A stretch of 64,000 bases of DNA from an uncultured delta proteobacterium (lineage in GTDB: Bacteria > Desulfobacterota > Binatia > Binatales > Binataceae): contig CAVQEQ010000004.1 of assembly GCA_963711565.1 (NCBI GenBank), forward strand, positions 576,001-640,000. Reading direction: 5' to 3'. The translations under genes and the position numbers were made by a program. Of the stretch, positions 1 through 64,000 are shown piece after piece (the first letter of the stretch is position 1; each line of letters starts with the position of its first letter). Below the pieces are notes generated by a model, which saw only the letters and a list, made by a program, of their open reading frames with translations, was not told the DNA's origin and searched no databases.

Positions 1-578
1 GGCGTGGGACTCATCGACCCCGTTGGCGTCGGCGTTGCAGTTGCAGTTGGCGTCGGCATCGGCGTCGGACCGGTCACGCCTTCGCCGCGCAGCTCGACCT
101 TCTGCGGACTCCTGGATGCGGAGTCGGTAAACGTGAGTCCCGCCTTGTCCTTTATTTTGCCGATCGAGGTCGGATGGAATTCGACCCCTACCTGGCATCG
201 ATTCCCCGCAGCCAGCAGCGCCCCGGAGCATCCGTCGCTTTCGATCTGAAAGGGAGGCGCGGCAACGATACTCTCGAAACTGACTGAAACTGACTTCGAT
301 TTGTTCGTAACCACCACGCTTATTGCCGCGCTGTTCAGCGTCGCAATAACTTTCCCGAACTCGAGCTTTTGAGGTTCCAGTTTAAGTCTTGGGCATTGGT
401 TCAGTTTGCAAACTGAACCCGTGTCAAGTGTTGCGATAGCTCTCTTATGCGTGTCCGACGAAGCGGCGTGATCGCCCGCGACCGCCAGGTCATAAACAGA
501 CATCGCCACCCCGGCAACCACCAGAACCAGAAATATCCCCCGATGCAATCGAGGTCTATTTGAGAATTTACCCATCAT
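1..578 (-). CDS. Secreted/surface protein, N-terminal part (Ig-like ASH/choice-of-anchor D domain followed by Pro/Thr linker); runs off the left edge
   Basis: Not in the ORF track because it has no stop in the window. Minus-strand translation from ATG 578: MMGKFSNRPRLHRGIFLVLVVAGVAMSV (signal-like)...KLEPQKLEFGKV...VVVTNKSKS...PPFQIESDGCSGALLAAGNRCQVGVEFHPTSIG...LTFTDSASRSPQKVELRGEG, then PTPMPTPTATATPTP. Confidence 0.8.
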   Translation of the reverse strand, partial: MMGKFSNRPRLHRGIFLVLVVAGVAMSVYDLAVAGDHAASSDTHKRAIATLDTGSVCKLNQCPRLKLEPQKLEFGKVIATLNSAAISVVVTNKSKSVSVSFESIVAAPPFQIESDGCSGALLAAGNRCQVGVEFHPTSIGKIKDKAGLTFTDSASRSPQKVELRGEGVTGPTPMPTPTATATPTPTGSMSPT

Positions 579-676
579 CCCGGATACAGCCGATAAAAGG
601 TACGCTCACCCCGAAGCAGATTACAACATCCAGCAGTTTACAGCCCCGCCCCCCGATCCGAGACGGTCGTGATCAG

Positions 677-1474
677 ATCCCGTCTCTTTTCTTCCCCTCC
701 CCCTACAGATGAATGTAGGACGGAATTCATTCCGTCAACTCAGGATGCCCGACGCACCCTTCTTCCCCTCTCCCAGAATGGGAGAGGATCGAAGGTGAGG
801 ATCCTTATACAGCGCGCGATTTTTTCGCGCGCGATTCAAGATTCTGGTGTCTGCTTGGGTGTGTCCATCGAGGTCATGCAAAGTTCTTCTGTCACGGAGA
901 GGATCGAAGAGCCAGCCCTGAGCTTGCCGAAGGCTCAGGGTCCGGGTTAGGGTGTCACGTTCCGCGCCACTGACTATTCGCCTCGGCCGCTTAGTTGCGG
1001 GAGAGGCCGCACCGAAGGAGCGGGTGAGAGTGTTTTTACAGCGCAATTCGCGCGATCCAAGATTCCGCTCTTACTCTTATCCCTCGCCCCAGTCAGGATG
1101 TAGCTCTCTTATACCTCGCCCGTCACTTCACGGGAGAGGAGGCCGGCCGCATCGCGGCCGGTAGGTGAGGGTTCCGCGACTCAAGCAACAACCGGGCAAA
1201 AGCAGAACCCTCCGCGTCCGCGCCCCTCTCTTTCTGTCATTGAGAGCGGCCGCAGCAAAGAATCCCGGATTCTTTTCCCCCTCCCTGCAAGAGAATGTAG
1301 GACGGAATTCATTCCGTCAACTCAGGATGCCGCCGCACCCTTCTTCCCCTCTCCCTGTCAGGAGAGCTTTGCATAACTTCGTTGCGCACCTTTCCCCTCT
1401 CCCAGAATGGGAGAGGATCAAAGGTGAGGGTCCGATTACAGCGTGCATTTTCCGCACGCGATTCAAGATTCTGC
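677..1474. repeat. Mosaic cluster of REP-like palindromes containing a ~170-210 bp degenerate direct duplication
   Basis: 677-848 is similar to 1263-1474. Both contain GTAG-GACGGAATTCATTCCGTC (715-736, 1297-1318) and CCCCTCTCCCAGAATGGGAGAGG-ATC-AAGGTGAGG. Further degenerate units lie near 895-955, 1000-1067 and 1114-1173. Confidence 0.85.
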
Positions 1475-1635
1475 CAGGGTCGGTACGTCTGCGCATAGGT
1501 TACGCAGAAGAGACCTGCCTAGTGGCTTACCAATCCTGTTCGGGATGATAGTATCGATTCGAAGGAGCCTCTTCGTCGAGAGAGCGACCAAACGGTCGGC
1601 CACGAGGCTGTTGCGCGCTCTCGGAGGAGCAATCG

Positions 1636-2370
1636 ATGAAACCAATTCGACGGGAACTGCTGAACGGTCTGTTTGTGCTGGTGGTGGCTAGCCTGATCGG
1701 CGCGGTTTTTGTAGAGATCCTCGCGCAGTTCGCAACCGAATTATCCGCGTCGCGAGGAAAGGACGTGAGGCCCCGTCATGCCGCCGCGATCGCGCTGGCG
1801 GTTTCCGCTTTCGCTACATTTTCCTGCGGTAGCCAATCGCACCAGCAGGAAGCTCCGCCCGGAGAATCGGCTGTGACTTCTCCGAAGCGAACTCAAGCCA
1901 ATCCTGGAACCGCCACTTGTGCCGGTGGTTGCCCCTTGGAGGGGATCGGATTATACGATTCGGCTCCTGGCTGTTATGTCGGCATTATACCTGAGATGAA
2001 AAGCTATGCCGCCCCTTCTGCTGGCCAGCGCTGGGAGGATTCACCAAAAGAAGGCCCGCCATTCCCGGAAGCCAAAGCAGAGGTTTGCTTTGAGAGCGCG
2101 CAGTTTGGCATGCAACTGCACACAGTAAATGTCACGACCGCCAGTCCTGAGTGGAATTCCTTTTTCGATGAAGGGCGGTTGGACCTTCTTACAAAGGGAT
2201 ACGGACTCGATAGCACGGTCGATCTGCAAATTGAGGGCTATTTGGGAGGCGCGGCAACCTGGGCGAATCTGGAATGGACGTGCAAGACGACGATCCCCGA
2301 CCACAGGCGACTACTATGCAAGCATCGGTGGATGCGCCACACCGGGCCAGAGCTGGATGCAGGATCTTAA
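1636..2370 (+). CDS. Hypothetical membrane-anchored/lipoprotein-like protein
   Basis: 244 aa ORF with GGAGGAG RBS upstream; hydrophobic N-terminal segments and a possible lipobox (ATFSC). No family recognised. Confidence 0.55.
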   Translation: MKPIRRELLNGLFVLVVASLIGAVFVEILAQFATELSASRGKDVRPRHAAAIALAVSAFATFSCGSQSHQQEAPPGESAVTSPKRTQANPGTATCAGGCPLEGIGLYDSAPGCYVGIIPEMKSYAAPSAGQRWEDSPKEGPPFPEAKAEVCFESAQFGMQLHTVNVTTASPEWNSFFDEGRLDLLTKGYGLDSTVDLQIEGYLGGAATWANLEWTCKTTIPDHRRLLCKHRWMRHTGPELDAGS

Positions 2371-2476
2371 TTCGACAGTCTCAGCGATCAGAAGGCAATG
2401 TATTACCTGGAGGGGAACTAAGTCGCCCCGGATCGATCTGCCCGATACAGACTTAAACATGAAGTAGGTATATCGA

Positions 2477-3073
2477 ATGCTCAGAATCGGAAACCGTCGG
2501 CAGGAGATATATGACTACTTCCACAACAACGAAGCGTGTCAGCAATTCTTCTTCGATGCGGCACAGGAAGAAAGGTACGCAGCTTACTATACGAGCATGT
2601 ACCTAGTGCAAGATACGAGTGAGAGCCTCCTTGTTCATCGTGCGAGGGGATTTTCCTCAGATCCGCATGCGGCTTACATCGAATTTTGGGGCGGTATGCA
2701 GGCTCTTATCATCCAGCAAGACTCAATATCGGAGTTGTACAAAGCGGTGACCGCCGGTCAACTGGATATTCGGGCATTAAGTTCGTGGCAAACGGTCCGT
2801 ACACTTCGAAATGCTTGCGCCGGGCATCCTGCAAAGAAAGATCGTCCCAAGAACTCTCCTGTGACGAGGACCTTTATGGGACGCCGATTCGGGGGATATC
2901 CAGCGATTACTTACGAGCAATGGCAGGCGCAAAAAGGCATCACTCATCCAACAGTAAAACTCGACGCGCTGATCGACGGATATGCGAAGGAAGCGGCGGC
3001 CAAGCTATTGGAGGTGTTGCAGTCGATGAAGGAGCAATGGCCAGCTTCCACTAAACAAAAGTGTGAGAGATAA
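2477..3073 (+). CDS. Hypothetical protein, possible HEPN-like RNase
   Basis: 198 aa helical-looking ORF containing an R-X5-H motif (LRNACAGHP). Confidence 0.6.
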   Translation: MLRIGNRRQEIYDYFHNNEACQQFFFDAAQEERYAAYYTSMYLVQDTSESLLVHRARGFSSDPHAAYIEFWGGMQALIIQQDSISELYKAVTAGQLDIRALSSWQTVRTLRNACAGHPAKKDRPKNSPVTRTFMGRRFGGYPAITYEQWQAQKGITHPTVKLDALIDGYAKEAAAKLLEVLQSMKEQWPASTKQKCER

Positions 3074-3171
3074 CCTGCTGAGGCTACGTGAAATGACCCT
3101 CCAGGCGCCTTCCTGCATGCCATCTGTCCTATTGCGCAGCTCGGTCGCCCCGCGGCCGCGAACTACGCCAT

Positions 3172-3507
3172 TTAGTGCGCTCCGTGCGTTGTTGCTTGAC
3201 CATCGCTGGAGATCCTATCTCCCTTCGCGACATATCGCCTCACCCGGACCTCGTGCTCCGCTTTCCGCGCCTGAGCCAAATCGAATGCAAGCTGCATTCG
3301 CATCAGATGCTCCATCTTCGGCCCGAACGCCGTCTCGACCCGCAGGCCCATCTCGCTCGTCAGCGCCGCCTTCCCATTCAGCAGGCTCGATAGCGCCTGC
3401 CGCCCGACCCCGAGCACCCTCGCGGCCTCGGTTACTGTCAGTCCGAGCGGCTCGATCACCTCGCGACGGATTAAACCGCCCACATGCGGAGGATTCTTCA
3501 TCGCCAT
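3172..3507 (-). CDS. higA: HigA-family antitoxin (XRE HTH), orphan
   Basis: MAMKNPPHVGGLIRREVIEPLGLTVTEAARVLGVGRQALSSLLNGKAALTSEMGLRVETAFG...LMRMQLAFDL is the typical HigA signature. Confidence 0.88.
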   Translation of the reverse strand: MAMKNPPHVGGLIRREVIEPLGLTVTEAARVLGVGRQALSSLLNGKAALTSEMGLRVETAFGPKMEHLMRMQLAFDLAQARKAEHEVRVRRYVAKGDRISSDGQATTHGAH

Positions 3508-3673
3508 AGCTCGTTGTCGCCTGTCGCGCGACAAGCGTCAGACAGATCGTTCGTTAGTCCGTCGGAGTTGGCCGCGTCTCCCAAGCTCTTAGCGATTCTT
3601 CCGAACCGCTCGAGGTTCGCCTACTTGGATGCGTTCCCGAAACATTCGTGTTTTATTCTCCTGAACTCCGGGA

Positions 3674-3689
3674 CGTTTCACGTGAAACG
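3674..3689. promoter_or_regulatory. parS: parS-like site 1 (ParB binding)
   Basis: Perfect palindrome CGTTTCACGTGAAACG matching the core of the TGTTTCACGTGAAACA parS consensus. Confidence 0.8.
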
Positions 3690-3852
3690 TTCCGGTCGAA
3701 TACCCCAGCAGATATCTACGCTTTTCGAGAATCCATCCGCGATTTGACTGCCATTCGCGCGCACGAACCGGCAACGAATCAACTCGTTGTTTACCGAATG
3801 CTCCGCCGCCGCGCTTCCCGATGCCTCACTTGCATGCAGCCGCGCCGGGGAA

Positions 3853-3868
3853 CGTTTCACGTGAAACG
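3853..3868. promoter_or_regulatory. parS: parS-like site 2
   Basis: Identical CGTTTCACGTGAAACG, inside a 22-bp perfect palindrome (3850-3871), 179 bp after site 1. Confidence 0.8.
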
Positions 3869-3958
3869 TTCGGGTCGAAAACTCCAACACACAATTACGC
3901 TTTTCGACAACTGATTGGCGATTTCGCACCAATTTGCGCAGCGCAATTCCGGCGAGCT

Positions 3959-4429
3959 TCAACTGATTGTCAGCGGCGTCTCGGCGAACTCCTTTTTCTC
4001 GGAATCCCAAGCGAAGGCTGCCGCGCGTGCGAACTTGCCCGCGCGAATCGACATCACGATATAGACCGTGTCGGGATAGTCGGGCTCCGTCGGATCGAAC
4101 GAGCACGCCTGCGCGCGGTCGGTCGCCGAGAAGTACGCGTCATGGTCGGGATGCGAATGGTAAACGACGCGGAGCGCCAGCTTGCGCCGATCGACTTCGT
4201 TCATCACCGCCAGATGCTCCTTCGGCTCCATCAGGAACGCCGTGCGCGCGTCGCGCGGAAACGCCGCCGGGTCCTTGGCATGCATCGCGTTCTGGATATT
4301 GGCGATCGGGCGCACTTCCTCGACCGCATCGTCGCCGATGATGAAGCCGCAGCACTCAAACGGGAACTCGCGCTCGCCCTGTGCGACGATCGCGTCCATG
4401 CTCGCGCGGCGTATCGATGCCGTCTTCAT
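3959..4429 (-). CDS. JAB/Mov34 (M67) metallopeptidase, Mec-like
   Basis: N-terminal PFECCG and the JAMM motif YHSHPDHDAYFSATD; its ATG overlaps the upstream stop (ATGA). Confidence 0.9.
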   Translation of the reverse strand: MKTASIRRASMDAIVAQGEREFPFECCGFIIGDDAVEEVRPIANIQNAMHAKDPAAFPRDARTAFLMEPKEHLAVMNEVDRRKLALRVVYHSHPDHDAYFSATDRAQACSFDPTEPDYPDTVYIVMSIRAGKFARAAAFAWDSEKKEFAETPLTIS

Positions 4430-5405
4430 CGGCTCTCCTTTTTCTCAGTGACGCGCTCCGCAGCTCGGATCAGCCGCGTCAGCATCCGGTTCGTCTCCGC
4501 CTCGAGGCCGAAGGCGTCGGCCAGCTCGACGATCCGGCCGTTGAGAGCGCCGATCTCGGTGCGCCCGCGAACGTGCAGGTCATGCCACATCGTCGGCCGA
4601 TGATCGAACGTCGGCGGAATCAACTGTTCGTAGAAAACCTTTCGATACTCGTCCGCATTCGCAAACGGAAGGGCGACGCCAACCGCGCGCGCGACCGCGA
4701 ACGCCTCGTCGATCGCGCGCTCCATTATTGCCCGCACGTCCGCATCCGCGGCGAGCGCGCCGTAGTGCAGCCGCAAAATCGCCCCGAGCGGATTCAGCGC
4801 GATGTTGTACAGAAGCTTGGTCCAGATAACGGGCGTGATATCGCCGGCTCCGCCGCGGGAACGCCGGCGGCGTCGAGCATCGCCGCAATCGCGCGAGCGC
4901 GCTCCGCCAGCGCCGGCGAGTCCTCGCGATTAATCGCGGGCGCCGGTCCGATCGCGACCGGCTGCGCGAACACCGTCACGTGCGCGCTCCCCGGCGCGGG
5001 AATCTCGGCGCCGAAGATCACGCGTGCGCCCAGCGCGCGCCGCGTCCCGAAGCGCTCGATCAACGACTCGATATTGCCGAGTCCATTTTGCATCGAGACG
5101 ATCACGCCGTCGCTGTTGAGGCGCTCGGCCAGCGCATCCGCAATCGATTCGGTGTCGTAACTCTTGACCGCGCACAGGATCAGACCGAAGCGACCGGCGA
5201 GCCGCGCGGGATCGTCGGCCAGCTTCATACCCGTGACGGTACGCTCGCCGAGCAGTCCCGAGATCCTCAAGCCGCCGCGCGCGATCGCGTCGAGATGCGC
5301 GCGACGGCCGAGCATCGTCACGTCGTGGCCGGCGTCATGCAGCATCCCGCCGAGAATCGAGCCGATCGCGCCGGCGCCCGCGATGAGAATGGGAGTGTCG
5401 GTCAT
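4426..5405 (-). pseudogene. panE: 2-dehydropantoate 2-reductase (PanE/ApbA family), single frameshift near 4845-4860 (real or sequencing error)
   Basis: N-half MTDTPILIAGAGAIGS...LCAVKSYD...SMQNGLGN. After a one-base shift it continues DITPVIWTKLLYNIALNPLGA...PTMWHDL...TEIGALNGRIV to stop 4426. Confidence 0.85.
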
Positions 5406-5486
5406 CGTGTCGAAGTTATCGGTCGCCGAATCGTTAGACAACGCCGCGCTTGCAGCCGGGCGATCGCGCGGATTAGGAAATAGGGG

Positions 5487-6329
5487 ATGGAACGGACTTC
5501 GATTCGGCTGGGCGGCGTCGAGCTGGCGTCGTCGGTGATGAACGCGTCGGGCGCGCGCTCGGCGGAGCGCGGCGAGATCCTCAAGCTGTGCGCGGCGCAT
5601 CGCGGCGCGATCGTGTTCAAGTCGTGCAATCGCGCCGGGCTCGACACGCCCGACAACCTGAAGAATCGCGGCGTCGAGTATTTTCAGTCAATCGCCGGCG
5701 AGCTCACTGCTCGCAACAAGAAGATTATCGGCAGCGTGGTCGGCGCCAGCGAAGAGGAATTCGTCAACGTCGCGAGGATGCTCGATCGTGCCGGCGTCAA
5801 CATCGTCGAGTTGAACCTCGCCGACGACTACGTCACAAAATCGGTGGCGCCGTTCGCCTCCTTCGAGCGCCTCAAATCGATCCTCGGCAGAGTTCGCGGC
5901 GAAACAGGATGCGTACTGGCAGTGAAAGTGCCGCCGCGCATGCCGTTCGAGCCGCGCGCGATCGCAGACCTGTTCAAGTCGATGCGCATCGCGATTGCGG
6001 TCTGCGCCAACGATCTCCCGAAGGATCTCGTTATCGACATCGCGCGCGCAACAGTCGAGGGACCGCCGCGCACGCTGTCGCAGGCGCACGCGTTTTTCAA
6101 GGAGAGCGAAAATCTGCTCGGCGTGGTCGCGGTCGGCGGAATCAATAGCGGGCGCGACGCATACATCGCGCATTTGACGGGCGCCAAGGCGGTGCAGGTG
6201 GGCTCTGCTCTGATGAAGGAGGGCGCGGGCGCGCTGGGCCGAATCGATCGCGAGCTGGATTCGATACTCGCCGAGCATGATCACAAATCAGTCTCTGAAA
6301 TCGTCGGCACGGTTCGCTTCAGCGGATGA
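5487..6329 (+). CDS. Divergent dihydroorotate-dehydrogenase-like FMN TIM-barrel protein
   Basis: MNASG, IVFKS, IIGSV, VELNL, LAVKV, VAVGGI and AVQVGSAL motifs of class 1 DHODH; the catalytic SCPN loop is replaced by ADDY. Confidence 0.8.
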   Translation: MERTSIRLGGVELASSVMNASGARSAERGEILKLCAAHRGAIVFKSCNRAGLDTPDNLKNRGVEYFQSIAGELTARNKKIIGSVVGASEEEFVNVARMLDRAGVNIVELNLADDYVTKSVAPFASFERLKSILGRVRGETGCVLAVKVPPRMPFEPRAIADLFKSMRIAIAVCANDLPKDLVIDIARATVEGPPRTLSQAHAFFKESENLLGVVAVGGINSGRDAYIAHLTGAKAVQVGSALMKEGAGALGRIDRELDSILAEHDHKSVSEIVGTVRFSG

Positions 6330-6447
6330 GCTTTCGCGCGGCTCGACCGCCGGCCGGAACGACTTGCTCCGCTTCTTGCGGCTCTGATAGTTTCGGCAGT
6401 CAGGCGCGCGCATAGCGCGCGTTCGTATTTTCAGGCTTCGCGCCAAC

Positions 6448-6525
6448 GTCCCCGTCGTCTAGCTCGGCCTAGGACACCGGCCTTTCACGTCGGTAACACG
6501 GGTTCAAATCCCGTCGGGGACGCCA
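6448..6525 (+). tRNA. tRNA-Glu (TTC)
   Basis: GTCCCCG/CGGGGAC acceptor stem, anticodon arm CCGGC-CTTTCAC-GTCGG, T-arm ACGGG-TTCAAAT-CCCGT, encoded CCA. Confidence 0.97.
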
Positions 6526-6647
6526 CAGTTTTTCTGCCTTTGGTTTCGGCACCAAAATAACGGGCGAACCGCTAAGTTTGTTTGCCACGAGTGTATTAGT
6601 GTTATAGGCTCGTATGCCATCCTACTCTTGGGTTTTTGGGGGCCGAT

Positions 6648-7316
6648 ATGGCTTTAGCGCGTTGGCAGCTTTTGATTTTATCCGTATTTTTCCTTGCGCT
6701 GCCTAACCTCGCGATAGCAAGCCCAGACAACCCTGAAGCCAATCTCTCGATGGTCCGATTGCCGGGCGAGGTACTGCCTGCGCTATCGGCGGCGACCAGG
6801 ATTGAGCCACAGCCGGACGAATCGAACCAGCCGATCACACTCACGATCGTTCTGAAGCGTGACGATCAGGCTGGGTTCGAGAAATATCTGCACGAGATCT
6901 ACGACCCGCATTCGAAAAATTTCCATCGCTACCTGACGCAGCGCCAGATCTCCAAACGGTTTGGTCCAAGCCTGCGCGATTACGCCTCGGTGCTCCGCTA
7001 CCTGCAAAAGAATGGCTTCAAGCTCATCCGGGGTTCAAAGAACCGGCTCACTCTAACAGTGAGAGCATCGACGCGTCGTGATGCGGAAAATGCTTTCGCA
7101 ATTCGAATCGGTCGCTATCGCATCGGCCAGCGAGAGTTCTATGCCAACGACAACGACCCGGCTTTACCCTCGCAGTTAGTATCGAAGGTGAAATCGATTT
7201 CCGGTCTTTCGAGCCTCGCGGTTGGCGAACGGGTCAAAATCCAGGACTTTGACAACGCCTGCACCGGCGCTCAGATCGCTTTGGGTGTGATACCAGAACG
7301 TCGGTCCGGTGTTTAG
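6648..7316 (+). CDS. Signal peptide plus pro-kumamolisin activation domain (N-terminal part of a split S53 protease)
   Basis: Signal peptide, then ITLTIVLKRDD...EIYDPHSKNFHRYLTQRQISKRFGPS...DPALPSQL...ISGL, typical of the S53 pro-domain. Confidence 0.85.
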   Translation: MALARWQLLILSVFFLALPNLAIASPDNPEANLSMVRLPGEVLPALSAATRIEPQPDESNQPITLTIVLKRDDQAGFEKYLHEIYDPHSKNFHRYLTQRQISKRFGPSLRDYASVLRYLQKNGFKLIRGSKNRLTLTVRASTRRDAENAFAIRIGRYRIGQREFYANDNDPALPSQLVSKVKSISGLSSLAVGERVKIQDFDNACTGAQIALGVIPERRSGV

Positions 7317-10300
7317 CTTCTGGGTCACTGTGGAATGTTTCGTGGTGGACAATTTCGTGGACTTCTTCGATGCGCTGAATGCGACGCCCGGAAGCGGTTA
7401 TCATTGTCGATTCTGTTCCGCGCAACCGTTAGGCGGTAAGACCTCAGCCAATTCAATCGTGAGTGGTACGGGTCAGACGGTCGGCTTGCTCGAATTCGAC
7501 AGCTATCAAACCAGCGATGTGAACGACTACCTCAACCTGCTCGGTCTGGCCGGCGCAACTCCGGCACCGATCGGCAATCTCAGCCAGGTGCCGGTTAACG
7601 GCGGGGTATCGCCGCCGGGGAGCGACCAGGATGAGGTGTTACTCGATATCGAAACGGTCATGACCTACGCGCCGGGCGCAAAGGTGGTGGTGTATGACGC
7701 GCCCTTCAACGGGGCCCAAGGCTACACCGATTTGTACAACGCGATGATTGACGGCGGCGTAACGATCATCAGCAATAGCTGGGCGTCCTGCGAGGACCAG
7801 GTATCGCTCGGCGACGCTCAGGGTATCGACACCGTGCTGCAGAATGCTGCCGCCGCAGGCATAAGTGTTTTCAATGGTACCGGCGACGACGGAAGCACTT
7901 GCCTGGATGGCGCCGCCAACACTATCTCGGTGCCCGCGGACTCGCCGAACGCGACCGCAGTCGGCGGATCGTCGATTCAGGCCGGAGCTGGTTACACGTA
8001 TGGCAGCGAAACCTGGTGGGGCGCGGACGGCGGACAGAATGGAGGCGGTTACGGCACCAGCAAATTCTTTTCAGCGCCGAGCTATCAATCAGGTCTAGGT
8101 GGCGGAGCTAATCGATCAATACCCGACGTCGTAATCAACGCCGATCCCGAATCGGGAATGATAGTTTGCGAGGCAAGTAATGGTGGCTGCCCGAACGGAC
8201 TCCTCTACGGTGGGACGAGTCTGGCAGCGCCGTTGTGGGCCTCCTTCGCCGCGCAACTCAACCAGGCGCAGGGCAGCAATCTGGGTTTTCTCAATCTATT
8301 GATTTATCCGCTCTCCGCCAGCGACGGATTCCACAACGCGGCTTCGATGAGCAGTGACTTCGCGCATGTGGGACTTGGTTCTCCTAACGTCGATGCGTTG
8401 CATTTACTTTTGACTCGAGAGACGGCAGGACTGCCGGATGCTGCAAATTCGCAAGTCGTCGATAGCTCGACGATCGTTGAAGATGCCCAAGTGCCTGCCG
8501 TCTCCCTACCCGCGGACGGCACCTCGCAAGGTGTCGTAGTAGTGAGACTGGTGGATGCCAACGGCAACATCGTAAGTGGCAAGACAGTTTCACTCGCCCC
8601 GACGGCTGGAAGCGCGAAAATCAGTCCGGCGAGCACCACATCGAGTGTGAATGATGGGACGGCCGTTTTCATGGTCACCGACCTCACTCCCGAAACGATC
8701 ACGCTGAGTGCGACGGATACCACCGACAGCATAAGCCTCAGCGAAACCGCGAGCGTCTCGTTTGTCACCCCTGTAGCGGCGGGCGCCAGCCTCACGGCAG
8801 GACCATCGGAGGTGACGGCGGATGGCAAGACACCGGCGGACATAACTATTGTGCTGCAGGATTCTCTGGGTCGTGCCACGCCCGGAAAGCTGATACAGAT
8901 TTCCCAGACTGGCGGCAATTCCGTCATCAGCGGACCGAATCCGCCCGTCACCAATGCCAGCGGTCAGATCGAATTCACCGCGGTCAACTCGAACAACGAA
9001 ACCATCACCTATTCCGCCGTCAACGTGACCGATGGGAACCTGGCGTTACCGGAGACCGGCACTGTTACCTTCAGCGACGCGCCCGAGCCCGGTTGCTCCA
9101 ACACCTTCGTCGCGGCGCCGGGGTTTGTCGCCCAGCCATACGCGACCGGTTTCCTCGCGCAGAACTTCTGTGTGGACGGCATCTGCACCAGCGGATGTTC
9201 GGGAGCATTTGGGCTGGCCTTTGACGCCAGCAGCAACCTTTACGTTTCCGATCAGCCGACCGGCGACGTGTACAAGATTCCGCCCGGCGGCGGAGTCGCC
9301 AACTCGAGCACGTTGTTGACTCAGACCGCCCTCCCGACGCTGATCGGACTCGCCGTTGACGGCAGTGGCAATCTCTACGGCGGCGTCAACGAAGCCGGTA
9401 CGCTTTACGCCCCTGGCGGCGGCGAGGTGGTGAAGATCGATACGTCCACGGGCGCGATCGACAGCACAGTTGCGTCGGGGCTGACTTGTCCGGGGCTAAT
9501 CGCGATCGATCCGTTGAGCGGCGACCTGTTTGCAGACGACAACTGTTCGGGAAATGCCGGGGGAGGGGGCCTGAACGACGCGTCGTTGTGGCGAATCTCA
9601 AATCCTGCCGGGTCGCCGAGTGTATCGCTGTACACGACACTGCCAGGGAGCCCGAACGGAACAGAAGCATTCGCGCCCGGCGGAACTATCTATATCACCA
9701 CCGACGGCGGCGGAAGTACGGTGGCGGTGATCAGCGGTACCAACGGACCAACGACTCCGACGGTGAACACTCTCACAGGACTGCCTCTATTCGGGCTCGG
9801 ACTGCTGGCGATGGGATCGGAAGCAGGCGGCGCCGCTCAATACCTCATCTCCACGTTCGATCCGGTGGCAAATGTTCCCGGCGGCATCGGAACATTCGAC
9901 TTGACCACCACTCCCGTCAGTCAGAGCTCGACCGTCGTGACCAACGGCCCTGAGGCGCCTGGGATGACGATAGGTCCCGACGGATGCATGTATGCGGCGC
10001 GTGGGGTCGCGGTGTTCAGGATCACCGACACCACGGGCGCATGCACCTATGCGGCTCAGACTCCCGCGGCATCGCTGTACCTCTCGCCGATTGGAATTTC
10101 CCCAAATCCGGCACAAGGCACGCCGCAGACCTTCATTGCCCAATTTCACAACGTTGACGCGCCGGCGGGAACGCCGGTTTCGTTCTCTGTGACGGGAGCC
10201 AACCCGCAGGGCCAAATCGGCAACACCGACACGAGCGGCACCTCATCGTTTACCTATACGGCCGCGCATGCGGGCACCGACACAATCGAAGCGTCGGCGA

Positions 10301-11118
10301 TGGTCGGTGTGGTAAATGTCAGTTCGAACCAGGCGGTCGTCACCTGGGGCTCGGGCTCGCACGTCACCTTTATCAGTCTCAACAACAGCCCGACCACGGG
10401 GTTTGCCGATCAGTCCGTGAGCTTGAGCGCTACCCTGTCCGACGAATCAGTTACCCCGCCGTCTTCACTATCCGGGCAGCAACTGACTCTCGCTATTGGC
10501 AGTTCCAACTGCATCGCGACTACGAATTCGAACGGCGTCGGTTCTTGCTCGGCGACAGCCGGAGCCGGCGGTAGTTCTACGCTGAGCGCCAGCTTCGCGG
10601 GCGCGGCGGGATACGATCCGTCGAGCGCTTCTGAAGGCTTCAAAGTAGTTGCCTCGGTTGCAATGACCGCAACCCCGACGCCAACCGCGACCGCGACGGC
10701 AACCGCGACTGCGACGGCAACCGCAACCCCGACTGCTACACCTACTCCTGTGACCGGCAAGCTGAAGGTTACGCCGCATAAGCTCAACTTTGGCGAGATC
10801 GAAGTCGGAACGAACAGAATCAAATCGGTCGAGGTTATCAACGCGGGGAAGATCAAGAAGAAGAAAACCCCATTGCCGATTCTGATCGAGATGGAAAGAG
10901 ACGTGACAAGTCCGTTCAGCGTGACTCAGGCGTGCGATGACGATGACCTCGGCCCGAAGGGGAAAGGCATACCGGCCGGTAGATGTAAGATATCGGTAAC
11001 GTTCGTGCCGACCGCGGCGATGAAGTACAAGGGGACCCTGATGATCGACGATAACCTCGAACCCACCTTCGAGAAGAGCGTACAGCTCGAAGGATCGGGT
11101 AAGGAGCCGAAGAAATAA
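7309..11118 (+). CDS. Sedolisin/kumamolisin (S53) peptidase with invasin-like Ig domains, beta-propeller-like region, Thr/Pro linker and C-terminal ASH-like domain
   Basis: Catalytic motifs EVLLDIE, ISNSWA, GTGDDG, GGTSLAAP; Big_1-like repeats (PADGTSQGVVVVRLVDANGN; TADGKTPADITIVLQDSLG); TPTPTATATAT linker; KLKVTPHKLNFG...ISVTFVPT...VQLEGSG. Confidence 0.9.
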   Translation: MFSFWVTVECFVVDNFVDFFDALNATPGSGYHCRFCSAQPLGGKTSANSIVSGTGQTVGLLEFDSYQTSDVNDYLNLLGLAGATPAPIGNLSQVPVNGGVSPPGSDQDEVLLDIETVMTYAPGAKVVVYDAPFNGAQGYTDLYNAMIDGGVTIISNSWASCEDQVSLGDAQGIDTVLQNAAAAGISVFNGTGDDGSTCLDGAANTISVPADSPNATAVGGSSIQAGAGYTYGSETWWGADGGQNGGGYGTSKFFSAPSYQSGLGGGANRSIPDVVINADPESGMIVCEASNGGCPNGLLYGGTSLAAPLWASFAAQLNQAQGSNLGFLNLLIYPLSASDGFHNAASMSSDFAHVGLGSPNVDALHLLLTRETAGLPDAANSQVVDSSTIVEDAQVPAVSLPADGTSQGVVVVRLVDANGNIVSGKTVSLAPTAGSAKISPASTTSSVNDGTAVFMVTDLTPETITLSATDTTDSISLSETASVSFVTPVAAGASLTAGPSEVTADGKTPADITIVLQDSLGRATPGKLIQISQTGGNSVISGPNPPVTNASGQIEFTAVNSNNETITYSAVNVTDGNLALPETGTVTFSDAPEPGCSNTFVAAPGFVAQPYATGFLAQNFCVDGICTSGCSGAFGLAFDASSNLYVSDQPTGDVYKIPPGGGVANSSTLLTQTALPTLIGLAVDGSGNLYGGVNEAGTLYAPGGGEVVKIDTSTGAIDSTVASGLTCPGLIAIDPLSGDLFADDNCSGNAGGGGLNDASLWRISNPAGSPSVSLYTTLPGSPNGTEAFAPGGTIYITTDGGGSTVAVISGTNGPTTPTVNTLTGLPLFGLGLLAMGSEAGGAAQYLISTFDPVANVPGGIGTFDLTTTPVSQSSTVVTNGPEAPGMTIGPDGCMYAARGVAVFRITDTTGACTYAAQTPAASLYLSPIGISPNPAQGTPQTFIAQFHNVDAPAGTPVSFSVTGANPQGQIGNTDTSGTSSFTYTAAHAGTDTIEASAMVGVVNVSSNQAVVTWGSGSHVTFISLNNSPTTGFADQSVSLSATLSDESVTPPSSLSGQQLTLAIGSSNCIATTNSNGVGSCSATAGAGGSSTLSASFAGAAGYDPSSASEGFKVVASVAMTATPTPTATATATATATATATPTATPTPVTGKLKVTPHKLNFGEIEVGTNRIKSVEVINAGKIKKKKTPLPILIEMERDVTSPFSVTQACDDDDLGPKGKGIPAGRCKISVTFVPTAAMKYKGTLMIDDNLEPTFEKSVQLEGSGKEPKK

Positions 11119-11192
11119 TCAGCTCGATATTCGCGGTTTAAATCCCGTCGGGGACGCTCGGGTTTTTTCTGCCTTTGCGGGGCCAATCCAGG

Positions 11193-12290
11193 CTAGCCGC
11201 CCGCGCCGTGCCGGTCAGGACGGAGCACCGTTAGTCCGCGCGGACCGGCGTTGGCGGCGGCGTGGGCCACGGCCTTGTTGACGTCGTCCAGTCCGAATTC
11301 GGTCAGGTCGAACTGGGCGAGGTCTATCAGCCCGGCGCGGACCAGCCGCACCATCCGGGCCACGGCTTCGCGAGGGTACATAAACTGGCCGCAGACGGTG
11401 ATGTAGTTCTGCATCATCCAGACATAAGGCAGCGGGATTTCGCCGCCATCAGCCCTGACGCCTCCCATCAACACTATGCGCCCGCGCGGACGCACCGCTA
11501 GCGCGGCCGCGCGCACCTGGGAGCCGGTTGCCTCCCGCGGCAGGAAATCGAGTACGAAGTCGATCGGGCCGCCCGCGAGCTCGATGATGCGTTGCCGGTC
11601 GTCCGTCTCGACGCCGGTCATCCGGGCGGGCCGCACGCGCGGACCGAAGCGGCGGACCAGGTCGTCCAGCGCGCGCTCGTTGCGGCTAGTGGCAACAACC
11701 TTCGCCGCGCCCATCGCGAGCGCCACGGCGACTCCGGCGCCGCCGAAGCCTCCGGTGGCGCCGTTCACCACCAGCGTCTCACCGGCTTGCAGATCGCCCG
11801 CCAGCAGCCCGCCGTACGGCACGAGCAGCCGGCCGAGCGCACACCACCGGCCCGCGTCCGCCGGGTCTATCTCGCCGATTCGCGTGACGTTCTCAGTCGG
11901 GACGAGCATCTGCTCGGCAAAGGAGCCGTGGTGAAAGAAACGATGCAGTCGCAGGGCCGCGGCGCTCCTGTAAGTCCAGCCCTGGAGTATCATGTCGGGA
12001 TTGGCGGCGTCGTCGCGCGAGCGGATCGTAGGGTCGCAGAAAACCCAGTCGCCGACCTGAAGCCTGGTCGCATCTGGCCCGGTTGCGCGCACCCGGCCGA
12101 TGCCGCCCGGCCCCGGCACGACCGGCAGCTCCAGCAGGTAGTTGCGGGCGCCGGAGAAGACATCGATGGCGTAGTTGGTGACGCCAGTGGCGACGACATC
12201 GACGATGACCTCGCCGGTGCCGAGCACCGGGTCGGGGAGTGTCTCGATCGTCAGCGGCGATCCGAAGGTTCTTAGGACTGCTGCTTTCAT
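11193..12290 (-). CDS. Zinc-binding (MDR family) alcohol dehydrogenase
   Basis: MKAAVLRTFG, GroES-like N-domain, VVNGATGGFG nucleotide-binding motif; AGGAGG RBS upstream. Confidence 0.9.
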   Translation of the reverse strand: MKAAVLRTFGSPLTIETLPDPVLGTGEVIVDVVATGVTNYAIDVFSGARNYLLELPVVPGPGGIGRVRATGPDATRLQVGDWVFCDPTIRSRDDAANPDMILQGWTYRSAAALRLHRFFHHGSFAEQMLVPTENVTRIGEIDPADAGRWCALGRLLVPYGGLLAGDLQAGETLVVNGATGGFGGAGVAVALAMGAAKVVATSRNERALDDLVRRFGPRVRPARMTGVETDDRQRIIELAGGPIDFVLDFLPREATGSQVRAAALAVRPRGRIVLMGGVRADGGEIPLPYVWMMQNYITVCGQFMYPREAVARMVRLVRAGLIDLAQFDLTEFGLDDVNKAVAHAAANAGPRGLTVLRPDRHGAGG

Positions 12291-12446
12291 CGTGGTCCTC
12301 CTGTTGTACAGACTTAGCGTGACCCGCCCAGAATCGGCATTCAAGAAGATCGCTATTATCCCCGGAATTCGCAGGTCCTACCTGGAGAAGGCATAGGGAT
12401 GCTCGATCCAGCCGAAACGGATTTGGCGAATTTCTTGCTGACAGGT

Positions 12447-13103
12447 TCAGCTTAGCGAGTGCTGACGCTTGAGAAATTCGATCTCTTCTTTGGTTGATTG
12501 TCGGCCGAGCGCCTCGTTGCGGGCCGGAAACCTTCCGAATCGCCGAATCATCTTCAGGTGCGACTCGGCGGACATCCGGACTACGGCACCTTCCGAGGGT
12601 TCGCTAAAGTCATCGGCTAGAACGAGGGCGAGGCGTACCGATTCCATTTGATCGTGCGGATCTTCACTGTGTTCGAACGGCAGATACAAAAACATCCGCA
12701 TGACCGGCGGCAATTCGCGATCGAATCCGGATGCAATTGCGTGGCGGCTGACCTCGCGTGCTTTAGCGTCAGTCGCAAACGCTCGCGCGGTGTCGCGGAA
12801 CATGTTGCGCGGAAATTGGTCCAGCAATAATACCAGCGCGAGACAACTTCTGGGAGCTTTTTTCCAGCTGTCCAGCCGGCCAAACGCAGCTTCCTTGTAA
12901 CTATCGAAAAAAAGAGACTTACAGAGCCGGTCGAACGCGCGATCGGGCACGAACCATCGTGACCAAAGATGGACCCCATCCTCGGCGTGACCGGGCGTCA
13001 TCCAGAAATTGAGGATGCGCTCGGCTTGCGAAGCTGTGCGGCTGCTGTCCGGAGCGCCTTTGGAAGATACGCTTCGTCTGGATTTCGATCGTGGGTTTTT
13101 CAC
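12447..13103 (-). CDS. DUF924 family protein
   Basis: LLLDQFPRNMFR, FLYLPFEHSE and IRRFGRFPARNEALGRQST motifs. Confidence 0.9.
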   Translation of the reverse strand: MKNPRSKSRRSVSSKGAPDSSRTASQAERILNFWMTPGHAEDGVHLWSRWFVPDRAFDRLCKSLFFDSYKEAAFGRLDSWKKAPRSCLALVLLLDQFPRNMFRDTARAFATDAKAREVSRHAIASGFDRELPPVMRMFLYLPFEHSEDPHDQMESVRLALVLADDFSEPSEGAVVRMSAESHLKMIRRFGRFPARNEALGRQSTKEEIEFLKRQHSLS

Positions 13104-13139
13104 ATCTCAGGCGGTTTTGTGGTTGGGTCGACGCACGCC

Positions 13140-16100
13140 CTATGCGTTTAGTTCCTGAAGGAGCGCTCTGGCATCTCTCAAGTCCGCGGTATCGAAGCCT
13201 TCAGTGAACGATCCGTAGATTTCGGCGAGCAGCGGGCGTGCTTCTTCGCGGCGATTCAAGTCTTGCAGCATCCGCGCAAGGCTGGTGCTTGCGCGCAACT
13301 CCCACGATTTGGCTCGTTGCATCCGCGAGATATCGAGCGCCGTGTGAAAGGACTGCTCGGCGGCGGCCGCATTGGCCGCGTCGTGGCCCAATAGCAGTTC
13401 ACCCTTCAGGCGATGCAACTCGGCCTGATAGTACTGTTGGCCGGTCCTATCGGTAAAAAGGAATGCTTCATCTATCGCGGCGAGCCCTTCTTCATAGCGC
13501 CCGGCGCGGCCCAAGGCCGTCGCGATAAATGAAAGACCGCGATCGGTTATATATTCGGAGCCGCCGGCCTTTAGCTGTGACATGTGGGTTCTCATCCTCG
13601 CGATGCCACCCTCGAGGTCGCCGTCGAGCGCGTCGGCCCATCCCAGATAGATTTCGCTGAGCGCTCTGCCCGTGAACAAACCGGAAGCGATCGCTATTGC
13701 AAGTCTGGCCTCCGCTCTGGACCGCATTTGCCGGGTGTCGCGCCGAAGCTCGCAAATGTATGCCGCGAATCCGTGTAAGTCACCGATCAAGCTCTTTGAC
13801 GTGCGATTATCCGTTGCGGTCGCGCTATTCATTCGCTCCAACGCTCGATCGGGGTAACCGAGAAACCACAGGTTCCAACCCGAAATAATGCGATTGTTTT
13901 CCAAGGTGTATAAAAGCTGGACCGCTGCCTGTGCCTGGGAAATCTGTGTTGCGCGTCCGTGCGTGAGATCCGATGCCGGTTTGGTGATCGATTCCAGAAC
14001 TGTCCATGTTCGATCGAAAGCATCGGCGGCGGCATCGAAATCCCCCGCGACCATTTTGATGTAGGCCAGCCAATTGCCGGCTTCCGCGAGGAGTCCGTCG
14101 GCGCCGCGTTCCTCGGCGCGCGCCATCAACTCGGCAGCGATCGCTCCCGCCCTGCGCACGTCGGGACGCATCTGCTGCACGAAGTAAATGCCGAAAAGCG
14201 CCCACCAGCTTTTTTCCCAGTTGACGCCGGGACGTTGACAAAGGGCTATTGCGCGCTGGGTCGAGCGTTCGACTTCGGGCGAAGCGAGTCCCTTTATATC
14301 TCCGAGGGCGCTATAGGCCGCGATGCGCAGGTCCAACTCCCGGTCGGCGCGCGAGTCGTCGTCGGGAAGCTTCTGCAGTAGGTCAAGTCCGGTATCGAAC
14401 AGCGCGACTGCCTCGGCGAGCGAGCCACGCTCCTGGCTTTGCTGGATCGCAAGGAGGCAATAGCCAACGGCCTTTTCGTGATTGCCGCTGCGGGCGTAGT
14501 GGAACGTCAGCGCCGCAAGATGATCGCCAAGGTTATCGCGATAGACCGATTCCAGGCGGGCGCCGATCCGTTCGTGCAGCAGCCGCCGGCGTTCATTGAG
14601 CACCGAGTTATACGCAACGTCATGGGTAAGAGCATGCTTGAAGGTGTACTCAAGGTCTCCTACTGCCGGCTGCTCGTAGATGAACTCACCTAACTGAAGC
14701 TCCGATAGCATCGACTCAAGGTCAGATACTCCCGGGTCCGCTTCTTTGTGCAACTGAGTCAGCGCCATCGTTGTCGCTTCGGAGTTCGTGCTCGCAATCG
14801 CCGAGATGGTTGGCGGCTGCCATACATGACGAACCAAGCCGAGCTTGAACTCCATGCCGACGACGGCGAGCGTCTGCAGCAAATCTTTCTGGTCCGGCGG
14901 CAAGCGGTCGATGCGCGCGGCCAGGATTGCCTGAACCGTGGGTGGGATCTTCAGTTCGCGCAGCGGTTTGGTGAGCCTCGTAATGCCGTTGCGCACCAGT
15001 GCTCCTTCGTCCAGGAGAACCTGTACGGTCTCTTCCATGAAGAAGGGGTTGCCCTCGGTCTTCTCTACGATGATTCGCTTGAGCGGTGCTAAATCCGGCT
15101 CGTCGCCGAGGAGAGCGGTCAGCATCTCATCGGCGCTTTCCTTGCCAAGCGGGTCGAGCCGCAACTGCGTGTAGTAGGTTTTGCTCCCCCATTCGTGGCG
15201 GTACTCGGGCCGATAGTTGACCAGGAGCAGGATGCGCGCGGTGCCGATAGAGTCCGCGAGCAAGTTCAGAAACACCTGCGACTCATTATCGATCCAGTGC
15301 AGGTCTTCGAATACGACGATAAGCGGCTGGTTCAGGCTTTCGCGCAAGAGTATCCGCTTGACCGCGTCGAGCGCGCGATGTTTTCGAGTTTGTGCCTTGA
15401 TTTCCGCAATCTGATTGTCGTCATCGGCGATGCCGAGCAGGCCGTATAGGTACTGCAGCGTATCTTCCAGCGAACGATCGAGCGTCAGCACCCTGCCGTT
15501 GATCTTCTCGCGCCGCTTGCGCGCATCATCTTCGGACGAAATCTCGAAGTACGAGTACAGGAGATCGATCAGCGGCAAGAATGCCGAGGCCTGTCCGTGT
15601 GAGACCGAGAATGCTTCGAGCACCATCCAGCCCGAGCGCGATACAGCCTTGAACTCGAACAGGAGCCTCGACTTGCCGACGCCCGCCTCGGCCATCGCCG
15701 CGACGATCTGGCCGCGCCCCGCTTGCGCCTGCTCGGCGGCGCGTTTCATCGCCTGTATTTCATTCTGGCGCCCGACGAACTTGGTGTAGCCGCGCCCCGC
15801 GGAGCGTTGCAGACGTGTGCGCAGAGGCCCCAGCCCGGTTACCTCGTACACCTCAACCGGTTCGGTGACCCCTTTGATACGCGCGAGCCCCAGCTCGTTG
15901 AGCGTGAAGTAGCCCTCGACCAGGCTGCGCACTGCGGGGCCGATCGCGATCGATCCCGCCGGCGCCAGCGCCTGTAGTCGCGAGGCGAGACTTATCGAGT
16001 GACCGATCGGCGTATATTCGGTGTCCGTCTCACCGGTCTTGATCGTTCGCACCACGGCTTCACCGACATTGACCCCAATTCGGATCGTGATGGGCGGCTC

Positions 16101-16619
16101 ACCACGCTCTCGCAGCCGATCCGAGTAGCGCCTGAGGTCCTCCTGCATGCGCAGCGCGGCATAAAGCGCATGCTGCGGATGATCCTCGAGCGCGATTGGC
16201 GCGCCGAACACCGCGAAGATTCCGTCGCCCGTGGATTGGGCGACGTAGCCTCCATAACGGCGGACCGCTTCGATCATCAGCTGAAGAGCCGGATCAAAGA
16301 TCGCGCGCGCATCTTCGGGATCGAGGTGCTCGATCATCTCCATCGATCCCTTGATATCCGCGAAGAGCGCGGTAACAGTCTTCCGCTCGCCTTCACTGGC
16401 GGAGGGATCATGCTGCTCCGGCACGGGCGCGGGCTCGGTCGCAGCCGGCTTCGTAGCACGCGCTTTGGCCTCGAATGGGGCGCCGCAATCGCGGCAGAAC
16501 TTCGCGGGAGGCGAATACTCCGCGCCGCACTTCGGACACTTGGCGGGAAAAGGATTCCCACACTCAGCGCAGAATCTGGTGCCGGGCGGATTTTCGGAAC
16601 TGCATTTGGGACAGCGCAT
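13140..16619 (-). CDS. Double zinc ribbon + class III nucleotide cyclase + STAND AAA ATPase + TPR-like sensor
   Basis: CPKC/FCAECG ribbons; LFADIKGS and TGDGIFAVFG cyclase motifs; Walker A AEAGVGKS; Walker B VFEDLHW; GNPFF; C-terminal KSWELRA...GFDTADL. Confidence 0.92.
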   Translation of the reverse strand: MRCPKCSSENPPGTRFCAECGNPFPAKCPKCGAEYSPPAKFCRDCGAPFEAKARATKPAATEPAPVPEQHDPSASEGERKTVTALFADIKGSMEMIEHLDPEDARAIFDPALQLMIEAVRRYGGYVAQSTGDGIFAVFGAPIALEDHPQHALYAALRMQEDLRRYSDRLRERGEPPITIRIGVNVGEAVVRTIKTGETDTEYTPIGHSISLASRLQALAPAGSIAIGPAVRSLVEGYFTLNELGLARIKGVTEPVEVYEVTGLGPLRTRLQRSAGRGYTKFVGRQNEIQAMKRAAEQAQAGRGQIVAAMAEAGVGKSRLLFEFKAVSRSGWMVLEAFSVSHGQASAFLPLIDLLYSYFEISSEDDARKRREKINGRVLTLDRSLEDTLQYLYGLLGIADDDNQIAEIKAQTRKHRALDAVKRILLRESLNQPLIVVFEDLHWIDNESQVFLNLLADSIGTARILLLVNYRPEYRHEWGSKTYYTQLRLDPLGKESADEMLTALLGDEPDLAPLKRIIVEKTEGNPFFMEETVQVLLDEGALVRNGITRLTKPLRELKIPPTVQAILAARIDRLPPDQKDLLQTLAVVGMEFKLGLVRHVWQPPTISAIASTNSEATTMALTQLHKEADPGVSDLESMLSELQLGEFIYEQPAVGDLEYTFKHALTHDVAYNSVLNERRRLLHERIGARLESVYRDNLGDHLAALTFHYARSGNHEKAVGYCLLAIQQSQERGSLAEAVALFDTGLDLLQKLPDDDSRADRELDLRIAAYSALGDIKGLASPEVERSTQRAIALCQRPGVNWEKSWWALFGIYFVQQMRPDVRRAGAIAAELMARAEERGADGLLAEAGNWLAYIKMVAGDFDAAADAFDRTWTVLESITKPASDLTHGRATQISQAQAAVQLLYTLENNRIISGWNLWFLGYPDRALERMNSATATDNRTSKSLIGDLHGFAAYICELRRDTRQMRSRAEARLAIAIASGLFTGRALSEIYLGWADALDGDLEGGIARMRTHMSQLKAGGSEYITDRGLSFIATALGRAGRYEEGLAAIDEAFLFTDRTGQQYYQAELHRLKGELLLGHDAANAAAAEQSFHTALDISRMQRAKSWELRASTSLARMLQDLNRREEARPLLAEIYGSFTEGFDTADLRDARALLQELNA

Positions 16620-16638
16620 CTTGCAAGATCGGCGTGCG

Positions 16639-17340
16639 CTACGGCTTGACCACCTCGCCGCGATGATCCTTGTACATGCGGTCGCGCCAGGCGAATACTT
16701 CGGCGAAGGCTGGATCTTCGCCGAGCGGGTCAAGGTAAACGAACCGCAGTTCCGGCGTAAAGACGAAAAACTCCTGCGGCGCCGCCTTGAAAAGCATCAG
16801 CATCGCCGCGGTGGTTATGTCGGCGCGAGTGAACGTATCACCGACCAGGTATTTGCGTCCGCTCAGCGTCTCCCTAAGGCTCGTCAGGATTCTCGTAATC
16901 GTGAACCTGCTCTGCTCTTCCTCGAATGGTGAATATCCATACTTTTCCGCGAAGTACTTTCCGCTCTTTTGTGCTTCGGGGTCATCGATGCGGAGCAGGC
17001 GCCCTGTGATCATCACGCGGCCATGAGGCCCCAGCGCGTTAAGCGCGACTTCTTCCCATAGCGTCACCATCGCGCGCTCTTTCGCCGACTTGGGTAACAA
17101 CGCCGGCTCCGGTCTCGTTTCCTCGAGCCAATCCAGAATCGCACTGGAATCCGGAATCACTTTATCGCCGGCGATCAACACCGGCACCATCGCCTGGCCG
17201 GTCAATTTCTTCACCGCAGCTTCATCAACGCCGGCCTCGTAGTTCTGTTTCTCATAGGGCAATTTTTTGAATGCGAAGGCCCATCTGACCCGTTCCGACC
17301 AGGGCGATCCGTACATTGTGATCAGCTTGGTTGTGCCCAT
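16639..17340 (-). CDS. Glutathione S-transferase family protein
   Basis: SPWSERVR, MVPVL, IPDSSAILDWL and YLVGDTFTRADI motifs. Confidence 0.9.
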   Translation of the reverse strand: MGTTKLITMYGSPWSERVRWAFAFKKLPYEKQNYEAGVDEAAVKKLTGQAMVPVLIAGDKVIPDSSAILDWLEETRPEPALLPKSAKERAMVTLWEEVALNALGPHGRVMITGRLLRIDDPEAQKSGKYFAEKYGYSPFEEEQSRFTITRILTSLRETLSGRKYLVGDTFTRADITTAAMLMLFKAAPQEFFVFTPELRFVYLDPLGEDPAFAEVFAWRDRMYKDHRGEVVKP

Positions 17341-17426
17341 GAAAAAACCTCCCCGGGGCTAGTCCTTTCGATGTTTCCCTCGCGAGGATCGTAAGTTAGT
17401 CCAAGCCGGCCGCCAAGGCCTTTTGG

Positions 17427-17455
17427 CTGAACTTTGTCTGAACTCGATCTGAACT
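17427..17455. promoter_or_regulatory. Three CTGAACT heptamers at 11-bp period: putative OmpR/SARP-type wHTH operator
   Basis: CTGAACT starts at 17427, 17438 and 17449, in the divergent promoter region between the GST and wHTH-STAND genes. Confidence 0.7.
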
Positions 17456-17527
17456 TTCGCGCGACGGTCGAAGCGTCGAGCCTATACGCTCGCCAGGCGC
17501 GGAAGTAGAATCGGCGAAAGCTGCAAA

Positions 17528-20467
17528 ATGCCCAACGATCTTGTCCAGTTCGACGATTTTGTGTTGAACCGCGCCGCTTGCGAGCTTCGCCGTGGCGATG
17601 CGTTAGTGCCGCTGCAGCGGGTTCCGCTCGAGCTTCTATCTTTCTTGCTCGAACGCCGCGGGCAGCTGGTTACGCGCACGGAGATTCTGGAACGGGTGTG
17701 GGGCAAAGGGGTTTTCCTCGACGGCGAGACCAGTATCAACACGGCGGTGCGAAAGCTCCGACGGGCGTTGTCAGACGATCCTCACGCGCCGCGATTCGTC
17801 GCGACGGTGCCGGCCAGGGGCTATCGATTCGTCGCGGAAATTCGCTCGCCGAAGCCGGGTCTTATGACGCGTCCCGCGGGCCCGCGATCAGCGGTGATGG
17901 TAGGACGCGAGCACGAGCTGGCCTCGCTCATTGGCGGACTCGACGATGCGGCGGCGCGGCGCGGGCGGTTGTTTCTGATTTGCGGCGAACCGGGCGTCGG
18001 CAAGACGCGGCTGGCAGACGAGGTGGCGACCGTTGCCGCAGCGAAGCGAATGGAGCTGATGGTCGGGCATTGTTCGGAACACGATGAAGCCGTCGCGTAC
18101 CTTCCTTTCGTCGAAATCCTGGAGAGCTTCGTCGAGCGCCCGCAGAGTCAGGATCGTTTGCGCGCCGCGTTGGGACCCGAGGCATCGGAGCTGGCGCGTT
18201 TGCTGCCCAAGCTCAGGAACATCCTGCCAGGGCTTCCACCGTCGCGATCTTTGCCGCCTCCGGAGGCCCGGCGCCACCTGCTCAACTCGGTCTTTGACTT
18301 CGCCGCTCGCGCCGCTTCCACTCGCCCGGCGCTGATGATCCTCGAAGATATTCATTGGGCGGACGATTCAACCCTGGCCCTGCTGGACCACATCGCGCGG
18401 CGGCTCTCGGATCAGCCTCTGATGGTTATCTGCACCTATCGCGATGCGGAGATAAACATCACGCCGGTTCTGGCGCGGACGCTCGAGGACCTCGTCCGCG
18501 GCCGGCTCGCGACCGAGGTAAGAATAAAGCGCCTGCCCCGCGGCGAAGTCGCCGCCATGCTGAGCAGCCTGAGCAGAAAGGCGCCGCCCGAGGGCGTCGT
18601 TGCGGAGATATTTGCGGAGACGGAAGGCAATCCATTCTTCGTCGAAGAGCTTTTTCATCATCTCGAAGATGAAGGCCGGCTCTACGATGCGGCGGGACAA
18701 TTCCGTTCAAAACTCCAGATCGGGGAGCTTGATGCGCCGCGCAGCGTTCGGCTGGTGGTCGCGAGACGAATCGCGCGGCTCGGCCGACTCACCCGCGAGA
18801 TGCTGGCGGCCGCATCGGTGATTGGAAGATTCTTCAGCTTCGAGGTTCTTCAGGTTCTCTACGACGACGATGCCGATTCAATCCTGGAATGCCTCGAAGA
18901 AGCGGAGAAGGCAGGGCTACTGGTGTCGGTCGCGACCGGCTCACAGGCGCGGTTCGCCTTCTCCCACGAGCTCATTCGTCAGGCGGTGCTCGGCGGTTTG
19001 TCGGCGATGCGGCGTCAGCGACTTCATTTGAAAGTAGCTGACGCAATCGAGCAGATGGCTTCCATGTCCAAACCCACATACGCCACGAGCCTGGACGAGT
19101 TGGCCGCCCAACTCGCGCATCACCACGCGCGGGGCGGAAATCCGGGCAAGGCCGTCGCGTATTACCTAAGCGCCGTTCAGCAGCTTGCGGACCTCGGCTC
19201 CAACGTCGAGGCGATTGCGATGTTCAACGCAGGCCTTGAACTATTGAGCGAACTACCCGACGACGACCGGCGGACAAAGCTGGAGATCGACCTTCGATTC
19301 GCCGCCCACGGACCATTGGGAGACAGCAAAGGGCTGGCATCGGCGGAAATAGAGAATTCGATCGACCGCGCGCTCGCGCTATGCAAGAGGCCGAGGATCA
19401 ACTGGGAAAGAACCTGGTGGGCGTTGTACAACGCGTTTTGGGTTCACCATCTCCGTCCCGATACCCGCAGGGCGCGCGATATCGCTGCTGAGCTTGTCGC
19501 GGGCGCCGAGGAGAATGGCACCGCCGCGCAGATCGCGGAGGCCGAGACTTCGCTTGCCTGGGCGAGGATGTACGCGGGTGACTTCGAGCTCGCTGATCAA
19601 GGCTTCGAGCGGGCGTGGGTGCATCTGGAGTCGATTCAGAAGCGCGCAGCAACTTTACCGCCGCCCGATGGATCCGATCGCGAAGTGCGTACTATCTCGC
19701 AACTGGGCACTCCGCAGAACAACCGCATGGTATCCGGATGGAACCTGTGGTTCATGGGCTATCCGGATCGCGCGGTGGAGCGAATGAATCTTGCCACGGC
19801 GATCGCGAATGCTGGGGTTAAGACGATGCTCGCTGACATCCACGGTTTCGCCAGTTACATTCACGAGCTTCGCCGCGAACCCGAGCTGATGAAAGCGCGG
19901 GCCGAGGCAAGGCTGCGGCTTTCAATCGAATCGGGCTACCCCATCGGCAAGGCATTGAGCGAAATCTACCTCGGGTGGGCCGATGCGATAGCGGGCGATT
20001 TGGAGCGCGGCATCGCGCGCATACGCCAATATCTATCCGAAGTGAAGGCCAGCGGCTGCGAGTACATGTATGACCGGTGCCTCTCGTTCACAGCGATCGC
20101 ACTCAGCCGAATGGGACGGTTCGATGAAGCGCTCAAAGCCATCGACGAGTCATTTTCCTTCACCGACAGAACGGGCCAGCACTACTACGAGGCCGAGCTG
20201 CATCGACTAAGGGGCGAGCTACTGCTAGCCCGAAATCCGTCGGACGGCGCGCAGGCTGAGCGATGCTTCCGCTCGGCGATCGATATTGCGCGCGAGCAGC
20301 AAGCGCGTTCCTGGGAGTTGCGCGCCGCGATGAGCCTCGCACGACTTGCGCGAGGCACCAAACGCAAAGATGAGGCGCGAACTATACTGGAGGCGACATA
20401 CGAATGGTTCACCGAAGGTTTCGATACTCTGGATCTGAAAGATGCCAGAGCACTACTCGATGGATAG
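17528..20467 (+). CDS. OmpR/PhoB-type winged-helix DNA-binding domain + STAND AAA ATPase + TPR-like sensor (transcriptional regulator)
   Basis: FDDFVLN...LVTRTEILERVW...AVRKLRRAL...FVATVPARGYRF; Walker A GEPGVGKT; ILEDIHWAD; GNPFF; C-terminus paralogous to the cyclase gene. Confidence 0.92.
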   Translation: MPNDLVQFDDFVLNRAACELRRGDALVPLQRVPLELLSFLLERRGQLVTRTEILERVWGKGVFLDGETSINTAVRKLRRALSDDPHAPRFVATVPARGYRFVAEIRSPKPGLMTRPAGPRSAVMVGREHELASLIGGLDDAAARRGRLFLICGEPGVGKTRLADEVATVAAAKRMELMVGHCSEHDEAVAYLPFVEILESFVERPQSQDRLRAALGPEASELARLLPKLRNILPGLPPSRSLPPPEARRHLLNSVFDFAARAASTRPALMILEDIHWADDSTLALLDHIARRLSDQPLMVICTYRDAEINITPVLARTLEDLVRGRLATEVRIKRLPRGEVAAMLSSLSRKAPPEGVVAEIFAETEGNPFFVEELFHHLEDEGRLYDAAGQFRSKLQIGELDAPRSVRLVVARRIARLGRLTREMLAAASVIGRFFSFEVLQVLYDDDADSILECLEEAEKAGLLVSVATGSQARFAFSHELIRQAVLGGLSAMRRQRLHLKVADAIEQMASMSKPTYATSLDELAAQLAHHHARGGNPGKAVAYYLSAVQQLADLGSNVEAIAMFNAGLELLSELPDDDRRTKLEIDLRFAAHGPLGDSKGLASAEIENSIDRALALCKRPRINWERTWWALYNAFWVHHLRPDTRRARDIAAELVAGAEENGTAAQIAEAETSLAWARMYAGDFELADQGFERAWVHLESIQKRAATLPPPDGSDREVRTISQLGTPQNNRMVSGWNLWFMGYPDRAVERMNLATAIANAGVKTMLADIHGFASYIHELRREPELMKARAEARLRLSIESGYPIGKALSEIYLGWADAIAGDLERGIARIRQYLSEVKASGCEYMYDRCLSFTAIALSRMGRFDEALKAIDESFSFTDRTGQHYYEAELHRLRGELLLARNPSDGAQAERCFRSAIDIAREQQARSWELRAAMSLARLARGTKRKDEARTILEATYEWFTEGFDTLDLKDARALLDG

Positions 20468-20784
20468 AGCGCTAATCAATATGTTAGCGGATCGCGAACT
20501 CGCTCCCATTCATTTGGGTCGCAAGCATCAGCGCGAGCCACACCGTTCGTCGAGGTGTAAGCGCTATCCGAGCAGCACCTGGCTGAGGACCATTCGAAAA
20601 TATTAATGAATAAGCGTTGCGTCCTGATTTAGGTCGGCTAATCCTCGCAACGCTGAAAAGTGTGTAAATATCTACAGTTTGTAGAGATAATGGCCGGGAA
20701 TAGATTCTAAAGAAATGAGGCGTCTTGTAGTAATTAGCTACTGCCTGTTTGCTTTTAGCTCGTCATATGTTATTTACTAACGGT

Positions 20785-21285
20785 ATGTCGAAGGCAAAGA
20801 ATTCAGGACGGACCGTCGGCGCGTCACGCACCGGCAAGGGCAAATCCAACATCTCTGTGGCACGTGCGAAGGCCCCGAATTTCGGGGAAGTGATACGCGC
20901 AAAACGAAGAGAACTCGATCTCACGCAGGACGAAGTTGCCGCGCAGATCAGCACGTCGACGCCATACGTGGGACACCTGGAATCCGGCAAACGGCACCCG
21001 TCGGACAAGGTTGTGACGAAGCTGGCGGAAGTGCTTGGCATCGGCAACCGCGAATTGTTCCTGCTCGCCAACCCGCATGCCGAAGCGCTGTTCGCGACCG
21101 AGCCGGTGCGAGGGGGAGGTTCGGCCTGGGAGCAGTTTCAGAAAGACGAAAACCTTCGACGCATTCACAACGTCTCGGGCGCCGAGTTTGCGATATTGTC
21201 GCAAGTGTCCCTGCTTGGCGAAGTTCAGTCAACGCGCGATCTGATTTATATTTTGCAAACGATTCGTCACGCAGTCGGAAAATAG
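20785..21285 (+). CDS. XRE-family HTH transcriptional regulator
   Basis: FGEVIRAKRRELDLTQDEVA...YVGHLESGKRHPS...KLAEVLG; upstream palindrome TCTACA-GTT-TGTAGA at 20671-20685. Confidence 0.88.
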   Translation: MSKAKNSGRTVGASRTGKGKSNISVARAKAPNFGEVIRAKRRELDLTQDEVAAQISTSTPYVGHLESGKRHPSDKVVTKLAEVLGIGNRELFLLANPHAEALFATEPVRGGGSAWEQFQKDENLRRIHNVSGAEFAILSQVSLLGEVQSTRDLIYILQTIRHAVGK

Positions 21286-21637
21286 GCCGCTCCTCCTGAA
21301 CTAGCCACCCGCGTCTCTCCGCCGGCGCTCGAATAGCCGGCGCACTCCTTCGATTCGACAATCAAGTCTTCGACGCTCGCGCAACATCGCGAGGGCGCCG
21401 AGGATTCGACTAGCTAGTCGCGTATGTAGCAGTGCGTTAATACGTGAGTATCAACTTGCTAATACATTCATCATTCTTTCCTATCTCACTCTTCAGCCTC
21501 AGTTCACTATTTGTATAGTTATCGCAGTCCGAATCTGATTGCCTATCTGAAGTAGAGTCCTCGGCGGATCGTTGGATGCAGGCGGACGGGATGATCGTGT
21601 CGCAATCGATGCGAGGCACGATGGGGAGGGGTAGGCC

Positions 21638-22432
21638 ATGTTTCAACGCAGCTATTACCGAACGATCTGGATCTCCGATGTGCACCTCGGAACTCGAGCG
21701 TGCAAGGCGAGTTCACTTCTGGATTTTCTGCGCCGTCACATTGCGGAGACCCTCTACCTGGTCGGCGACATAGTCAACGGATGGAACTGGGGACCTTCGT
21801 GGTATTGGAGTACCGCCCAACAGGAGCTGGTGAATGAGGTCATGCTATGGCGTCGCAGTGGCGTCAATGTAGTATTCCTTCCCGGAAATCACGACGAGGG
21901 CAAGGTCGGCCTCGTCGAGGAACTGTTTGGGCGCATCCCCACTATAAGCTCGTTGATTCATACCACCGTCAACGGCGCCAAAATGCTTGTCATCCATGGG
22001 CATCAGTTCGACGGCTCGCTGAATCCAAATCGTCTATTGCCGATCATCGGGTCTCACGCGTACGCGCGCGCCCAGCGCATCCATGACTGGTATAACCGGC
22101 AGAGAGAAGATGGAAGCGACGAAGGGCATCCGCTGTCCGACTTTTTCCGCTACCCCGCGCGCAAGGCGCTTGAGTTCCTCACTGACTTCCGCGACCGCGC
22201 GGTACTCGCAGCCGCGCGCGATCACAGGGCCGATGGCGTGATTTGCGGACATATTCATCGCTCGGATCATCGGCTGATCGGAAACATCCTGTACGTGAAT
22301 GACGGTGACTGGGTGCAAAATCGGACCGCGGTCGTCGAGGAGGGGGACGGAGCGCTGCAGGTCATTCGATGGAGTGGTCCACAAGCGAACATTTCAGTTT
22401 CCAGGCCGATGCCGCAGGAGGTGACCTCGTGA
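21638..22432 (+). CDS. Calcineurin-like metallophosphoesterase, PlcP/LpxH-like
   Basis: YRTIWISDVHLGT, LYLVGDIV, PGNHD, IHGHQFD, ICGHIH and YVNDGDWV motifs. Confidence 0.88.
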   Translation: MFQRSYYRTIWISDVHLGTRACKASSLLDFLRRHIAETLYLVGDIVNGWNWGPSWYWSTAQQELVNEVMLWRRSGVNVVFLPGNHDEGKVGLVEELFGRIPTISSLIHTTVNGAKMLVIHGHQFDGSLNPNRLLPIIGSHAYARAQRIHDWYNRQREDGSDEGHPLSDFFRYPARKALEFLTDFRDRAVLAAARDHRADGVICGHIHRSDHRLIGNILYVNDGDWVQNRTAVVEEGDGALQVIRWSGPQANISVSRPMPQEVTS

Positions 22433-23685
22433 CAATTTACCATCCTGAATCAGCAAATCGCGTAGAGGCAGAGCTCGATCTGATTTACTTCGACGCGGGC
22501 GGTGGACATCGCGTATCGGCGACGGCTCTGATCTCGGCGGCCCGCGAACAGCATCGTTCGTGGCATATAAACCTGATCAATCTGCGCGAACTGCTCGAGC
22601 CGGCCGACGTGATTCGACGCCTCACCGGAGTCCGCATCGAGGATTTCTACAACTCCCAGCTCAAACACGGTCTTACCATCGGCACCGGCCCGCTGCTGCG
22701 GATCACGCAGATGCTGATTCGGCAACTCGAGCCGACGATCATCAAGCTACTGGCGCGCCATTGGCAGCGCTCGCGGCCCGACCTTGTCGTTTCAATGATC
22801 CCCAACTTCAATCACACGATCCTACAAGGCCTCAGACAGGCCGACGCGATGCGGAGACGACCCGAGACTCCGATGGTCACGATTCTTACGGACCTGGCCG
22901 ACTGTCCGCCGCACTTCTGGATCGAACGTCAAAGCCAGTACCTGGTCTGCGGCACTGCCACCGCGGCGGCGCAGGCGATTGCGATGGGTCATGCGCCCGA
23001 GCGCGTATTTCGCACATCGGGAATGATCGTGCGGCCCGAGTTTTATCGTCCTATGGAGCTAAGCCGCGAAGCGGAGCGTGTTAGCATAGGTCTCGACCCC
23101 GAATTGCCGACAGGGATCGTGATGTTCGGCAGCTATGGATCAAGCCAGATGGCAGCTATTGCCAGAAGGATAGAAGTCGCGGGACTTAAGACTCAGCTCA
23201 TCTTCCTATGCGGTCACAATGAGAAGCTGCGCGAGCGCATCGAAAGCATGCAACTGTCCTACCCATTCCACTGCGCGGGTTTCACGCAGGAAATACCCTA
23301 CTTCATGAAGCTCGCGGACTATTTCATAGGCAAACCGGGTCCGGGGAGCATCAACGAAGCTCTAGTTATGGGCCTTCCTTTAATCGTGGAGCGCAACGCC
23401 TGGACGATGGTGCAGGAACGCTTCAACACAGATTGGATTGCGCAAAACGGGTTTGGAGTAGTGTTGCCTTCCTTTCGTGAGATAGGAAGCGCGGTCTCGA
23501 CGATGCTGGATCACGAACAGTTCCTCCGCCTGCGCGCCAACGTGGAAGCGTTCGATAACCGCGCGGTGTTTGAAATCCCAGAAATTCTGGAAGCCCTGAT
23601 TTCTCATCATCGAGCCGCTAACTGGAGCTTTGGGCGCACTGCGCCGGCAAGACAATTCGCGCCGGAGATTCACTACGGCGTTTGA
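22429..23685 (+). CDS. MGDG-synthase-like (GT28-type) diacylglycerol glycosyltransferase
   Basis: AGGGHR, TILTDL, GMIVRPEF, FLCGHNEKL, GKPGPGSINEAL, QERFN; the GTG overlaps the upstream stop (GTGA). Confidence 0.85.
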   Translation: MTIYHPESANRVEAELDLIYFDAGGGHRVSATALISAAREQHRSWHINLINLRELLEPADVIRRLTGVRIEDFYNSQLKHGLTIGTGPLLRITQMLIRQLEPTIIKLLARHWQRSRPDLVVSMIPNFNHTILQGLRQADAMRRRPETPMVTILTDLADCPPHFWIERQSQYLVCGTATAAAQAIAMGHAPERVFRTSGMIVRPEFYRPMELSREAERVSIGLDPELPTGIVMFGSYGSSQMAAIARRIEVAGLKTQLIFLCGHNEKLRERIESMQLSYPFHCAGFTQEIPYFMKLADYFIGKPGPGSINEALVMGLPLIVERNAWTMVQERFNTDWIAQNGFGVVLPSFREIGSAVSTMLDHEQFLRLRANVEAFDNRAVFEIPEILEALISHHRAANWSFGRTAPARQFAPEIHYGV

Positions 23686-24496
23686 CGATCGACTTTGCCT
23701 CATCCTGTGGCGTCGGATTTTGAGAGCGCCCCTTCTAGCTCTGTGTTCTCTGGCCCTATCCGCTGCCCTTTCGAGTAACACTGGCGCGCTGGAGGTTGGT
23801 TCTCCCGGCGGCGCCGATTTCGGTGGGCTACAGTTTAAGATCTTGAGTTTCGACGGTAGGCAGACGATTGGCTATACACGTTTCACAGTCCTGAAGAACA
23901 ACTCGATTGAAGAGATCAAGGGCGAGACCAGATACCTCGATGGCGAGTGTGATAGCGAGGACGAGTTCTTATACCTCGCGCCCCCGACCTATATACCCAG
24001 GCTCGATAGCTATGAGCATTCGTTCTTCAACGCTGACGGCACGTTAAAGATGGTCGATACGCTCAGTGTCAAATCCGGGGTGGCCTCGTGCATGAGCCAT
24101 ATGTCGGGCCGTGTGAACGTGCGTAAGTCTCTGCTTGACGTGCCGGCGGACTCATTCGCAGGAGCGTCTGGCTTGATGATGATAGTTGGGAGTCTTAGGC
24201 ATGGGAATCGTGAAATCAGCTTTCATGCGTTCGCATGCGCGCCGGGGCCTGAGCTCTTCGCCGTTGAGGCGTCGCTGCCCGAGCGATCGGAACGTTGGCC
24301 GCTATACCCCGGCGATCTTTTCCGCCTCGATATGCGGCCTGACCTGGGCGCCTTGAATCTGCTGATTGCGCCGTTCCTGCCGACGATGGATGCGTGGTTC
24401 AATCCGAACGACAATTGGAACTACGTCGGTGGCGAGTTCGATCGCTATTTCCGCGGACCTCATGTGATGACGGTTCGAATGCCGCCGGCAGAGTGA
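23630..24496 (+). CDS. Hypothetical exported protein (start uncertain)
   Basis: 288 aa ORF with a signal-like hydrophobic stretch (LLALCSLALSAALS); co-directional with the preceding operon. Confidence 0.6.
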   Translation: MGALRRQDNSRRRFTTAFDDRLCLILWRRILRAPLLALCSLALSAALSSNTGALEVGSPGGADFGGLQFKILSFDGRQTIGYTRFTVLKNNSIEEIKGETRYLDGECDSEDEFLYLAPPTYIPRLDSYEHSFFNADGTLKMVDTLSVKSGVASCMSHMSGRVNVRKSLLDVPADSFAGASGLMMIVGSLRHGNREISFHAFACAPGPELFAVEASLPERSERWPLYPGDLFRLDMRPDLGALNLLIAPFLPTMDAWFNPNDNWNYVGGEFDRYFRGPHVMTVRMPPAE

Positions 24497-24650
24497 AGCG
24501 ATCGAATCCAACTTCAGGTTTCGACAATCTCTTCCGACGACGGCTTCGCCGGTCGCGGATCTTTCAGCTTGCACCTTTTCGAGGAAATGTTGAGAATTGA
24601 GCCGCCAAATACTGCAGTTACACTGGTCTGGAAAATTCGCGGAGGGTTCC

Positions 24651-24983
24651 GTGGAAATCGGCGAGCGGCGCGATGGCGACATCCTGATACTTAGTCCGGC
24701 GGGACGAATCGACAACGATACGAGCGCGGCCTTCCAGACGAGGCTGCTCGCCGCTCTGGCTCCTGGAGCGGCCGTACTGGTTGATTTCTCAGCCGTCGAG
24801 TACATTTCGAGCGCCGGCTTACGCGCGCTGATGATGGGATCGAAGCAATCGAAAGCGGCAAAGGGCAGGCTGGCGGTCGCGGCGTTGGGTTCGGTGGTCA
24901 AGGAGATATTCGAGATCAGCCGCTTCTCGATGGTCGTGCAGGTCTTCGATACTACCGCGGACGCGCTTGGGGCCCTGCGCTAG
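24651..24983 (+). CDS. STAS-domain anti-sigma-factor antagonist (RsbV/SpoIIAA-like)
   Basis: GRIDNDT...VDFSAVEYISSAGLRAL...VKEIFEISRF; GGAGG RBS before the GTG. Confidence 0.92.
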   Translation: MEIGERRDGDILILSPAGRIDNDTSAAFQTRLLAALAPGAAVLVDFSAVEYISSAGLRALMMGSKQSKAAKGRLAVAALGSVVKEIFEISRFSMVVQVFDTTADALGALR

Positions 24984-25015
24984 TTAGCGGACATGTGCGC
25001 AAGGGGTCAGTGCTT

Positions 25016-25975
25016 ATGTTGATCAGATTTTGGGGCAGTCGCGGTTCGATTCCGACGCCGCTCGGATACCGTGCCGTTCGTACCAAGATCCGCGAGGCGC
25101 TGCTCGTCGCGCGCGGCCAACGACTGGACAGCCTCGAAGCGATCGACAACTTTCTGGCAAAGGAACTCCCGTTCTCTATCAGCGGCACCTACGGCGGCAA
25201 TTCGAGTTGCGTCGAGATCGAAGCGGGCGGCGACGAGTACGTGCTATGCGACGTGGGCTCCGGCGTGCGCGAGTTCGGCAACGCGTTGATCGCCAAGCAT
25301 GGCCCGGCGAAGAAATCTCGCTTCAACGTTTTCCTGTCGCACACTCATTGGGATCATATTATGGGATTCCCGTTTTTCACCCCTTCATACATTCCCGGCA
25401 ACGTGATTCGCATTCACGGCTGCCACAAGGAGATGCGCGACGTTTTCATTCGCCAGCAGTCGAATCCGTGCTTTCCGATCGATTTCCGGGCGCTCGGCGC
25501 GACGATCGAGTTCGTCGAGCTGGAGCCCGGCCGCACCTACGAGATCGACGGCCTGTCGGTGACGGCTATCCGGCAGAATCACCCGAGCGATTCCTACGGC
25601 TTCCGCTTTTCGAGGAACGGCAAGTCGATGGTTTACTCGACCGACTCCGAGCACAAGTTCGACATTCTCACCGAGGACTATCCGTTCGTCGAATTTTTCC
25701 GCGACGCCGACCTCCTCATCTTCGATGCGCAGTATTCGCTGGCGGATCAGATCTCGATCAAAGAGGATTGGGGGCATTCGAGCAACATGATCGCGGTTGA
25801 ACTCGCGCAACTCGCACGCGTCAAGCACCTGGTGATGTACCATCACGAACCAATGTTCGACGACAAGATGATCGAAAAGGTGCTCGGCGAGACGCGGCGC
25901 TACGCCGAGATCAACGGCTCGCCGCACAAGCTGACCGTCTCATCGGCCTACGACGGACTCGAGATTGTCATCTGA
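25016..25975 (+). CDS. MBL-fold metallohydrolase (phosphodiesterase-like)
   Basis: IRFWGSRGSIPTP, YGGNSSCVE, SHTHWDHIMG, YSTDSE, DAQY, WGHS and YHHEP motifs. Confidence 0.9.
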   Translation: MLIRFWGSRGSIPTPLGYRAVRTKIREALLVARGQRLDSLEAIDNFLAKELPFSISGTYGGNSSCVEIEAGGDEYVLCDVGSGVREFGNALIAKHGPAKKSRFNVFLSHTHWDHIMGFPFFTPSYIPGNVIRIHGCHKEMRDVFIRQQSNPCFPIDFRALGATIEFVELEPGRTYEIDGLSVTAIRQNHPSDSYGFRFSRNGKSMVYSTDSEHKFDILTEDYPFVEFFRDADLLIFDAQYSLADQISIKEDWGHSSNMIAVELAQLARVKHLVMYHHEPMFDDKMIEKVLGETRRYAEINGSPHKLTVSSAYDGLEIVI

Positions 25976-28115
25976 GGACAAGGCACAGCCGGGAAGACAG
26001 CTGAGCTGGGCGCGTCGAATATTAGCGGCGCCGGGACGCTTGCCGGCCCTGGTGCTGCTGGCGCTGCTCGTGATTGTACGCGCGCTCGATCCGGGCTTCG
26101 TGCAGAGCCTGAGGTTGCGCGGCTTCGATTTCCTCGAACAACTTGCGCCGCGCAAGTATCAGCCGCTGCCGGTGCAGATCGTCGCAATCGACGACAAGAG
26201 TCTCGCGCAATACGGACAATGGCCATGGTCGCGGGCGCGCGTGGCGCAACTCGTCGATAAGATCGCGTCGGGCAAGCCGAGCGTGCTCGGTGTCGATATT
26301 ATTTTCGCCGAGCCCGACCGGCTTTCGCCCGGCCGCCTGGCCGATTCCGATCCTGAAATTCCCGCTGACGTTGTCGGCGAGCTCTCGCGGCTGCCTTCGC
26401 ACGAATCTGTTCTGGCCGACGCGTTGCGCGAAGTCCCGACAGTGCTGGCAGTCGCCGCAAGTAACGAGACGTCCCTGGCGCGGACACCCTCGCGCGTTAC
26501 GATGATTCTCGAATCGGGCGCAAATCCACGCCCGTTCCTTTTCACTCATCCGGAGCTGGTGAAGAGCCTGCCTGAGATAGCGGCCGCCGAGCGGGGGCAG
26601 GGTTCCATTGACTCGGAGAAGGATCGCGACGGCATCACTCGCCGCGTGCCGTTGTTTATTGTCGCCGAGGGCCACCTCGTGCCGGACCTGGCGCTCGAGA
26701 TGCTGCGAGTCGGTTCGGGTGCCGGCGCACTCGAAATCGTAACCGGCAAGGAGGGCGTGCTGGGCGCCAGGTTGGGTTCGCTCTTTGTGCCGACCGATCG
26801 GCACGGCCAGATCTATCCATATTTCACGCCTTCGTACGACGCTCGCTACATCTCGGCTGCTGACCTGCTCGACGGCTCCTATGATCCGGCGCGGTTGAAC
26901 GGTGCCGCCGTGCTTTTGGGATCGAGCGCTCTCGGTTTGACCGACCAGAATCAGACGCCGCTCGGCCTCATGCCGGGGGTCGAGGTCTGGGCACAATCGC
27001 TGGAATCGATGCTGACCGGAAATCTGCTCCGGCGCCCGGCGACGCTCAATGCCGTCGAGATCGTGATCGTACTTGCCGCGGGGCTGGTCATCATCTTTGC
27101 GTTGCCATTTTCGAATCCGCGAATAGCCGGCGCTGCGTTGCTTGGCATAATCGTGCTGCTCTTTTGCGCCGCGTTGGCGAGTTTCAAAATCTCAAAGCTG
27201 CTGCTCGACGGCATCTATCCGACGCTGTCATCGGCGCTCGTGTTCGGCGTGATGTTGTCGGAGAACTTGCGCGTCGCGGAGGCGGGGCGCCGTCGGCTCG
27301 CGAGTGAGTTGCAGCATGAACGTGAAATAGAAGCACGAATGGACGGCGAGCTGAATGCCGCGCGCTCCATACAGATTGGGCTGCTCCCGCGCCATTTCCC
27401 GGGCCCGCCCGAGCGCAATGACCTCGAGGTCTTCGCTTCCATCGAGCCCGCGCGGATGGTCGGCGGCGATCTTTATGATTTCGTTTTTCTCGATTCCGAT
27501 CATCTTTCTTTCGCGATTGCCGACGTCTCCGGCAAGGGAGTTCCGGCCGCGCTGTTCATGGCGATGACCAAGGAGGTATTGCACACCGCGACGCTGCGTT
27601 ATCGGAAGCAGCTCGATCGCGTATTCAGTGAGGCGAACTCCAAGATTTCAGCCGCGAGCGAGGAGTTGGCCGCGGGCGGCTCGAATATGATGTTCGTGAC
27701 GGTCTTCGCGGGAATCCTGGACCTCACCTCGGGCGTGCTCGTTTACGTCAACGCCGGCCACGATTCGCCCTTTGTGCTGCGCGCGGGCCTCAAGCCTGAA
27801 ACTCTCCCGCTCGCGGGAGGCCCGCCGCTCGGCACCGTCGACGACTTTCAGTATCCGATCGAGCAACGTCAGCTCGCGCCGGGCGAGACGGTGCTCGCGT
27901 TTACCGACGGGGTCACCGAAGCTCAGGACACTGCTCACGCGTTGTATTCCGGCGCGCGCCTCGAGCGCTTGCTCGCGGCGGCGCCGGCCACCGATGCGAA
28001 AGCGGTGGTCGATTTCGTGCGCGACGACGTCCATCGCTTCGCCGCCGGCGCCGAGCAGGCCGACGACATCACGCTGCTCGCGGTGCGATGGCTGGGGCCG
28101 GTTTCCTCCGGCTGA
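25965..28115 (+). CDS. CHASE2 sensor + transmembrane helices + PP2C/SpoIIE (RsbU-like) phosphatase
   Basis: IVAIDDKSL..GQWPWSR, GVDIIFAEPD, DRDGITRRVPL, TPLGLMPGVE; C-terminal VGGDLYD, IADVSGKG, YVNAGH, FTDGVTEA, QADDITL. Confidence 0.93.
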   Translation: MSSEDKAQPGRQLSWARRILAAPGRLPALVLLALLVIVRALDPGFVQSLRLRGFDFLEQLAPRKYQPLPVQIVAIDDKSLAQYGQWPWSRARVAQLVDKIASGKPSVLGVDIIFAEPDRLSPGRLADSDPEIPADVVGELSRLPSHESVLADALREVPTVLAVAASNETSLARTPSRVTMILESGANPRPFLFTHPELVKSLPEIAAAERGQGSIDSEKDRDGITRRVPLFIVAEGHLVPDLALEMLRVGSGAGALEIVTGKEGVLGARLGSLFVPTDRHGQIYPYFTPSYDARYISAADLLDGSYDPARLNGAAVLLGSSALGLTDQNQTPLGLMPGVEVWAQSLESMLTGNLLRRPATLNAVEIVIVLAAGLVIIFALPFSNPRIAGAALLGIIVLLFCAALASFKISKLLLDGIYPTLSSALVFGVMLSENLRVAEAGRRRLASELQHEREIEARMDGELNAARSIQIGLLPRHFPGPPERNDLEVFASIEPARMVGGDLYDFVFLDSDHLSFAIADVSGKGVPAALFMAMTKEVLHTATLRYRKQLDRVFSEANSKISAASEELAAGGSNMMFVTVFAGILDLTSGVLVYVNAGHDSPFVLRAGLKPETLPLAGGPPLGTVDDFQYPIEQRQLAPGETVLAFTDGVTEAQDTAHALYSGARLERLLAAAPATDAKAVVDFVRDDVHRFAAGAEQADDITLLAVRWLGPVSSG

Positions 28116-28700
28116 TCAGCGGACCGTGATTTCCACGCGCCGATTTCGCGGTTCCGCAACCTGATCGGCGGTCCGCACGGCAAGGTCCAACGAGCCGCGG
28201 CCCGCGACTGAAATCGATTTGGGACTGATTCCGTCGTGCACCAGCCGATCGCGAATCATTTCCGCGCGGCTCATCGAAAGCCGCTGATTGTGCGCTTGGG
28301 TGCCCATTGTGTCGGTATGCCCGATCACTTCGACCTCGTACACATTCCGGCGCTTGATGTCCTCGAACACACCCTGATACTGGCGCTGCGATTCCGGCGT
28401 CAAAGTGTCGCTGTCCCTCTCGAAGTAGAGCACGAAGTGGCTCGGCAGGATTGGCTGCGCGGCGAGCGCGTTGCCGAAAATCTGCTGGACCTGCGCCTGA
28501 TCGATCTTCACCGGCGCGGCGGCGCCTCCGCGCACCTCACCTGCGGCGTAGGGCTGATCCAGTACCACCGACTTCTGCCCGTCCTCGATCGTGACCGCAC
28601 CCGAGCTGCCGTCGGGATTGGGCAGCACGACGAACAGCGACTGTCGGCTCGAGCATGACGCCAGTAACAGAAGTGCCAGAACAAGTGAGATACGGCGCAT
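28116..28700 (-). CDS. OmpA-family lipoprotein
   Basis: Lipobox LASC; VIGHTD, NQRLSMSRA and NRRVEITVR motifs. Confidence 0.92.
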   Translation of the reverse strand: MRRISLVLALLLLASCSSRQSLFVVLPNPDGSSGAVTIEDGQKSVVLDQPYAAGEVRGGAAAPVKIDQAQVQQIFGNALAAQPILPSHFVLYFERDSDTLTPESQRQYQGVFEDIKRRNVYEVEVIGHTDTMGTQAHNQRLSMSRAEMIRDRLVHDGISPKSISVAGRGSLDLAVRTADQVAEPRNRRVEITVR

Positions 28701-28702
28701 GA

Positions 28703-29179
28703 TCAGCGGTTGTCTTTGACTTCGATTACAAACCTGGTGCCGCGCACGCCGAGCATCGCCGTCGGCGTTTTGACCTTCATCGCACCCGGCGTGCTCCGCG
28801 CGATATCGCCGGAGATCATCGAGACCGTGCCGCGGTTCATGTCGGTAAGCATCGAACCTTTGAAATTGCTCGAGTTGAATTTGTAGTCCTCGAGCACGAT
28901 CTCGCTGTTCGGCCCGCTCGACATCACGGTGTTGTCGATGAAGGTGACGCCGATCGAGCCGTCGCCGCCGGTTTCGATGGTGTCCTTCTCGTAGAGCGGA
29001 TCGCCGACTTTGGCGGCCGCGCTGGCGCCGTTGCGCACGATCTGAGCCTGCCCTGATACCGTCTTTATCTGCGCGACCTGCGAGTTGTCCGCGTTCGCCG
29101 CCGAGCGGGAGACGGCCATCATCGTCAGGATCAAGGTGATACCGGCTGCCGCGCGCGAAGCTCGATTTACGGGATTCAT
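28703..29179 (-). CDS. Exported stand-alone FecR-domain protein
   Basis: Signal peptide; DTIETGGDGSIGVTFIDNT...VKTPTAMLGVRGTRF. Confidence 0.88.
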   Translation of the reverse strand: MNPVNRASRAAAGITLILTMMAVSRSAANADNSQVAQIKTVSGQAQIVRNGASAAAKVGDPLYEKDTIETGGDGSIGVTFIDNTVMSSGPNSEIVLEDYKFNSSNFKGSMLTDMNRGTVSMISGDIARSTPGAMKVKTPTAMLGVRGTRFVIEVKDNR

Positions 29180-29299
29180 TTGGCCTCCTGCGATTCGGCG
29201 AGGAGACTATCGCCGCGCGGCTTCAGAAGCCAGCCGTGGCAACTGCGGCCAGAGGCCGATATTCTGGTCTGAGCCTGATTCAGGCAGGCCAGCTAACTG

Positions 29300-29728
29300 A
29301 TGCAATCCCGACTCATCATACGAGCCGATTCCGCCGCAATGCGCCAGATCGACGGCTTCGTCGCGTCGTTCGTCAGACAACAGGGAATCGCGGCCGATGA
29401 AGCAGCTCGGATTCTAATTCTGCTCGAAGAGTTGCTCACCAACCTGGTGAAGTATGGGTATCCGGATCGAGCGGAGCCCGGACAGGCCGAGATCGTCCTC
29501 GCGCTCGACGGCAGCCGGCTGCAAATCGAATTCATCGACGACGGCTGCGCGTTCGATCCCTTCGCAGCGCCGCCGCCCAATCTCGACGAGCCGGTCGAAG
29601 ACCGTCAGGTGGGCGGCCTCGGTCTCCACATCCTGCGTTCGCTGACCGACGAGGCGTGCTACGAACGCCGCAACGAAAAAAATGTGACTCGACTGTCTCG
29701 AGTGGTCGCATCGGCCAAGCTTCCCTGA
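29300..29728 (+). CDS. RsbW-like anti-sigma factor / Ser kinase (HATPase_c_2)
   Basis: LEELLTNLVKYG, IDDGCAFDP and GGLGLHIL motifs. Confidence 0.92.
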   Translation: MQSRLIIRADSAAMRQIDGFVASFVRQQGIAADEAARILILLEELLTNLVKYGYPDRAEPGQAEIVLALDGSRLQIEFIDDGCAFDPFAAPPPNLDEPVEDRQVGGLGLHILRSLTDEACYERRNEKNVTRLSRVVASAKLP

Positions 29729-29756
29729 CGGACGGCAGTCTCGGGCGGTCGCTCTA

Positions 29757-30185
29757 CTACCTGACCGTCAGCTTCACGGCTCTAGCCAACCGGCGCTGTC
29801 GCTCGTCGAAAGTGTGGAAGCTTGCTGCTCCGAGCGCCAATGCGGACGCGACGTGGATGATGTCCAGGGTCCGAGTGCCGAACGTCCTGGTCCACTTTTG
29901 TGCAAGCCCCCGCGCTTCCGCATAGACCTGATCCGGCATCGGTTTGATTGTCAGCACACCGGCGGCCACGTCGTCGCGAAACGCTGAGTATGCGGCGCGA
30001 GTCTTGGCCGCGGGCAGCTCACGGCGGAACAAGCGTAACTGCAGCGCGTTAGCGAATTCGAGATCGCCGAAAGACGTAACAGCCACGGGCAGGGCGATCC
30101 GCCGCATCCGGGAGGCCGCCTCGAGTGAGTTGGCATCGGGTGTGTAAAGGGAAACGAGGAAGCTGGTGTCCGCGTAGGCGCTCAA
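29757..30185 (-). CDS. vapC: VapC-family PIN toxin
   Basis: YADTSFLVSLY...LEFANAL...RTLDIIHVASAL...FHTFDERQ. Confidence 0.9.
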   Translation of the reverse strand: MSAYADTSFLVSLYTPDANSLEAASRMRRIALPVAVTSFGDLEFANALQLRLFRRELPAAKTRAAYSAFRDDVAAGVLTIKPMPDQVYAEARGLAQKWTRTFGTRTLDIIHVASALALGAASFHTFDERQRRLARAVKLTVR

Positions 30186-30424
30186 TAGCCGTTGCGCTCG
30201 CGGGCCAGCAGTTCCGCTCCGCTAACTTTGAGCATCTTCGCGCCGTAGATTGCGCGCAGACGGGCCATGAAGTCGGGACGATGATCGGGAGCATGCGAAG
30301 CCAACGGCATCAGATGTGCAATCACCCGCTTGCGCTTCGTGATCTCGATATTTTCGCCTTCCTGCAGAAGCCGCTCAACTTCAGAGAAACGATAGCGAAG
30401 ATCGCGCACACTGGCTTTTCTCAT
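30182..30424 (-). CDS. vapB: Phd/YefM-type antitoxin (VapB)
   Basis: MRKASVRDLRYRFSEVERLLQEGENIEITKRKRVIAHL; 4-bp overlap with vapC; inverted repeat TGTGATGC-N6-GCATCACA (30424-30445) at the start. Confidence 0.85.
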   Translation of the reverse strand: MRKASVRDLRYRFSEVERLLQEGENIEITKRKRVIAHLMPLASHAPDHRPDFMARLRAIYGAKMLKVSGAELLARERNGY

Positions 30425-30518
30425 GTGATGCATTGTAGCATCACACGTATTAACGTCCAAGATCCCGGAACAAACGGCTTGCCGACATTCCAACCGCATT
30501 CGTGCTACAAAATGCGCG

Positions 30519-30872
30519 ATGCGGTTCGAACGTCATCACGAAAAGTTGCTGCCGCGACGCTTGTTCCTGTGGCGGCTTGCGCGATGGTGCGCAGCCGCGG
30601 GCGCCGTGGTCGCAGCCTCTTTAGCCGTCGGCATCTGCGGCTACCATTATCTCGGCGGCCTGTCGTGGATCGATTCGCTGGTCAACGCGTCGATGATCCT
30701 GGGAGGCATGGGCCCGGTCGATACGATCAAGAGCAATGCGGGGAAAGTCTTCGCCTCGGTGTACGCGCTTTACAGCGGACTCGCGTTGATCGCGATAGTC
30801 GGACTCATGCTCGCACCGGTCCTGCATCGCGTGCTGCACATGTTCCACATCGACGACGGCGGGAAGAAATAG
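30519..30872 (+). CDS. Small two-TM membrane protein, ion-channel-pore-like
   Basis: TM-GYHYLGGLSWIDSLVNASMILGGMGPV-GKVFASVYALYSG-TM, resembling a two-helix channel domain with a non-canonical filter. Confidence 0.75.
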   Translation: MRFERHHEKLLPRRLFLWRLARWCAAAGAVVAASLAVGICGYHYLGGLSWIDSLVNASMILGGMGPVDTIKSNAGKVFASVYALYSGLALIAIVGLMLAPVLHRVLHMFHIDDGGKK

Positions 30873-30923
30873 ATCGAGGGCGGGCCGCTGTCGGACCGCC
30901 CTCGCATGGCTTTCAGTGCAATT

Positions 30924-31277
30924 TCAATAAGGAGCGCTGTGCGGCGACGCGACCGCTTTATCAACGTCGCTGAGTGGGAAATCCTGCCCACTCTGGAGCT
31001 TGGCCTGCAGGGCCTTAATCTCGTCAATCTTTTTGTCGTAGGTGGCCTGCGTCAACGGCTCCTGCGACCATCCCGCGCGCGCAATCTTGTCGTGCTTCTT
31101 CGCCTCAGCGAGCTTTTTCATCAGTGCGTCCTTGTCCGCCGGCGACAGGCTGGACGCCATCGCTTCGGTCGCCATAGCGGCCGGAGCGCCCTGCGCAAAC
31201 GACACCCCTTGCTGCAGCGGCGCACTTATCCCGGCCAACGCTACGAAAGCTGCGATCGCGGTCTTCCGCATGCCCAT
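30924..31277 (-). CDS. Small exported hypothetical protein
   Basis: Signal peptide (MGMRKTAIAAFVALAG...SFA); GGAAGGAG RBS upstream. Confidence 0.7.
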   Translation of the reverse strand: MGMRKTAIAAFVALAGISAPLQQGVSFAQGAPAAMATEAMASSLSPADKDALMKKLAEAKKHDKIARAGWSQEPLTQATYDKKIDEIKALQAKLQSGQDFPLSDVDKAVASPHSAPY

Positions 31278-31456
31278 AATTTCTCCTTCCTCCCGATGGT
31301 AGCGTCCGAATATTGGCCGCTCCAGCTTGTCTGTCCTGCCAAATCGACGTTACCGAAGCATTAACGGCGCGTTGACGAAGGATGAAATAGTGCGCCGATT
31401 GGCTTGCCGCAGCTATTGTGATACGTATCTAATTAGATTCTAGTCTAAGTAGTTGA

Positions 31457-32053
31457 GTGCAGGCGATGGATCCGCAACCACCCGAAATCATGCTCCAGTT
31501 TTGCAAGGCGATGGCCGACGAGAGCCGTCTCAAGATAGTCGGCCTGCTCTCGACCGCCGAGCACAGCGTCCAGCAGCTCGCGTCGATGCTCGAGTTGAAG
31601 GAACCGACCGTCTCGCATCACCTCGCGGTGCTGAAGCAGCTCGACCTCTTGCGGCTGCGCGCCGACGGCAACTTCCGCTGGTATCGCTTGAATGAAGAAG
31701 TGCTCGGAAAGATCAGCCGCGCCGTCTTCAGCCGCGACAGTATCGCCCGGCTGGCGGTATCGGCCGGCGCCCGCGGCTCGGAGCGAAAAATCCTCGACAA
31801 CTTTGTCGACGGCGAGCGTCTGCTGGAAATTCCGGTCAGTTACAAAAAGCGATTAGTGATCCTGAAGTGGCTGATCAATTTTTTCGCGCCCGGCATTAGC
31901 TACGCCGAGTCGCAGGTGAACGCAATCCTCAAGCCGCACCATCACGATTGCGCAACGCTGCGACGCGAAATGATCGGATGCGGGATGCTGGCGCGCGACA
32001 AGGGCATCTACCAGCGCAGACCGGAATCCGAATGGCGAACCGCCGTCAACTAG
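31457..32053 (+). CDS. ArsR/SmtB-family regulator with C-terminal DUF2087-like domain
   Basis: KAMADESRLKI...EPTVSHHLAVLK; C-terminal IPVSYKKRLVIL...YAESQVN...DCATLRREMI; inverted repeat CTAATTAGA-N6-TCTAAGTAG at 31429-31452. Confidence 0.88.
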   Translation: MQAMDPQPPEIMLQFCKAMADESRLKIVGLLSTAEHSVQQLASMLELKEPTVSHHLAVLKQLDLLRLRADGNFRWYRLNEEVLGKISRAVFSRDSIARLAVSAGARGSERKILDNFVDGERLLEIPVSYKKRLVILKWLINFFAPGISYAESQVNAILKPHHHDCATLRREMIGCGMLARDKGIYQRRPESEWRTAVN

Positions 32054-32128
32054 GTTCTCTTGTCGCGGAGAATCGGGTGCCGATCGGAACGCAATAGGTA
32101 AATTTGAACCCTTCTGCGAGAAGCGCAA

Positions 32129-32157
32129 TTGACATCCGCATCTTTCCGTTCTAATAC
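32129..32157 (+). promoter_or_regulatory. Sigma70-like promoter of DUF1329 copy 1
   Basis: TTGACA-17 bp-TAATAC. Confidence 0.75.
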
Positions 32158-32246
32158 CAGACACCCGGCGTGAAAAGGTTCACGCCGGGCGGCTATTTAC
32201 CCGGGCCAGAAGAGGGAAAAAAAAGTTCAGGGTTACGGAGGTTAGA

Positions 32247-33560
32247 ATGCAATTGGGGACTATGGGGATTCGCAAAACGTTAGTCGTCGGGGGCATCGCA
32301 TTGCTGGCCCTCGCGGCCTCGAGCTTGCCAGGGGAGGCAGGCGTCAAGCCCGGCGACTTCATCACTCCGGACAACGCGGCGCAGGTGAAGGATATTGTTT
32401 CACCGGGCGTTTACTACAAAGTGCAGCACGGGATGACGATGAAAATCGTGCCGACCGTGCGCGTCAACTGGCCGCCTCCTTACAAGGATGCGACCGAAAA
32501 GTATTCTTCGCAGGTCGAGCTCTCGAAGGATCATCGCACCGTTGTCGGCTATGTTGCCGGACAGCCGTTCCCGCTCATCGACGCCAACGATCCTGACGTC
32601 GCCACCAAAGTCATATGGAACAACGTGTTCCGCCCGATTCAGTCGGACGATTATGATCTCCGATATTTCGATTGCGACACCGTTTACACCGGCTACAACA
32701 AGCCCTTCTTTGAAATCGCCTACGGACAGCTCGGCCATTACGCCGGCTACAACCTCGTGGGCCGCACCGAAGTCGAGCCACTGCCGATCGATCCCGATTT
32801 CAAGACGACCAACCGCCTGTGGCTGTTCCTGCTGGGCCCCGAGCTCGCGCCCGAGGACTCCCGCGGCACCAGCCTGCTGCGCTATCGTTACGCCGAACCG
32901 ACTCATGGCGATGATACGTGGACCTGGCAGACCGGCTCGCGGCGTCTGCGCCGTCTGAACGAGTCGATCAATTCCACCGCGACCGGCGCGCAGACCTTCG
33001 ACCCAGATCACTATTCGGGGTTCAATCCCAAGACCGAACAGTACAATTACAAGTTCCTGGGCGAGAAGGAGATGCTCGCGACTGTTGACGCCGAGCATTC
33101 GCCGGAGATCCGGTGCACCACCGATGGCGGCGCCAGTGCATGCCCGGAGCGATGGCAGATGCGCCACATGTATATTGTGACGGCGGAGCCGCGGCGCAAC
33201 GTCAACAACGCCGAAGCGCTCGATTCCAAGACGGTCATCTACATGGATTCCGAAGTGTGGTTCGAACCGTACATCGACACCTACGATCGTCGCGGCGAGC
33301 TGTTCCGTAACCACATCTACTGGCTCGCGTATCGCGATCGTCCAGTGCCTGACGCGAAAGTCGCCATCTATCCTTTCAAGCGCGAATTCGTCGTCGGCGC
33401 CTCCTCTCAGGACGTCCAGAGTGGCGAAGATACGATGTGCTACCTGCCGGGCCTCGAGACGCCCGAGCGCGAATGCTGGTACATCAACATGGGCGCGGTG
33501 GACAAAGCGTTCTTCACTACTGAGGCGATGGTAAAGATGTCCGAAGTCGGCCACATGTAA
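32247..33560 (+). CDS. DUF1329-family exported protein, copy 1
   Basis: Signal peptide; VKPGDFITPDN, YKDATEKYS, GQPFP, KVIWN, DDTWTW...RRLRRL, YKFLGEKEML motifs typical of DUF1329. Confidence 0.85.
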   Translation: MQLGTMGIRKTLVVGGIALLALAASSLPGEAGVKPGDFITPDNAAQVKDIVSPGVYYKVQHGMTMKIVPTVRVNWPPPYKDATEKYSSQVELSKDHRTVVGYVAGQPFPLIDANDPDVATKVIWNNVFRPIQSDDYDLRYFDCDTVYTGYNKPFFEIAYGQLGHYAGYNLVGRTEVEPLPIDPDFKTTNRLWLFLLGPELAPEDSRGTSLLRYRYAEPTHGDDTWTWQTGSRRLRRLNESINSTATGAQTFDPDHYSGFNPKTEQYNYKFLGEKEMLATVDAEHSPEIRCTTDGGASACPERWQMRHMYIVTAEPRRNVNNAEALDSKTVIYMDSEVWFEPYIDTYDRRGELFRNHIYWLAYRDRPVPDAKVAIYPFKREFVVGASSQDVQSGEDTMCYLPGLETPERECWYINMGAVDKAFFTTEAMVKMSEVGHM

Positions 33561-33604
33561 CACGCGGCCGCTGAGCGAGTCGCCTCGCGATTCGTAACGC
33601 AACC

Positions 33605-33644
33605 ACGCCGGCAGGAGCATCCACTCCTGCCGGCGTTTTCTTTT
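33605..33644 (+). terminator. Intrinsic terminator after copy 1
   Basis: ACGCCGGCAGGAG-CATCCA-CTCCTGCCGGCGT followed by TTTCTTTT. Confidence 0.88.
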
Positions 33645-33758
33645 CCGTCACACCACCGGCGCCATTAGCGCGCGGCAATCTCGCCGCGGCGTCGCGAAGC
33701 TCCGGCTCTCTCGCTCCGATTGCGATCATTACCCTCCGCGCGATGCAAATCAGATTCA

Positions 33759-33787
33759 TTGACATCCGCATCTATGCGTCCTAATAC
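33759..33787 (+). promoter_or_regulatory. Sigma70-like promoter of DUF1329 copy 2
   Basis: TTGACA-17 bp-TAATAC. Confidence 0.75.
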
Positions 33788-33870
33788 CTGACTACATGGG
33801 GTGAAAGATTCACTCCGAAAGGTGTTTGGCCGAGGTGGGGAAAAACTTTAAGGCTCTCATGGAGGTTCGA

Positions 33871-35193
33871 ATGCTTGGGACATTGGGGAATCGTATAAGA
33901 AGCGTGAGCGTCGGGAGCATCGCATTGTTGGCCTTCATGGCCATGAGCCTGCCGGGGCAGGCAGGCGTCAAGCCCGGCGACTTCATCACTCCGGACAACG
34001 GGGCGCAGGTGAGAGATCTCGTTTCACCGGGCGTTTACTACAAAGTGCAGCACGGGATGACGATGAAAATCGTGCCGACCGTGCGCGTCAACTGGCCGCC
34101 TCCTTACAAGGATGCGACCGAAAAGTATTCTTCGCAGGTCGAGCTCTCGAAGGATCATCGCACCGTCGTCGGCTATGTCGCCGGACAGCCGTTCCCGCTC
34201 ATCGACGCCAACGATCCTGACGTCGCCACCAAAGTCATATGGAACAACGTGTTCCGCCCGATTCAGTCGGACGATTATGATCTCCGATATTTCGATTGCG
34301 ACACCGTTTACACCGGCTACAACAAGCCCTTCTTTGAAATCGACTACCTACAGCTCGGTCACTACGCCGGTTACGACCTCGTCGGCCGCACCGAAGTAGA
34401 GCCGCTGCCGACCGATCCGGACTTTAAGCACACCAACCGCCTGTGGCTGTTCCTGCTTGGTCCCGAGCTCGCGCCCCAGGACGCCCGCGGCACCAGCCTG
34501 CTGCGCTATCGCTACGCCGATCCCGGTCATGGCGACGATACCTGGACCTGGGAGACCGGCTCGCGGCGCCTGCGCCGTCTGAACGAGGCAATCAACTCGA
34601 GCGCGACCGGCGCGCAGACCTGGGATCCCGATCACTATTCGGGGTTCAATCCCAAGACCGAACAGTACAACTACAAGTTCCTCGGCGAGAAGGAGATGCT
34701 CGCGACGGTTGACGCCGAGCATTCGCCTGAAATGCGATGCGCCACCGACGGCGGCGCCAGCGCCTGCCCTGAGCGATGGCAGATGCGCCACATGTATATC
34801 GTGACTGCGGAGCCGCGACGCATTATGGGCGGTGAGGGTGCCTCGGCCGCCATCGATTCCAAGACGGTCATCTACATGGATTCTGAAATGTGGTTCGAGC
34901 CGTACATCGATACCTACGATCGCAAAGGTGAGCTGTTCCGCAACCACATCTACTGGCTCGCGTATCGCGATCGCCCGGTGCCTGACGCGAAAGTCGCGAT
35001 CTATCCTTTCAAGCGCGAATTCGTCGTCGGCGCCGCTTCCACCGATCTGCAGAGCACCGAGGCCACCATGTGCTACCTGCCCGGCATCGAGACGCCTGAG
35101 CGCGAATGCTGGTACATCAACATGGGCGCGGTGGATAAAGCGTTCTTCACCACCGAGGCAATGGTGAAGATGTCGGAAACCGGCCACATGTAA
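33871..35193 (+). CDS. DUF1329-family exported protein, copy 2
   Basis: Near-identical paralog of copy 1; ATG follows GGAGG. Confidence 0.85.
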   Translation: MLGTLGNRIRSVSVGSIALLAFMAMSLPGQAGVKPGDFITPDNGAQVRDLVSPGVYYKVQHGMTMKIVPTVRVNWPPPYKDATEKYSSQVELSKDHRTVVGYVAGQPFPLIDANDPDVATKVIWNNVFRPIQSDDYDLRYFDCDTVYTGYNKPFFEIDYLQLGHYAGYDLVGRTEVEPLPTDPDFKHTNRLWLFLLGPELAPQDARGTSLLRYRYADPGHGDDTWTWETGSRRLRRLNEAINSSATGAQTWDPDHYSGFNPKTEQYNYKFLGEKEMLATVDAEHSPEMRCATDGGASACPERWQMRHMYIVTAEPRRIMGGEGASAAIDSKTVIYMDSEMWFEPYIDTYDRKGELFRNHIYWLAYRDRPVPDAKVAIYPFKREFVVGAASTDLQSTEATMCYLPGIETPERECWYINMGAVDKAFFTTEAMVKMSETGHM

Positions 35194-35237
35194 CACGCGG
35201 CCGCAGAGCGAGTCGCCTCGCGATTCGTAACGGAACC

Positions 35238-35280
35238 ACGCCGGCAGGAGCATCCACCCCTGTCGGCGTTTTCTTTTCTT
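35238..35280 (+). terminator. Intrinsic terminator after copy 2
   Basis: Same hairpin family as at 33605, with a T tract. Confidence 0.82.
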
Positions 35281-35389
35281 TCGCGCAGTTCGCCGGTTCG
35301 CGCGTGGCGATCTCAGCCCCAGCATCGCGAGCTCGGCTTCATCGCCGCGATTGCGGACATTACCCTCCGCGCGATGCAAATTAGACTCA

Positions 35390-35418
35390 TTGACATTCAC
35401 ATCCAGCCGTCCTAATAC
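35390..35418 (+). promoter_or_regulatory. Sigma70-like promoter of DUF1329 copy 3
   Basis: TTGACA-17 bp-TAATAC. Confidence 0.75.
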
Positions 35419-35502
35419 CTGACTATATGGGGCGAAAGATTCATTCCGTAGAGTGTTTGGCCGAGGTGGGGAAAAAACTTTAAGGCTCTCATGGAGGTTC
35501 GA

Positions 35503-36825
35503 ATGCTTGGGACATTGGGGAATCGTATAAGAAGCGTGAGCGTCGGGAGCATCGCATTGCTGGCCTTCATGGCCATGAGCCTGCCTGGGGAGGCAGGCGT
35601 CAAGCCCGGCGACTTCATCACTCCGGACAACGGGGCGCAGGTGAGGGACCTCGTATCACCGGGCGTCTACTACAAAGTGCAGCACGGCATGACGATGAAG
35701 ATCGTCCCAACGCTGCGCGTGGATTGGCCGCCTCCCTACAAGGACGCCACCGAAAAATATTCTTCGCAGGTTGAGCTCTCGAAGGATCGTCGCACCGTCG
35801 TTGGCTATGTCGCCGGACAGCCGTTCCCCCTCATCGACGCGAACGATCCTGACGTCGCCACCAAGGTCGTGTGGAACAACGTGTTCCGCCCGATTCAGTC
35901 CGACGACTATGATCTCCGATATTTCGATTGCGACACCGTTTATACCGGCTACAACAAGCCCTTCTTTGAAATCGCCTACGGACAGCTTGGTCACTACGCC
36001 GGGTATGACCTCGTTGGCCGGACCGAAGTCGAGCCGCTGCCGACCGATCCCGATTTCAAGACGACCAACCGCCTGTGGCTGTTCCTGCTCGGTCCCGAGC
36101 TCGCGCCCGAGGACTCTCGCGGCACCAGCCTGCTGCGCTATCGTTACGCCGATCCGGCGCATGGCGACGATACGTGGACCTGGACGACCGGCGCGCGGCG
36201 TCTGCGCCGTCTGAACGAGGCAATCAACTCGAGCGCGACCGGCGCGCAGACTTGGGATCCCGATCACTATTCGGGCTTCAATCCCAAGACCGAACAGTAC
36301 AACTATAAGTTCTTGGGCGAGAAGGAGATGCTCGCGACGGTTGACGCCGAGCATTCACCTGAAATGCGATGCGCGACCGACGGCGGCGCCAGCGCCTGCC
36401 CGGAGCGATGGCAGATGCGCCATATGTATATCGTGACCGCCGAGCCGCGCCGCATTATGGGCGGTGAGGGTGCCGCGTCGGTGCTCGATTCCAAGACGGT
36501 CATCTACATGGATTCTGAAATGTGGTTCGAGCCGTATATCGATACCTACGATCGCAAAGGCGAGCTGTTCCGCAACCACATCTACTGGCTCGCATATCGC
36601 GATCGTCCGGTTCCTGACGCGAAAGTCGCCATCTATCCTTTCAAGCGCGAATTCGTCGTCGGCGCCGCTTCCACCGATGTGCAGAGCACCGAGGCCACCA
36701 TGTGCTACCTGCCCGGCATTGAGACGCCTGAGCGCGAATGCTGGTACATCAACATGGGCGCGGTGGATAAAGCGTTCTTCACCACCGAGGCGATGGTGAA
36801 GATGTCCGAAACTGGTCACATGTAA
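35503..36825 (+). CDS. DUF1329-family exported protein, copy 3
   Basis: Near-identical paralog; ATG follows GGAGG. Confidence 0.85.
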   Translation: MLGTLGNRIRSVSVGSIALLAFMAMSLPGEAGVKPGDFITPDNGAQVRDLVSPGVYYKVQHGMTMKIVPTLRVDWPPPYKDATEKYSSQVELSKDRRTVVGYVAGQPFPLIDANDPDVATKVVWNNVFRPIQSDDYDLRYFDCDTVYTGYNKPFFEIAYGQLGHYAGYDLVGRTEVEPLPTDPDFKTTNRLWLFLLGPELAPEDSRGTSLLRYRYADPAHGDDTWTWTTGARRLRRLNEAINSSATGAQTWDPDHYSGFNPKTEQYNYKFLGEKEMLATVDAEHSPEMRCATDGGASACPERWQMRHMYIVTAEPRRIMGGEGAASVLDSKTVIYMDSEMWFEPYIDTYDRKGELFRNHIYWLAYRDRPVPDAKVAIYPFKREFVVGAASTDVQSTEATMCYLPGIETPERECWYINMGAVDKAFFTTEAMVKMSETGHM

Positions 36826-36844
36826 CTGACGATTCCGACCGAAC

Positions 36845-36886
36845 AAACGCCGGCAGGAGCATCCACTCCTGCCGGCGTTTTCTTTT
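36845..36886 (+). terminator. Intrinsic terminator after copy 3
   Basis: AAACGCCGGCAGGAG-CATCCA-CTCCTGCCGGCGTTT followed by TCTTTT. Confidence 0.88.
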
Positions 36887-36919
36887 CCCTTGCGCGCGAA
36901 CGCCGCGATTCCCGCCGGC

Positions 36920-37438
36920 CTAGTGCAACAGCAGGTAAACGGCGCCGCCAATCAGCACCAGCACTCCCGGATTGACGTGGCGCCACAGCAGGATCCCGAA
37001 CACCACGACCGCGATCGCCAGTGTCTGCGGGTCAACGATCGAAAGCTTCGCGATCGCGTACGTTCCCGAGGTCATCAGGCCTATCGCCACCGGCGCCAGC
37101 CCGCGCTGAATCGACGTGCGCCACGGCCATCCGCCCAGGTGCACCCACCATCGATTGACGAACAGCGTGATGATGCAGTCGGGCAGAAAAAATCCGATTC
37201 CCACCACGATCATCCCGGCCCATCCCGCCAGCTGGTAACCGATCACGAGCACCATCAACATGTTCGGTCCCGGAGCGACTTGTCCGAGGCTGTAGATGTT
37301 GCGGAACTGCGCGTCGCTCAGCCAGTGAAACGTATGGACCGTCATGTGCTGCATCTCGGGCAGCACCGCCGTGCCGCCGCCGACCGCCAGCACGCCCAGC
37401 AGCGAGAAGACCAGGAACAGGTGTATCAATCGTGTCAT
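36920..37438 (-). CDS. Short-chain chromate transporter (CHR), second subunit
   Basis: LAVGGG...LGQVAPGPN...FFLP motifs. Confidence 0.9.
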   Translation of the reverse strand: MTRLIHLFLVFSLLGVLAVGGGTAVLPEMQHMTVHTFHWLSDAQFRNIYSLGQVAPGPNMLMVLVIGYQLAGWAGMIVVGIGFFLPDCIITLFVNRWWVHLGGWPWRTSIQRGLAPVAIGLMTSGTYAIAKLSIVDPQTLAIAVVVFGILLWRHVNPGVLVLIGGAVYLLLH

Positions 37439-37459
37439 GCGGCGTTGGATCTCAATTGG

Positions 37460-38131
37460 CTAATGACGAAACAGGTGATGCCGTGCGCCGCGATGGAACG
37501 GCAGATTCTCGTCCTCGGCGCGCGGTTTCGATATTTGCGGACGGTATAGCCACACCGAGATCGGCCCGATCCCGAGCAGCACCGCGAACAGCGGTACCTT
37601 GAGGAAGCTGACCGCGAGGAACGTCACTGCGATGATCGCGATATCCGGAAGCTGGCGAAATTGCCGCCGCCCGATTTGCAGCGTCACCGCCGACAGCAGT
37701 CCGACCGCCGCCGCCGCGATCCCCAGCAAGAATCGCTTGACCTCGGGATTACTATGATTCGATTGATACAGGATCCCCAGCACCATCACGACGATCGATC
37801 CCGGCAGCAACATCCCGACGACCGATACCGCCGCGCCCGCGATGCCGCGCAGGTTGTCGCCCATAATGATCGCCATGTTGACGGCGTTGAGCCCCGGCAG
37901 CGTCTCGCTGATCTCCATCGCGCCGAGAAAGCCCTCGTCGTCGAGCCAGCCTTCCTCGCGCACCAGGTACTCGCGCAGATACGCCACCGCGCCGCCGCCG
38001 AAGCTCAGCCCTCCCGCCAGCAGGAAGATCCTGAACAGCGTCAGCAAGCTCGGATGAAGATCGGGCTCACTCCTGGTGTTTGAGACTGGCGTTGCCGTAT
38101 CCGTAGATGAGGGCGGTTTTGGTTGTTCCAC
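37460..38131 (-). CDS. Short-chain chromate transporter (CHR), first subunit (start uncertain, overlaps upstream gene)
   Basis: LSFGGG...WLDDEGF...SETLPGLNA...MLLPG motifs. Confidence 0.88.
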   Translation of the reverse strand: MEQPKPPSSTDTATPVSNTRSEPDLHPSLLTLFRIFLLAGGLSFGGGAVAYLREYLVREEGWLDDEGFLGAMEISETLPGLNAVNMAIIMGDNLRGIAGAAVSVVGMLLPGSIVVMVLGILYQSNHSNPEVKRFLLGIAAAAVGLLSAVTLQIGRRQFRQLPDIAIIAVTFLAVSFLKVPLFAVLLGIGPISVWLYRPQISKPRAEDENLPFHRGARHHLFRH

Positions 38132-38951
38132 GCTGCACCCAGTCTGTGGCCCGCGATTGCAGGGCCGTGTAGAAAAATTCGGATTGCTCTCGCTGCTTGC
38201 GCCGCACCGCTTCAGGACTGTCGAACTTCAACTGGTATGCGAATTCCGCGACGATCGGCACATTCGTGTCGCGCACGCGCCATACCGCCAGGTTCGCCTT
38301 CACCTCGAGCTTGTGCCCGAAGTCCAGCATCCCGAGATCGACCAGGTATTCCTGGATCGTCACGCCATTGACCACGCTCAACGGCGCCTTCGGATTCGCA
38401 TCGATGTGCTTGAGCGCGGGAAACGCTTCGGCGGTCGTCTCGAAGCGCTGCGTCAATATGATGTTCGGCGTATCGAGCTCGCAGTTGTGCGAATACACCA
38501 GCCGCATCCCGAGCGCGCCGTCCTTCGGCAGGAGGATTTCCTCCTTGAACTTCAGCGTGTACTGGCACGGCAGGAGCGGCCGCGGATCCACCGCCAGCGC
38601 CACCTTCTTTTCCGGATGCCGGAATTTGATCACCAGCTCGTGCCGCGCGTCGGGCGCGCCATGATGATAGAAGGTGCGCTTCCTCAGGATGAAGCCGTGA
38701 TTGTAGAGTTTGAAATGCGGCGTGTCGTAAAATACCACTTCGCGCAGATGCGGCTTGATCGGTTCGTCCATCTTGCCGAGCTTGATGCCCAGCGACTTCG
38801 CCGCGTGATGCGCCAGTTTCCAGAATCTGTGAAACGCCTTTTCGTCGGGGAACAGGTCCGGCTTCAGCAGCAGCTTGTACTCGCGATACTGAATCTGGTC
38901 CGACGGTACGATCGGCTCGTAAAGTTTTGAACTTTCGGCGTGCGTGCTCAT
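38067..38951 (-). CDS. Hypothetical protein, CYTH/triphosphate-tunnel-like
   Basis: N-terminal REYKL, YDTP..KLYNHGFILRKR, ELVIKFR, KFKEE and AEFAY are consistent with a CYTH-like pattern. Confidence 0.65.
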   Translation of the reverse strand: MSTHAESSKLYEPIVPSDQIQYREYKLLLKPDLFPDEKAFHRFWKLAHHAAKSLGIKLGKMDEPIKPHLREVVFYDTPHFKLYNHGFILRKRTFYHHGAPDARHELVIKFRHPEKKVALAVDPRPLLPCQYTLKFKEEILLPKDGALGMRLVYSHNCELDTPNIILTQRFETTAEAFPALKHIDANPKAPLSVVNGVTIQEYLVDLGMLDFGHKLEVKANLAVWRVRDTNVPIVAEFAYQLKFDSPEAVRRKQREQSEFFYTALQSRATDWVQRGTTKTALIYGYGNASLKHQE

Positions 38952-39086
38952 CCGCGATTCTTCATCCGTCCGTTGGGGTCAAATATTACTGATTTGCTGG
39001 CGAGTCCGAAACTGTTACTCAGTCATTCTGGAGAGGAAGCCCGGCGTAGCGAAACAGCCGCGGGGCCTGCCTGTCGGGAGTCAAAC

Positions 39087-40364
39087 ATGAGCATCGCAAC
39101 ACCGCTAGCCGAGCGCATCGCCGCCGCAATTCCGCGCGGCGTCAGCGTACCGATTCCAATCCTCGCCCATCACGCCTCGGGCGCGGAAATCTGGGACGCC
39201 GACGGTCGCCGTTACATCGACTTCGGCGGCGGCATCGCCGTACTCAACGTCGGCCATCGCCATCCGCACGTCATCGCCGCCGTGCAGGCCCAGCTCGAGG
39301 CCTTCACTCACACGTGCTTCGGCGTGACTCCTTACGAGCCCTACATCAAGCTCGCCGAGCGGATGAATCAGCTCGCGCCGATCTCCGCTCCGAAAAAATC
39401 CATCTTTCTAACCACCGGCGCCGAGGCGGTCGAGAACGCAGTCAAGATTGCGCGTCACGCGACTGGACGCTCCGCGATCATTTCGTTCACCGGCGGATTT
39501 CACGGACGCACGCTGATGGCGCTGGCACTCACTGGCAAAATAAATCCTTACAAAGCCGGCTTCGGGCCGTTTCCCGCCGACACGTTTCACGCGCCGTTCC
39601 CCGACGCATACCGCGGCGGCAGCACCGCGAAGAGCCTCGCCGCGATCGAGTCGCTCTTCAAGTCGTCAGTCGAACCGTCGCGCGTCGCCGCGATCATCAT
39701 CGAGCCCGTGCAAGGGGAGGGTGGCTTCAGCGTCGCGCCGTTCGACTTTCTCTGCGAACTCCGCGCGCTCTGCGATCGCCACGGCATCGTCTTCATCGCT
39801 GATGAGATTCAGACCGGCTTCGGCCGCACCGGCAGGATGTTCGCCGTCGAGCACGCTGGCGTCGAGCCCGATCTCATCACAATCGCCAAGAGCCTCGGCG
39901 GTGGATTCCCTCTGTCCGGTGTGATCGGCCGCGCCGCAATCATGGATAGCGTTGCACCCGGCGGTCTGGGCGGCACCTTCGCCGGCAGTCCCGTATCATG
40001 CGCCGCCGCGCTCGCCGTGCTCGACGTGTTCCGCGACGAGCACGTGCTCGCGCGCGCCGAAAAGCAGGGCGTGCTCGTGCGCGCGCGCCTCGAGGTGATG
40101 CGCGAGCGCTTCCCCCTCATCGGCGACGTTCGCGGCCTCGGTGCGATGCTCGCGATCGAGCTGGTCCGCGACCGCGCAACCAAAGAACCCGCGCCCGAAC
40201 CCGCCTCTCGACTGGCGAAGATCGCATCGGAGCGAGGACTGATCCTGCTGACCGCCGGAATTTACGGCAACGTCATCCGCATCCTTGCCCCTCTGACCGC
40301 GTCCCCCGAGCTGATGGACGAAGGCATGACAATTCTGGAGCAGTCCATCGCCGACCTGCCCTGA
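39087..40364 (+). CDS. gabT: 4-aminobutyrate--2-oxoglutarate transaminase (class III aminotransferase)
   Basis: IDFGGGIAVLNVGH, TTGAEAVENAVKIAR, FHGRT, EPVQGEGG, DEIQTGFGRTG, AKSLGGG, GGTFAG. Confidence 0.93.
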   Translation: MSIATPLAERIAAAIPRGVSVPIPILAHHASGAEIWDADGRRYIDFGGGIAVLNVGHRHPHVIAAVQAQLEAFTHTCFGVTPYEPYIKLAERMNQLAPISAPKKSIFLTTGAEAVENAVKIARHATGRSAIISFTGGFHGRTLMALALTGKINPYKAGFGPFPADTFHAPFPDAYRGGSTAKSLAAIESLFKSSVEPSRVAAIIIEPVQGEGGFSVAPFDFLCELRALCDRHGIVFIADEIQTGFGRTGRMFAVEHAGVEPDLITIAKSLGGGFPLSGVIGRAAIMDSVAPGGLGGTFAGSPVSCAAALAVLDVFRDEHVLARAEKQGVLVRARLEVMRERFPLIGDVRGLGAMLAIELVRDRATKEPAPEPASRLAKIASERGLILLTAGIYGNVIRILAPLTASPELMDEGMTILEQSIADLP

Positions 40365-40934
40365 CTAGACGAACTGCTCGATCGCGAACAGAGCGGCCAA
40401 CACTATCAGCATCGCACCGGCGGCGCGCTCTGCCCCGTGCTCGTAGCGTTCGCCAAGCCGCGCCCCGAATTCCAATCCAATGAAAGTGAAGATGCTGGTA
40501 GTGATCGACACGGTAATCAGCATTGGGATAAGTGGAATCCCGACTGCCGGTAGCGCGATCCCCACGCCGAGCGAATCGAGGCTGATCGATAGCGAAGTGA
40601 TCAACAAGCCGGCGCCGCGCGTGACGTCGAGTTCTGATTTGGCTTCGTGCCGGAACGAACTTCGAATCATCAGGCAGCCAATCGTTGCAAGCAATGCCAG
40701 TCCGATGTAAGTGGCGACCTCGCCCAACAGCCTTCCCGCGCCTGCGCCGAGTTCGTAGCCGACGACTTGCATCGCGATTTCCGCACCGGCGAAGGCGAAC
40801 CCCAGCCTGAGCCTCGCATCGAGCGCGAGCTGCATGACGCCGACTCCAACCGAGATCGCCAGCACGTCCAGCCCAACGGCGACGGCTACGCCGAGAATCT
40901 TGGACGTCAGAATAATGTCATGGGGAACCGACAA
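40365..40934 (-). CDS. mntP: MntP-family manganese efflux pump
   Basis: AVAVGLDVLAISVG and SISLDSLGVG repeats; AGGAGG before the TTG; Mn riboswitch upstream. Confidence 0.88.
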   Translation of the reverse strand: MSVPHDIILTSKILGVAVAVGLDVLAISVGVGVMQLALDARLRLGFAFAGAEIAMQVVGYELGAGAGRLLGEVATYIGLALLATIGCLMIRSSFRHEAKSELDVTRGAGLLITSLSISLDSLGVGIALPAVGIPLIPMLITVSITTSIFTFIGLEFGARLGERYEHGAERAAGAMLIVLAALFAIEQFV

Positions 40935-41110
40935 GCGAACCTCCTGCTTCTCCGGCCGACCGGAAGGTGCAACGGATGCCGAAGAAGCGATCCGGAAAAC
41001 AAAAGACAGCGATTACGCAACGACGGATTGTGGCGACTGGAGCTTGTGACATTCCCGGCCTCTTGCTGGCCGGGGGTCGGATTAACGAGCCTCGGCCAGG
41101 ATTAACTGGT

Positions 41111-41220
41111 CCGAAGGTCTCGTTCGCCTCTACTTTGAGGTGGGGGACCGAGCCCGAAGGCTGGGATTGTCGATCTTCCCTACGCCGTTTTTGTGGTCGG
41201 CGTGAACTACTCCCCTTTGG
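41111..41220 (-). ncRNA. yybP-ykoY (Mn2+) riboswitch
   Basis: Minus strand reads AAAGGGGAGTAG...ATCGACAAT...GAACGAGACCTT, the conserved ends of the motif, upstream of mntP. Confidence 0.8.
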
Positions 41221-41471
41221 AGTGCTTCCACTAAAGCGTGTCTAGAGAGTTTCTGTCAATCGTGCCGAACAAAACTGGTACCGTCTTGATTCGGGGCTGA
41301 GCGCCTGAATGGGAGGTCGAGATTGTCTTCATTTAGGTGATTAAATTAACTCAGCTATTTGGCTAAACGGATCGTTATTCGTAATACATCGGCACCAGCC
41401 AAATTAAACAGCCAGCCGCAGTGGGAATTACCCACATTGACACAGCTCCCCCGTGGGAAGATTATTTATCT

Positions 41472-41804
41472 GTGAAAACAGCGTCCAAGTTGAAAGAAAA
41501 CTTCAAGCGCGTAGGCGAAGCTACGCTGGACGAACGCAAGCGAATTTCCTTGACGAAGGCGATCGACTCTTTGCGGAGCATCCTGGGCGACCAAATCGAT
41601 CCTGACGTGCGGTTCGGAATCTACGTAAATGACGTCGGACAGGTGTTGCTATCGCCAGAGGTCTCCGTGCCGATGCACGAGCTGTGGCTCTACCGAAACA
41701 CCAAAGCTCTAAAGTCTGTTCTTAGGGGTTTGCAAGAGTCTCGCGAAGGCAAGCTGGTCGATTTGGGATCGTTCGAGAAGTACGCGAACGAGGAAATCGA
41801 GTAA
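41472..41804 (+). CDS. Putative antitoxin (AbrB/MazE-like N-terminus); start may be 41421
   Basis: ATLDERKRISL...YVNDVGQVLLSP...ELWLYRN...SVLRGLQESREGKLVDLGSF; immediately upstream of a RelE-like gene; TTGACA at 41437 next to palindrome GTGGGAATTACCCAC. Confidence 0.7.
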   Translation: MKTASKLKENFKRVGEATLDERKRISLTKAIDSLRSILGDQIDPDVRFGIYVNDVGQVLLSPEVSVPMHELWLYRNTKALKSVLRGLQESREGKLVDLGSFEKYANEEIE

Positions 41805-41816
41805 GGCTACAGTCCG

Positions 41817-42116
41817 TTGCCGAAATTCAAGCTGCTTTTCACCAGGGAAGCACAAGCGGCACTCTCGAGTCTGATCAAAGATCAAAGCGCAGCAAAACGG
41901 CTTCGTGCTGTTCGGAAGACGCTATTCCTCCTGGAGACCAATCCTTGTCATCCGAGTTTGCACACGCACGAGTATTCGAAACTGATTGGCCCGCAGGGCC
42001 AGAAAGTCTTTGAGGCGTACGCTGAAAACAAGACGCCCGCGGCGTTTCGCATCTTCTGGCATTACGGTCCGGGCAGCCGGCAAATGACGATAGTGGCAAT
42101 CACGGCACATCCCTGA
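41817..42116 (+). CDS. RelE/ParE-superfamily toxin
   Basis: FKLLFTREAQ...LETNPCHPSLHTH...FEAYAENKTPAAFRIFWHYGP...IVAITAHP. Confidence 0.78.
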   Translation: MPKFKLLFTREAQAALSSLIKDQSAAKRLRAVRKTLFLLETNPCHPSLHTHEYSKLIGPQGQKVFEAYAENKTPAAFRIFWHYGPGSRQMTIVAITAHP

Positions 42117-42159
42117 CCTCCGCTAGCACTGCACGCCTGATTCGTATGAAATACGAGCG

Positions 42160-43038
42160 ATGAGGCTCCCCAACGTCATCGGAGTCGGCCCCCCGCGCAC
42201 CGGTTCGACCTGGCTCTACAACGCGCTGCGCGACGCCGTCGACATGCCCGACGGCGTCAAGGAGCCGCAGTTTTTCAGCAGGTTCTACGACAAGGGCATC
42301 GATTGGTATGCGCATCATTTTCGCTACGTGACCGGGCGCCGCCCGATAGCCGAAATTTCTCCGCCGTATTTTTTCCATGCAGATACCCCCGAGCGCATCA
42401 AGACTCACATTCCGAACTGCAAAATCGTCGCGACGATGCGCAATCCCGTTGATCGCATCTATTCCGTGTACAAACTCATGCGCCACTACGGATGGGTCCG
42501 GCGCGGGACGCTCGACGAGGTCCTGCAAGTCAATCCCAATCTCGGCGGGGGCAACCGTTACGCGGCGCATCTCCAGGCCTGGTTCGACACGCTCGGGCGC
42601 GAGAACGTGCTCGTCACGATGTACGATGAATTGCGCGACGACCCGCAGGCATATTTGAATCGCGTCTGCGACTTCATCAGCATCCCGCGCATCGCGCTCG
42701 CGCCGCGCCCCGATCTCAGCGGCGACGTGAACTCATTCGCTCGTGCACCCAAAAATCGCCGCCTCGCAGTCAACGCGTCCAAACTGATGTACTGGCTCAA
42801 GGGCCATCAGGCATACGGCCTCATCAACGCACTCGAACATTACGGCGTCTGGGAGTTCTGCGGCGGACGCGGCGATCCGTATCCGCACCTCACCATCGAA
42901 CAGGAGGAGCGCCTGCGCGAGCGCTACCTGCCCGAAGTCGAGGCGCTCGAAAAATTGATCGGCGTCGATCTCGCCGCGTGGAAGAAGCCGCGCGCCGCAA
43001 AGACCGACCGCCGAACTCCGCGGCTGGCCGTCGGATGA
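42160..43038 (+). CDS. PAPS-dependent sulfotransferase 1
   Basis: 5'-PSB GPPRTGSTWL, KEPQFF, 3'-PB MRNPVDRIYS. Confidence 0.92.
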   Translation: MRLPNVIGVGPPRTGSTWLYNALRDAVDMPDGVKEPQFFSRFYDKGIDWYAHHFRYVTGRRPIAEISPPYFFHADTPERIKTHIPNCKIVATMRNPVDRIYSVYKLMRHYGWVRRGTLDEVLQVNPNLGGGNRYAAHLQAWFDTLGRENVLVTMYDELRDDPQAYLNRVCDFISIPRIALAPRPDLSGDVNSFARAPKNRRLAVNASKLMYWLKGHQAYGLINALEHYGVWEFCGGRGDPYPHLTIEQEERLRERYLPEVEALEKLIGVDLAAWKKPRAAKTDRRTPRLAVG

Positions 43039-43892
43039 CTCGTCGCATCCCGGAAATTATCGGCGCCGGTCCCGGCCGCACCGGCACCACCTGGCTGCAT
43101 CGCGTGCTCGAAGGCCATGTCGATTTGCCGTATGGCGTCAAGGAGACGCAGTTCTTCAATACGTTCTACGACAAGGGTATCGATTGGTACGCGCATCATT
43201 TTCGCTATGCGACCGGCGCCCGCAAAATCGTCGAAATCTGCCCGTACTTTTTCCATCCGCTCGCGCCCGATCGCATCAAGACTCACATTCCGGATTGCCG
43301 CGTCATCACCACGCTGCGCGATCCCGTCGAGCACGCTTTCTCCGCGTACAAGCTCGTCGTCCACTTCGCCTGGGCGCACGGCACGTTCGACGAGGTTCTG
43401 AAGTCGCGCCCCAATCTCGGCAGCGGCAATCGCTACGCATCGCATTTGCAGACGTGGTTCGATCTGTTCGGCCGCGAGAACGTGCTGGTCACGATGTATG
43501 ACGAACTGCGCGCGAATCCGCAGTCCTATCTGGATCGCGTGACCGATTTCATGGGAGTCGATCGCATCGCACTTTCCGCGCGCCCCGAAATCGGTGATGA
43601 TGTTCACTCGTTTGCGCGCGCGCCGCGCAACCTCAAGCTCGCCCGCAACGCGCGCAAGATGATGTACTGGATGCAGAGTCATCAGGCATACGGCGCGATC
43701 AACCTGCTCGAGCGCGCGGGCGTGTGGAGTTTCTGCTACGGCCGCGGCGAGCCCTTCGGCAGCCTGACGCCCGAGCAGGAGCGGCAGTTGCGCGAGCGCT
43801 ACCTGCCCGAAGTCGAGGCGCTCGAAGAATTGCTCCGCATCGATCTCTCCGCATGGAAGAAACCGCAGGTCCGCCGCGCGACGGTCGCATAG
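43035..43892 (+). CDS. PAPS-dependent sulfotransferase 2
   Basis: GPGRTGTTWL, KETQFF, LRDPVEHAFS; ATGA overlap with the upstream gene. Confidence 0.92.
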   Translation: MTRRIPEIIGAGPGRTGTTWLHRVLEGHVDLPYGVKETQFFNTFYDKGIDWYAHHFRYATGARKIVEICPYFFHPLAPDRIKTHIPDCRVITTLRDPVEHAFSAYKLVVHFAWAHGTFDEVLKSRPNLGSGNRYASHLQTWFDLFGRENVLVTMYDELRANPQSYLDRVTDFMGVDRIALSARPEIGDDVHSFARAPRNLKLARNARKMMYWMQSHQAYGAINLLERAGVWSFCYGRGEPFGSLTPEQERQLRERYLPEVEALEELLRIDLSAWKKPQVRRATVA

Positions 43893-43896
43893 TTCG

Positions 43897-44805
43897 ATGA
43901 CGCAATCTTCCAACACCGCGCGCGAGCTGCGACTGCCTGACTTTGTCGGCGTCGGCCCCGGCCGCACCGGCACGACGTGGCTGCACGAGGTCCTCAAGGG
44001 CCACGTCAATCTGCCGGCCGGAATCAAGGAGACCGATTTCTTCACCACCAACTACAACAAAGGCATCGAGTGGTACGCGGATCACTTCCGCGACGCCGAC
44101 CGCATCCGCCCGACAGGCGAGATCAATCCATACTTCGGCTTCCCCGAGGCCGCCGAACGCATCGCGATCCACATCCCGCGATGCAAAATCATCTGCACGT
44201 TCCGCAATCCCGTCGAGCGCATCTACTCCGCCTACAAGCTGTGGCGTCACTATACGCTGACCAACGATCCCCTCGACGTGTTCCTCGTGAAGGTCCCGCA
44301 GATAATCGAGGTGACGCGCTATGCGACGCATCTGCCCGACTACCGCGCGCGCTTCGGCAATGACCGCGTGCTGGTCCTGCTCAACGACGACCTGCGCGCC
44401 GACCCGCAGGCCTACCTCGATCGCGTGTGCGATTTCATCGGCATCGAGCGCTACCCGGTGCCTGCGTCGGCCGCCGCGGGCGAGCCGATCAACTCGATTA
44501 ACGATCTGCCGCGGTTCCCGCGCGCCGCCCGCAGAGCGCGCAAGTTCATGCACTGGCTCGAGGACAAGCAAGCCTACGCGACGACCAACTTCCTGGAGCA
44601 GGCGGGCGCGTGGAAGCTGGCTTTCGGCGGCGGCCCCAAGTTTCCTCCGCTCGATCCGGCGATCGAGGCGCGCCTGCACGAACTGATGCGCCCCGAAATC
44701 GACGCGCTCGAACAAATGATCGGACGCGACCTCTCGGCGTGGAAGAGTCCTCGCGCCAAAAGCAGTCGCGCCCCCGCCGGCGCGTCGGCCGCGCAGGGAA
44801 AGTAA
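43897..44805 (+). CDS. PAPS-dependent sulfotransferase 3
   Basis: GPGRTGTTWL, KETDFF, FRNPVERIYS. Confidence 0.92.
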   Translation: MTQSSNTARELRLPDFVGVGPGRTGTTWLHEVLKGHVNLPAGIKETDFFTTNYNKGIEWYADHFRDADRIRPTGEINPYFGFPEAAERIAIHIPRCKIICTFRNPVERIYSAYKLWRHYTLTNDPLDVFLVKVPQIIEVTRYATHLPDYRARFGNDRVLVLLNDDLRADPQAYLDRVCDFIGIERYPVPASAAAGEPINSINDLPRFPRAARRARKFMHWLEDKQAYATTNFLEQAGAWKLAFGGGPKFPPLDPAIEARLHELMRPEIDALEQMIGRDLSAWKSPRAKSSRAPAGASAAQGK

Positions 44806-44811
44806 TCCGCG

Positions 44812-45720
44812 ATGCCGAAAGTCTCGACGATCGTTGCTGTGTACAACGGCGCAGCAACCGTTAACCGCGCGCTTCGCAGCATCTTCGCCCAGACTTTCAC
44901 CGACAACGAAGTAGTCGTCGTCAACGACGGCTCGACCGACGACACCGCGTCGGTGCTGTCGCGCTACGGCGATCGAATCCGCGTCATCACGCAGCGGAAT
45001 CGTGGGCTGTCTGCCGCTCGCAACGCCGGTGTGCGCGCCTCGAGCGGCGAGTATGTCGCGTTCCTCGACGATGACGACGAGTGGATGCCCGAAAAACTTG
45101 TGCGATCCGTCCCCGTTCTCGACGCGGATCCTGGCTGCGCGCTCGTATACACTTTCGCCGTTAAAATCGACCCTCAGGGAGAGCTCATTGGCTCCCAGAG
45201 CTTGACAGACGGGCGACCAGACGGCATCGAGTCGCCAACAATGCAAGAGATGCTAACGCGGCCGTGGAACGTCGTGCCCAGCCAGTTCGTGGTGCGGCGC
45301 GATGTCTTCGAGCGATGCGGCGGATTCCACGAACGATTCATCACGTCGTGCGAGGACCTCTACTTCCTGCTGAACGCGCGCGAGTACGGCGCCTTCCGAT
45401 GCGTCCCCGAGCAGCTCGTGCGCAAGGAGACGCGCCCGCTGTATCCCAAGGCGCTTGAACGCGAGCCCGAGTGCGATCTCTTCGTCGAACTTGTCAGCGA
45501 GCGCTACGGCGCGTCCGCCGCCGGCTTCGTCCGGGAATTCCGGCGCGAGCGAGTCAAGGTCATGCGACATATGGCTCGCACTCTGATCGAGGAAGGCCGC
45601 CCGCGAGACGCGCGCAAATGCCTCGCTCGCGTGATGCATTACGAACCGCTGTCACCGAAGGCATACCGGCGATATTTGAAAACTTTTTTTTCCTCTCGCG
45701 CAAATGAAGTGGGTCCCTGA
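44812..45720 (+). CDS. Glycosyltransferase family 2
   Basis: VSTIVAVYN, NDGSTD, ARNAG, AFLDDDD. Confidence 0.92.
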   Translation: MPKVSTIVAVYNGAATVNRALRSIFAQTFTDNEVVVVNDGSTDDTASVLSRYGDRIRVITQRNRGLSAARNAGVRASSGEYVAFLDDDDEWMPEKLVRSVPVLDADPGCALVYTFAVKIDPQGELIGSQSLTDGRPDGIESPTMQEMLTRPWNVVPSQFVVRRDVFERCGGFHERFITSCEDLYFLLNAREYGAFRCVPEQLVRKETRPLYPKALEREPECDLFVELVSERYGASAAGFVREFRRERVKVMRHMARTLIEEGRPRDARKCLARVMHYEPLSPKAYRRYLKTFFSSRANEVGP

Positions 45721-45775
45721 CTTGTGCCGGGGACCCATACCAGACTGCCTGGTTACGTTGGAGAAGAAGTACTGT

Positions 45776-46282
45776 TCAATCGCTGGGCAGGAATAGGGTA
45801 CGGAAATAGTTCTGGGCGCCAGTCACTCCGCCAGTGGTATCAGCTGTCCAGCCAGTAATTTTCGCCTGGATCTCGAGTGTGAATGTGACATTTGCGCTAT
45901 TCGCATACGTTACATCCGAAATACCTGACCGACTAACACTCGTTTGGCTGTTCACCGGTGTAGTAGTCAGATCCCGCGCGAACTCATTGGTTCCATCGCT
46001 GACCCAAATCTCAATACCTTTCCCACCCGATAATGAAGACGGGGAAGTGATCGGGACAAAGTAGTCCACGTATACACGGCAAGGGCATCCGGTACTTGGC
46101 GCGGTCTCCATGATCGAATCGAGCGGTGTAGCCGTTGTGCCCACGCTGATGTCGCTCAGATAGTCGGAGCCCTGGTAGTTGCCGTCCCACAATTGTGCTC
46201 TGGCCAAAGCGGACAAAGACAGGACGGCGACCAACACCACTAGAAAAGACACTGTCTTGACGAAGAATCGCGCGATACGCAT
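45776..46282 (-). CDS. Exported beta-rich hypothetical protein (lower GC)
   Basis: Signal peptide ending ALARA; AGGAGG RBS; Ser/Thr-rich. Confidence 0.7.
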   Translation of the reverse strand: MRIARFFVKTVSFLVVLVAVLSLSALARAQLWDGNYQGSDYLSDISVGTTATPLDSIMETAPSTGCPCRVYVDYFVPITSPSSLSGGKGIEIWVSDGTNEFARDLTTTPVNSQTSVSRSGISDVTYANSANVTFTLEIQAKITGWTADTTGGVTGAQNYFRTLFLPSD

Positions 46283-46434
46283 GTCGAATCCTCCTAAGGT
46301 CTGTTAGTGGAAATTGACTTTGAGGAGTCACAAATAACAAAATGTGGGCGCACTGTCTAGTGACAATAAGTCAGCTTCTTACAACTGGGAGAGGTTCGTC
46401 CGCGTGCTTAAGAAAGTATTCGTCGCGATTTGCG

Positions 46435-47112
46435 CTATTCCGCGACGTACTCGACCATCGCCTGACGCCGCGGATGGCCCCAATCGCCGATGTATCTTGG
46501 ATTCCAGCCGCTTTTAACGCCGAAGTCTTCAACCGTAGCGCGCGGAAAGCGGAAGCTCCGGTGCGAATGCGATCGCGGTGACTGGTTCACGTGAGATTCG
46601 TCGATGAAGAAGGTCGCGTAGAAGCGTCCGCCGGGATTCATGAATCGCCGCAATTTTTCCAGACACAGCAGGATGTCGGACTCGGCGAGGTGGGTGAAGA
46701 GCGACTGCGCGATCGCGAAGTCCGGCCGCCTGGAGAATTTATCGAATTCGAAACGGTCGGAAATTACAAACTGCGGCGACTTGCGCCGCATCCGCTCCCG
46801 CCCCAGCTCCTGCTTGATTCCAACTTTGAGGAGCTGCTTTTCACGCTCGAGCCCCAGGTAATTCCCCTCGTCCAGATAGTCGATAAACTTCACTCCACCC
46901 CTCAAGGCACCGCATCCGATGTCGAGCAGAACATGCCCCGGCTTCAGTCCCATCTTGAGCATGAACTCGAACTGCAAGTCGCCAAGCGCGCCCCAATCGC
47001 CGCCGACGTATTGCCGATGCCCCAAAAGCCAGATGCCGAGCCGGCCGTCAGGCTTTCCAAGCGCTACAAAAGCTCTCGCCTTTAACTTCTCAATCATCGC
47101 GAGGCGGCGCAT
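46435..47112 (-). CDS. Class I SAM-dependent methyltransferase
   Basis: LLDIGCGALRGG, YLGLE, AQSLFTHL, PGGRFYATF. Confidence 0.9.
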   Translation of the reverse strand: MRRLAMIEKLKARAFVALGKPDGRLGIWLLGHRQYVGGDWGALGDLQFEFMLKMGLKPGHVLLDIGCGALRGGVKFIDYLDEGNYLGLEREKQLLKVGIKQELGRERMRRKSPQFVISDRFEFDKFSRRPDFAIAQSLFTHLAESDILLCLEKLRRFMNPGGRFYATFFIDESHVNQSPRSHSHRSFRFPRATVEDFGVKSGWNPRYIGDWGHPRRQAMVEYVAE

Positions 47113-47180
47113 CTCAACTACTCGATGATGCGCGACCGCCTCCTTTCTGCGTCGCCGACTCGGTCAGGCGCCCGGGCTGA

Positions 47181-47318
47181 CTATCGCGCGCCGGATGCGT
47201 GTGTCTCGGGCGTGATTTCAGCACCCGCCGGCTCCGGCGCTGACGACATCGAGCCATAGCCGGCTGCGTTGTTGTTGCGCCTGTTCACCAGCGCTTCGAT
47301 GCGGTCTTTTCCTTTCGC
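47181..47318 (-). pseudogene. 3'-end relic of a second UDP-sulfoquinovose synthase gene
   Basis: Translates [29 protein letters not shown]...GAR*, versus the intact gene's C-terminus [29 protein letters not shown]...RAR*; no start codon or upstream homology. Confidence 0.8.
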
Positions 47319-47492
47319 ACAGTCACACTGAGAGTTAAGTTTGAACGGTACGGAGAGTCAAGCTTGAACGCCAGGACTGAATTGAAGTCTTCAACTGGCG
47401 CATCGACTCCGTGCGAGGTAGATAGAGATGTGCGGTTTGCTAAAGAAACGAGGGCGGAGTACCGCGTCTGACCGTCGCCTGAGCTCCCGCTG

Positions 47493-48422
47493 ATGCCGCT
47501 CGTCTCCGTAATAATTCCGGTTTACAACGGCGCCGCGACGATCGGTCGTGCGCTCAAGAGCGTCTTCGATCAAACTTTCACCGATTACGAAATCGTTGTC
47601 TGCGACGACGGCTCGACCGACGACACTTCCGCGCTGCTGGCGGGATACGGCGATCGAATCCGGGTGCTCCGGCAGGCCAACCGTGGGTTCCCCGCTGCGC
47701 GCAACGCCGCCGTCGCTGCCAGCCGTGGCGAGTTGATCGCCCTGATAGATCACGACGACCAATGGCTCCCGCGAAAGCTCGAGGTTCAGGTCGCCGCTCT
47801 TCAAAATGACCGCGGCGCCGTGCTCGTGTACTCGGACGTGACTGTGGTCAACGAAGCGGGCGACGAGTCGCGCGCCTCGCCGGTCGCGGCCGCCACCGCG
47901 CACGCGCCCTCGATGGACGAGATGCTCGCGCGGCTGTGGCCGATCATGCCGAGCACGGTCGTGATGCGGCGTGACGCCTTCGACCGCACGGGTGGATTCT
48001 GCGAGAGCCTTGGCCAGGACCTGGATTTCTGGCCGCTGATCCGGGAGCAGGGCGGCTTCATCTACCTGCCCGATCGCCTGGTGCGGTTCACCTTCGGCCA
48101 GCTCTATCCGAAAGTCCTCAAGCGGGACTTCGGTCCGGATGGGTTTGTCGATTTAATTCGCTCCCGCTACGGCGCGCGCGCCGACGGGCTGGTCGCGGAC
48201 TTCATCCGGCACCGGGTGCGGATGATCGCCAACGCCGGCGTGATCGAGATGAGCCGCGGCAACATGGAAGGCGCGCGCCAATGCTTCATCCGGGTGCTGA
48301 AGTACGATCCGCGCCACGTGAAAAGTTATTTGCGCATCGCGCGAACCTACCTGCCCGCACCAATCCGGCGCGCGCTGGGAGGTAAAGCCTCGCGCGAACA
48401 TCGCATTGTCGGAGAAGAATAG
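47493..48422 (+). CDS. Glycosyltransferase family 2
   Basis: VSVIIPVYN, DDGSTD, ARNAA, LIDHDD. Confidence 0.92.
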   Translation: MPLVSVIIPVYNGAATIGRALKSVFDQTFTDYEIVVCDDGSTDDTSALLAGYGDRIRVLRQANRGFPAARNAAVAASRGELIALIDHDDQWLPRKLEVQVAALQNDRGAVLVYSDVTVVNEAGDESRASPVAAATAHAPSMDEMLARLWPIMPSTVVMRRDAFDRTGGFCESLGQDLDFWPLIREQGGFIYLPDRLVRFTFGQLYPKVLKRDFGPDGFVDLIRSRYGARADGLVADFIRHRVRMIANAGVIEMSRGNMEGARQCFIRVLKYDPRHVKSYLRIARTYLPAPIRRALGGKASREHRIVGEE

Positions 48423-48677
48423 CCTCCCCTTGTCCGAGGGGAGGTCGCCGCGCGCCGAAGGAGCGCGGCGGGAGAGGTGCAACGCTGGCCGGTGCGACCG
48501 CGCTTGCTGTTTGTAGCTTGAAGCCAGCAGGTGGTGCCGCTGTCCGGCGGCGGCTTGTGCGTCTAGCAATTGTGGTTAGACGAGCCGGGCGGGGTGCGAT
48601 GTCGAGCGTTGCACCCCACCCGGCGACACCGCGTTTCACGCGGCTTACGCCGACCTCCCCTCGGACAAGGGGAGGTT
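48423..48677. repeat. REPIN/MITE-like element: inverted pair of palindromic arms
   Basis: Left arm CCTCCCCTTGTCCGAGGGGAGGTCG...GGTGCAACGCT; right arm AGCGTTGCACC...CGACCTCCCCTCGGACAAGGGGAGG; lies between convergent genes. Confidence 0.8.
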
Positions 48678-48709
48678 AGGATTCGGACCGAGGAGCGCTT
48701 CCTGCACGC

Positions 48710-49999
<1,290 letters not shown>

Positions 50000-50962
50000 T
50001 TATTCCTGATACGCGCGATCAGATCGAGCGCGGCGCGCCTTGCCGCCGGACAGGCTCCGCGCCAGCCGATGCGGCAAAAACGTGCGCATCCAGCGCAGGT
50101 AGTTCTTGAGCCGGTATGGATCGACCCTGATAGCGCGCGCAAACGCCGCCCGCGCGCGCGGACGGTCGCCGTCGCGCAGCGCCTTGAGGCCGATCGTCGC
50201 GAGGATACTGCGCGGCGCCCGCATGCGCGCATCGACCAGCGGCGCCGCCGAAACGCCGTAGCGCTCCTGCAAGTACGCCTCGAAAACGTGCAACGCCTTC
50301 GAGTAGTCGGGGAGCCGCTTGAGCTGCTTCGGAAACCATGCGAACCGCCACGTGATCAGCGGCTCGTCGATATAGCCGAACGGCCCCTGCTCGCGCATCT
50401 TGATCCAGAAATCTGTGTCCTCGAAGCGGAAGCTCGCGCCCTTCAACGCGTCGCGATAGCCGCCACATGCTTCGTACGCCGAGCGACGGACCAGGGCAGC
50501 GCTCGGCATGATCGGCCACAGCTGCGTCAGCAGTTCCTTCAGTGACGGCGCATGATTGAAGCCCTTGCCCACCAGCGAGGTGTCGAGCGCGACGCTCTCG
50601 CTGTCAGCCAGGGCGCAATTGCAGTACACGAGTGACAGCACAGGGTCACTGTCGAGCGCCGCCGCGCTACGCTCGAGGAATTGCGGCGCCCAGACGTCGT
50701 CGGCGTCGAGGAAGGCGAGGTACTCGCCCGACGAATTGCGCGCGCCATTGTTGCGTCCGGCAGCCGGCCCACTGTTGGGTTGCTCGATCAGGCGCACTCG
50801 GTCACCGAACTGTTTAATGATTGTGACAGTCGGGTCGGTCGAGCCGTCATCGACGCAGATTATTTCGAAATCCTGGAGGGTCTGGGCGAGCACGCTCTCG
50901 ACCGTGCTGGCGATAGTCGCGGCCGCATTGTAAGCGGGAATAATTACAGAAACGCGAGGCAC
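50000..50962 (-). CDS. Glycosyltransferase family 2
   Basis: VSVIIPAYN, DDGSTD, GRNNG, AFLDADD; WPIMPS shared with the GT2 at 47493. Confidence 0.92.
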   Translation of the reverse strand: MPRVSVIIPAYNAAATIASTVESVLAQTLQDFEIICVDDGSTDPTVTIIKQFGDRVRLIEQPNSGPAAGRNNGARNSSGEYLAFLDADDVWAPQFLERSAAALDSDPVLSLVYCNCALADSESVALDTSLVGKGFNHAPSLKELLTQLWPIMPSAALVRRSAYEACGGYRDALKGASFRFEDTDFWIKMREQGPFGYIDEPLITWRFAWFPKQLKRLPDYSKALHVFEAYLQERYGVSAAPLVDARMRAPRSILATIGLKALRDGDRPRARAAFARAIRVDPYRLKNYLRWMRTFLPHRLARSLSGGKARRARSDRAYQE

Positions 50963-51079
50963 GATTTGATCGGACTCGGACGGAAGCCCTCGCGACAGGT
51001 TACACGGCTGGGGGCAGCCTGCTCAACGGGCACGAGCCGAAGGAGAGCGACGGGCGAGGTGGACCGCGGGCAGGTGCGA

Positions 51080-51320
51080 CCGCATGTAGTTGTGCTGCTA
51101 TCGGGCGGCGGCGTTGGTGTCTCTGCATTTGCGATTAGACGAGTGGGAGTGGTGACCTGTCAGGCGTTGCACCCCACCCGCCGCGCTCCTTTGGCGCGCG
51201 GCGACCTCCCCTCGGACAAGGGGAGGTTAGGATTGGCGCGACCCACGTCGCTTCTTGACGCTGGGTGCAGGGGTCACCCCTGCCCAAGGAAGTGTGAAAC
51301 CCAAGGTGGGTTTCACATTC
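51080..51320. repeat. Second partial copy of the 48.4-48.7 kb element plus additional hairpins
   Basis: GCGTTGCACCCCACCCG...CGACCTCCCCTCGGACAAGGGGAGGTTAGGATT matches about 48607-48683, with weaker similarity further upstream; hairpins GCAGGGG-TCA-CCCCTGC and GTGAAACCC-AAGGT-GGGTTTCAC follow. Confidence 0.75.
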
Positions 51321-51338
51321 GATTGATTCCTGCTCGGC

Positions 51339-52523
51339 CTACGCGCGGCGGGCGGTTGGCTTGCGGAATGTCCGATACGTACGGCCTTCGGCCAGGCCGA
51401 ACCTGTTCAGCATCCGGTAGACCGTGTAGCGCGATACACCCAGCAGCTCGGCTGCGCGATGGCAATTGCCCTCGGTCGCCTGCAACGCCCGAATCAGCGC
51501 GAGCTTTGAAGCCTCACGGATTACGGCGTCGAGCGAGTAGGGCCACTCCTTTGCGGCGCTGTCGCCCGCGCCCTCAACCAGGTCGAGCGCGCCATTTGGG
51601 AGTATCGCATCGACCGGCACGCCGACGGCTTCCGGGGTCGCATCGTCGTGCTGAAAGGGTAGGTCGTCGATATCAATCCGGTCGGTCTCGGTCATCAGGA
51701 CCGCGCTCTCGATAGCATGGCCGAGTTCGCGCACGTTACCGAGCCATTGATTGGCGCATAACGCGTCAAGGGCGGCGCGCGATACTTCTTTTACGTTCTT
51801 GCCGAACAGCCGGTTGTAGTGCTCGATAAAATGGGCGACGAATGCCGGGATTGCCTCACTCCGTTCGCGAAGCGGCGGAACCACGATCGCTGCCGCGTTA
51901 AGCCGGTAGTACAGATCGTCGCGAAATTGACCCGCCTTGACCATCGCACGCAGGTCACGATTGGTGGCAGCCACCAGCCGAATATCAACCGAGTAGCAGC
52001 GCGACGAACCGACCGGCTGGATCTCATGAGTCTCGACCGCGCGCAACAGCTTGGGCTGCAGGCGCAGCGGGAGCTCGCCGATTTCGTCCAGGAAAAGCGT
52101 TCCGCCGTTCGCCGAACGGAAATAGCCAAGCGAATCTTCGCGGGCGTCGGTGAAAGCGCCGCGCACGTGGCCGAAGAGCTGCGATTCCGCCAGCGTATCG
52201 ACCAGGTTCGAGCAATTGAAGGTCACGAACGGGCCGCCTGGTGCCGAGCCCAGCGTATGCAGCGCTCGGGCTACGAGCTCCTTGCCGGTCCCGGATTCGC
52301 CGTGAATCAGGACGGTTGCTTTGTATGGACTCAAGCGTGAAATGGTTTTCAGTAGCTTGCGCACTTGCGCCGACCGCACCACCATCCCACCAACCCGCTC
52401 CGACCCATGCGCAAGATGCTCGAGGCTGAACCACTCGCACGCGGCTGCCGCTGGTTCGGCGCGAAGATTATTCATCGCAGCCGCGACCGGCGTTCCGTTC
52501 GCCGAGTACTCTTGAAGGCGCAT
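51339..52523 (-). CDS. Sigma54-dependent enhancer-binding protein (AAA+ plus Fis HTH) lacking a receiver/sensor domain
   Basis: HGESGTGKE, ESQLFGHVRGAFTDA, LFLDEIGE, LVAATNRDL, FRDDLYYRL, GNVREL; C-terminal GNCHRAAELLGVSRYTVYR. Confidence 0.92.
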   Translation of the reverse strand: MRLQEYSANGTPVAAAMNNLRAEPAAAACEWFSLEHLAHGSERVGGMVVRSAQVRKLLKTISRLSPYKATVLIHGESGTGKELVARALHTLGSAPGGPFVTFNCSNLVDTLAESQLFGHVRGAFTDAREDSLGYFRSANGGTLFLDEIGELPLRLQPKLLRAVETHEIQPVGSSRCYSVDIRLVAATNRDLRAMVKAGQFRDDLYYRLNAAAIVVPPLRERSEAIPAFVAHFIEHYNRLFGKNVKEVSRAALDALCANQWLGNVRELGHAIESAVLMTETDRIDIDDLPFQHDDATPEAVGVPVDAILPNGALDLVEGAGDSAAKEWPYSLDAVIREASKLALIRALQATEGNCHRAAELLGVSRYTVYRMLNRFGLAEGRTYRTFRKPTARRA

Positions 52524-52998
52524 CTTTAGGTTCCTTCTCTGCCGCTATAACTTCGACCCTACATCTAGTTATAAAATCTGCTCTACTAGTTGTAGGATTT
52601 TGGATATAATCGAGCGATGCCTCGTGTGTCAAGCCGTTGTGCGCAGATTTTACCGGCTGTCTTTAGCAAACGCGAGTCCCTTCGTGTCTTGTCATCGCCG
52701 CTATCCCAGTGAACAGCAGGGCGCCATGATGACGAGGTTTGGCGGCAAATGATAGTCCCTCTCCCCGGCCTGCGATCTCGCCTGATGGCGGCGGCACTCT
52801 CGACGTTAACCGGCTGAAAAATCGAGCTTTCCGGAACTTATCCACAACCCTGAATTAAGGTGCCGTGCCGGCGGATACCGGGATCAGGCGATGGTATCCC
52901 GAAGATGAGATCTATCGTAGTGCCCTCCAAATGTGCAGCGCAAGCGGGTTCTCGATAGTCGGGCGCGCCCACGATTGCTATTAGTTACACGGGAGGGA

Positions 52999-53391
52999 AT
53001 GAAGATGAGGATCGCCGTTATCGTCGTTCGCGTCCTGCTGGGCCTGTTATTCTTTGTCTTCGGACTGAACGGCTTCCTGCATTTCATGCCTAATCCGCCG
53101 CCAACTCCGGCCGCGGGCGCATTTTTCGGCGCGCTGATCGCCACCCACTACATGTTCTTTTTGATTTTCGGAACGCAGGTCGTGGGCGGCGCGCTGTTAT
53201 TGATCGGCGTAGCGGTGCCGTTCGCACTCGTGCTCCTCGCGCCGGTCGTCGTGAACATCCTCTTCTTCCACATCTTCCTGTCGCCGGATCTTTTGCCGAT
53301 GGCGCTCCTAGTGGCCGCTCTCGAGCTATTCCTCGCGTGGTACTATCGCGCCGCGTTCGCACCGCTGTTCGGTGGTGCTGTGCGCACTTGA
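52999..53391 (+). CDS. DoxX-like small membrane protein
   Basis: RVLLGLLFFVFGLNGF...GGALLL...LAPVVVNILFFH. Confidence 0.8.
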   Translation: MKMRIAVIVVRVLLGLLFFVFGLNGFLHFMPNPPPTPAAGAFFGALIATHYMFFLIFGTQVVGGALLLIGVAVPFALVLLAPVVVNILFFHIFLSPDLLPMALLVAALELFLAWYYRAAFAPLFGGAVRT

Positions 53392-53459
53392 TTGGCCGGC
53401 GGCGCGCCCGTCTATTTCCAACGCTTTGAATTACCTGTAAGCATTGGAACCACTCAGGC

Positions 53460-53535
53460 GAGCCGGTAGCTCAGGTGGTAGAGCATGTGACTTTTAATCA
53501 CAGGGTCCCGGGTTCAAGTCCCGGCCGGCTCACCA
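53460..53535 (+). tRNA. tRNA-Lys (TTT)
   Basis: GAGCCGG/CCGGCTC acceptor stem, TGTGA-CTTTTAA-TCACA anticodon arm, CCGGG-TTCAAGT-CCCGG T-arm, ACCA end. Confidence 0.97.
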
Positions 53536-53556
53536 GTAAATCTTGGAGTTTGGTCC

Positions 53557-55389
<1,833 letters not shown>

Positions 55390-55509
55390 AGGGTTCGTCC
55401 CAGACACGGCCCTCGGGCATTTGAGCAGTTCGACTAGTCGCTAAGAAGGCGGGGGGCCAATTTTGTGGTGCCATCCGAAAGTTCCGTGATTGTAATACAA
55501 TGAACAATT

Positions 55510-56499
55510 ATGTCAGTACGGGCGTCGATTCTTAGTGTGGCGATTTGCGCCGCATTGGCGATTCCATCGGGACGCGTTGCGTTCGCGCAGAGCTTCGGTG
55601 GTTCACCCCCGTGGGGGCCTGAAAAGCCCATACTGATCAGGGGCGAACTGCGCCAAGGCCAGACATTCGAGTACCCAATTGGGAACGGGTTATCGCTGAC
55701 GCTGACGCCGAATGACCAATGGGAGCTTGGTGTCGCTCCTTCAGGCGGTGGCGATGACTATTCAGGGTGTGTGAACGAGCCTGTTTACGGGCCAAAGGCG
55801 AGCGAGATCATGGCATGGCACTTCCAACCCAAAAACGCCCAAATCACACCTGGAGGTGTCGGACAGAAACGCTGGTTCGACTTCGTGCTTAGTTCCGAGG
55901 ATAACACAACGGAGTGTAATAACCTCGATATCGGATTGCACGGGAGGACAGAGAGGGAAAAGGAGAGTGCCTTGTCTGAGTGGGGAACTCACGTTAGTGG
56001 CAGATGCTGGTTCCGACCCGTCAGCGTCAAATTGAGTGATGGGCCGCTGAATCAGCAGGTCATCGAGTCAATGAAGTTTGAAGCGGAATGTGCTCTGCAC
56101 GGTGCATTGGAACTGTGGCGGCTGCCTGCCACCTATGTGATCGCCGACGGGTTCACCGGCTGGGTGACCGTCTACTACCGGCAAAAAGGCCAGCCTGAAT
56201 TGCCTCGAAGGAGCGATAGATACCTCGTCGAGATTGGCAAGCTAGCTGCCGTGTACACTTCATCGGATTTGCGGGAAGATTCTCGCGGGGCTAAATACGC
56301 GTCGAAAGATGGCAAGGGTTATGCGACGCACGGGCACGACCAAATGATCTGGGGATGGGAGGTCGGCGATGCGGAGTCGTGTTCCCCATACCAGAGTTTT
56401 TTCGTCGGGACGGGTGAGCAGTACCGCAAGAGTGGTCCAAACCCAGTCCTAGAGAACCCTGAGTGGGACTGCTCTAAAGTGATGCGGGTTGAACGGTAG
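55510..56499 (+). CDS. Exported hypothetical protein, possible DUF6843-like C-terminal domain
   Basis: Signal peptide; C-terminal YVIADGFTGWVTVYY...GQPELP...SFFVGT. Confidence 0.6.
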   Translation: MSVRASILSVAICAALAIPSGRVAFAQSFGGSPPWGPEKPILIRGELRQGQTFEYPIGNGLSLTLTPNDQWELGVAPSGGGDDYSGCVNEPVYGPKASEIMAWHFQPKNAQITPGGVGQKRWFDFVLSSEDNTTECNNLDIGLHGRTEREKESALSEWGTHVSGRCWFRPVSVKLSDGPLNQQVIESMKFEAECALHGALELWRLPATYVIADGFTGWVTVYYRQKGQPELPRRSDRYLVEIGKLAAVYTSSDLREDSRGAKYASKDGKGYATHGHDQMIWGWEVGDAESCSPYQSFFVGTGEQYRKSGPNPVLENPEWDCSKVMRVER

Positions 56500-56681
56500 C
56501 TCTCTGAGTCTCATCTTTGTTCGCGATCCCGTTGCCTTCTGAAAGGCGGCGATATCGGTTTATTTGTTCTTCGACGGCTCATCCTTGATTGTGCAGATCA
56601 AGCAACTTCAGAACGCACGTGGCGTTTTCAAAGGGTATAAACAGGACGCTGGTCAACTAGTGGAGGGCGGAGCAACCGACG

Positions 56682-57038
56682 ATGGTTAAGAGCGATTTCA
56701 TGAACTGGCTGGATCGCGAGACCGCGCGGCGCGGAATCGACGAGAAGGAAATCGCCGCACTCGTCGACCAGATGATGGTCGAGGATCAGCTTACCGCATT
56801 GCGTCTCAAGCGCGGCATCTCTCAAGCTACCTTGGCCCGCTGGATGGGCGTCAAGCAACCGCTGGTCGCTCGTATCGAATCCGGTGGCGTGAAAAATCTG
56901 ACGCTGGCTACCATAGCGCGCACCGCTGCCGCTCTAGGCGGGCGGATTCAACTCACGATTCGCCCGATGAGACGAGCGCGTCGCACGGTACGACCCGCGC
57001 CGGCTCGCAAAATTCGCCGCAGTCAGACATCGATCTAG
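56682..57038 (+). CDS. XRE/HigA-like antitoxin-type HTH protein
   Basis: LTALRLKRGISQATLARWMGVKQPLVARIESG...LTLATIARTAAALG. Confidence 0.85.
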   Translation: MVKSDFMNWLDRETARRGIDEKEIAALVDQMMVEDQLTALRLKRGISQATLARWMGVKQPLVARIESGGVKNLTLATIARTAAALGGRIQLTIRPMRRARRTVRPAPARKIRRSQTSI

Positions 57039-57071
57039 TATCCCGTCCCATAAATGACTTGAAGAACAAAG

Positions 57072-57198
57072 CCCTAACCCCTGACCCCTTCCCCAGAAAG
57101 AATGGGGAAGGGGAACAGGAAACATCCTCTGGGGAATGCCGGCGTGCTTGCCGTTATCCTATCCCCCTAGCCCCCTTTCCAGGCGGGAAAGGGGGAAC
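57072..57198. repeat. Two REP-like palindromes in tandem
   Basis: CCCTAACCCCTGA-CCCCTTCCCC-N-GGGGAAGGGG-AAC and CCTATCCCCCTAG-CCCCCTTTCC-N-GGAAAGGGGG-AAC. Confidence 0.7.
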
Positions 57199-57271
57199 CG
57201 GATCAGAGAGTGCCGCCTCTGATCTTGCGAGAACGAACCAGAACTTTTTGAAGATATTTGCGGATACTACA

Positions 57272-58570
57272 CTAGCTGCCTCGATCACCACACTCGTCAG
57301 GACCGGAGCTTTGCGGAGCGCTCCGCAGGAGGCGCGGGCCGTATTGTAGCGCCATCCGGAACGGCCGGATGACCCAGTAGAGCGGGAACAGCAATTTGGG
57401 CAGCCGGATGAGTTCATAGTCGCCCATCGTCGGCGCCAGCATCCGGCGGACGACGTAGTTCATTCGCGCGCGCGTGCCTTCGATCGAGCGGAGCGGAACC
57501 ATCCACGGATCGAAGCGCGACTGTCCGGCCCCGGTTCCGCTGAACAGCCGGCTCGCGACGCGCCTTGATAACGATTCCACGGCGCGGTCTCGGCGAGCTA
57601 TCGCGACGACATCGTCCGGAATGGGCCCGCCGACCAGATCGTGCGCCAGGAGGATGCCGGTCAGGAACATCCTGCGGCTGCCGAGCGCGGTCGCCTCGTC
57701 GAGCGTCGCCATCAGATCGATTGCCGGCCGCGCGCGAATAGTTTCCGCCACGTCGCAAATCGATCCGAGCTTGACCCATCCATGCTTTGCGGCGTGGACG
57801 CAGATGTACAGCAGCGAGTCTTCCGGCGCGATAGCGGTAACGGCGCCGAACTCGAGTTCAACCGGTTGCGCGCGCCGCCAGAAGGATTCCTCGGCCGGGG
57901 CAAAGCGGAACGAGCGCGGCGTGATCTTCCAATGAACGTCCACGGCGCCCATCCCGCGAGCCGCAAAGAAGGCGTCCTCACACTCCTGGAAGTAGCCGGT
58001 CGCCAGTCCCTCGCGCCGGGTGTGTGGCGACAGATACCCCTCGACGGTGAGTATTTCGGCGACCCCCGGCAGATCCGGCTCGTGCACCAGGATATCCAGA
58101 TCGACGAACTGGCGCAGGTCGGTCGATCCGTACGCCATCGCGGCCAGCACTGGACCCTTGAAGGTGACCGCCTCGATTCCCGCCTGCTTCATCAGACCCA
58201 TCAGGCGCACGAGCTCGGCGATCAGATGGCCGTTGTAAAGCGCGACCAACTGCCACTGCGTTCGCATCTTTGCCATCGCCTCCGCCGGCGCTACGGCGGG
58301 GCATTCGAGACTCAGGTATCGGTGCACCAGCGGGAGAACCGCATGGCGTTTGGCGATATCGATGACGCCGTCCCAACTGCGCACGCGCGCCGCGAGAGCG
58401 GACGCCCGAGTCGTGCGCGCTGTTGTCGCTACAGTCGTCGCGCAGCACAACACCAGAGCCGCTTCGGGAGGCAAGTCGGAATGTTCGAGGAGAGCGTCGG
58501 ATCCCACTGAATTGTCACAGTAGTCCGAGGCGAAAGCGGGGCCAAGAGCGTTCGGCGCTCGTATCGACAC
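57272..58570 (-). CDS. Nucleotidyltransferase (NTP_transf_5-like), of the type found in lasso clusters
   Basis: W...AKRHAVLPL, FKGPVLA, LRQFVDLDILV, VDVHWK, YICVHAAKH.W..L..ICDV. Confidence 0.88.
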   Translation of the reverse strand: MSIRAPNALGPAFASDYCDNSVGSDALLEHSDLPPEAALVLCCATTVATTARTTRASALAARVRSWDGVIDIAKRHAVLPLVHRYLSLECPAVAPAEAMAKMRTQWQLVALYNGHLIAELVRLMGLMKQAGIEAVTFKGPVLAAMAYGSTDLRQFVDLDILVHEPDLPGVAEILTVEGYLSPHTRREGLATGYFQECEDAFFAARGMGAVDVHWKITPRSFRFAPAEESFWRRAQPVELEFGAVTAIAPEDSLLYICVHAAKHGWVKLGSICDVAETIRARPAIDLMATLDEATALGSRRMFLTGILLAHDLVGGPIPDDVVAIARRDRAVESLSRRVASRLFSGTGAGQSRFDPWMVPLRSIEGTRARMNYVVRRMLAPTMGDYELIRLPKLLFPLYWVIRPFRMALQYGPRLLRSAPQSSGPDECGDRGS

Positions 58571-58855
58571 TCGCCGGCGAGTCTGCAGCCGCGAGTCGAG
58601 CGGATAACAAACTGTAGGATTTTGCGTCTCTCGGCTCGTCTAACCATGAAATTCGAGTAAGAAAGTGCTCTATGGGGGTTATAAAACCGCTTGACGTAAA
58701 CAGGGCAAAGTGGAATGATGCCCGCTGCTAATAAACCACAGTCAAATCTGTCAGGGCACCTCTTAGACAAAGCGTTAAGATTAAGAGTTACCAAAACGTT
58801 ATTTTATTTGATTGGCAGTGATAAAACGAAAGAAAAGCGAAGGAGCTAACAAGAG

Positions 58856-59809
58856 ATGAAGGCAATTAAACGAGGTCTGTTAACTAGGATAGCGGTTCCT
58901 GGCGTATCGCTGCTTGCTTTGGTCGGGCTTGTTTTGAGTGGGCCGCAGGCGGCTTGGGCCAAGCACCATTCAAAAGACTCAGAAGATGGGCCTGATCCCA
59001 CGGCTGTCACGGCATGTGGGACGCTCTCCGGGGGCGATACGATCTACTATCTTACGGCTGACCTCACCGAGACCGGAACGGGCACTTGCATTACTCTGTC
59101 GGGCACCGGCAGCGCGTTGCTCCTCAATGGTCACACCATCTCGGGTCCGGGCGGCAGTTCGACCGGCGATGGCATCCATATCACGGGCACCTCGGATGTG
59201 ATCGAAGGGTTTAATGGTACCGTGCAGGGGTTTGAGATTGGGATCATCGATACCGGCGGCGGCAGTGTTGGCGACGACTTCAACGTCACAGATAATGTAA
59301 CCGGGCTGGAATTGAATTCGACCGCGACAACCAGGTTTGTAAACTTCAGTTCCTTTGATAACACTGGAAATGGGGTTCTTATCGATGATTGCGGCGAACA
59401 CTGCTCGGTTCTGGACTTTTCAAGTACCGACAATGGCGCCAACGGGGTGCTGATAGAAGGCAGCACCTTCCCCTTGGCCGATGTATTCGTCACTACGGGT
59501 AACACCGGTGCCGGAGTCTTCGTGGGCGGTACGGGGACTGGCCCCAGAAATACTCACGCCGTTATAGCTGACGCGTTTACCTCGGCGCCGGTCGGAGTCT
59601 CGGACAACACCTCGTATGGGATTGTGATAGGAACTAGTGACGCCACCTCCAACGACTTCGTGACGACCGTTGAGGCCGACGACAACCTCATAGATCTCTA
59701 CGACGAGAACTCCACCTGTGGCGATGATCTCTGGTTCAACAACAGCTTTACCTCTTCCAAGGCCGGCACGGTGACAAGTCCTGCCTGCATCGGCGGAATC
59801 GGAAGCTGA
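58856..59809 (+). CDS. Exported right-handed parallel beta-helix protein
   Basis: Signal peptide ending AAWA; YYLTADL...CITL...LLLNGHTISG and repeated DNxGxGV turns; AAGGAG RBS. Confidence 0.8.
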   Translation: MKAIKRGLLTRIAVPGVSLLALVGLVLSGPQAAWAKHHSKDSEDGPDPTAVTACGTLSGGDTIYYLTADLTETGTGTCITLSGTGSALLLNGHTISGPGGSSTGDGIHITGTSDVIEGFNGTVQGFEIGIIDTGGGSVGDDFNVTDNVTGLELNSTATTRFVNFSSFDNTGNGVLIDDCGEHCSVLDFSSTDNGANGVLIEGSTFPLADVFVTTGNTGAGVFVGGTGTGPRNTHAVIADAFTSAPVGVSDNTSYGIVIGTSDATSNDFVTTVEADDNLIDLYDENSTCGDDLWFNNSFTSSKAGTVTSPACIGGIGS

Positions 59810-59834
59810 GGCATCTTACTCGCTTTGCCGGAAG

Positions 59835-59863
59835 CCTCCGCGGATCCACGGGATCCGCGGAGG
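59835..59863. terminator. Strong hairpin between convergent genes (putative terminator)
   Basis: CCTCCGCGGATCC-ACG-GGATCCGCGGAGG, a 13-bp perfect stem. Confidence 0.55.
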
Positions 59864-59947
59864 ACCGGCCGACGAGATCGCTACCTGTCTGCTGACCGGC
59901 TTTTTGACCGATACCCACGAACAGAATTCTGAATCTTTGTGACTGGA

Positions 59948-60934
59948 CTACCGGGCCGGACGTTCGCTCAAATCGTGCAGGACGGCCTGTCTGACATCGG
60001 CGAGCGCGGAAAAATCGTCTGGCACGACCAGCCGCTTGACTCGCACTTGCTCCGCCACGCGAGAGAGGAAATGGAACTGCCGCTGCAGCATTGCGGTGTC
60101 CGTAGTATCGAACCTGTAGGCCGCCTTGACCAGTCCTATCAGCGCTTCCCCCGAAGCGAGTTCTTCGATCAGAACGCCGGCTGAGCGTTTGCCTGCTCGC
60201 CCGCGCTGGAGCAAATAGATGCGCGCGAGCCGGCGTGAAGTCGAGCAGAAGTCGGCGCGCCGGGAATAATCCCTTAGGCGAGATTTCGTCGTGTAGTGCG
60301 CGACCGGCTTCAGATTCCGTGAACTTGCGCCAAGCGCCCGCACTGAATCGTTCCACAGCCGCAAGCCCGGATAACCGGGCAGCGTCCTGATAGCCGCGCC
60401 GTCGGAAAGCGCGAGGCAATCATCGCAGACCAGCGGATAGCCCGAGAGGACGAAGCTGGCGGCGAGCGTAGATTTACCCGACCCTGCAGGCCCCGTGAAT
60501 GCACAGACGCCCCTGCGTGTTGCGACGGCAGTAGCATGCAGCGCCTCACTCCCGCGCAGGTTTACCACCAGCGGAAGCACCTGATCGATCAGAAGATGGC
60601 GGATTGTCTTCAAGCTGACGCCGGCGCGCGCGTTGCCGCAAATTACTTGGCGCCCGGCGTTGTCAATTACGAAGTCGGCGATATCAGAGAAGGAGAGTAC
60701 GTAACCGTCGGGAATCTTGCCGCAACGAAGCCACGTCTTGCCACCCGGCGGTCGCGAATGCCGGAACCATCGCGGATGGAGGCGTAAGAGTTCAGCGCGC
60801 TCGCCAAGAGTCGCGCGAACCGCAGACCCGACTGACGATACCCGGGGTGCCGAAAGCTCGAGAAGCGGAATGTCGGTAACGATTCGAAGCCCGTAGGCTT
60901 GCTGCTGGAAGGTGCGGATCCTCGTCTTACTCAA
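59948..60934 (-). CDS. HPr-kinase-like P-loop kinase (lasso-peptide kinase type)
   Basis: AYGLRI, LHATAV, GPAGSGKSTLA, VCDDCL, PGLRLW. Confidence 0.85.
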   Translation of the reverse strand: MSKTRIRTFQQQAYGLRIVTDIPLLELSAPRVSSVGSAVRATLGERAELLRLHPRWFRHSRPPGGKTWLRCGKIPDGYVLSFSDIADFVIDNAGRQVICGNARAGVSLKTIRHLLIDQVLPLVVNLRGSEALHATAVATRRGVCAFTGPAGSGKSTLAASFVLSGYPLVCDDCLALSDGAAIRTLPGYPGLRLWNDSVRALGASSRNLKPVAHYTTKSRLRDYSRRADFCSTSRRLARIYLLQRGRAGKRSAGVLIEELASGEALIGLVKAAYRFDTTDTAMLQRQFHFLSRVAEQVRVKRLVVPDDFSALADVRQAVLHDLSERPAR

Positions 60935-60962
60935 CTAAATTACGGGCACAGCCTCGCTTGGC

Positions 60963-60990
60963 GAGGTACCCGTCATGAGGTACCCGTCAT
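60963..60990. repeat. 14-bp perfect tandem duplication
   Basis: GAGGTACCCGTCAT x2, between the precursor and kinase genes. Confidence 0.8.
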
Positions 60991-61115
60991 AAGGAACGAA
61001 ACCGTCTATCCGTGAAATGCCGAACTCGCCAGCGTTCACACCCAGCGCAAGATTGGTAATCGCGTGGACGTCGGAAGCTTTTTCGTACCTAAAATTTCCA
61101 AAGAGCCGGAAATTG

Positions 61116-61253
61116 CTAGCCGGGCTTCTTTAATGCGGCGCCATCAGTCGGAGTATGGGAACCGCCCGACTCGGTCAGCTTGGCGACGCTGCCATACTCT
61201 ATTAGGCGAGGACGAACATAGAGTCGCTTTGCTGGCTCTTGTTTCTTTTCCAT
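61116..61253 (-). CDS. Lasso peptide precursor
   Basis: MEKKQEPAKRLYVRPRLIEYGSVAKLTE|SGGSHTPTDGAALKKPG: exact YxxPxLxxxGxxxxxT leader motif, Thr at -2, core Ser1 with Asp9. Confidence 0.88.
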   Translation of the reverse strand: MEKKQEPAKRLYVRPRLIEYGSVAKLTESGGSHTPTDGAALKKPG

Positions 61254-61303
61254 CCGTTCTTCAGTGCTTCTGGTCATCCTCAACCCCCAACGTAGTGTGA
61301 CCA

Positions 61304-61333
61304 AACATAGCAACAGCAGCGATTGGATGTCAA
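61304..61333 (-). promoter_or_regulatory. Sigma70-like promoter for the lasso precursor
   Basis: Minus strand TTGACA-18 bp-TATGTT, with TG upstream of the -10. Confidence 0.5.
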
Positions 61334-61542
61334 GAAGACAGGTATCGAGATCATCATTATCGTTTTTCCCGGACAATCCATTTGTCCTAAAAAATCGCGG
61401 CGCGCACCTTTCAAGAAAATTCAGACGAGAATCCGGGGACTTGACATAGACCTAAAGTTCCAGATAGTCGCCCGCTCAGTTACGGTAGAGTTCGCGCCAG
61501 CTTCCGGCGTGAGCACGGTGAGGTGGGCGAGGGTGACAGGCG

Positions 61543-63264
61543 ATGCATGAACAAAACACCGATTCGCCTGGCGCCGCAGTCCCCGTCGCACCGATGCTCA
61601 TCTGCGTTGCGGCAGGATTGGCGCTCGCACTGACTCCGGCCCTGATTTGGCGAGTGAAAACCGGAGTTTGGGTGTGTCTGGCACAGCCGGAAATCCTCTA
61701 CTATCTGCAGATTGCGGGAGAGGCTTATTACAACCATCTCGGGCATATCAGCGATCCGACGATTGCCGGTGGGGTCTCATTTTACCCCTGGCTGCCTTTT
61801 GTTCCCGTTGTTTTTGTCGTGCACGTTTTCGGACTCAGTCTTTTCTCGGTCGCGCTGATTTGGTCGATTTTCGCCGGCGCGGGGGTTGGTGCGGTTTTGT
61901 ACCTGACATTTTGGCGGTTTTTGCGCCAACGTTGGATGGCGGCCGGGTTGACCATATTCTGCATGTCGGACTTCGGGTTTTGCGGTCGTTTCGTATTTCT
62001 TTTGCAGTTGAGGCAGTTGGCGATTGCGCTGGTCATCCATCCAGTTGGGCGTCTCATAACGATTCCCTTCGCTCAATGGCGCGCTCCGGATCCGTCGCTA
62101 GACCTGCCGTTTCTATTTTTCCAGATTCTCGCCGTATCGAACGCGCGCGAGCGTCCGCGGCGCCTGAACCTGTGGATATCAGGGGCAGCATTCGGGCTGC
62201 TCTTCTATGTCTTTTTCTACCTGTGGACGATGGTGGCGGTGGCCCTGGTCATCGCACTGCTGCTCGATCCCGCCGGCCGCAAAGCTTACGGTTGGACGCT
62301 GTTGATCGGCTCGGCCATCGGCATCCCGGATTTGGTTCTGAGCCTGCACTCGAGAGCGGCGGCGATTAACGAAGGGGTCGCGCGACTGGCGTTGTTTGTT
62401 CCCGCTGCGTCAAAGGCGCGTGACTATGATCTCGCCTTCCCGATCCTGACGGCAGTGTTTTTCGCCTTTGCAGGTTTCTGGATCTGGAAAACTCGCAGAT
62501 TCGAGTTGATCTATCTATTAAGCCTGGTGATCGCTGGATTGGTACTTGGCTACAGCCGCATGGTTACGCATGTTTTTTTTCATGAGTATCACTACATCTG
62601 GCTATGGTGGTCGATTCGACTCGTATTGGGACTGATCGTGGTCGCTGCTATCGCGGAACGCCGGATATCGCCGCGTGCGTGGCATGGGCCGGCGTTCGCG
62701 GCGTTTGCGCTGCTCTACCTGATCGGCGGAATCTACTTGAACGCTATCGACGTAACCCGCACTCGCTGGCGTAATCGACAGATACAGAACTTCGTCAGTT
62801 ACCGCACGCAGCGGATGGCGCCGGGTGTCTCTCCGCTGGTCCCGCGGTCGGTGCTCGCCGGATCGCAAGAGTTTTGCGAGTTGGCGGCGGTCGCCGAGAA
62901 TCAGCGTCAGCTCGCCGGGTGGATTTTGCCCCTGAGCGTGGCGCTCGATAATTCAGGTTGGGAGTCGAGAGCCGCCCTCAACGCCTATCTGAATGGAGTC
63001 AAGCGTGCAGACTTCGCCCGAGCGACTTCAGAAGAGGTGAAGGACGACTACTGGTTCGCCGAACAGCAACAGCCGCAACTGATGGAAGATTTCATGCGGA
63101 AATTTGATGAGGTGACGCGAGATCCCGACAAATTCATCCGCGCCCTCGATGTGCGCTATGTTGCGCTGCCTGCCGATCAGTCGCCGCCGCCCTACGTGGC
63201 GTCGCAATTCCGTATCCTCCAGCCGGGTCCCTACTGGCGCATCTGGCAAATCCAGCAACCGTGA
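61543..63264 (+). CDS. Polytopic membrane protein with soluble C-terminal domain (possibly GT-C-like)
   Basis: Many hydrophobic segments, a loop after TM1 (PEILYY...SDPT) and a C-terminal extramembrane domain ending DVRYVAL...WRIWQI. Confidence 0.7.
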   Translation: MHEQNTDSPGAAVPVAPMLICVAAGLALALTPALIWRVKTGVWVCLAQPEILYYLQIAGEAYYNHLGHISDPTIAGGVSFYPWLPFVPVVFVVHVFGLSLFSVALIWSIFAGAGVGAVLYLTFWRFLRQRWMAAGLTIFCMSDFGFCGRFVFLLQLRQLAIALVIHPVGRLITIPFAQWRAPDPSLDLPFLFFQILAVSNARERPRRLNLWISGAAFGLLFYVFFYLWTMVAVALVIALLLDPAGRKAYGWTLLIGSAIGIPDLVLSLHSRAAAINEGVARLALFVPAASKARDYDLAFPILTAVFFAFAGFWIWKTRRFELIYLLSLVIAGLVLGYSRMVTHVFFHEYHYIWLWWSIRLVLGLIVVAAIAERRISPRAWHGPAFAAFALLYLIGGIYLNAIDVTRTRWRNRQIQNFVSYRTQRMAPGVSPLVPRSVLAGSQEFCELAAVAENQRQLAGWILPLSVALDNSGWESRAALNAYLNGVKRADFARATSEEVKDDYWFAEQQQPQLMEDFMRKFDEVTRDPDKFIRALDVRYVALPADQSPPPYVASQFRILQPGPYWRIWQIQQP

Positions 63265-63281
63265 CTATGGACACAGCTCGC

Positions 63282-64000
63282 TTAGCTGCTTTCGGTCAGG
63301 TGCTTGAAGGGCTCGCTGATGCCCAGGAACACCACACTCAGCCAGAGTTCGACCGCAAGCACCATCCACAGATCGCAGACGTTGTTCATGTAAGAGGGGT
63401 CGCCGCGCGAGTACGCAGCGGCCATCGAGCGGTACCAGCCCCGAACTACTTCTCCTTCTACCCATCCGTTACTGACACAGTTGAGGCGATCGAACAGGCG
63501 CTCGCCACCATTTTCGATCAGCGCCATTGCGTGTAGTTCGGTCAGGCCGGCCTTGTCGGGCCGCATCCGCACCCGCTCCGGCAAAATCCCGCGCATCGAT
63601 CCGCGCAGCACGAACTTGGCAAAGTTTCCGCGACAAACCTGGCTGTAAGGGAGCGCGAACGCAAACTCCATCACGCGGCGGTCCAGCAGCGGATGGCGTC
63701 CCTCGAGTCGAAAACGCGATGTTCCGCGTTGATTGAGCTCGAGCACGTAAGGGAAGAATCCGGACGCGTAAACTCTGTACACGGCCTGCTGCGCGAAACT
63801 GCGGCATCGCGGCACCGGCGGTCGGGTCGCGAGCCGCTCCGATAGCTTTGTCCGAGCAGCGAATGCGCGCGACACCATCGGGTTGGGCTCCGGAGGATTC
63901 CGCCATCGTCTGATCACGGACTTGAGTCCTTCCGGCAGGAGTGGCGAGACTCCGTACCGCCGAAGAACCCTGGTGTAGCCCGGAAAGTCGGGCGCCCCGG
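63282..64000 (-). CDS. Lasso cyclase (asparagine-synthetase-like), C-terminal part; runs off the right edge
   Basis: Frame is open to 64000; RHPLLDRRVMEFAFALP...KFVLRGSMRGILPERVRMRPDK...LWMVLAVELWL. Confidence 0.88.
   Translation of the reverse strand, partial: GAPDFPGYTRVLRRYGVSPLLPEGLKSVIRRWRNPPEPNPMVSRAFAARTKLSERLATRPPVPRCRSFAQQAVYRVYASGFFPYVLELNQRGTSRFRLEGRHPLLDRRVMEFAFALPYSQVCRGNFAKFVLRGSMRGILPERVRMRPDKAGLTELHAMALIENGGERLFDRLNCVSNGWVEGEVVRGWYRSMAAAYSRGDPSYMNNVCDLWMVLAVELWLSVVFLGISEPFKHLTESS

Follow-up and report, generated by a model that had tools for sequence, protein, structure and literature searches.

The 64,000-nucleotide stretch of DNA analysed here (the window) and its right flank contain what is, by gene content, a complete lasso-peptide cluster (A, B1, B2, C, K and N). 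In the reading that we favour, with a probability of about 0.65, the kinase K would phosphorylate Ser4 of the core while the linear precursor is bound to B1, the peptidase B2 would cut after the leader with its Thr(−2), the cyclase C would close a Ser1–Asp9 ring bearing the phosphate, and the nucleotidyltransferase N would possibly add a nucleotide or hexose to the ring phosphate, this being the least certain step. Phosphorylation site, step order and ring are predictions from what is observed, i.e., the genes, their intact motifs, the A–K linkage and a hydroxyl at core position 3 or 4.

The original prediction had named a partial cyclase, a precursor, an HPr-kinase-like gene and an NTP_transf_5-like gene, all of which were confirmed by profile matches (Table 1). 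It had placed everything on the minus strand, which holds for these four genes (N, K, A and the 3′ part of C); two plus-strand genes encoding proteins of 317 and 573 aa interrupt the region. As it had anticipated, the missing B genes lie to the right: the rest of the cyclase gene, which starts at G000:C4:641219 past the window's right edge, B1 and B2 follow directly. The locus thus has the class II lasso gene set of an RRE, a B2 peptidase and an asparagine-synthetase-like cyclase. All six genes are open and full length, and the catalytic motifs are kept in K, N, B2 and C. No ABC exporter is present among the genes annotated at the locus and to the right of the window. Seven of 12 close genus relatives do not have B1, B2, C, K and N together; since they are carried together here, the present cluster should be expressible as a single unit. 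Glycosyltransferase genes are located 6–13 kb to the left of the cluster.

Table 1. Features of the predicted lasso-peptide cluster (positions are those of the window unless a contig is given).
Feature	Position	Strand	Basis
N, NTP_transf_5 nucleotidyltransferase	57272..58570	−	PF14907, E 1.3e-53
317-aa protein, likely secreted right-handed beta-helix	58856..59809	+	Atlas features NosD/Beta_helix 0.96
K, predicted HPr-kinase-like peptide kinase, 328 aa	59948..60934	−	HprK_rel_A match and catalytic residues
A, lasso precursor, likely 53 aa	61116..61277	−	NF033521 over cut-off and conserved upstream Met
Predicted core peptide (17 aa)	61119..61169	−	Leader spacing and conserved Asp8/9
Core Ser4 codon, predicted phosphorylation site	61158..61160	−	Ser/Thr in 28/30 close-clade precursors, three codon classes
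Sigma-70-like promoter match	61304..61333	−	10/12, extended −10
573-aa membrane protein, GT-C glycosyltransferase fold	61543..63264	+	Predicted model and fold matches
C, lasso cyclase, 3′ part	63282..64000	−	Asn_synthase; whole protein 645 aa
B1 (RRE), 94 aa	C4:641266-641550, right of window	−	PF05402 (PqqD), E 1.5e-16
B2 leader peptidase, 163 aa	C4:641659-642150, right of window	−	NF033537 over cut-off; PF13471 (Transglut_core3), E 6.5e-22

The cyclase carries an SGGLDSS motif at position 264 and matches NF033535 with an E value of 4.5e-135 (451.8 bits, below the cut-off of 525, which no match reached in 47 genus genomes), and B2 carries Cys78 and His113. The precursor matches the leader profile lasso_leader_L3 (NF033521) with 22.3 bits for a cut-off of 19. 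Its leader contains Tyr(−17), Pro(−14), Leu(−12), Gly(−8) and Thr(−2), corresponding to the YxxPxL motif and Thr(−2) of class II lasso precursors, and the register of the YxxPxLxxxGxxxxxT leader and the 17-residue core proposed originally both stand. The 45-aa length given at the time is probably too short. A Met 19–24 residues ahead of the leader Tyr in 29 of the 30 close-clade precursors, the sole exception being a precursor cut by a contig end, favours the upstream ATG at 61277 as the likely start, giving 53 aa (a 36-aa leader and a 17-aa core), and the Met at 61253, from which the 45 aa were counted, occurs in no other precursor of the close-clade set. A sigma-70-like promoter match lies 27 bases ahead of the 53-aa start; four such sites were found for 3.7 expected by chance, so that its position is its only support. 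RNA-library contigs from two studies cover the precursor (61063-61272 and 61206-61284) and also the beta-helix gene, whereas N, C and the greater part of K are uncovered. The RNA runs contained just 5–7% of the words, and scattered short contigs of X1 also fell in a 20-kb control stretch, so that this coverage gives only a weak hint of expression. Further precursors, for which a search had been suggested, were sought in all six frames of the entire genome using a permissive leader pattern; judged by eye, the 21 matches include no second credible one. G000 gave one match only.

The core contains Asp9 and no Cys, in line with the acidic residue expected at core positions 7–9 of class II lasso peptides, and the leader spacing together with the conserved Asp8/9 predicts a Ser1–Asp9 macrolactam ring. 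The eight-residue tail ends in Gly and has no Ser, Thr or Tyr, so that every hydroxyl or His residue of the core lies in the ring, as originally described. A longer or read-through tail ending in Ser was rejected, the TAG stop being clear and the tails of close relatives having 6–13 residues without a terminal Ser. This short tail, with only Leu and Lys and no aromatic plug, could indicate that phosphorylation and cleavage of the precursor lead to a linear or branched-cyclic product rather than a stably threaded lasso, or that the pathway is decaying. The missing exporter, the stops or frameshifts in several relatives and the report that unmodified pseudomycoidin is not threaded point in the same direction. 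We nevertheless consider this very unlikely in view of the six intact genes with their catalytic motifs, and of the Asp8/9 found in all close relatives, the search pattern having demanded an acidic residue at positions 7–9.

Within this predicted ring, relatives of the precursor point to Ser4 as the likely kinase site, with Ser1 as its main rival. None of the 29 intact close-clade precursors ends in Ser or Thr, and six close-clade precursors have no Ser, Thr or Tyr anywhere in the tail; judging from these sequences, lack of a C-terminal Ser characterizes the family. At core position 4, 17 of the 30 close-clade precursors have Ser, 11 have Thr and two have Gly, and both Gly4 precursors carry Ser3, resulting in a hydroxyl at position 3 or 4 in all 30. 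Ser/Thr is found in 20% at ring positions 5 and later, and H5, T6 and T8, also among the five candidate targets listed originally, were rejected as unconserved (His5 in 2/30, Thr6 in 7/30, Thr8 in 2/21). The position-4 hydroxyl is encoded by TCN-Ser (11), AGY-Ser (6) and Thr (11) codons, and on the kinase tree, a weakly resolved FastTree phylogeny of kin that are not independent, position 4 underwent about 12 residue changes with only two losses of the hydroxyl. It is this conservation through switches between TCN-Ser, AGY-Ser and Thr, next to the unconserved H5, T6 and T8, that argues for Ser4. The hydroxyl keeps position 4 in both 8- and 9-residue rings, suggesting that the position is counted from the leader, whose Thr(−2) is present in 30/30 close-clade precursors, the search pattern having demanded Thr or Ser. 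The comparison drew on precursors of kinase-bearing loci only. Among the distant loci, the conserved ring hydroxyl is at position 3, 5 or 6; of 32 precursors, two are devoid of a hydroxyl from ring position 2 onwards and three end in Ser.

Positions 1–3 are conserved too, and Ser1 is present in 29 of the 30 close-clade precursors, including both with Gly4, as would be the case if K acted on Ser1, an internal residue of the uncut precursor, or on more than one ring hydroxyl rather than solely on Ser4. We regard this as unlikely: the Ser1 codon is always TCN, never AGY or Thr; precursor L126 has Ala1 with Ser4; distant clades exchange Thr1 and Ala1 and still retain another ring hydroxyl; and a phosphate adjoining the ring-closing amine would probably hinder cyclization. 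A preference of the peptidase or cyclase could explain part of the conservation pattern at the core start. The comparison of S4A and S1A precursors offers a precise and cheap test of the kinase site.

The likely ring target agrees with the original prediction, which had proposed a new regiochemistry as one of two options; the novelty does not stand, ring phosphorylation being already published. The kinase BsfK of Bradymonas sediminis FA350 has been shown to phosphorylate Ser3 of the ring; it also accepts Thr, and B1 speeds up the reaction (PMC10368454, Duan et al. 2023). The bsf cluster (BsfA/B1/B2/C/D/K/N) has a kinase and a nucleotidyltransferase, and BsfA has no C-terminal Ser (PMC10368454). 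The present cluster resembles it in its split B1/B2, HPr-kinase-like K, nucleotidyltransferase, absent C-terminal Ser and conserved Ser/Thr near the ring start, and the BsfK motif H148-G163-G166-G168-K169-S170-D186-D187 (PMC10368454) has the same spacing as that of K (H133, G148, G151, G153, K154, S155, D171, D172). It differs in having Thr(−2) where bsf has Ile, outside the Ile/Val(−2) of bsf-type leaders, Ser1 and Asp9 where bsf has Gly1 and Asp8, no ABC transporter, and a predicted site at position 4 rather than 3, position 3 being Gly here and in 28/30 close-clade precursors. The two Gly4 precursors indicate that the register is not strict, unlike that of BsfK, reported as strictly position-3 (PMC10368454). 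K is only 26% identical to the bsf-type stand-in L167 and does not group with it, L167 being an unplaced long branch. In that study the native bsf cluster never yielded a mature lasso (PMC10368454), and the present one could show whether a ring-phosphorylated core cyclizes.

Other likenesses are with paeninodin/pseudomycoidin clusters (PadeK, ThcoK, SyanK, PsmK, PsmN; PMC9266682, PMC6993621), namely the C-A-K linkage, a kinase with the His-Lys-Asp-Asp set (here H133, K154, D171 and D172), an NTP-transferase partner and a Thr(−2) leader; the C-terminal Ser that defines them is missing here, as it is from all 29 intact close-clade precursors. The plasmid kinases with Ser-ending precursors are 23–27% identical to K and fall outside its clade; the deep kinase tree is unresolved, and grouping the four C-terminal-Ser kinases together is not rejected (p-AU 0.149). 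The linear polyphosphorylated peptides of Bacillota (LppK, LppN; PMC13381572) also combine an RRE-linked HprK-like kinase with an NTP transferase, and LppK phosphorylates core S3 (PMC13381572), near the core N-terminus, as predicted here; in contrast to the present cluster with its C and B2, a cyclase is lacking and the protease is of a signal-peptidase-like kind.

Alternatively, the substrate of K and N could be a non-peptide or cell-envelope compound, the lasso peptide staying unmodified. The best NCBIfam label of K is indeed the HprK-related kinase A family (HprK_rel_A), although weakly (E 5.7e-9, 35.5 bits for a cut-off of 200), and the locus falls short of the HPr-rel-A system (TIGR04352/TIGR04353), with the kinase at 35.5 against 200 bits and the PqqD protein at 19.3 against 35. 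The glycosyltransferases to the left and the GT-C gene within the cluster would also suit an envelope substrate, as would two features of N: at this locus it stays 71–78% identical across relatives even where C and K are 36–43% identical, and four genomes have an N orthologue away from lasso genes. This alternative, raised in the original prediction, is weakened by the kinase gene lying at most 250 bases after the precursor gene in 36/36 close-clade loci showing a precursor, and appears quite improbable. Among 37 genus genomes searched, the 24 with a kinase match all have a lasso-type cyclase match too. The eight genus genomes devoid of a cyclase match show no kinase match; moreover, the selection of a hydroxyl at core position 3 or 4 and the reports of same-family kinases in RiPP clusters as peptide kinases argue for a peptide substrate of K.

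If K phosphorylates the core as we propose, N, with 432 aa from the first GTG and a DxD-type motif at residues 157–159, would be a candidate for capping the phosphate. Translation may in fact begin some 18 codons downstream, since most orthologue matches begin at residues 2–20. Of the 25 genus genomes carrying an N that is 72–78% identical, 24 have a strong cyclase match as well, and three genomes with neither a cyclase nor a B2 match (G004, G034 and G066) contain N-like genes (about 35%). PsmN is required to hexosylate a phosphorylated lasso peptide (PMC6993621). N may, although this is less likely than not, cap ring pSer4 with a nucleotide or hexose, in an arrangement of an interchangeable C-A-K cassette, a fixed phosphate-recognizing N and, in many relatives, a B2 encoded elsewhere in the genome. 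Such a ring phosphodiester, if true, is not described in the cited literature on related clusters, and the cluster could reveal how NTP_transf_5 enzymes modify a phosphorylated lasso peptide, be it by hexose transfer, by nucleotidylation or in a host-dependent manner. No lyase-like gene, for Dha formation after phosphorylation, was seen between N and B2.

The two plus-strand genes differ in their association with the cluster. The 317-aa protein has a hydrophobic N-terminus and no Pfam or NCBIfam match; copies 38–78% identical to it lie beside the kinase in 12/12 close-clade genus loci, and this gene travels with the close-clade cassette. The 573-aa gene, present in two of 13 such loci, is likely a passenger insertion. 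Its protein was modelled with a pLDDT of 90 (a single-sequence fold with a pLDDT of 46 was set aside), and the best fold matches are AftA, STT3/PglB and DPY19 (E 1e-6 to 1e-4, TM about 0.5). GT-C enzymes act outside the cytoplasm. A role as dedicated lasso glycosyltransferase is unlikely given the two of 13 loci and the genus matches of this gene, of which seven of 18 rows fall within or next to lasso loci. The closest outside relatives of the gene (60–65%) are located between genes that, by eye, we take to be proB and proA, and others sit among glycosyltransferase-like genes.

The lasso peptide cluster is real and complete. Its genes, all on the minus strand and each present in one copy in the host genome, run from right to left as leader peptidase (B2), RRE (B1), cyclase (C), precursor (A), HPr-kinase-like protein (K) and NTP_transf_5 nucleotidyltransferase (N). 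As the original prediction anticipated, B1 and B2 lie to the right of the window, together with most of C (the window is C4:576001-640000). The minus-strand run that it described holds for the lasso genes, but is broken by two plus-strand genes that it did not mention. One, between C and A, encodes a membrane protein of 573 aa; the other, between K and N, encodes a 317-aa protein that is likely a beta-helix. No ABC exporter was found in the cluster, and an MFS transporter gene sits past B2.

Genes of the lasso cluster (C4, contig positions; other coordinates, window positions)
Gene	Position	Strand	Basis	Location
B2	C4:641659-642150	minus	family match	outside window
B1	C4:641266-641550	minus	family match	outside window
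C	C4:639282-641219 (window 63282 onwards)	minus	family match	mostly outside window
A	61116-61277	minus	family match	
K	59948-60934	minus	family match	
N	57272-58570	minus	family match	

The kinase search gave matches in 24 of the 37 genus genomes, in 5 of 24 other members of the class and at 41 metagenome loci. In a quick kinase tree of 79 rows, from which 12 that were duplicate, fragmentary or fused had been removed, 32 rows with ~61-100% identity form a close clade around K with 100% support. We obtained 30 distinct precursors from 36 close-clade loci; another four loci of the clade (L108, L119, L125 and L143), with no precursor in the recovered DNA, are excluded from the counts. The host precursor matches the lasso leader register exactly, as claimed, with Tyr(-17), Pro(-14), Leu(-12), Gly(-8) and Thr(-2) preceding a 17-residue core with Asp9. 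Its length had been given as 45 aa; however, an upstream Met lies 19-24 residues ahead of the leader Tyr in 29 of the 30 close-clade precursors and the second, downstream Met is present solely in that of the host, so that a 53-aa precursor is likely. A promoter-like match is located 27 bases 5′ of the precursor start, in a scan whose site total is at chance level. RNA-library contigs of two studies span the precursor gene, only a hint of expression because word shares are low and the control stretch is patchy.

The kinase gene is linked to the precursor gene. K lies downstream of A with a gap of less than 250 bases in all 36 close-clade loci; among 32 distant rows, the gap stays under 400 bases in 21. 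A lasso-type cyclase match is present in all 24 kinase-positive genus genomes; among the 13 kinase-negative ones it is absent in eight, weak in three (presumably ordinary asparagine synthetases) and strong in two, one of which has a precursor at a contig end. The catalytic residues of K are intact, with the same spacing as in BsfK, the kinase of the Bradymonas sediminis FA350 (bsf) cluster.

Among the 30 close-clade precursors, core position 2 is Gly in 27, position 3 is Gly in 28 and Ser in two, and position 4 is Ser in 17, Thr in 11 and Gly in two, the Gly4 pair being the same two precursors that carry Ser3. Positions 5-8 are variable, with a Ser/Thr share of 13-27%. Ser at position 4 is encoded by both TCN and AGY codons, alongside Thr codons, and a FastTree of the kinases, itself poorly resolved, gives ~12 residue changes with only two hydroxyl losses. 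The precursors compared are kin and all come from loci with a kinase. Ser and Thr thus replace each other often, with no drift towards Ala or Pro, as would be expected under selection for a hydroxyl. Whether the ring has 8 or 9 residues, the conserved hydroxyl stays at position 4, the behaviour predicted for a leader-guided enzyme. Ser1 is another possible target, being present in 29 of the 30 precursors (Ala in the other), with a single change, to Ala, on the same tree; Ser1 lasso peptides such as the caulonodins exist. On these sequence patterns, the kinase target probably lies in the ring, as originally proposed, and narrows to Ser4.

The novelty claimed for this regiochemistry does not stand, since ring phosphorylation is already published: in a precursor that ends in Asp, BsfK phosphorylates ring Ser3, and it also tolerates S3T, goes faster with B1 and requires the leader; the authors did not obtain the mature lasso and report no evidence yet on the function of BsfN (PMC10368454). 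PMC13381572 gives core S3 as the LppK site, and passages of PMC13352647 and PMC12639078 mention lasso phosphorylation at the C-terminus only. The C-terminal-Ser rule and the hexosylation dependent on PsmN, the pseudomycoidin nucleotidyltransferase, are given in PMC6993621 and PMC9266682. The terminal Ser of the paeninodin type is absent from this cluster, and none of 29 close-clade precursors ends in Ser or Thr (the L069 precursor, with a long, probably frameshifted tail, was omitted from the 30). At 36 distant loci a pattern search gave 32 precursors, three ending in Ser and five in Thr. Five of the 14 plasmid records that matched the kinase were examined; four carry precursors ending in Ser, like those of the known type, and the fifth precursors ending in Cys. 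Ile(-2) and Ser3, features of bsf, are also absent here. The bsf-type stand-in L167, ordered C, A, transporter-like frame, B1, K, B2 and N-like frame (from matches and by eye), has Val(-2) and Thr3 in its precursor and a kinase 26% identical to K, the tree giving no support for joining the two. The cluster therefore likely works like bsf, with which it may or may not share a lineage. A literature search, with subscription journals mostly outside and supplements that may list more clusters, returned no paper joining lasso peptides and Binatota.

Copies of N with 72-78% identity occur in 25 genomes, and in 24 of these the cyclase match is strong too; distant copies are also seen where lasso genes are absent. 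At six loci (L075-L077, L093, L095, L096) N remains 71-78% identical while the adjacent C and K fall to 36-43%, and unrelated C-A-K cassettes occupy the same MFS-to-N locus between flanks 71-92% identical. This suggests a cassette-exchange hotspot, with C-A-K swapping beside a fixed N. Such exchange would fit an N that recognises the phosphate rather than the peptide sequence; a fixed N beside exchanged cassettes would be just as compatible with a function unrelated to the lasso peptide.

The predicted model of the 573-aa protein (62-sequence input, pLDDT 90) matches GT-C glycosyltransferases in fold. Just 2 of the 13 close-clade genus loci carry its gene, which we read as a passenger. Relatives of the protein bear the labels Candidatus Binatus sp. 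and Binataceae, and most of the best Atlas clusters belong to Binatota; the host is therefore probably Ca. Binatus. The nearest relatives of the gene (L151-L154, L161) are flanked by genes that we take, from labels assigned by eye, to be proB-like and proA-like; in G026 they stand there in tandem. In most relatives the slot between cyclase and precursor holds a PRMT-like SAM methyltransferase (PrmA + PRMT_C; e.g., L068:8593-9729, plus strand), which a genome search did not find in the host. A tail Met is present in 16/16 close-clade precursors with this gene versus 0/9 without (five of unclear or broken status excluded; ~6 changes on the kinase tree), a hint that the enzyme may methylate Met. 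Some distant loci carry the gene together with a precursor that lacks Met. A literature search on lasso peptides and arginine methyltransferases, subscription journals mostly outside, gave nothing on topic.

Sister clusters (L078-L090, L095, L098, L100) encode PhyH dioxygenases, JmjC and 2OG oxygenases, a GT41 glycosyltransferase, small methyltransferases and a TPR protein; L079 has three cyclase copies, and there are two kinases in L080 and L081. Unusual predicted core residues 1 (Thr, Asn, His, Met, Gln, Trp, Arg) follow a standard leader register in L084-L087, L089, L091, L094, L097, L098, L100, L128, L129 and L133. A lasso-like cluster on a Bacillus thuringiensis plasmid (L145:2011-4530) has three Cys-containing, Cys-ending precursors beside an HPrK-like gene. 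In G014, G008, G005, G065, G035, G002 and G061 (L065, L066, L068-L071, L073) B2 is missing from the 20-kb locus, and every one of these genomes has one copy at another site; B2 is single-copy in 31 of the 33 positive genus genomes, among them some with two lasso clusters, which suggests that B2 may act in trans. The beta-helix-like gene (58856-59809, plus strand) is 38-78% identical in relatives, diverges more quickly than the genes around it, occurs in triplicate in L067 (L067:4983-8690) and has contig coverage in 3/3 RNA-library runs. Left of the cluster, glycosyltransferase family 2 genes, a methyltransferase, an NAD-dependent epimerase and a sigma-54 activator (window 44812-52523) form a probable envelope-polysaccharide region.
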